Assembly: GCA_033442325.1 (NCBI GenBank)
Contig: JAWQFM010000005.1
Coordinates: 1,071,058-1,135,057 of the forward strand
Direction: 5' to 3'
Source: Salpingoeca rosetta
Lineage: Eukaryota; Protista; Choanoflagellata
Length of the DNA: 64,000 nt
Part shown: one piece after another, positions 1-64,000 of the stretch
How the letters are laid out: the number at the start of each line of letters is the position of its first letter
Position numbering within the stretch: the stretch's first letter is position 1
The notes under the pieces: generated by a model
Told to the model about the DNA's origin: nothing
The model's input: only the letters and a program-made list of their open reading frames with translations
Databases searched by the model: none
Position numbers and translations under genes: made by a program

Positions 1-3000
1 AACCAGCACCTGGCTCGAGTTGGACGTCGCGTTGTGCATGTGGTTCTGCGCAACGCAGTAGTACGAGCCGTCGTCAGCGGGCTCAATGTCCGTGAGCTGC
101 AGCCGCGCGCCCTCGCCTACCAGCTCGTCGTCGTCTTGCATCGTCTCCCGGTACCAGTACACGCTCGGCTCAGGCACGCCCGTCGCCGCACACCGCAGCT
201 CCAGCGACCGCCCGGGGAACGTCGTCGCCAGCGGCAGCGGATGCTCCGTAATCACAGGCACCTCGCCGCACCACACGTCCATCATCATGGTGGCGTTTAC
301 CCAGTCCACAATCTCCGTCACCTGCTGGTACGCCTCGGACAGCGTCAGGTTGCCGGACGCAAGCTGCTTGCTGTAGTTGCTCATGCGCTCAATCTGCCCG
401 CTCAGCTCCGCAAACTCCGGCAGCGACACGTCGTTCCACAGGTCCGTCAGGTGGTCCATCGACGCAATGATGCAATCAGGGACATCCCCGCACCCAAACT
501 CGTCAAGCTGGCCCGTGCCGTTGAGCGTGGCCTGCAGCGCGTTGAGCATGTCGGAGTAGTCGCCGGCTTCCGTGGCGTTTTGCTCCTGCTTCCAGTTCTC
601 CATCGCGTCCTCCTCCGACTGCATGCCGGACTGCACAGACTCGTCGTCCGTTGCGTTTGCCGCCAGCGCGCTCATGTCCACAGAGTCCACGTAGCCGAGC
701 ACGAGCCCGTTCACTGCCGGGTCGTCTGCAAACGCCGTCCGGTTCACCTCCGGGATGTTCTTCTGCGGGTCCCGCGCCTCCATCAGCTGCGTCTCAGACT
801 CGTTGGTCATGCGCTTGAACCGCTCCGCCTCCATGTACCGGTCCTCAACCTCGTCCGTAAACGTCAGCAAAAAGTCCAGCGCGTCCATGAACACGTTGCA
901 CTTGTGCTGGTACAGCATGGCCGGGTCCACCCGCTCGATGGCCGCCTCCTGCGTGATGTTGACGCCCGCGGTGCCGTTGACGCTGCCGCCGCCATCGCCA
1001 CCATCGCCCATCGTGCTGTTGTCGCCCGTCTCGCGCCGGTGCCGCTCCAGCTCCGACAGCGCGTGCTCCATGTCAATTGCATAGTGGTCGCGGTGGCCCG
1101 CGCTCTTGCCCTCCTGGTAGAACACGTGGTGCAGGTCGAGGCCAAGGTGGTGCTGCGCAATGTGGGCCACGGTGACAACGTCCACCCCGAGCCCGCGCGC
1201 ATACCGCCGCCGGCGGAAGAAGCTGCTGAAGAACCGGTCAAACAGGTCGCTCGCAACGCGCGCAATCCTGGCCAAGCGAAAAGCAAAACAGGGAGGGGAG
1301 CAGCCGAGAAGGAGGAAAAGGGAGAGGGGATGGGATGGCAATGGTGGGCAGTGGAAACAGAGTGCAATGGGTGGCAGTAAGTGGTGAGCATGGGTGGACG
1401 TGGCAAGCGTGTGGTGGAGACACAAGAACAAAAGTAGGCAAACGTGGTTGACCTCTTGTCGAATCGAACATGAAAGGGCCGAAGCACGTGTGCAGCACAA
1501 CACGGCCTCCAGGCAATTGTGAGCATCATCTCATGTGAACGTACGATCTGAAGATGTCGGCGAAGTTGATGTAAACGCTGAGCCGCACGTGAGCGCTGCG
1601 GAACAGGACCAGCTCCATGCTGGCGCTGAACTCACGTGGAGTGAAGCCCTTGACCACAAGCTCAAACTCCATGTGGGGAATGGACAGGATGTACGTGATG
1701 CTGTTGGCCACCAGCGTCGCAGCAAGTTCAAGCGCGCCTCTCACTGCTTCCTTGACAATGTCCACAGCAACCTGAACACATGCAGCCAAACAGGACGTGT
1801 TGAGGCAATGCAGTCAGATGGTTCACGTCGATTCGTGTCAGAGTTCATCGTTGGCACAACGTGGCTTGTGACGCAGTTTCACGTCAACAAATGGCACACA
1901 GACACACGACAGAGGAAGCTGTCACTGGGGTCTGGGGCTGACGACAAACAGGAGTAGCGCACTGTGCTGCACACCTTTGCGGCGTCGATGGCGACTTCTA
2001 TCAGCCGGAACACAACTCTTGCCTTGTCCAACGCTTGCGCTGCAGAGCAAACCCAGACAAATTTGTCGCAGTGCACGTGGCCGGGTTGAGCACACAGGCA
2101 AGAACATTCGGTGTAGGGACAGCGCGCACCGTCATGCAAGACAGCACAATGAAAGGCAAAACCAAGCAACACCTTGAGTGCTGCTCGCAAGACGTACCAG
2201 CAAGGTCGAACAGGAAGTTGGCCGCGTCCAGGAACACAAGGGCGGCATCCAACGCCTTCTCAACCACTTCGAGCGCAAGAAGCAGCACGGCTAACGATGC
2301 AGACACAGATTGCACACAAGCAGAGGATGAGCTTGCCACAACCGTCGCACGGTGGTCGCAGAAGCAGCGTATGGGGCAGTCAGCGAGGAGAACTGAAGAT
2401 GCAAGCGATGGCGGCGTTTGTGATGGCAATGAACGGCCCACTTACAGATGAGAGCGTCGATGACTTTGAGTAAGAACAGCAGCGTTGCCTTGAGGACTCG
2501 GCAGATGGCGTTGGCGATGAGGCACGGCACATTCGGGATGCGCCAGAGGCAGGATCTACGTGGATGCATGCATCATCACGAACGAGGTCAGTGATGCCAT
2601 GGACCAGGATGTTGACAGCACATTATTGGATATGCGTATGGGCAACATGGGCACGACGCATGGAATAAAGGGAGTCTTTCTGACAAGAAGTGCCAAAATA
2701 CATGCTGAGGGCATGACGTTTCAGGTGGCACGCAGCGCATCACACAGTGCAGCACGTGAAAAGTCAAACTCACGAGCAGACGAGCTTTGGGATGCGAATG
2801 GAGCCCCAGCGACGCTGACGGACGAGCAACGCGTGGCCCTGCTTGTGGTTTGCCAGCAGCTGCTTGCTGCGCGTTGGGTGGCGGATCTCCTCTTCCAGCT
2901 CGAGTGAATCCATCGCCACGCGACGGCGCCGGCGCCTGATTGAACAGGTCAAAAGTGAGCGCATAAAGCAAAATGGGAGCGTTCAACGCGAGGGGAGTGC

Positions 3001-4781
3001 GATAAACACGTCGACATGCACACACACACCCACACAGATGCACGTACGCAAACACACAAACCTACAAACACACACGCACGCACATGTGCACACAAGAGGA
3101 CAGCCGGACGACATCGAGAAACCAACAAACCTGAATTCGCAACCAGGGATGCAGATGTCCGGACAACGGCGGATGTGGCAAATGCTGTCGATCCGATGCC
3201 GTAGATAGCGCGCTCGCTCGCGTGCATCCTCGAGCGGCTTCTTGGCCTTGTTCACCGCATCTTGCCAACCACGTACGATCTGAGGAACGGAACAACATGT
3301 GACGCATGAGCATAAAACCCACAGCAGATAGAGATATACACGGAGGGGACCAACTATGGTTGCACACGCACACGCACGCACGCACGTGCACACATCAGCG
3401 AAGCGCACAGCAGAGCACATGAAGCACTGGAGAGACTGCAAACGAATGGGCTATCTATGAGACCATGAGTGAGACGCAGTGCAAAACAGAGACGTCGCGC
3501 AACGTACGTCCTTGGCGCCTTCCACGATGGCCTTTGCCGAGTTGAGAGCGCCTTGCAGTCGGTCGATGATGCCCTCAAACTGGCGGAGCTTCTCCTTGAT
3601 CGAATCCAACACCTCCTTGACTTTGTTGAAGCGCTCCACGGCCTTGTTGGCCCAGTCGCGAAGCAGCCGCTCAACGGCAGTGGCAATGGCCTCGATGATG
3701 TCGCCGAGGAAGACGCCGCGCACATGCAGCGCCATGGACTGCCAGTCAAGCAGCGTGCGGCTGTCAAACTTGGGAAGAAGAGCAAGGACATCCAGCTCGG
3801 CTTTGAAAATGTTGAAGATGCGCAGCTGAAAGAGAGGAATCGTGCATTTGAGGCGAAACACGCAGTGAGGTGAGAAAAGCGATTGTGTTGTGCAACATGC
3901 AAGCAAGGCAGAGATGCCAGCATACAACGCAGCAGGCACTGTGGCGCAACCTAGACTGCAGGCCTGCAACACACGCACACACACACCTGGTAGTTTGTGC
4001 GGAAGAAGAGCTGCGGGTAGTTGCCGGTGGCAAAGTTGGTTTCCACGGACACGCCAAACAGCGTTGCTGTGCACTTCGTCTGCGACAGGTACGCAAACTC
4101 GGTGGTCGACAGCACAAGGCGCACGGACGCGTCGCCGGGCAGGCGGAACAGTCCCGCAATCTGTGGCCGCACCACCGTGCCACGAATGGACACAACCTTG
4201 CCTGCAGGCAACTGGCGGTACAGGTCGCTGAACACGTCGCACGGGGCAAGCACGTCGCTGTCCGAGTACTGGAGATCAACCAGGGTGCGCGCGCAGATGC
4301 CAGGGAAGTAGCAGATCTTGCCAATGTCGAAGCGGAAGCCCCAGCCTGCCAACATGTTCAACATGAAACAAATATGAGAACCACTTGGCTCTGCATTGCA
4401 CGCCGTCCATGGGGCGGTTCAACCCATGACAAGACACGACGCAACACAAGACACGGCTACAAGTACACGCACATACATGCGCATGCATGCGCGCACAAGC
4501 GGCAGCGGTAACAACGAAGTCAATAAAGCTCACAACCCAAAAGAAAGAGGCAAGCAGGGAACAACGAGAACACGTGACGCGTTGCGCACCTGCCATGCCC
4601 TCCTGCCAGACGCCATTCACGTAGCTGCTCTTGTACAGGATAAAGTACTTGAGGCTGAACTCCTCCTCGGCACCAAAGCCAAGGAAGTCGCTGTTGTGGT
4701 GCATCAAAACCAAGCACAAAACGCGAAGCGCAAGACAAAGCGTCAGTGCATGTAATCACGCATACCTGGGTTGAGGCTTCA

Positions 4782-4835
<54 letters not shown>

Positions 4836-7800
4836 TGTGTCTGTGTGTGTCTGTGTGTGTGTCTGCGCTTTTGCGTGGGGGTCTGTCTGTGTGCGTTTGT
4901 GTGTGTGTGTGTGCGCGTGTGTGTGTGTGTCTGTGTCTGTGTCTGTGCGCTGTTGCGTGGGCGACGAACCCAAGGGCAGAGTCGAGAATCTTGTTGCCAA
5001 AACCAGAAGAGCGCATGCTCAGGGTCACAGTGACAAAAATGCCCTTTGGATTGGCAAGAGGCCCGCAGTTGTCCCGAGGCGCAGGCTCCGTGCCTATCAC
5101 GCACACACAAACACAAGTCAGTCATGTGTGAATACGCACATGCATCTGAGTGATAGAAAGGTGAAAGAGGCCTTTGGAACCAGTACAAACGCACAGAATT
5201 ACAACACATACATTGCGTGCACATGCGCGTGCAAGCTTGCACAAAGACGACACACACACACACGCACACGCACAATACCTGAGTCGCCATCGAAGGAGCC
5301 AACGACAGCACCGCGCGCTTTGAAGTTCCACTGGGCCGTCTTCTTGAGGATGCTGAACTTGATGTCCAGGTTCACCTCGCCCTCAATGTACCCTTCCCAC
5401 GCCCCAGCCGTGATCTGGTTCATGTTCTGCTCACACACACACACACACACATACACACACACACACATTCAAGCAATTAGAGCGGGCAACATAAACACAG
5501 AAGTGAGACGCGCACGCTCGCCGCTACTGCTGCTGCTGATGCAGTCTTGGCGTCGTCTGCACACTGGCCGTCCACACGTGCAACCACAACACACAAGCAC
5601 ACACAAGCACACACAAGCACGCGTGTCATGTTGTTCGGTTCTCTCACCGTGAAGGTGTTGTCTGAGGAGAGACCAGCAACGCCGTCCACAGAGAGCTCAA
5701 CCTTGAGGCCAAGCGTGCTCGTGCTGCCAAGCTCAAGCAGTGTCTTGCTCAGAGACGTGTCAAGCCTGTGTACAAATGAACACATGCAAGGCGATGTGTG
5801 CGCAGGTGCAGAAGTGAGCAACAAGTCCGTGCAAGGCTGCAAGCAGCGCACAAACGCATCCACCACACACAGACACACACTCGCGCACCAGTGATTACAC
5901 GCAAACCATCATCCCATCACCGTCACGCAGCGCATGTGTATGTGTGTGTTCGCACCAGAAGTCGAGACCACCGGTGTTGTATTTGAAGATGTGTTCGCCA
6001 TCAAAGAACTCAATGGTCGGCGCGCCCTGTCAAACAACAAAGGAAGTGCGAAAATGGGAGGGCAAGTTGATGTGAAGCAAGAAGGACTCCAACCACGTGC
6101 AAGCACGTTGCCCCAGCACGCGGGCAACCACAACACATCAATCACAACCCACACGAACACGCAAGTGTGATCAAACACAAGCACAAACACAAGCACAAAC
6201 ACAACAATGCAAGCGTAGGGCACCTGGAGGTGCGAGTTTCTGGAGAAGCCGACGCTGGTGTCGCCAATGATCCACCCGCTGCTGTCCAGCCGCTGCTTGA
6301 AGGGCAGCGCATTGAGCAGCGACCACGCCGCCTTGGGCACCCGCATAAATACAACGTCGCCCGGGTATGCGGCCACATCGACGGCAATGCAGAACGCCTG
6401 GCCCTGAGCAGGGACGCTCTGCGAGCTGCCGTCCACGAGGATCACAGACGCCTTGGACCACAGCACCACCGCGTAGTAGCTGTTGGAAAACACGGGCAGG
6501 TTCTATCGCGTGGTGATGTGCGAGACGAGTAACAGGGTTGCGAGCTGTCGTGAGTGATGTGACTCGGTCAGAAGACAAGCAAAGGAAAGCAGACCACTTT
6601 CATTGCCTGCAAGCACGCGATCTTTGCTTGCATGCAGGCAGACCCACGCAACGACACAAACATCATGACGCATGACATTGGAATGCAACTAAAACACACA
6701 CACCCAGCACACAACTAAACACACGCACACCCAGCACACAACTAAAACACACACGCACACACGCAAAGCACACAACCAAAGCACAACTCACGTTGCAGTT
6801 GGGGATGGAGGTGACCTCGGGCCCTGGAATGAGCTTGACAAAGAAATCGCTCTCCACCGTGACGTCTGCAGAAAAGTCCCTGTCCACTGCGATGCGCAGC
6901 CAGGACGGGAGGGACGGCTCAATGGCGCTCATAAACGTCTGCGGCAGCGACGACGTCGTGGACAGCTGCTGCAGCTGCTCCACAGACAGCGAGCCGTCAG
7001 CGCACACGCTCTCGTCGGGCACAACAATGCTGAACGGCGACGTGGTGACGCGCAGACCGCGAACAGAGATTGGCAGCGTCACAGAGGAGGTCAGACGCAG
7101 GCTGACAAAGGAGCACGCCTGGTGCGTGTTGCCGCCCATGGACTGCCACGGATCCACAGCAAGGAACTCAACCTGGTCAGACTGCACACCACAAAGTGCA
7201 CATGTGCGCATACATGCATGTGCGTGGTTGCGGTTTGGGGAGGGTTGTTGTTGTGAGAATGGTGAACTGGAATGACCAGCAACAACGGGAAGAGTCGGGA
7301 AGGGCAAGCACAAGCACAACAAGCACAACAAGCACAACAAGCACAACAAGCACAACAAGCAAGCAATCAACAACGGTGACTGACCAGAATGGTGACGGGG
7401 AGGGTGTGGGTGCCTGTTGGGACTTCGCCTTCCTCAACACCAAAGTCGACAAACACGCTCGATCCCTCATCGATCTCTGCAGTGGCGCACCAACAAACAA
7501 CAAGGGAGAAGCGGTGATGCTTGGGTGGTTAGCCGTGCCGATGCGAATGAATGCAACTTCAAAGCAAGGAAGTGCAGTGATAAGCAACCCGGCAAACCAC
7601 CATTGGTTCCTCCCTCTCAACCTCTCTCCCTCTTTCCCTTCGCGCGCGCACACACACACACACACACTCACTCACAGCGCAACACGACACGACACGAGCA
7701 ATGATGCATTGCTGCTGCGACGTACGAATGAGGCCAAACAAGTTCCTCGTCTCCTCGGTGATGTCGACGTAGTTTGTGGCACCAACATTGTCCGGGTACG

Positions 7801-10800
7801 AAAACTGCACGGGCTGCTGGCCTGTGGCGTGCGGCGTGATGGTGAAGGGCACAGACTCGGCGTTGGCATCAATCTGCAGGTCAAATGTCTGCATCGTGTC
7901 TCCAAAGTTGCTCTCCCTGCAAAAACAGTGGTGGGTGCACATGCATCAGCAGTGAGCACGTGCAGGTTGCGTTGTTCACGCAGGGTGATGCAGTCACATC
8001 ACACCACAGTAGCAGCGGCAGCAGGCAGTGGTATGGTCACAGCAGAAGCACGTAGTTGCACGCACTCATACACGTAACCCAGCAACACGCACAACACAGC
8101 ATCACGTGCGCGCGCAACCCCCCACCAATCACACATGCACGTGTACACTTTATCCTGACCCGTTGAAGTTTGTGCGGCCGGACTGGAGGACCTGCAGTCC
8201 AACACCGGACATGCGGATGGTGAACGGCGCCGGCGAGCGCTTTCCCAGGCGAAGATGTAGCAGCCGCGTCTCTTGCTGCACGTACACTGCAGGCAGCGCG
8301 GGAATCTCAACCGTGCCTGGGGTGGTCGGGACAAGGGTGTTATGGAAGCAAGCAGGCGATGGGCGTGAGACCAGTTGGGGTGAAGTGATGGGAACATCTT
8401 GGGGCGAGTGCATGTGCTCACACGCCATGCCAAAGAGAAGACTGGGTCGGAAGAGAGAGTGAGGGAGAGAGAGGGGAGGGAGGGAGGGAAGAAGAGAGAG
8501 AGGCAGAGGGGGCGCATGACATCCACATCTGCACGTACCGAGGCAGACGCTCTCGTGCGTGCTGTTGCAGAACCGTGCCGTAACCGTGCCCTCAGGGCAA
8601 GGCAGGCAGTCTTGAGCATGAAAGACGACATGTGTGAAGAATGTGCGTGTGAGAGAGATGAAGAAATGAGCGCAGGAGTGTACGTCTGTGTTTGTGGCGA
8701 GCACCAGCCAGAGTGGAATCGAACTTCCCAGTTTCATTCAATCACGCATGCTTACACACTCATACACACACACAGTGCCATGCACACACACAAGTACACA
8801 GCGCACCTGCACATCGAAGGTCGTGTTGAGGGGTACATGGGGCAACGGGGAACATGCCGTCTGGACACTCTGTGCTGCATTCTCCGCAGACGGAATCCTC
8901 AATGCCGTCGCAGCCGGCAGACAGGATTCTCCGCAGACGGAATCCTCAATGCCGTCGCAGCCGGCAGACAGGAACGTGCCCTCAGCACACTCCGTGCACT
9001 CTACAACCAGCAAACGACACAAAGGGAGAAACAAGGCGGGCGGTGAGACAACTCATAACCACAGCAGTACATTCAGGGGACGCGGCTTGCAAAGCATGTG
9101 GTACAAACACGACGGGAGATCAACAAAAAGGAGGTAGCAAGGGTGCGCGTGCTTTGCAACAACCACAACCACAACCACAACCACAACCCATCATCTTTCC
9201 TCCTGTCCCTTGTCCATTCCTTCCCCTCCTTCACGTTGATTCTGCAAGCGATGCATTTGCGCATGTGCAATGTGGTTGTAGTACGCACCGACGCAGAGGG
9301 TGTCTTCGCCGTTGATGCAGCCACCGTTGGCAAAGGTGCCTGGGGAACACTGGTTGCACGGCTCGCAGATGCTGTCAATGGTGCTGCCATCACAGCCGCT
9401 CACGCGATATGAGAACCCATCCTCGCACGGGCTGCAACCTGCGCATGGAAGAGTGTGTGTGTGCGTGCATGTGTGTATGTGTGCATGTGCATGTGTGCAT
9501 GTGTGCATGTGCATGTGCGTGTGTGTGGGGATGGTGAGATGAAGCCAAGCAAAGCAGAGGAGTAGATACAACAGGGAAGGTGATGTTCTCCTTTTGCAGA
9601 TCTGCTGCAGGCTGTTGACAGTGAAACATTGGGACGCCAGCCAGTGTATCAAGCAAGCGCCTGTTCGAGAAGTGCAATTCTGGTGTCGTGTTGCTGGCTG
9701 ACCTCCGCATTCCACAGGTTCGTTGCCGATGCAGCCGCCAACCTGCCGCTCGCCATCAGGGCACTTCTGGCACTCTAATGATTGGAACATGACGAGCAGG
9801 CGCACAAAAAGGTGTGTGTGTGTGTGTGTGTAGTGAGCGCTCACGCACGTATGGGTGCACATGCACGTTTTGTTTGGACGACGTTTACACGTCTACTCTT
9901 ACAAACTCAGGAACATCAGTCACGCAATCACTGCATGCAGGCAGAAGAAGAGGTGCGTTTTGTCAGCCCACGCAGTGGCTTGTGCGACTCACCAATGTCG
10001 CAGCGGTCGCCATACCACTCGAACGGCGAGCAGTCGCATACGCCCGTGACCGGCACGTATGTCGCAGCCGCATCTTTGCGGTCGCAGTATCCCTGCGTTT
10101 GTTTCGCTGTGTTGCGCAAAGTGGGTGGGAAAGCATAGTGGAGTATCACGCACGGTTGGTGAAACAATGAAAGCGACACGAAGAGCGCCGAGCAACAACC
10201 CATGCATCCAAGCTGCCAGTCTGCACAACATCCTCAGCCTCCCTGACTCTTCTTCCTCTTCCCCTCCTCTGCTTCCCCTTGTCCTTCCCCTTTCCTCTTC
10301 CTCTTCCTCTTCCCCTCCCATTCATCACATCCTCTTGAGAGCACACGTACGGATGCAGAGGCCCGTGTCGTCGGAGCGGTAGTAGCCGTCCTCGCACACG
10401 TCGCAGAACTGGCCCGTGTGGTGCTCTTTGCAGCTGCACTCTCCAGGCGTGTTGCAGTATCCGCCAACCGGATCACAGCCAGGACCACACACCGCTGGAG
10501 TTGTTGTTGGTGTTGTTGTTGGTTGTGGTGGTGGTGGTGGCGGTGTGAGAAGAACAAGCAGGTGGCGGTGTGAGGAGGACGAGCAGGTGGTGGTATGAGG
10601 AGGACAAGCAGGTGGTGGTGGTGTGAGGAGGGAAACGATTGGAAGGATGAGCAGGTAGTTGTGAGAGTCATGGCAGGAAGAATCAGAGGAAGCCAAACAC
10701 AGATGGAGAGCAGTGTCGCAAAAGTGTCGCAAAAGTGTTGCAAACGCATGAGCTTCACCACAGCCATATGATCAGTTGCACCATGAATCACGCGGAACAA

Positions 10801-11441
10801 CCATTATTGTGCCACTTTGGAGTGCACTTACGGAGCTGACACTGGTCGCCCGTCCACTCTGGTGGACAGGAGCACTTGCGGTACGATTCGCAGAAGCCGC
10901 GAAGGCAGGTGTAGTCGCCCTCGCAGATGGCACCAGGTTCGGTACAGAAGGTGCCGCTCCATCGCGTTGGGCATTCGCACTCGCAGTTGGAGGCCGCCCA
11001 ACGGCTGGGGTCGTTCTCAAACTGGCAGTAGGACGTTGCCGTCAGTGTTCCGCCATTCGAACACGTCTGACACAGAAAGGGGGGAAGGGCATGGGGTGAC
11101 GGGGTGATGCGGTGAACGTCAATATTCACAAGTTTCAATGTCTCTTGTGTCTTGTGTGTAAGCGGGTTTGTTTGTGTGTACGAGCAAAATGGCACACACC
11201 ATGCATGCATGGGATATACACTGTCGGGAGGTTACCCGCGCATGCAAGTAGACATTTGTCTCCAAGACACACACACACACACCGGGTTTGGTCCTTGGAA
11301 TGGAGAGGGCTGGATGCAGATGATATCGCCCTGTTCTGGCTCGCTGGACTGACACGCAGCATGTACTGTGGTGATTGGAGTGATCACCACCGTCATGAGC
11401 AAGGCCGCAACGGCCACACGCATGGATGCGGCGTTGCGCAT
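1..11441 (-). CDS. Large multi-exon secreted/cell-surface protein: signal peptide, EGF-like repeats, TNFR-like Cys-rich repeats, beta-rich region, coiled coil, polybasic convertase sites, hydrophobic helices, Ig domain; 3' end lies outside the window
   Basis: ATG at 11441 gives [31 protein letters not shown] (signal peptide). EGF-like exons: 11066-10832 ([24 protein letters not shown]), ~10494-10350 ([25 protein letters not shown]), ~10091-9993. TNFR-like exons ~9780-8539 ([27 protein letters not shown]). Coiled-coil exons ~3825-3132. A long open exon from ~1268 to base 1 ends in an Ig domain. Splice phases were checked for several but not all junctions; one exon is frameshifted by a duplication at 8879-8972. 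Confidence 0.8.
2..264 (-). other. Immunoglobulin (I-set-like) domain within gene 1
   Basis: Minus-strand translation [37 protein letters not shown]...[22 protein letters not shown] has the B-strand Cys, C-strand Trp and DxGxYxC motif of Ig I/V-set domains. This frame is missing from the ORF track because it runs off the window edge. Confidence 0.9.
8879..8972. repeat. Exact 47-nt tandem duplication inside a coding exon
   Basis: attctccgcagacggaatcctcaatgccgtcgcagccggcagacagg occurs at 8879-8925 and again at 8926-8972. Confidence 0.95.
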
Positions 11442-11991
11442 CGTCTCTTCACTTTGCGTGGCTTTTCTGTTGGTTGTTGGTTGTTTGCTTTGGTTGTGGT
11501 GTTGCTTTGCGTTGGCTGGACCTCTGGACTGTTGGCTGTTTGGGATGCACGTGTCCTCCGACTTCGTGCAAAACAAAAGGAGGAGGCGCGCCCCTGCTGC
11601 CTGACTCCGTCAGACACCAAAGAACTCTCTGCTGCAGCACTCGCGTTTGGGTGCACAGGTGCCAGAGATGATGCCCACGACAACAGTTTGTTGATGAAGA
11701 TGAAGAGAGAGCGAGAGGCGGGGAATATCTCTGCCCTGCGTTCTGGGTTTGACTTGTTTGCTGGCTTGTGGCTTGTGGCTTGTTGCTTGTTGCCCCCAAG
11801 AAAAGCCAGCAAGGTGGCGCAAAATTATTTTAATTTTCTTTGGGTTGCCTGCAGGCAACTCGAAAATTTATGGATGTCTTCTACAACAGGTGGAATTTCG
11901 ACGTTTAGGCAACGCAACCACACAACGCGAGCAAGAAGCGAAGTCGGAACAGCAAAAAAGTGTGTTGGTTTGCCGGAGCGCGGAGTTGTGC

Positions 11992-17348
<5,357 letters not shown>

Positions 17349-17597
17349 CACGTCAATCAATCAAGCCACAAGCAAGCAACAAGTGAAGAAGCACAAGAAA
17401 TGCAAACAAAAGCTGAATTTGCCTTGAAGCTCTTTACGCTCCTCCACTACACTGAAACGCGCCAACACCTCAACACGGTCGAACACAGGCGTGCAGACGT
17501 CTCAGAGCGCGCAACACGTGAAACGTCACGCCTCAAGCGCGGCACTGTTCCCCTCCCCACCTCCAGCGTCCCTTCCCCCACACCCTCCTTCGTCAGG

Positions 17598-19105
17598 TCA
17601 ATCGTCGTCACCCTGGTTGCAGCAGTTGAGAAAGGAACAACAAGAAGAGCCGCCACCGCGTGCGCGCTTTCGTCTGCGCTTCTCAGCTTTCTTCCACTCT
17701 TGAAACGCAGAGAAGAGGAGCCGCGCGTGTGCTGGGCGGACGCCGTCGGACTGGAGCAGCTCCATCGTCAGGTCACCGCTGTCAATCATCACTTGAAGCG
17801 TCTCGAAGCTGTGTGCGCCAATCGAGAGCAGGGCGTCCTTCACGTGGTCCAGCAAGCCTGTCTCCTGCAGCCAAATCTCAAAGGCCGTGTCCAACTGCAG
17901 CATGTCCTACAGTGTGTGTGTGTGTGTGTGTGTGCGTGTGCGTGTGCGTGTGCGTGTGCGTGTGTGTTATTGTGTGCGTAATTGTGCGTGTGTGTTCGCG
18001 CGTTCGTACGTGTGTGTGTGTGCAGGATCAGCTACACAAGGAGTCTCTCAAACTGCTCCATCGATCCCATGCTGTAAGCAACTCATCGGTCCACATTGAA
18101 TGCGCTCAAACCCCCAACGAAACAAACTACGGCTCACCTCAGCGCCATGTTGGCGCAGTAGTTCCACGATTTCATCCCGTTCATTCTGCTGCGCCACATA
18201 CATGGGCGTCCATCCCTGTGGCCAAGTCAGCAAGGTATGCACGTGTATATGTGTGCGTGTAAGCGTATTGTGTTGCCATCAACATCGTGTGATCGTGAGC
18301 AACCAATGCACCACCTCTGTATGCGCAATGCGCGCGCGCGTGTGTGTGTGTGTGTTTTCCCATGGGCATGCGGTGTCCCGGAACTTGCAGTGCAAACCAG
18401 CCAAGCAGACTGAAAAGCAACGTGCTGATGTGCGGACTGACCCCGTGATCCCTGGCGTTGATGAGTGCACCGTGTCGCAACAGCGCCTTGACAACACCAG
18501 CGGCACCCTCCAAGCAGGCAAAGTGCAATGGTGTCCATCCCTGACGCACCAACCAAAGAAGCATCACATTCTCAGCGCGGTGAGTGAGGTAGCCCTTGAT
18601 CATGCAGCTCGCAAATGTGACATGCACACTTCAAGCATACGGGTCAGATACGCACATTTGCGTCGCGGCAGTTTACGTTTGCACCGTGCTCAACCAGGAG
18701 CTGCACTGACATGTCACTGCCATGTACGCTGGCAGTGTGGAGTGCCGTCCATCCCTTGGCATGCAATGATAAGTACGTGTACATGTGTGTATGGGTGAGT
18801 AAGTGTGAGAGTGTGGGGCGGTGCGTACGAGGAGGAAAGGGACAGGCAGACAGCAACAGGCAGCGAGAGAGAGAGAGTGTGTGTGTGTGTGTGTGATTCT
18901 TTTGTGTGTGTGTGTGTGTGACAGACATGAATGGTTGTGTGAATCTTGTTTCCCAAATCTTACAGCATCATTCTTGGCATGCACATCAGCTGCGTAGCTC
19001 AGCAGCACGCGCACCGCCTTGTGTGAGTTGTACTGGCTCGCATCATGCAGTGGCGTGTCGCCCTAAAAACAAGCACAGATGTGAGTAGTGCACCCAACGC
19101 ATGTT

Positions 19106-19136
<31 letters not shown>

Positions 19137-19628
19137 TCGTGTGATCTTGTGTGCACGTGCGAGCGGAGAAGACTAGGGTGCACATGCTGGGTGACAGTGT
19201 TCCAGCGTTCCATTAAGTCTACATACATGGGTGGTCGCATGTGCAATTAATTGGGTTCATTCACAGTCGCACATTCGCAAACTCATGCTTGACCAATCTC
19301 TCGAGACTTGTGCACAGTGCGAACGTCCACGCACCGTTGGATCCCTCCCGTTGACGTCTGCTTTGAAATCAATCAGCCGCCTCACAATCTCGCTGTGGTT
19401 GTAGCGGGCTGCAATATGCAGCGGCATCTTGCCCTGTTTCGCAAACAGAGCCAAGAAGAGGCATCCGGCGAATGAAATGGGAGGGGGGTGCAACCTTGTC
19501 AAATTCCAAGCTCGAGTCATTGCCTGCACTTCACAGTGACTAGCAGTGTGCATGACACGAGCACACAACGGGGGGGGGGGGTAAAGGAGTACGAGTAGAC
19601 GTTACGACGGTACCCCCCCACCGAACCC

Positions 19629-19703
<75 letters not shown>

Positions 19704-20989
19704 CTTCCACAAACACGCCCTTAAATATTCGCACACCTGCACACATTCGCTCTTGCGCACCTCTGTGTTGGCTTCATTCGGGTTAATCCTGTGCTTGAGC
19801 TGGGATAACGCGGCCTTCAGGTCGCCTTCTTCGCAGGCAATGTGTAGAGACTATCGTTGCACAAGGTGGCCCAATGGCAAGGTATGACGGCAATGTGCAG
19901 TGTGAGCACGGCAGGAAGACTGGGCCACACCAAGCGCTGGGAACAGATGCTGACGCTGGGGCGGAGGCAAGCACTAGGAGCCCAGGCTGCCTCACCCAAC
20001 AGGTGCACCCAACTCACATGAAAGGATCGAGGCTGGCTGAGGAGGTAGATGACGTCGCAGCGGTTCGCTTTTCTCGCACGATCCAGTGCCGTATTTCCCT
20101 TTGGTGTAGAAGGCGAGCGATTTCATTGGGTTTTAGCACAGTATGAAGGTGCATCGCTACACCAAATGACGACTGCGATGTGGGCCACACAATCCATATT
20201 CACATTCAGCAAACATCCCCCACAAACTCACGTCTCGGTCTTTGATGGCCGGGTCGGCTTCATGCTGGAGAAGGAAACGAACAATGTCGCCGAAGCCCTT
20301 GAAACTCGCGTCGTGCAAGGCTGTCCCGCCCTGTTTGAGTGGGCGCGTGCACAAGCGTGGTGTGAATGGATTGGGAAGGAATGCCAGAGGAACAGGGGGC
20401 GGGGGATGGGCCACCTGTGTTCCCAATCACACTTTGTGACTCACGTAATTGTCGCGGTGATTCACGTCTGCGCCATGATCCAGAAGGATCTTCACCAGGT
20501 TGAGGTGTCCATTCCAACATGCATAATGCAATGGCGTGCTTCCCTATGAACGGAACAGTGGTATGTACATATCGCGCGTGTTTGCGTGTGCGTTTGTGTG
20601 TTTGTGCGTGTTTTGTGTGTTTTGTGTGTGTGTGTGTGTGTGTGTGTTTTGTGTGTGTGTGTGTTTGTGCGTGCGTGCGTGCGTGTGTGTGTGTGTGCGT
20701 TTGAAGCATGAGAAGGTGGTGTAGCCGTTGGGTGATCGACAGCAGCGAATACAAGCAATACCGCACATGAACATTCGAAAAAAGAGTAGCATTTACAATC
20801 TGGCGTGTGTGCAACACACAGGCACAGAACACGAGATGGAAGGCCGAAGGCCATGCCACTCACGGTCTCATTTGCAGAGTCGACGAGAGCTTCCTTGTCA
20901 AGTAGCAATGCAACGATGGGCTCGCTTCCCACCACACACGCATGATGCAGCGGTAGGTAGCCCTGCCATTGTCGTGTGTGGTGTGTGTG

Positions 20990-21029
<40 letters not shown>

Positions 21030-21259
21030 TGTGTGTGTGTGTGAGTGTTGCAATGCTGCACATTTGAACCATTGGGAACATGATGACTGCGCGACTGCGT
21101 GACACACCGAGCGTCTGCTCAAACCAAGCAGTGCTAAAGGATATGGAGACTCACGTAGGCGTCACGCCGGTTGACGTTGGCGTGTTTGGAAATTAACTTC
21201 TCCGCCGCCTTGACGTTCCCATCCCGACATGCCCTGTGCAGCGGGGCAAGCGCTTGCAT
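17598..21259 (-). CDS. Ankyrin-repeat protein (about 11 repeats or half-repeats) with C-terminal SAM-like domain and polybasic/Cys-rich tail; 12 exons
   Basis: Exons 21259-21155, 20962-20864, 20543-20445, 20330-20232, 20098-20018, 19850-19761, 19433-19335, 19062-18964, 18754-18656, 18540-18442, 18215-18138 and 17906-17598, all phase 0. Repeats such as [31 protein letters not shown] and [31 protein letters not shown]. Last exon [22 protein letters not shown]...[15 protein letters not shown] resembles a SAM domain (less certain). Confidence 0.9.
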
Positions 21260-21687
21260 GTGTATGCGTGTGCTTTGTGCTGTGTGTGTCTATGTGTAGT
21301 GTACTGTGTGTGTGTGTGTCTTTGTTGTCTGTGTTTGTGTTCTGTTGTGGAATTTGAGTTTAGCGGCAGGAAAATTGGCTCTCTTGTTGGCTTTGGACTG
21401 CTGCTCTTCCTTCTATGCTGACGACATGATGTCCGACTCAGCACTTTCAGCACTTTCCCTCACGTTTTTGGGTTGTAGGCGCTGCTGCAGTGTTGAGACT
21501 GTGAGAGCAAACAAGAGCAAAGCCCCACAGTGCCGAAAATTGAACACAGCACTTCAACTTTTCGCAAACGAACCCGACCAGCCACCGCCGCCGCACCGCA
21601 CAAAATAACGGCAAAGAAGCAACAACAAATCCCCAACGACTACCACCAATCAAGCAAGCAAGCATCGCCTCAACAACACACGTCGCC
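21260..21687. promoter_or_regulatory. Short divergent intergenic region, probable bidirectional promoter
   Basis: About 430 bp between the inferred ATGs of the minus-strand ankyrin gene and the plus-strand coiled-coil gene. No specific elements identified. Confidence 0.4.
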
Positions 21688-22522
21688 ATGGACTCGTCCT
21701 CACCCGCACGCGAAGGAATGGTACGGCGTGCTTCATGCAGGAACTCGATGTGCACTGGATGGGGTAGAAGAACCTTCTTGCGTGCGCTGAAATCTCTCCC
21801 TGCTTCGTTGGCTCAAACCTCACGATCGATGTGTGTATGTTGTTTTGGTGGGCTGGTTTGTTGTTTGTCTTGATGTTGATCGACTGGTTGGTGACGTGCA
21901 CACATGGCATGACACCGGCAGGTCAAGGTTGTCACCTCCAGTCAGCGCCAGCAGGCCATGAGCGAACTTCAAGGCGTGAGTGCCTTCTTTTCTCTTTGGT
22001 TGATTGAGCGTTGACTCTGCGGTCGTCAAATCTGCACCGCTCAGCACCTGCTCACTTGCTTGTGCACTGTGTTGCTGTTGTGTAAGTTGTTGTGGCCACT
22101 CACGGTATCCTGCCTATGCTATTTGATTTGCTGCTGATCTCCTGGGGTGAATGCAGCTGGAATCCTCCTTGGCTGACGTGAGATCGTCCATCGCAGAGCA
22201 CTCCAAGATCCTCAAGGAGCTCCGCACAAAGGAAGAGCGGCTGCAAGAGGAGATCTTCCAGTGCAAGCAGCGCGTAAGTCTCCTTTTGACACGCCAATCC
22301 GTACACAGCTTGCACCAGGGTCATTCAACCTATCCTGCATTTCTCGTGCGATGTCCTTTCTGTCATTGCCACACACACACACACACACACACCCGCATAC
22401 ACGTGCACGCATGTATCCACGCGCACATGCACACGCACATACATACACGTGCACGCATGTATCCACGCGCACATGCACACGCACATACACACACGTGCAC
22501 GCACGTATCCACGCGCACACAC

Positions 22523-22575
<53 letters not shown>

Positions 22576-23268
22576 CGTTATTGACACACACTTTTGCATT
22601 GATGTATCAAAGTGTTCACCCTACGCATGTTCGATTGCACCCCCCCCCCCCGTTGTAACAGTACTCGATTGCCCAAGACCACGTGTTCCGCAGCAAAGTT
22701 GCCCAGCTTGAGGTAGGTGGGTGTGCATTTGTGGCTTCACAAGCTGCTCTTTGTCGTGTAGCTGATCATTCGCCGCCGACACATCGGTTTAGGTGCAAGG
22801 TGCCCGTCACAAGGACATACTGCCCTGATGCTAGATGCATAACCGCTCACATCTGTGTTGCCCGTGCGTGTGCCGTGTTGTCTCTTCAACGAAACCAAAC
22901 GAAACCTTACCACACACCCTGCAGTCGGCGCTGGAGAAGCAAGACCTCAGCATTCGCGAGCTGCAGGCGGCATACGAGCGGGCTGTGGCCGAGCGCATGA
23001 AGATCGAGGACGAGTTCAAGCAGGTGCGATTGTGTGCTGTAATGAGCGCTGTTGTGTGCTAGTGTGGTTGCGGTGTGCGTCATATGATTGTGTGCATGTG
23101 ACACTGTTCACCATCGTCTTTCACACACGCCGTTCTTCTGTATGCTGCTCCCGCGGTGGGATCACAGGTGATCAAGCTTGCCTCTGGCCCAGAAGCTCTC
23201 AAGAAGCAGGTATGCGCATGAGGCGTGCTCACCTTCACACAACGCCGTGCGCATTTGTACATGCACAG

Positions 23269-23318
<50 letters not shown>

Positions 23319-23344
23319 TTATACAGTACCCCCACCCACCCACA

Positions 23345-23412
<68 letters not shown>

Positions 23413-23900
23413 GCACGCACGCACGCGCACACACACATCACACATACACAATCACGTGCACTCACATATTTTCACACCTCACCTCACCACACCCATTCCT
23501 CAACCCACCAACCTGTTTCTACCTGCGCCGTGTGCGTTACCAGCAAACCGGCGAGGCCGCAGTTGCGACGCGGTATGAGCTGACTGCATCCCAGGCCGTT
23601 CGCTCCGGTCGGAGCCAAGATCCGCTCGCACAGGACCCCGTGCCCACCGTCAACCGCTTCAAGCACATCCACGAGACACAGACGGGCCAGCCCTCGCGCC
23701 GGTACGCGTCCACCATCAACGATCTCGGAAAGAGCGCGCCCTCCCCGTTTGTGCACGACGAGGAATACAAGGTTGTTGGCAAGCGCCCTGAAGGTCCACG
23801 TGACTTGGGATCGGCGCGCTTCTCGGACTGGCGTCGTCCTGGCTCGCGTGCACAGCAGCCACCCGGCGGCCGCTCCCAGATGAGCAACATCCTCGGCTGA
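21688..23900 (+). CDS. Small (~240 aa) coiled-coil protein with disordered C-terminus ending in a PPGG motif; 7 exons
   Basis: gccATGg at 21688. Phase-0 exons 21688-21720, 21946-21975, 22157-22273, 22662-22712, 22925-23023, 23168-23209 and 23544-23900 join into [53 protein letters not shown]...[17 protein letters not shown]-stop. Confidence 0.75.
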
Positions 23901-24661
23901 GGCCTGCTGCCATGACATCATGGTGCATGTTTTGTCTTGTGTTCGTACTTGTGTGTGTGTGTATGTGTGTGTGTGTGTGTGTGCGTATTTGTGTGTGCAT
24001 TGGCGTTGTGTAAGATGAACATGAGTGTGTGTGCGTGTGCATTGGTGTTGTGTAAGATGAACGTGTGTGTGTGTGTGGATGTGTGGATGAGTATGTGAGT
24101 CACTTGTTTGCATTCTTTGCGTGTGTAATGTGTGACTGCCAGGGATTGTGTTCACGCTGTGTCTGTCAGAAAAAGCCCTCGGCTTGTGTGTTGGTTCTTG
24201 CCTCTTGTTGTTCGTCTTTCGTCAATGCGTTTTGGTTGCTTCGAGCTGCTTCTGTATTTCATTGTGGTGTTGCCTTTAGTGGCCCCGTTGTGTTGTTGGC
24301 ACCCGTGACACACCTGCTACCCGATTGTGTCGCTGTTGTCGTGGGCCGCCACGCGGCTTTTGCGATGCCTTGTTTGCTGCTGTTTGTTTGTTTGTTTCTC
24401 GTGCGGCTGCATTGTGTTCATCATTACTTTGCTCTTGAGCTCCCGTTGGATAAGGAAGCACACCGTTTTTTGTTTTTTCCTCTGTTGCACGGGCTCAGTA
24501 TTGTTGCTGTTGTTGTTCCTCGCTACCGCTCACGGTACTCAGCCTTCACGTCAAATTACGGCCTCTGTTCTGGGCACGTGTGCATGTTCCGAGCAATGAA
24601 GACCCTTCTGATGACACCTGTGTACGCAGAGCAACCCCGTGTCTGCAAACACTATCATGAC

Positions 24662-24707
<46 letters not shown>

Positions 24708-25417
24708 GAAGCAGGAGAAATCCGTTTATGTTGTGTTGATACGATGCAATGTGACAACACGGTATGGTGCGAACAAGCAGTAGCAAACAACGTGCGTACT
24801 TGCTTAACACACAAGTCAGTCCCTAACATGGCTTCTTCAACATGCGGCCAAGCAGTGCACAATAGCGGGTATGAACAGAGCAGGCTCACAGTCATGTACG
24901 TGCATTCAGTGATAATTGAAACCAAGAAGCAACAAAAAAGCTCGAACATCGAACGTAGTGACAGAGGAGAAAAACGTGACGGTCCAATGGGCACGTTCGA
25001 GGCTTTGCACAAGTGGCAGCAGTGGGCGCGCTAATCGTGACAGTGCAACAACAAGGTAGGGATTGCCAGGGCGATCTGCTGAATCACGTGCACAGCACCA
25101 TCACGACCGCCACACAACACTGCAGCAACAAATCGCCAGAGAGACAAGAAACAGGAGCGCCCAGTGATCATAACAAAACAACACTCCTAGTGATGAAGGC
25201 GAGGTGTGGTCCCGAAGCTCTAAATGCCACAGCAATAAATACACAAACGTCTTCTTGTCCATCACTCTACACCATGCATGACACAGCCAAGACACACAGG
25301 TGTCTGTCTGCAAGCACTCCAAAAGAGACAGCACACACACTCTCTCAAAACACACGCACCCACACACTCTCTCAAAACACACACACTCACACAGCACATG
25401 CACGCCTCATTCACGCC

Positions 25418-25835
25418 TCATTCCGTGGGGATTGCATTGAGGCGCTGGCGCACTCGCTTGCTGAACCCACGACGAATCAAGTCGGGTTCCTGCACCAATT
25501 CAGCAACAACACAAGTGCGTGTCGGTGTGCAATGTATGTGAGAAAGTGTGCAAGTGCGGGTGCGTGTGTGTGAGAGTGTGTGCATTCAAAGAGAGTGCAA
25601 CTGGCCTTTAGAGTCGATGACATGGGCATGATTTGTGAGCATCACGTTACTGGTTGTGTCTGTGTTCACTTGGGCATGATGCAGCACAATACGTCGCTGT
25701 GTGCACTCACAAAGAGGATGGTGGAGATGAGATCGCCTCCAATGAGCCGGGTCAGCTCAGTTTGAATGCCACTGTCCACAAACAGCTGGCGTAGCAGATT
25801 GCCGCCTGCAATGTCACACACACATGCACACGCGC

Positions 25836-25867
<32 letters not shown>

Positions 25868-26575
25868 ACAAACACACAAACAAACATGCGCATACACACA
25901 CAAACAAACACACATGCACACACATGCACACAAAGATTAGCAGTCAATCACCCATTGACCTGGGGTACTGAGAACGCCTGCGACACTAACAAAGTGCTCG
26001 GCTGCAAACATCGTGTGCATTGCGACAACAGGACAACGACGCAAACCCACTTTCGGTTCGGACGAGTTGAAGTGTCATGCATGCCAGGTTCCGCGCCACA
26101 ATCAAGTGTGTTTTCGCTCTGTTCCACACGTCATGTCATCGTCCACCAGTGTTGAAACGCCCAAGTTAGAGCAGAGCAAAAGGCGTATGAAACAGTCAAC
26201 ACTGACAGCCGCTGGCATGTGTGTGTGATATGAACCCTTGATGTGGGTTTGTCTGGTTGCACACAACAGACTTCGAACAGGCGTGGCCCGTGCACTCACC
26301 GAATAACGTCGCCTTTAATCTCGGGGTATTTGTTCAGCAGCGTAGACAGCAGCTTTGTTGCTCCAGCCTGTATTCAGTTAAGTGCACAATACAAGAAAAG
26401 CGAATCGTTCGCATGCAAGCGCATGTGCGCGCGTGTGTGTTGTGACGGGGCGTGACAGTGCGTGTTAGAGACACAAACACGATCGACAATGCGTGTGGCA
26501 ATTGAAGAAGGGTGGTAGTGTACATTCTATTCACACACGCACCCTCATTTGTCAACACCCACACCCTCATTTGTC

Positions 26576-26608
<33 letters not shown>

Positions 26609-29600
26609 TGCTTGCAAAACGAACCGCTGTGTAGTCGAGGACATGCATGGTGTAGGAAGTGTCTGTACTGGCAGCGCCAACGGGCGTGCTATTGCTCACT
26701 CGCGTGCTACGACTGCTAGTGCCACTGCTTCCTCTTCTGTGTTCTGGTGTTGCGCGTGCGGATGGCGTTGTCGTTTGGCGGGCAGCAATCATCTCAACGA
26801 GTGACGTGACAAGCCGCTGTGATCAGCAGCAGAAGAAGAGAATACAGGTACAGACACGACACGTGCGTGTAGGCGTGTGCGTGAGTATGTCCTCATGTGA
26901 GTTCGCTCATGTGAGTGCATTTGTGTGCGTGAGTCAGTGCTTGAGCCGCCATTCTTGTGGGTGAGAATTCGTTGGTGTTACATATGCACCTCGATGGGCA
27001 CACGCGTCAGGGTGAACCACGAGCACGAAAACAACAACAATGGAGAAACAAATTACCGGCAGCATGGAGGGATGCTTCTTCAAGAGAACGAGAATGAGCT
27101 CTTGCCCTTCATATGGGAGTGAACAGGTTCGACAGAGAGGGAGACAGATATGAGCTGGAAAGAGAGTATGGGTGCCATCACGCAACCTACATGTATGTGT
27201 AACTGTAACTGAAACTGTAACTGCCTGTTGTTCACACACGCACACGCGAACGCACCTTCGCTTTGGACCTCCAGGTTGGTGCTGGACAGAATGACCAGAT
27301 AGGGGTCAAACTGCTCAATGAGCGGGGCGTTTGGTCTCTGCGCAATTCACAGTAGGGGAATCTGAGTGAGCTGGCATGATACGAAGTCACAAACCAAGCA
27401 TACAGAGGGTGTGGTTGCGTTGTTGTAAGACGCGTTGTCGCCCTGTGCACCAGGAACAAGCTTGAGCAAGTGATTTGCGCGCACACACAGCATCAACTTA
27501 CGTCCAGGAGGCAGCGGATTGCAAACACGAAGCAAGGTCGAAGCTCTGGCCCGTCGTCCACAAGATCGGTCGTGAGGTGACGCAGAATCGTGTCCATCAT
27601 GTCTTGGTCCACTGCAGGTTTCAGGGCGTGTGCAAGATGGCGTGAGGTGAGGAAGCAGGACAACAATGATGCGCCAGTGTCTGTACTCTCCACAACGGAC
27701 CTGCAATTGCACGGGGCCAACATGTAATTGCACATGTGCATATATGCACACGTGCACATACACACATATGCGCGTACATGATGTACGCACATGCACACAT
27801 GCACATACATGATGTACGCACATACACAAGCCATACAAGACACACAGTACGAAATAAACACGCACACGAAACACATACACACACGCGCGATACACGGCGC
27901 ACATCGCAGTACCTGATCCCATCTCCACGAGGAGGCGTTTGCCTTCTTCAAGAGCGCTGGGCGAGATGGTGCGATACATAGTGTTGATGACGACACCAAT
28001 GCCTGATGTGACAATGCAGCAAGAGCGGTAACAGCAGGGCACAGGTTGTAGTGAGTCATGTGTGACAAGTGTATGCTGCGGGGGGGGGGGGAGGGAGGAG
28101 GGTAACCGATCATGCACCAGTGCCGCGCCTGGGATGGGCTCGAGTCAAGAACGTACTTGGCGACTTCTTGATCACGTTCTGAAAATGCGGCCCGGAGCCC
28201 ACGATACAGCGCAGCAAGCGCAGCACTTGGGCATGGGCGTGCTGTGTGGGGTTGTGGGCACACGTGGGTTGCAGAAGTGACGGTACGTGCGACGTCGGGG
28301 ACATACATACATGAGCATAGACACAACGCATGTAGACACAACGCATGTAGACACAACGCATAGACACACACACGAGACATGCAGACACAACGCACACTCA
28401 CACAGCATACACACACGTGCACACACACAGACACAGCGCACACTCACACAGCATACACACACTCACTGCTTGTGTTGGCGACTGCAGCATGTCCAGCAAC
28501 ACAAGGTGACCTCCAACTTCGATAAACTCCAGCACATACTTGTGGCTGTGTCGTCAACACATGCGCAGCACGATATCCGTAAGATGGGCTGACGTACAAC
28601 ATCAACACCACTGTCAAGGACTACATCACTCACGAAGCAACACAGTGTAACATACCCGCCAGTGGCTGTTAAGAACGCAGCCAGAGCCCTCAGCTGCGAT
28701 CTCGCACAACTCTTGGGATGGCTGTACCTGAGCGTGTGTACAGGAAAGCAAAAAACGTGAATGCGTTGGCAAGTGCACGTGAGAGGACGTTGTGCTCCTG
28801 GAGTCATAGTGCAGGGTGCTTACTGAGCGTAGGTCACTGGCGCCTTCGCTGGTGCTGGTGCTTGGTTATGACACATTTGCATATGTGTGTTTGTGTGCAG
28901 GCTGAGTTTTGGCCTGCTCGGCTTCTACTTACGTGAGACGAAACCAGGATGTAACGCGAGCGAAGAAGAGGCTGGCCGAACCAAAGAACTCGTGCTCCAG
29001 CTGCGTGGCAGAGTATCCTTGACAGCGTTCGTTGAAGGTGGCTAGAATCCGTGCTCGCTTTGCCCCATTTGCCTTATTGAACCAAATCATAACAACACAA
29101 GAGTGTCAGCACACGTGTACGCAACGTACAGACACAAAATATACACAGAGACACATCTTTGGCGCTGGTTACGGCGTGGCATGCTTGTGTGATGCACAAG
29201 ACATTCTCACCATGTCCCAAGCGCGGAGGCGCTGTTGCAGCAGGAACCCATCTCGTGCTGGTTTCTGCCACAGTTGAGGTCGTGCGTGTGTGAAACGGGC
29301 AGGAAGGGTCAATCAGGGCGTCCATATGTGTGTGTGTGTGTGTGCTTGTTGTACGCAGCACGCAGCAAGTAAGTCCGCACCAGCCCTCATCGCTCGTGCT
29401 TATTCAAATGCAACAACCTTGGTTGCACCGTGAAACACATGCAAATCAGCGAGGGTGTGTGTGCGTGTGTTGTGGATGCCGTGCATTACCTACCTGGAAC
29501 AGAGAGGGTCCGCTTCCGCCTTTTGGAGATCGGCTGGTGAGGAGCTGGGACTCTGAGCGGGCGCTTCGAATGCTGGCCGGGCTGCGGCAGCTGGAGAGGG

Positions 29601-29706
29601 AGAAGCTCCTTGATCTCCATCGCTGGGCTGGCCCGGAGGAGGATGTAGACCCGGTGGAATCAACAGAAAGACGTTCGAGCAATCGCGGGGAGAAGTGTCC
29701 ACTCAT
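25418..29706 (-). CDS. ARMH1: Armadillo-like helical domain-containing protein 1 (ARMH1/C1orf228) homologue with Ser-rich N-terminal extension
   Basis: Spliced segment LQQRLRAWDMANGAKRARILATFNERCQGYSATQLEHEFFGSASLFFARVTSWFRLTY, then YVLEFIEVGGHLVLLDML, VLRLLRCIVGSG, STNLEVQSE and QAGATKLL. These follow in order the recalled human ARMH1 segments LQEWDNAGKVARSHILDKF...[52 protein letters not shown] and QAAAAKAI. Start at 29706 and some central exons are approximate. Confidence 0.8.
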
Positions 29707-30270
29707 GGCTGCTCGTCGCTCCTGACATGCAGACTCAAGGAGAGGCCAGAAGGGCAGCCAGCCTTGGGGTGCGGGTCGGCGATGTTGGCGATGGCCGCTG
29801 CACCGGTTGACTCGGTCAGGCGGTGTTGGTATGTGGGTGCGGATGAGCTGCGGAATGTGAGACGTCCACTTGTCCTGTGGTCGTGGGATTGAGACTGGCG
29901 TGCTGTTGTTGTGTTTTCTTGGTGGGAGCAAGTTCACTCGTCACCAAGAGTGCCCGGCGAATAACAACAAATTGCTTTCTTCTGACACTTGCGTCTTCAT
30001 GATGTGTGTGTGATGTGTGTGACGCCACACAGTCATGAGGCGAGGCAAGCGGGTTCATGTATCCTGGCGTTGGAGCTCTCGGCGCAAGGTCGTGCCACCC
30101 CGCGCCGCTTGCACACGGATGACACCGCCATGCCTGACAATCCTTTGACGAAGTGCGCCCACACCACACAGAAAAATGGTGGAAGATGTTCAGGGCTTAA
30201 GGTTGGGGGGGGGGGGGGAGTGTCATCATTGCATGTCTCGCCAAATCAGGTCAAAAGAAGAAGGATGCTT

Positions 30271-47290
<17,020 letters not shown>

Positions 47291-47799
47291 CGTGTGCAAC
47301 CGCGGTGGAGTGTGTGTGTGTGTGGATGTGCGTGGATGTGTGGGATATTGTGCAGTTCGTGCACAGCAAAACCAGAGCAAACCAAAACAACTGGTTTCGA
47401 CAGCATAAAAAGTAGTAGCGAGCGCTGGAACTTCGGTTTTTTCGGTCGGCTGCCTTCTTCGCAACGCATCGGACTTAGCTGTGTCTGGGTGTGTGCCACA
47501 CGATGTGGAGGAGGAAGAACCGCTCGCATCACCCCAGCAGCAGTGATAAGGTTCGTGAATGATGCCTTGTGCACAACCTCACGCACGCTTGAGGAGAAGC
47601 GAGTGGGAAAAGGATGCCTGCCTGCTTGCTTGCTTCCTCCGGTTGTGGATGTTGTGTGTCTTGCACGACATCCTTGTTGTGTAAACGACGGTTCAGGTGT
47701 GCCTCACGCGTCTCCCCCCCCCCCACCCTCTTCCACGAACGTCACGTTTGCGATGCGCTGCGCGATGTGCTGCAGGGGAAAGATGGAGCGGCTCAATCA
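47291..47799. promoter_or_regulatory. Divergent intergenic region / probable bidirectional promoter of HEATR5 and the DAAM formin
   Basis: About 510 bp between the HEATR5 ATG (47290, minus) and the formin ATG (47800, plus); probably includes a 5'UTR intron of the formin. Confidence 0.45.
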
Positions 47800-57917
<10,118 letters not shown>

Positions 57918-58706
57918 AGTGGAACACGTTTCCGTCCTTGTGTTGGCGACAATGCGTGTGTGCTCTTGGCATGCACGCTACAAAGAGACCGTGATTGTAA
58001 CATGCTCCACACATACATACGCCCAACTACCCTTCTTCCCAACGTGTTTGTTGACTTTCCGTACTCCGGTCTCCCGTGGCGGCGCACACAGTCTTGCCGT
58101 GCTTACGTTGCGTTTACATTAGAACTTGCTTTGTTGACCTTCCCATTCCTCCCATCTTGTATCCAATTGCGCGTTGTAGCGCGTTGTGTTGTCGGCTTGG
58201 CACACTTTTCCAGCCAACCATCTCCTTATTTGCCCCATCCCCCATGTTATCTTGCTGCACTGGGCTGCTTTGCATCTGTGTGCTGCTTCTTCCCTTGTCT
58301 TGGTGCTGTTGCGGTATCACCCTCGCTCACAGACGCAAGGGAACAAGCAACAAATACACCCTACGCGCGCTTACGCTTGCTTCATGCTGTTGCTGTATTG
58401 GTGGTGATGTGCTGTTCATCGTTGCAACGAACTGAATACGCACAGGGGTTGGTGGGCATGCGTGTCATGGTGTAACCACACAAGAATTGACGTGAATGCA
58501 AGCACAAACAAAAGCACGCACGCGCGCATATCAGAAGCACACAGGACAGACAAGTTACATATGCAGCCATTATGGATGGTCCTTGGGTATGTACAGTCGG
58601 TGGAGTTGGACAAGGCACGCACCTCATGAATCAAGGAGCGCAAAGAATACAGAATGAGCGCTGTTGACAAGCAAAAACGAAAAGGCACGTCTGAAAAATC
58701 AAATGG

Positions 58707-58771
<65 letters not shown>

Positions 58772-58779
58772 GGTGTCAG

Positions 58780-58945
58780 CTAGACCTTGCCAAACTCAAA
58801 CCAGTTCCCGGCATCTCTCGTTTTCCTGAGTAGAAAGAGCAAACACAATCAGCGTCAGAGCAGCGACTGGCAAGGCAGGCATAGATGTTGGAGAAGACGC
58901 ATTTGCGTGTATGTGGGTGTGTGTTCGTACACGTGTGCGTGTGTG

Positions 58946-58985
<40 letters not shown>

Positions 58986-59094
58986 TGTGTGTGCTTGTGT
59001 GTGAGGGTGATGTGCACCACTCACGATCGAGATCTGCTGGGGCCGTGTGGATGAGAGGAGCTCGAGCGACGGCGGTCGCCTACCAACACCGAAT

Positions 59095-59142
<48 letters not shown>

Positions 59143-62100
59143 ATATGCAGTGTGCAGTGAGTTGCTGTTCACCGTCGAGGACGAGAGAAGTTCGCAAGTA
59201 CGAGAGACGTTCGCGAGCACACGATACAAGGGCAGGTGCCGGACCTTTGTCTGAGGGCATCAAGGTGGAGTGGGACGAGTTTGAGGAGCGCAGAAGCGAT
59301 GATGGTCCAATGGACTGGCGGCGTCCACTTTCGTCGTTCCTGCACTCACTCAAACACACACACACACACACACACGCACGCACACACACACATACACATA
59401 CAAATACACACACACATGCAGCTTTGGGTCAGAGGATCGTCATGTGAACAGGCCAAGTAAGCAGTTTATCATGACTGGTCTCTTTGTGCAAAAACTGGGA
59501 GACATACCGGTTTCGCTGCTTGGAGTTATGGAGGGAAGGCAGTGATTTGGAAAGGAGCGTTTGACAGGGAGATGTGGATGAGCAAATGGCGACGGGGTGC
59601 GCAGAGCAGACTCACAGGGCAGAGATGTTTACACATACGCAAACAAACAAACAAACAAACAAACAAACAAACAAACAAACAAACAAACAAACAAACAAAC
59701 AAACAAACAAACAAACAAACAAACAAACAAACAAACAACAAACAAACAAACAAACAAACAAACAAACAAACAAACAAACAACAAACAAACAAACAAACAC
59801 ACGTAGACATATGCAGTGACAATGTCCGTGCAAACCTGTGTGGACGAAGGATCCAGCACGGACGCTGCGGTAGACGAGAGCGAGCGTGTGTAGAGCCCAC
59901 GTGGAGAACTGGACGCCCGCAATTCGTCCGCAGCGGAGGTTGACATGTGCAGTCCCCGCTTGTGCTTAATCTGGCAGAACACGATGCGTGGCACCAACCG
60001 AAGCGAAGTGAGGTGTGCATGACATTCCCACAATTCGCGCAGAAACACACACACACGCACACACACACGCGCGCGCGCGCACGCAGACACCAGTAAAGCA
60101 CGCGCCAGCTCAACTCAAACACGAGACACTCAGTACAACCACCACCACATCGACAAGACAGCGCTGTCCCCACCTGCACGCCGCGTCGGGAGGCGCCGCT
60201 GATTGAAGAGCGCCACGTGCGCGAGAACGGCACTTCGCCCTCCAGCGCTGCACCAGACGCAGATGATGACAGCTTGCTAGCGCCGCTACCACCACCGCCG
60301 CCGGCACTGACACCGCTGCCACGCGAGGAGGATGGTGTCTTCTTGCGGCGAGAGCGCGATGGCGTGTGTTCGTCCGCTTCGCCGCCATCACCACGGCCGG
60401 CGTCGCTGCTGCGAGACGCGTGCGTGTGTCTTCGTCGGTCCCCGCGATCACGGCTGCGGTGTGACGGTGACTTGCGCGTGCGCTCTCCACTGCGATGGCG
60501 CTGCCTGCGTCCGTCACCATCCGTCGGCTTTGCGCCCGTGTACGCGCGGCTGCGGCCTTTCCCCATCGGGAAGGTGGCGTCCAGGGCCGGTGCGCCGGAA
60601 AACGACGCCGACAGCGCCGAGGACGATGGCGTCATCACGGACGTGTGTGTCACATCGTCCATGCCAACTTCGGGTGCAGTGGACGGACGATCCGCGCCAA
60701 TGAACACGTCCAGCGCTGTCCTTGCGCGTGTTCGGAAGCTGCTGTTTGACCCAATGCTCTGGTTAAGGGCGCTTCCACTCGTCGCCATATGCTGCTGGTG
60801 GTGGCCATTGGACATGGCCGGGAGCTCCCCTTGCGGCTGCTGTTGTGGCTGTGGTTGTGATTCTTGTGGTTGTGGTTGTTGAAACACCTCCTGTACGTCT
60901 TGCGCGTGCAGCTCCTCTTGTTGTTGCAGCTGCGCTTGTTCCTGTAGGAATTCGTTTACCGTCTGCACATCGCTCGAGTCCCGACTGTGCGTTTGATGGT
61001 GCGCGCGACCAGCGTCACTGCGGTGCATCGTGTCAGCGCGCGCGCGTGTTTTTGCTGCCCCCGCCACATCCTCCATGCTGTGTTTGTACAGCTCCGGGTC
61101 CGAGGTTGAGATGTCGCCGCTGTCTGCGATGGAGGAGCGCTTTGCAATCATCACCGGCGACGCGTTGGCCGTGGACGACCCGCTCTCGTCCCCGCCGCTG
61201 CAGACGGACGGACGGACGGACGGACGGAGGAGGAGGAGGAGGAAAGTGAAGGGAAGGAGGCGAGGGAGTCGTAGTTGGGGATGGAGAGGTGGAAAGAAAA
61301 GCAAAAAGAAGGAAAGGGGGGGGGAGATGTTGCGAACAGGAAACGTGAACGAGTTAAGGAGTGAGTGAGTGAGTGAGTGAGGGTACAAATGAAGGAAGCA
61401 AGAACACAAGACAAGGCAGACAGTTATAGACATTGCAGCGAAGGCACTCCATCGTCAGCATGCGACAAAATGTACTTGTGGAGATCAGGGGAGCGCGTCG
61501 ATGGGGCTGGATCTGGTGTGGTTGAACCGCCACTCTTGCCCTGCAAACACAGCCAGCGCAGTGAGTGCAGTGCATACAGACATTGTGGAAACAACGCACG
61601 TCACGTGCGCCTCTCAAATAGAAAGAAGCAAGCTGCGCACGTGCAAGCACAACCAAACAAAGCAAGCAAGGCACAAACAAACAAACAGAACAACAAAACA
61701 AACAAACAAACAAACAAACAAAAACAAACAAACAAACAAACAGAACAGAACAGAACAGAACAGAACAGCAAAACAAACGCACAGGCCACCTTCTTTTTGA
61801 AGAATCGAAAGAGCTTCTTCTTGCTTCGGGCCTGTTCCAGTTCATCCGTCAACGCCTCGCGCTCCTTTGTCCAGTTGTGCACCTGCTGTCGCAACTCTTC
61901 CTCCTTGTCCTTCAGCTGCGTGGTGCTCTGCAGTGACTTCACAAGCAGGTCTTGGTTTTGCTTCAGCAAGCTGTTAAGTTTCTCCACGTATGACGCGTTC
62001 TCTGCCTCCAAACTGGCCTTGATCTTCGTCAGCAGCTTCACTTTGTCCTGCTGCTTCAACTCCGCCGCGCGATGCTTGTGTGCTTCCCGCTCTGTGCGTG

Positions 62101-64000
62101 TGTGTGTGCGTGTGTGTTGGCGGGGGGGGGGAGGTCGGGTGAGTGTGTACGTGGGTGAATGAATGGATGTCCAATTTCGAATGCGCTTGCGTGAGCGTTG
62201 GGATTTGACGTTCGCCTCACAAGCAAGGTCACACGTGACCGGAACGGCAGCTGTCCATCACGTACCGAGTGTGCGCGCCTGTCGTCGCAACTTGTCGCAT
62301 TCGCTCACAAGCATCTCATTCTGCAGCAAACAGCACCCAACAAGAGTACATTTGCGTGAGCGTGGATGATCAGAAAGGGCATCAAGCGAAGCATGGTAGT
62401 CTACACACACACACACAGACATACACACACGCACACACACACGCACGCACACACACCGCACACTACAGGTCGCCTAATCAACAGACCCTGCTCACCATGT
62501 TGCTGATGTTGTCTAGTTTCTCGCGAAGACCAACAACCTCGTTCCTGTCATTGAGGAAACGCGTGGGCACAAGTGATGTGACATGTGATGGCACGCGTGT
62601 CGTGCGAGTGTGAGTCATGACGCGTTCATTCCACAAATTCCCATCATGAACAAAGAAGACGCGAGCGCGCCAAACACACATAAACACATACATGCACACG
62701 CACACACACATACACACACAGACACACGCGCGCACACAGAGGCACACACGTGTCTGATGATGTTGCGCGTGCTGCCTCGAGGGACTGCTTGAGCATGCTG
62801 TTCTCGCTCTTCAGTGCACTCAGTTCTGCTTGCAACAGCGACACGGCCGACACAGGTGACGACTGCTCGCTTGCGCCATCCTGCAGTGGTGGTTGAGATC
62901 GGGAGGTGGAGATGTTGCGTGCAGTGCGATGAAGACAGGTGGTGAGCGTGCATGTAGTGGCGAGGAACATCAACACGGCGCAACGCAACAGCAACGTGAG
63001 ATGAACCGATTTGTGCGGATTATTCAGCACACGCACACGAAGATTGAACAACAACAAACAACAACAACAACAGCAACAACAAACAACAAGGACAAGTGGC
63101 GCGTACGAATGCGAATTGGGAGGAAGATTTGGTGGCGCGGTCTGTCTGCGAGACGAGGGGACTGCCGGTTGCGCTTGAGAGCTTGCTGGATGACGGGGCA
63201 CGACGCGTGGCGAGCGGCGAGCTGTCTCGTCGGCTGGCAGCAGAGCGCAACAGCTCAATGTGCCGCTTCGCAAGCGCCATGTCCTGCACCATCGTGGCGA
63301 GGGGCGGTGGTGGGCACACGAGAGCATGTGGTATCAGCCGTGGTGGTTCACAACGACGACGACGACGACGAGGAGGAGGAGGAGGAGGAGGAGGAGGAGG
63401 AGGAGGAGGACGAGGAGGAGGACGAGAAAGAGGAGGTGAAGAAGAACGAGGAGGAGGAGGAGGAGGAGGAGGAGGAGGAGGAGGAGGAGGAGGAGGAGGA
63501 GGAGGAGGAGGAGGAGGAGGAGGAGAAAGAAGAAGAGAAGGAATGTACGCGCACACACACGCAGACACACGCAGTAGGGCGTGCGCACCTGCTTGAGCTG
63601 TTCGTTGTGTTCTGTTGCCTCCTTGAGCCGCGCCTCCAGCGTCTTGATGCGCCCGTCCTTAAGTCGAACACCGCGCTCAAACACATCCCCTGTCACCACG
63701 TGTTCGCATTGAGGGGGGGGGGGGCGTGGTGGCATGCGCAATGAGCAATGTGCATGCAGGTGAGCGGGATTGCGCGCATATGCGTGTGTATGAAGCACGA
63801 ACGTATGAATGTCTTCTTGTGGGCGGGTGGTGCCTGCGGTTTGCTTCGTCGCAATGCACTGTGCAGTAGTTGTCTCCACCACCACCACTACCACCATTGT
63901 CACCATCGTCATCGTTGTGCGTACCAAGCTTCTTCTCGATGCTGAGCGGGGAGGCAGAGGCCGCGTTCGACTTGAGTGACGCCACCTGCTCCTGCAATGA
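58780..64000 (-). CDS. CCDC88: Girdin/Daple (CCDC88, Hook-related) family protein, 3' part; 5' end lies outside the window
   Basis: Coiled-coil exons end in [40 protein letters not shown]...[10 protein letters not shown]...[11 protein letters not shown] (62091-61790), matching recalled Girdin [39 protein letters not shown]...RRQKEKLEEKI. A disordered tail follows, with exons 61540-61476, 61197-60174, 59970-59836, 59515/59518-59508, 59339-59173 (or 59245), 59079-59025 and 58825-58780, ending [11 protein letters not shown]-stop. Confidence 0.82.
59640..59798. repeat. (AAAC)n tetranucleotide microsatellite, intronic
   Basis: About 39 AAAC units with two single-base slips, in the intron preceding the 8/11-nt microexon of the CCDC88 gene. 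Confidence 0.9.
63354..63525. repeat. (GAC)n/(GAG)n trinucleotide tract, probably intronic
   Basis: Lies between the CCDC88 exon ending ...NEQLKQ|gtgcgc (~63588) and the next exon (~63337 or below). Confidence 0.75.

What the first reader, a model, noticed from the sequence alone, without database searches (positions are those of the whole stretch)
58780..59079. Daple-type C-terminal PDZ-binding motif (NWFEFGKV-stop) revealed only after splicing
Seen: exon 59079-59025 (phase 1 to 2) spliced to 58825-58780 gives ...[21 protein letters not shown]-stop, a frame not shown in the ORF track. Knowledge: Daple/CCDC88C and invertebrate Girdin end in WYEYGCV, which binds PDZ domains of Dishevelled, MPDZ and PARD3. 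The W-aromatic-E-aromatic-G-x-V pattern is retained after roughly 500 aa of unconserved disordered sequence. Inference: the PDZ-docking tail predates animals and cell junctions, and its native PDZ partner is unknown.
Basis: partly seen in the sequence, partly recalled or inferred. Interest (0 to 1): 0.8.

Follow-up and report, generated by a model that had tools for sequence, protein, structure and literature searches.

The report
Choanoflagellate Daple/Girdin homologue's PDZ-type tail
A single-celled relative of animals (Salpingoeca rosetta) has a Daple/Girdin-family gene whose spliced end, already in the public annotation, closely resembles the tail that animal Daple uses to dock onto PDZ proteins, although the known animal docking partners are reported absent from this organism.

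Summary
On the minus strand, exon 59079-59025 (donor GTGAGT) joins exon 58825-58780 (acceptor CTCAG) in frame and reads ...[21 protein letters not shown]-stop. It is not a new gene structure. The window is Salpingoeca rosetta scaffold GL832957.1, and the public 1300-residue model PTSG_01822 (XP_004997802.1) ends in exactly these residues.

The protein belongs to the CCDC88 (Girdin/Daple) family. It has a HOOK_N domain and a long coiled coil. Its best hits are Daple/Girdin at 130-159 bits, against 58-62 bits for Hook3-like proteins.

Animal CCDC88 tails in my hit set read (S/T)VWYEYGCV. The S. rosetta tail keeps Trp at -6, aromatic residues at -5 and -3, Glu at -4, Gly at -2 and Val at 0. A match at a fixed place has a chance of about 5e-10. 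Both tyrosines are Phe and the -1 residue is Lys.

The only other choanoflagellate orthologue I found (Choanoeca perplexa) ends SWDDEETV and keeps only Trp -6 and Val 0.

PDZ binding is untested. No paper I could search mentions this tail.

Verdict: a new member of a known kind, of moderate interest.

The parts
58783..58803 (-). Codons for WFEFGKV, the last seven residues (positions -6 to 0) of PTSG_01822. This is the Daple-like C-terminal motif.
   Evidence: The pattern occurs once in the six-frame translation of the window.
58780..58782 (-). TAG stop codon. It is followed by a (CAA)n run in the 3' UTR.
   Evidence: The public CDS ends at 58780.
58780..58825 (-). Last coding exon (46 nt with stop). 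It encodes (S)[14 protein letters not shown]. The acceptor is ctttctactcag.
58826..59024 (-). Last intron (199 nt, GTGAGT...CAG) with a (CA)n microsatellite. Reading through the donor gives TCG-TGA, so a retained intron would end the protein at ...SRSRS without the motif.
   Evidence: The ORF 59021..59413 ends ...GPSRSRS.
59025..59079 (-). Penultimate exon (55 nt; phase 1 in, 2 out). It encodes [17 protein letters not shown](S).
59245..59339 (-). Exon encoding [31 protein letters not shown](G).
59508..59515 (-). 8-nt micro-exon (CGAAACCG) of the public model. It supplies R-N and part of the next R codon.
   Evidence: This is the only GT-AG solution that reproduces the public protein.
59836..59970 (-). 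Exon encoding [45 protein letters not shown].
60174..61197 (-). Large exon (1024 nt) encoding residues 848-1188, most of the disordered C-terminal region.
   Evidence: (100% identity to P0001 848-1188).
60945..60965 (-). QTVNEFL, a GBA-like motif (residues 925-931). It is the subject of sibling note s1-435989.
   Evidence: The same regular expression finds the GBA motif of Daple (VTLEEFL).
60180..60200 (-). SGASRRG island (residues 1180-1186). It is the best-conserved short stretch between the S. rosetta and Choanoeca perplexa tails and lies about 100 residues from the C-terminus in both.
   Evidence: top-scoring 9-mer pair; 114 and 95 residues from the ends.
61476..61540 (-). Exon encoding [21 protein letters not shown](N).
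61790..62091 (-). Exon encoding the end of the coiled coil and the basic patch [12 protein letters not shown].
62266..64000 (-). Six further coiled-coil exons: 64000-63925, 63689-63589, 63283-63107, 62880-62750, 62544-62496 and 62320-62266. The gene continues beyond the window, with the CDS start at about window coordinate 69873.

Best explanation
The window holds the 3' half of Salpingoeca rosetta PTSG_01822, the choanoflagellate member of the CCDC88 (Girdin/Daple) family. The architecture is HOOK domain, long coiled coil, basic patch, about 475 disordered residues, then a free C-terminus.

Shown: Shown: this end matches the animal CCDC88 end WYEYGCV at W-6, aromatic -5, E-4, aromatic -3, G-2 and V0.

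Inferred: the two ends are homologous, inherited from the common ancestor of choanoflagellates and animals. Inferred: the tail works as an extended C-terminal PDZ ligand. In that reading, Val 0 and the carboxylate sit in the PDZ pocket, Gly -2 allows the register shift seen in the DVL2-Daple crystal structure, and Trp -6 adds an upstream contact. The tail would tether the dimeric HOOK/coiled-coil scaffold to a PDZ scaffold.

Inferred from literature: the partner cannot be Dishevelled, PARD3 or MPDZ/PATJ, because these are reported as animal innovations. It would be one of the many S. rosetta PDZ proteins. With Phe in place of both tyrosines, the tail lacks the tyrosine-phosphorylation switch of Daple. 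On published Y-to-F data it would resemble a PARD3-type ligand more than a DVL-type ligand.
For: - Splice and frame. Identity with the public model. Unique 14-exon GT-AG threading that includes an 8-nt micro-exon.
- The annotation was refined with RNA-seq, and 98% of genes have transcript support (PMC4054682).
- The gene is expressed at 0.8-13 FPKM (columns identified).
- Exon-only word share in 8 runs.
- Family: HOOK_N at E 1.5e-10. All top hits are Daple/Girdin. Bit scores are 130-159 against CCDC88 and 58-62 against Hook3-like. In the tree the choanoflagellate pair sits on the CCDC88 side of a long branch to Hook3-like.
- Tail: 33 of the 47 animal CCDC88 hits listed end in WYEYGCV. Chance of W[FY]E[FY]G.V at a fixed place is about 5e-10, or about 6e-6 over a proteome of 11,629.
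- Mechanism in animals: all eight C-terminal residues of Daple contact the DVL2 PDZ. Gly -2 has a positive phi angle. Only aromatic residues are tolerated at -6.
- E2024 is named the key determinant for PARD3 and mPDZ binding, and Y-to-F does not harm PARD3 binding.
- Dsh is listed as 'No' in S. rosetta. Par and Crumbs complexes are metazoan innovations.
Against: - No binding data exist for this peptide.
- The Choanoeca perplexa orthologue ends SWDDEETV. The aromatic-E-aromatic-G core is therefore not general among choanoflagellates. Only two choanoflagellate sequences could be compared.
- A TARA metagenome relative ends GVGYAV, but its gene call is uncertain.
- Y-to-F at -5 or -3 is reported to abolish Dvl binding and to weaken mPDZ binding. 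At -3 only Met was tolerated in the DVL2 co-IP assay.
- No choanoflagellate HOOK paralogue was available to root the CCDC88/HOOK split.
Confidence: 0.6

Rival explanations
1. The resemblance is convergent or lineage-specific. The S. rosetta end arose independently of the animal WYEYGCV, or it is bound by something other than a PDZ domain. It would then say nothing about the ancestor of animals.
For: - The closest available orthologue (Choanoeca perplexa) ends SWDDEETV. End-to-end similarity of the two choanoflagellate tails is low: BLOSUM score 7, against 24 for S. rosetta versus Daple.
- Short linear motifs turn over quickly.
- The known PDZ partners are absent.
Against: - A six-position match at the very C-terminus of the orthologous protein has a chance of about 5e-10. 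Independent origin would need the same unusual solution, Trp -6 plus Gly -2.
- Trp -6 and Val 0 are also kept in C. perplexa.
- The C-terminal regions are collinear between the two choanoflagellates (SGASRRG island about 100 residues from each end).
Confidence: 0.2
2. The motif-bearing end is a minor or conditional isoform. The last intron is often retained, and the stop codon that overlaps its donor (TCG-TGA) then yields a protein ending ...SRSRS without the motif. Vertebrate Girdin likewise exists with and without its PDZ-binding end.
For: - The stop lies directly at the donor.
- The Girdin / Girdin-L precedent.
- Mytilus isoforms end either ...NSVWR or ...NSVWYEYGCV.
- The junction was not read in RNA here.
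Against: - The public RNA-seq-refined model uses the splice.
- Donor GTGAGT and the acceptor tract are strong.
- A motif of this specificity would not persist if it were rarely translated.
Confidence: 0.12
3. The gene is a HOOK-family adaptor rather than a CCDC88 orthologue, so the comparison with Daple is misplaced.
For: - The only Pfam hit above threshold is HOOK_N.
- PDB matches are Hook1 and Hook3 domains. No CCDC88 chain matched this query in the PDB sequence search.
- UniProt names the protein only as HOOK N-terminal domain-containing.
Against: - Bit scores to Daple/Girdin are 2-3 times those to Hook3-like, over alignments reaching residue 819.
- Pfam HOOK (PF05622), which is precomputed for the Hook3-like hits, is neither precomputed for this protein nor found in my scan at E up to 0.01.
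- The tree puts it with CCDC88.
- It has the long disordered C-terminal region typical of Girdin/Daple.
- Coleman et al. report ccdc88 orthologues in 3 of 5 unicellular holozoans.
- Blast2GO names it 'protein daple'.
Confidence: 0.04

Closest known systems
Daple (CCDC88C) extended C-terminal PDZ-binding motif, ...QTVWYEYGCV-COOH
   Same: - Same protein family and same location, the extreme C-terminus after a long disordered region.
- Same residues at -6 (W), -4 (E), -2 (G) and 0 (V), with aromatic residues at -5 and -3.
- A GBA-like motif lies upstream in both proteins.
   Different: - Phe replaces Tyr at -5 and -3, so there is no tyrosine-phosphorylation switch. Reduced Dvl/mPDZ binding is predicted from published Y-to-F data.
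- Lys replaces Cys at -1.
- The upstream S/T-V is replaced by G-N.
- The organism lacks Dishevelled, and according to the literature also lacks the Par and Crumbs complexes.
- Binding is untested.
Invertebrate Girdin (Drosophila Girdin, C. elegans GRDN-1) and vertebrate Girdin-L, ending EYGCV/EYGCI
   Same: - Single-copy, pre-duplication CCDC88 gene with the PDZ-binding end.
- Isoforms with and without the end exist in some animals.
- Roles at basal bodies and cilia are reported for these proteins, which is relevant to a flagellated cell.
   Different: The invertebrate ends are almost identical to the vertebrate ones. The S. rosetta end differs at three of seven positions.
Choanoeca perplexa CCDC88 orthologue (EukProt EP00045_P018333), ending ...DPSWDDEETV
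   Same: - Closest sequence relative: 28% identity over about 790 residues.
- Same architecture, with a basic patch after the coiled coil and the SGASRRG island.
- Trp at -6 and Val at 0.
   Different: - The core is acidic (D-D-E-E-T) instead of aromatic-E-aromatic-G-K, so it reads as a more conventional class III-like end.
- The protein is shorter (1048 aa).
HOOK1-3 dynein adaptors
   Same: N-terminal HOOK domain and a coiled coil.
   Different: HOOK proteins are about 700 residues long. They carry the Pfam HOOK C-terminal cargo region and have no long disordered tail or PDZ-binding end. Similarity to PTSG_01822 is much lower (58-62 bits).

Membership tests
CCDC88 (Girdin/Daple/Gipie) family | N-terminal HOOK domain | tested here: met
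   Pfam HOOK_N, residues 22-167, E 1.5e-10, 41.4 bits against a cut-off of 23.5. PDB Hook1/Hook3 domains match residues 21-170.
CCDC88 (Girdin/Daple/Gipie) family | Long central coiled coil homologous to that of Girdin/Daple, and closer to CCDC88 than to HOOK1-3 | tested here: met
   All named top hits are Daple or girdin(-like). BLASTP gives 130-159 bits over residues 8-819, against 58-62 bits for Hook3-like. The tree agrees. Caveat: no choanoflagellate HOOK paralogue was in the tree.
CCDC88 (Girdin/Daple/Gipie) family | Long disordered C-terminal region carrying a G-alpha-binding-and-activating motif (hydrophobic-T-hydrophobic-x-[D/E]-F-hydrophobic) | tested here: inconclusive
   There are about 475 low-complexity residues after the coiled coil. 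QTVNEFL fits six of seven consensus positions. Most invertebrate orthologues lack the motif. G-protein binding is untested.
Extended Daple/Girdin-L PDZ-binding motif | Free C-terminal Val (or Ile) at position 0 | tested here: met
   GTC TAG at 58785-58780. The public protein ends in V.
Extended Daple/Girdin-L PDZ-binding motif | Gly at -2, preceded by an aromatic residue at -3 (Tyr-Gly pair that shifts the register) | tested here: inconclusive
   Gly -2 is present, but -3 is Phe rather than Tyr. At -3 only Met was tolerated in the DVL2 co-IP assay. Y2025F weakens Dvl and mPDZ binding but not PARD3 binding.
Extended Daple/Girdin-L PDZ-binding motif | Aromatic residue (Trp) at -6 | tested here: met
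   TGG at 58803-58801. Only aromatic residues are tolerated at this position in Daple.
Extended Daple/Girdin-L PDZ-binding motif | Glu at -4 | tested here: met
   GAG at 58797-58795. E2024 is named as the key determinant for PARD3 and mPDZ binding.
Extended Daple/Girdin-L PDZ-binding motif | Two phosphorylatable tyrosines at -5 and -3 | tested here: not met
   Both are Phe (TTT at 58800-58798 and 58794-58792).
Extended Daple/Girdin-L PDZ-binding motif | Physical binding to a PDZ domain that depends on the last residues | not testable with these tools
   No complex prediction or binding assay was available. It needs peptide-PDZ assays or AlphaFold-multimer.
Extended Daple/Girdin-L PDZ-binding motif | A cognate partner (DVL, PARD3 or MPDZ/PATJ) in the same organism | not tested
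   Literature only. Dsh is 'No' in S. rosetta (PMC4818920). [quoted passage not shown] I did not search the S. rosetta proteome.

The most novel reading that the evidence does not exclude
The extended CCDC88 tail (Trp -6 ... aromatic-Gly ... Val-COOH) is older than all of its known animal receptors. In the choanoflagellate-animal ancestor it would already have tethered a HOOK/coiled-coil scaffold, possibly carrying a G-protein-activating motif, to a PDZ scaffold at the flagellar base or collar. The PDZ domains of Dishevelled, PARD3 and MPDZ would later have evolved to capture this pre-existing ligand, and the two Phe-to-Tyr changes would have added tyrosine-kinase control. S. rosetta would then give an experimental route to the ancestral partner.
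Probability: 0.3. Interest if true: 0.65.

Novelty: new member of a known kind. Interest (0 to 1): 0.45.

Why it matters
Daple and Girdin link Wnt/Dishevelled signalling, polarity complexes, cilia and G-protein signalling in animals through this unusual tail. A 2025 study shows that the tail binds the DVL2 PDZ domain through all eight residues with exceptional affinity.

A near-copy of the tail in an organism reported to lack Dishevelled, Par3 and Patj suggests that the ligand came first and the animal receptors were fitted to it later. S. rosetta can be cultured and, to my knowledge, edited, so the ancestral partner and function are testable. The flagellar basal body, the collar and rosette polarity are obvious places to look.

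The claim is limited by three things. The gene model is already public. The family was already known to occur in unicellular holozoans. Only one of the two sampled choanoflagellates has the full motif.

Tried and rejected
1. Reading the junction in RNA. The look-up of sequencing runs listed three raw RNA-seq runs and eight probable RNA contig sets. Those places lie in an intron. I take the filter hit as no evidence of anything.

2. Finding more unicellular orthologues. Three protein searches were run: the whole protein, the HOOK region, and a two-species profile. They gave only Choanoeca perplexa and one TARA metagenome fragment. No Monosiga, filasterean or ichthyosporean sequence came up. The word-based candidate step and the length window probably explain this, so it is not evidence of absence.

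3. The exhaustive representative search with the disordered exon found only the protein itself and one spurious low-complexity hit.

4. A scan of JGI metagenome contigs with the profile found nothing.

5. I considered a degenerate DNA pattern for the tail in metagenomes and rejected it. Hundreds of chance hits would be expected, and a 46-nt exon offers no way to confirm them.

6. The TARA relative P0053 ends GVGYAV. Its gene call comes from a metagenome scaffold and is cut at the 5' end, so I give its end no weight.

7. Supplement table S1 of Coleman et al. (the holozoan accessions) is not held.

8. My first spliced-threading script failed, most likely because its 15-nt look-ahead after each acceptor could not accommodate the 8-nt micro-exon. 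The block-based version solved it.

Full report
**What is in the sequence**

Read on the minus strand, 59079-59025 is a 55-nt exon. It is preceded by ...ggtgttggtag and followed by GTGAGT. 58825-58780 is a 46-nt exon preceded by ctttctactcag and ending in TAG. Joined, the two exons read [32 protein letters not shown]-stop in one frame.

The pattern W[FY]E[FY]G.V-stop occurs once in the six-frame translation of the 64-kb window and never in 100 shuffles. With the amino-acid make-up of this protein, the chance of the pattern at a fixed place is about 5e-10. That is about 6e-6 over a proteome of 11,629 proteins.

**Whose gene it is**

A library-wide HMMER search with the large upstream exon (60174-61196) returned one true hit. 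It was a 1300-residue protein, 100% identical over residues 848-1188. That protein ends in ...[19 protein letters not shown].

It is Salpingoeca rosetta PTSG_01822 (EGD78846.1, XP_004997802.1, UniProt F2TZ22). It is named only 'hypothetical' or 'HOOK N-terminal domain-containing protein'. Over the 6 kb I compared (58000-64000), the window is identical to scaffold GL832957.1 of GCA_000188695.1. The coding region runs from about window coordinate 69873, beyond the window's end, to 58780.

Residues 529-1300 thread onto the window in exactly one way, as 14 GT-AG exons. So the tail is 'revealed only after splicing' only with respect to a raw ORF track. The public model has it.

**Is the splice real?**

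I could not read RNA reads. 

Indirect support is good:
- The S. rosetta gene set was built with EST/PASA/EVM and then refined with RNA-seq from eight conditions. 98% of genes have transcript support (PMC4054682).
- In my judgement an 8-nt micro-exon is unlikely in a purely ab initio model.
- That paper's tables list the gene at 0.8-13 FPKM. Expression is higher in swimmers and rosette colonies than in attached cells: log2 swim/attached 2.3, P 1e-9 (header).
- Eight runs from two studies hold 0.38-0.43 of the sampled 31-mers of 58500-63990. Exon-only contigs would give 0.35-0.40.
- An alternative acceptor 9 nt downstream would keep the frame and the tail.
- Retention of the last intron would end the protein at ...SRSRS, because TGA overlaps the donor.

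**Family**

Pfam finds HOOK_N at residues 22-167. PDB matches are the Hook1 and Hook3 domains. Every named top hit of the whole protein is Daple or girdin(-like).

BLASTP gives 130-159 bits to Daple/Girdin, with alignments reaching residue 819. Hook3-like proteins give 58-62 bits. In a maximum-likelihood tree of the N-terminal 620 residues, the two choanoflagellate proteins sit on the CCDC88 side of a very long branch to Hook3-like, outside the animal clade. No choanoflagellate HOOK paralogue was available, so the tree cannot root the split by itself.

Coleman et al. reported ccdc88 orthologues in three of five unicellular holozoans (PMC4760084). The 2013 Blast2GO table already labels PTSG_01822 'protein daple'.

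**The tail compared**

Of the 47 animal CCDC88 hits listed (P0004-P0052, leaving out the unnamed Logan rows P0027 and P0050), 33 end in (S/T)VWYEYGCV. Most of the others are isoforms or truncated models. Two wasp proteins end SLWLEYGCA.

S. rosetta has N-W-F-E-F-G-K-V. Compared with the animal end it shows:
- identity at -6 (W), -4 (E), -2 (G) and 0 (V);
- conservative Tyr-to-Phe changes at -5 and -3;
- Lys for Cys at -1.

The 2025 preprint on DVL2 reports that all eight C-terminal residues of Daple lie as a beta-strand in the PDZ cleft. Gly -2 adopts a positive phi angle that shifts the register. Only aromatic residues are tolerated at -6, and at -3 only Met was tolerated in the co-IP assay. 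The S. rosetta tail keeps precisely the unusual features, Trp -6 and Gly -2. This is the strongest argument that the resemblance is functional.

Against a DVL-like partner, Ear et al. report that Y-to-F at either tyrosine abolishes Dvl binding and that Y2025F weakens mPDZ binding. PARD3 PDZ3 binding is unaffected and depends on Glu -4. The two tyrosines are also the sites of the tyrosine-kinase switch in Daple. That switch cannot exist here.

**Conservation outside animals**

Only one other choanoflagellate orthologue was recovered, from Choanoeca perplexa (1048 aa, 28% identity over about 790 residues). It ends ...DPSWDDEETV, so Trp -6 and Val 0 are kept but the core is acidic.

The disordered regions of the two proteins are collinear in places:
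- a basic patch right after the coiled coil ([12 protein letters not shown] against KRKNWFKRIRSK);
- EFL/NEIL motif candidates;
- an SGASRRG island 114 and 95 residues from the ends.

The ends are therefore positionally homologous. Parsimony then favours an ancestral W-aromatic-E-aromatic-G-x-V end that is kept in S. rosetta and animals and has diverged in Choanoeca. With two species this is an inference, not a result.

**Partners**

Schenkelaars et al. list Dsh as absent from S. rosetta and as a metazoan innovation. The Par complex and the Crumbs complex (with Patj) are likewise considered metazoan innovations. Earlier notes of this scan mention several very large multi-PDZ scaffolds in this genome. 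These are untested leads.

**Novelty**

No paper in the searchable library names PTSG_01822. The only paper holding both 'Girdin' and 'choanoflagellate' is unrelated. The only paper combining ccdc88 with holozoans is Coleman et al., which does not mention PDZ. The literature speaks of conservation 'from invertebrates to vertebrates' or 'deeply conserved throughout evolution'.

I therefore rate this a new member of a known kind. It is a public but unremarked gene end that extends the CCDC88 PDZ-binding tail to a non-animal lacking the known receptors.

Interest is moderate (0.45). A specialist would find it a useful and testable lead rather than a surprise, and the key functional claim is untested.

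Noticed in passing
window 59508-59515 (minus strand): An 8-nt micro-exon (CGAAACCG) is needed to reproduce the public protein (…SSTQ-RN-RNDES…). It has a CAG acceptor and a GTATGT donor.
   Followed up: partly
window 60945-60965 (minus strand); P0003 residues about 850-860 and 903-910: A GBA-like motif, QTVNEFL, lies about 110 residues after the basic patch. Choanoeca perplexa has LNEILQE and SALEFLL at a similar distance. This is the subject of sibling note s1-435989. G-protein binding is untested.
   Followed up: partly
window 60180-60200 (minus strand); P0003 947-953: SGASRRG is the best-conserved island in the otherwise divergent disordered tails of the two choanoflagellate proteins. It lies about 100 residues from each C-terminus. 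It could be a kinase site or a docking motif.
   Followed up: no
window 61790-61825 (minus strand): A basic-hydrophobic patch, [12 protein letters not shown], follows the coiled coil directly. Choanoeca has KRKNWFKRIRSK at the same place. From memory, it resembles the basic lipid-binding stretch of vertebrate Girdin; I did not check this.
   Followed up: no
window 59021-59025 (minus strand): The donor of the last intron overlaps a stop codon (TC|G TGA). An intron-retaining mRNA would therefore encode a protein 14 residues shorter and without the motif. This could be an on/off isoform switch like Girdin versus Girdin-L.
   Followed up: no
window about 47800-57917 (plus strand); L002 21957-31094: [quoted passage not shown] Its coding region ends 863 bp from the Daple-like stop. 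See sibling note s1-436312.
   Followed up: partly
P0023, P0025, P0029 versus P0024, P0026 (Mytilus girdin-like isoforms): The mussel isoforms end either ...NSVWR or ...NSVWYEYGCV. In molluscs, alternative splicing right after the Trp codon apparently switches the PDZ-binding end on and off.
   Followed up: no
window 58707-58779 and the introns of the gene (e.g. 58950-59010, 59085-59140, 59350-59400): A long (CAA)n run starts a few bases after the stop codon. Several introns of the gene that I read carry (CA)n/(GT)n or (GTTT)n microsatellites.
   Followed up: no
They lie in the intron between exons 62091-61790 and 61540-61476, in a stretch that is translated as CLFV-type repeats. I worked beside them.
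   Followed up: no
whole window: The window contains 100 N (an assembly gap) somewhere outside the region studied.
   Followed up: no

What the first reader, a model, noticed from the sequence alone, without database searches (positions are those of the whole stretch)
60930..60980. GBA-like (G-alpha binding and activating) motif in a non-animal CCDC88: candidate GPCR-independent G-protein activator
Seen: [15 protein letters not shown] in the disordered tail after the coiled coil. Knowledge: Girdin (SEVVTLQQFLEES) and Daple (SEMVTLEEFLEES) use the GBA motif, consensus hydrophobic-T-hydrophobic-x-D/E-F-hydrophobic, as a non-receptor GEF for G-alpha-i. This sequence keeps S-acidic-V, T, the hydrophobic residue, E-F-L and the following E; Q at the first position is the one deviation. 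Inference: together with the PDZ tail, the full Daple-like signalling layout may predate animals. I am not aware of this being described in choanoflagellates but cannot check the literature.
Basis: partly seen in the sequence, partly recalled or inferred. Interest (0 to 1): 0.85.

Follow-up and report, generated by a model that had tools for sequence, protein, structure and literature searches.

The report
GBA-like G-protein motif in choanoflagellate CCDC88
The tail of the Salpingoeca rosetta Girdin/Daple homologue carries a near-complete copy of the short motif that animal Girdin and Daple use to switch on G proteins without a receptor, at the matching place in the protein, so this signalling module may be older than animals, but binding to a G protein is untested.

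Summary
[15 protein letters not shown] is encoded on the minus strand at 60936-60980. It lies in the large 3' exon (60174-61197) of PTSG_01822 / XP_004997802.1 and is residues 920-934 of 1300.

The protein is a CCDC88 orthologue. It has a HOOK_N domain and a long coiled coil. Its best database hits are Daple and Girdin, and it ends in NWFEFGKV (animals: VWYEYGCV).

The core TVNEFL matches 6 of the 7 published GBA positions; position 1 is Q. It keeps the T, the invariant F and the V/F/L hydrophobic triad. This core appears in about 0.08% of shuffled tails. It is the top hit of an animal-GBA scoring matrix in the whole protein.

The matching tail segment exists in Choanoeca perplexa (SPGSQLLGLNEILQEG) and in a Tara Oceans homologue (SPGPDRIGLNQMIREG). 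Both resemble animal SPGSELLTLEQFLRES, but carry G for T and I or M for F.

The S. rosetta Gi/o-like G-alpha keeps W211, F215, L249, N256 and F259. It has T at K248 and F at W258, the states linked to weak GBA binding.

Verdict: probably a true positional homologue of the GBA motif. G-alpha binding is plausible but unproven. No paper describing it in choanoflagellates was found.

The parts
60936..60980 (-). GBA-like motif [15 protein letters not shown], residues 920-934 of PTSG_01822
   Evidence: Top window of the animal-GBA matrix.
60945..60962 (-). Core TVNEFL (T926-L931). V927, F930 and L931 form the i, i+3, i+4 hydrophobic triad.
   Evidence: 0.075% of shuffled tails. The triad corresponds to V657/F660/L661 of GBAS-1, each needed for binding (PMC4760084).
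60882..60899 (-). Candidate second helix DVQEVF (residues 947-952). It sits 26 aa after T926, where Daple has LLSDYF or ITLQEFLL.
   Evidence: This is a weak, by-eye correspondence.
60174..61197 (-). Large 3' exon encoding residues 847/848-1188 (disordered tail)
   Evidence: AG acceptor, GT donor. No homologue of this exon alone was found in the protein searches.
61790..61828 (-). Basic patch [13 protein letters not shown] at the end of the coiled coil, a landmark shared with all CCDC88 tails compared
61790..62092 (-). Last coiled-coil exon (residues 725-825)
60180..60200 (-). Island SGASRRG, identical in S. rosetta and C. perplexa tails
59836..59970 (-). Exon, residues 1189-1233
59243..59341 (-). 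Exon, residues about 1236-1268. Residues 1234-1235 of the annotated protein are not found in this assembly.
59024..59079 (-). Exon, residues 1268-1286
58780..58824 (-). Last exon [14 protein letters not shown] plus TAG stop: a Daple-type PDZ-binding C-terminus
   Evidence: Animals end in VWYEYGCV and insects in LWLEYGCA.
62267..64000 (-). Further coiled-coil exons: 62267-62320, 62496-62543, 62749-62880, 63107-63283, 63589-63687, and 63923 to beyond the window end. The gene continues to about 5.9 kb past the window, where the HOOK domain and start codon lie.
   Evidence: mapping onto the window plus L009.

Best explanation
[quoted passage not shown] This is a short amphipathic helix in the disordered tail, about 100 residues after the basic patch that ends the coiled coil, and upstream of a Daple-type PDZ-binding C-terminus.

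Shown: the sequence, its exon, the CCDC88 identity of the gene, and the retention of T, V, E, F, L and the flanking acidic residues. Also shown: the matching position in mollusc and vertebrate CCDC88, and related segments in two other non-animal homologues.

Inferred: as in Girdin, Daple and GBAS-1, the V927/F930/L931 face would dock into the switch II/alpha-3 groove of a GDP-bound G-alpha, most likely the Gi/o-like subunit on contig 20. There it would modulate nucleotide exchange or G-beta-gamma release without a receptor. The PDZ tail would localise the protein.
For: - The motif and its exon are confirmed.
- CCDC88 identity: HOOK_N 41.4 bits. Best hits are C. perplexa, then Daple and girdin-like at E 1e-33 to 1e-51, against Hook3 at 1e-14. 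The C-terminus is WFEFGKV against WYEYGCV.
- The core pattern is rare by chance, and the motif is the top matrix hit in the protein.
- Mytilus CCDC88 has EMLTLEQFLSES about 60-80 aa after its basic patch, plus VWYEYGCV. So the motif-plus-PDZ layout is not limited to vertebrates. Coleman 2016 found it in sponges.
- The same matrix picks the co-linear segment in C. perplexa (p<0.0005 in tail shuffles; p=0.0025 in whole-protein shuffles) and in the Tara homologue (p about 0.01 in tail shuffles). The Tara tail aligns with an animal tail over the GBA region at shuffle p=0.003.
- The hot-spot triad corresponds to GBAS-1 V657/F660/L661.
- AlphaFold2 (single sequence) predicts a helix over residues 921-952, with its highest confidence at about 920-939.
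- The genome encodes a Gi/o-like G-alpha with W211, F215, L249, N256 and F259 conserved.
Against: - Position 1 is Q, so the published patterns are not met.
- The matrix score is low (8.9 against 40-52 bits), and the core alone is not significant (p=0.19).
- Whole-tail alignments of S. rosetta with other tails do not exceed shuffles.
- The C. perplexa and Tara segments have G for T and I or M for the 'invariant' F.
- The Gi/o-like G-alpha has T at K248 and F at W258, the two positions blamed for weak GBA binding by G-alpha-o. K249M impaired GBAS-1 binding to GOA-1.
- Only three non-animal sequences were available.
- No binding test could be run.
Confidence: 0.5

Rival explanations
1. The segment is a conserved tail helix of CCDC88, but its ancestral partner is not G-alpha. 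It might be another protein, or an intramolecular contact. The GBA function then arose later in animals by exaptation, and the S. rosetta T and F are incidental.
For: In C. perplexa and the Tara homologue only the hydrophobic spacing and the flanks (SPGS, L.N[EQ].[LI].E) are kept, not T or F. The S. rosetta Gi/o-like G-alpha lacks K248 and W258. Most invertebrate CCDC88 proteins lost the GBA yet kept the PDZ tail.
Against: Animals and S. rosetta share T and F, so with animals as the sister group the T..F state is the more parsimonious ancestor. The V/F/L triad is exactly the G-alpha-contacting face in the known cases.
Confidence: 0.3
2. Chance resemblance: a short motif in a long, Q/E/S-rich disordered tail, with no function.
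For: The 7-residue core alone is not significant in whole-protein shuffles (p=0.19). Short motifs of this kind give tens of proteome-wide false positives (PMC4760084). The tail exon has no detectable homologue by sequence search. The PDB search found only an expression-tag artefact.
Against: The six-residue core occurs in only 0.075% of shuffled tails. The flanked form did not occur in 20,000 shuffles, although that pattern was defined post hoc. The motif is at the expected position in the expected protein. Co-linear related segments exist in two other non-animal homologues.
Confidence: 0.15

Closest known systems
GBA motif of vertebrate Daple (CCDC88C) and Girdin/GIV (CCDC88A)
   Same: It is in the same protein family and the same region, the disordered tail after the coiled coil and before a PDZ-binding C-terminus. 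It shares S-[DE]-hydrophobic-x-T-hydrophobic-x-E-F-L-x-E. F, T and the i/i+3/i+4 hydrophobic face are kept, and a helix is predicted.
   Different: Q replaces V or L at position 1. QEQ replaces EES after FL. The organism is not an animal. The cognate Gi/o-like G-alpha has T248 and F258 instead of K248 and W258. No biochemical data exist.
GBA motif of invertebrate CCDC88 (e.g. Mytilus girdin-like EMLTLEQFLSES; sponges per Coleman et al. 2016)
   Same: These are single-copy CCDC88 proteins with the motif about 60-100 residues after the basic patch and a [FY]-G-x-V C-terminus. They show that the layout predates the vertebrate gene duplication.
   Different: The invertebrate animal motifs meet the full consensus. 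The S. rosetta one misses position 1.
GBAS-1 of C. elegans (an unrelated protein with a GBA motif)
   Same: It has V at the third motif position, giving a V..FL triad. Each residue of that triad was shown to be needed for G-alpha-o (GOA-1) binding.
   Different: GBAS-1 is not a CCDC88 protein and is taken to be convergent. GOA-1 keeps K249 and W259.
Tail segments of Choanoeca perplexa EP00045_P018333 and of Tara contig TARA_SAMEA2621643_METAG-scaffold_5328
   Same: They are co-linear segments in non-animal CCDC88 homologues. LNEILQE and LNQMIRE compare with VNEFLQE. The SPGS prefix is identical to the animal one.
   Different: G replaces T and I or M replaces F. A second ALEFLL / ALQFLL element follows 45-50 residues later.

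Membership tests
GBA motif (G-alpha-binding-and-activating) | Seven-residue core hydrophobic-T-hydrophobic-x-[D/E]-F-hydrophobic. The search pattern of Coleman 2016 is [LIMV]-[TS]-[LIMV]-x-[DEQ]-F-[LIMV]. | tested here: not met
   QTVNEFL matches positions 2-7 but has Q at position 1. The regex finds nothing in the tail. The pattern is taken from PMC4760084.
GBA motif (G-alpha-binding-and-activating) | Invariant phenylalanine | tested here: met
   F930. In the C. perplexa and Tara homologues the aligned residue is I or M.
GBA motif (G-alpha-binding-and-activating) | Three hydrophobic residues on one face of a helix (position 3, F, position 7) | tested here: met
   V927, F930 and L931. Helix predicted over 921-952, with the best pLDDT at about 920-939 (single-sequence model, modest confidence).
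GBA motif (G-alpha-binding-and-activating) | Selective binding to GDP-bound G-alpha-i and GEF (or GDI) activity, abolished by F-to-A | not testable with these tools
   No full-length G-alpha sequence could be supplied to the complex predictor under its rules (the genes are multi-exon). Biochemistry is needed.
GBA motif (G-alpha-binding-and-activating) | Partner G-alpha with the switch II/alpha-3 groove determinants W211, F215, K248, L249, W258, F259 | tested here: inconclusive
   In the Gi/o-like subunit (contig 20), W211, F215, L249, N256 and F259 are kept, K248 is T and W258 is F. In the Gq-like subunit, W258 is kept and K248 is A. The determinants come from PMC5454376 and PMC10943482.
GBA motif (G-alpha-binding-and-activating) | Conservation in orthologues | tested here: inconclusive
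   A co-linear segment is present in 2 of 2 other non-animal homologues, but without T and F. Closer relatives were not retrievable.
CCDC88 (Girdin/Daple/Gipie; Hook-related proteins) | N-terminal HOOK domain followed by a long coiled coil | tested here: met
   HOOK_N PF19047 at residues 22-167, 41.4 bits against a cut-off of 23.5. The coiled-coil exons were mapped.
CCDC88 (Girdin/Daple/Gipie; Hook-related proteins) | Closest relatives are CCDC88 rather than Hook1-3 | tested here: met
   Daple and girdin-like at E 1e-33 to 1e-51, Hook3 at 1e-13 to 1e-15. A separate Hook-like gene lies on contig 30. No tree was built.
CCDC88 (Girdin/Daple/Gipie; Hook-related proteins) | C-terminal PDZ-binding motif of the EYGCV type | tested here: met
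   The protein ends NWFEFGKV followed by a stop, against VWYEYGCV in animals and LWLEYGCA in insects. PDZ binding itself was not tested.

The most novel reading that the evidence does not exclude
The receptor-independent G-protein activation module of Girdin/Daple (a GBA helix plus a PDZ-binding tail on a HOOK/coiled-coil scaffold) was already present and functional in the last common ancestor of choanoflagellates and animals. It still couples CCDC88 to a Gi/o-like G-alpha in S. rosetta. The 'vertebrate innovation' view would then reflect repeated loss in ecdysozoans and other lineages.
Probability: 0.3. Interest if true: 0.8.

Novelty: new variant of a known kind. Interest (0 to 1): 0.6.

Why it matters
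Reviews state that CCDC88 gained its GBA/GEM module in vertebrates (PMC10943482, PMC8042451). The one systematic survey traced it only back to sponges (PMC4760084). A positionally homologous, near-canonical motif in a choanoflagellate would move the origin of GPCR-independent G-protein activation before animal multicellularity. It would also show that the strict pattern used so far under-detects old or divergent motifs. S. rosetta is genetically tractable, so the question becomes directly testable: an F930A edit, pull-downs with its two G-alpha subunits, and effects on rosette formation or cell shape. The natural G/I/M variants in other choanoflagellates offer a ready-made specificity series.

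Tried and rejected
- Those places are intronic, and no letters of them were sent to any search tool afterwards.
- **Tail exon alone:** no homologue in the search for homologous proteins. The only other hit in the 1.84-billion-protein representative search was spurious.
- **Pfam HOOK and HOOK_N genome scans:** these missed this locus because the domain is split over many small exons. The protein-level scan finds it.
- **Second protein search with an alignment:** it added no new non-animal homologue.
- **Metagenome scan:** it gave one 1.2-kb HOOK-domain fragment with no tail.
- **ESM Atlas:** no usable hit.
- **PDB sequence search with the motif region:** it found only a His-tag/TEV-site artefact and not the GIV peptide. 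The query is too short to be informative.
- **MAFFT on full-length proteins:** it aligned the S. rosetta motif to the wrong C. perplexa element. I first took ALEFLL / ALQFLL as the counterpart, then dropped that reading when the animal matrix pointed to SPGSQLLGLNEILQEG.
- **Third G-alpha-like genome hit (contig 5, about 2.36 Mb):** it is an ARF-type GTPase.
- **CCDC88-versus-Hook tree:** not built. The S. rosetta Hook-like gene could only be seen as fragments.

Full report
**Observation**

The peptide [15 protein letters not shown] is encoded on the minus strand at window 60936-60980. It sits in a long open frame whose coding part is an exon at 60174-61197, bounded by a cag| acceptor and a |gtgggg donor.

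A HMMER search of this exon against 1.84 billion representative proteins returned one true hit, a 1300-aa protein identical over residues 848-1188. That protein is S. rosetta PTSG_01822 / XP_004997802.1 / UniRef F2TZ22. The motif is residues 920-934.

The window is contig 5:1071058-1135057 of a 55.4-Mb assembly. I mapped the protein back onto the window plus 10 kb fetched upstream. This gives about 33 exons, from the start codon about 5.9 kb beyond the window end down to a TAG stop at 58780-58782.

However, eight runs hold 0.48-0.54 of the sampled words of 59300-62300. That matches the exonic share of about 0.53, and the motif exon makes up about two thirds of those exonic bases. It is therefore very likely expressed.

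**What the gene is**

- Pfam finds HOOK_N at residues 22-167 (41.4 bits, cut-off 23.5).
- The best database relatives are a Choanoeca perplexa protein (EukProt EP00045_P018333, 28% identity), then Daple and girdin-like proteins of animals (E 1e-33; 1e-51 with a profile). Hook3 scores only 1e-13 to 1e-15.
- A separate Hook-like gene lies on contig 30.
- The protein ends NWFEFGKV. Animal Daple and long Girdin end VWYEYGCV, and insect Girdin ends LWLEYGCA.
- After the coiled coil, every tail I compared starts with a basic patch (S. rosetta [13 protein letters not shown]).

This is a CCDC88 orthologue, as Coleman et al. 2016 reported for unicellular holozoans in general (PMC4760084).

**Is the motif more than chance?**

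- The published consensus is hydrophobic-T-hydrophobic-x-[D/E]-F-hydrophobic. The published search pattern is [LIMV]-[TS]-[LIMV]-x-[DEQ]-F-[LIMV]. QTVNEFL fails only at position 1.
- T-[LIMV]-x-[DE]-F-[LIMV] occurs in 0.075% of 20,000 shuffles of the 474-aa tail, and the looser form in 0.46%. A flanked form defined post hoc ([DE]-hydrophobic-x-T...F-hydrophobic-x-E) did not occur once.
- I built a weighted scoring matrix from 17 distinct animal CCDC88 windows found here, plus the GIV peptide printed in PMC5561080.
- With that matrix the motif is the best window in the whole 1300-aa protein. Shuffle p is 0.002 for the tail and 0.015 for the whole protein.
- The match is weak in absolute terms: 8.9 bits against 40-52 bits for animal motifs. 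With the seven core columns alone it is not significant (p=0.19).

**Comparative evidence**

The animal hits show that the motif is not limited to vertebrates. Mytilus girdin-like proteins carry NNEMLTLEQFLSES about 60-80 residues after their basic patch and end VWYEYGCV. A transcriptome cluster from Logan (a public assembly collection) has SPGSELLTLEQFLRES. This agrees with Coleman 2016 (GBA in 5 of 43 invertebrate species, including sponges). [quoted passage not shown]

In S. rosetta the motif lies about 100 residues after the basic patch.

Only two other non-animal homologues could be retrieved. One is C. perplexa. The other is a 1007-aa protein on a Tara Oceans metagenome scaffold of unknown taxon.

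The animal matrix picks as top window SPGSQLLGLNEILQEG in C. perplexa (13.4 bits; tail shuffle p<0.0005; whole-protein shuffle p=0.0025). It picks SPGPDRIGLNQMIREG in the Tara protein (tail shuffle p about 0.01). Both lie about 60 residues after the basic patch.

The Tara tail and an animal tail align over exactly this region at shuffle p=0.003. The C. perplexa and Tara tails also align at p=0.003.

Side by side the segments read (the windows were cut in register by me, so that alignment is partly by construction):

- VNEFLQE (S. rosetta)
- LNEILQE (C. perplexa)
- LNQMIRE (Tara)
- LEQFLRE / LEEFLEE (animals)

So the segment is an old, conserved element of CCDC88 tails. Of the three non-animal sequences, only S. 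rosetta has the T and the 'invariant' F; the others have G and I or M. With animals as sister group, T..F is the more parsimonious ancestral state. Two lineages are a thin basis for that.

Whole-tail alignments of S. rosetta with any other tail do not exceed shuffles. The best S. rosetta-Daple path does pair [13 protein letters not shown] with SSEMVTLEEFLEE, and DVQEVF with LLSDYF.

**Functional plausibility**

In GBAS-1 the three residues V657, F660 and L661 carry the interaction with GOA-1, and each alanine substitution abolishes binding. S. rosetta has the same V..FL triad. A single-sequence AlphaFold2 model of residues 880-980 predicts a helix over 921-952, with its highest confidence at about 920-939.

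A genome scan found two G-alpha genes:

- **Contig 20:** its first exon is closest to G-alpha-i and its alpha-3 exon is closest to G-alpha-o.
- **Contig 5:** this one is Gq-like.

The Gi/o-like protein keeps W211, F215, L249, N256 and F259, residues shown to matter for GIV binding. It has T at K248 and F at W258. Those are the two positions held responsible for the weak binding of GBA motifs to G-alpha-o. K249M impaired GBAS-1 binding to GOA-1, whereas W259F did not. This counts against strong canonical coupling.

**Literature**

No paper in the searchable library combines GBA, CCDC88, Girdin or Daple with choanoflagellates or Salpingoeca. Coleman 2016 screened five holozoans with the strict pattern, which this sequence fails. 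Its supplementary table is not held in the library.

**Verdict**

- Most likely (about 0.5): this is the true positional homologue of the GBA motif in a pre-metazoan CCDC88, in a near-canonical state, plausibly able to bind a G-alpha.
- Main rival (about 0.3): a conserved tail helix whose ancestral partner is something else.
- Chance: about 0.15.

Because one defining position is not met and no binding is shown, I file it as a new variant and not as a member of the GBA family.

Noticed in passing
P0023-P0029 and P0054 (Mytilus girdin-like); P0027/P0061 cluster (Logan transcriptomes SRR29271456 and SRR29271480): Invertebrate CCDC88 proteins carry a full GBA motif (EMLTLEQFLSES / ELLTLEQFLRES) together with the VWYEYGCV PDZ tail. 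This contradicts review statements that the module is exclusive to vertebrates. It agrees with Coleman et al. 2016.
   Followed up: partly
P0015, P0031 (marsupial Daple) and P0032 (frog Daple), 27 aa after the GBA; P0003 897-916; P0053 853-872: A second GBA-like element (ISLQQFLLEAESL / ITLQEFLLEAESL) follows the GBA in some Daple proteins. It is degenerate in eutherians (DDLLSDYF). C. perplexa and the Tara homologue have a similar ALEFLL / ALQFLL element 45-50 aa after their first segment. S. rosetta has DVQEVF at +26.
   Followed up: partly
window 60180-60200 (-); P0003 947-953: The seven-residue island SGASRRG is identical in the otherwise unalignable tails of S. rosetta and C. perplexa. 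It may be a conserved phosphorylation or docking site.
   Followed up: no
window about 55700-57200 (+): Exons of a formin FH2 domain lie on the plus strand and converge tail-to-tail with the CCDC88 gene (e.g. [15 protein letters not shown]..., [17 protein letters not shown]...).
   Followed up: no
window 59243-59347 (-): Residues 1234-1235 (RN) of the annotated protein XP_004997802.1 are not encoded at this exon junction in this assembly. This may be a small assembly or annotation difference (possibly a 6-bp AGGAAC repeat).
   Followed up: no
L012 (contig 20:1148000-1152000, -) and L011 (contig 5:585000-588500, +): The genome scan found only two G-alpha genes. One is Gi/o-like with a G-alpha-o-type alpha-3 helix (T248, F258). 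The other is Gq-like and keeps W258. A third hit on contig 5 at about 2.36 Mb is an ARF-type GTPase.
   Followed up: partly
L014 (TARA_SAMEA2621643_METAG-scaffold_5328): A CCDC88 homologue is encoded as one uninterrupted 3-kb open frame on a marine metagenome scaffold. This suggests an intron-poor relative of choanoflagellates of unknown identity.
   Followed up: no
window 59640-59800, 61600-61760 and many introns: The introns are packed with (GTTT)n, (GT)n and (CA)n microsatellites. One such stretch (61672-61752) tripped the read-laying filter.
   Followed up: no
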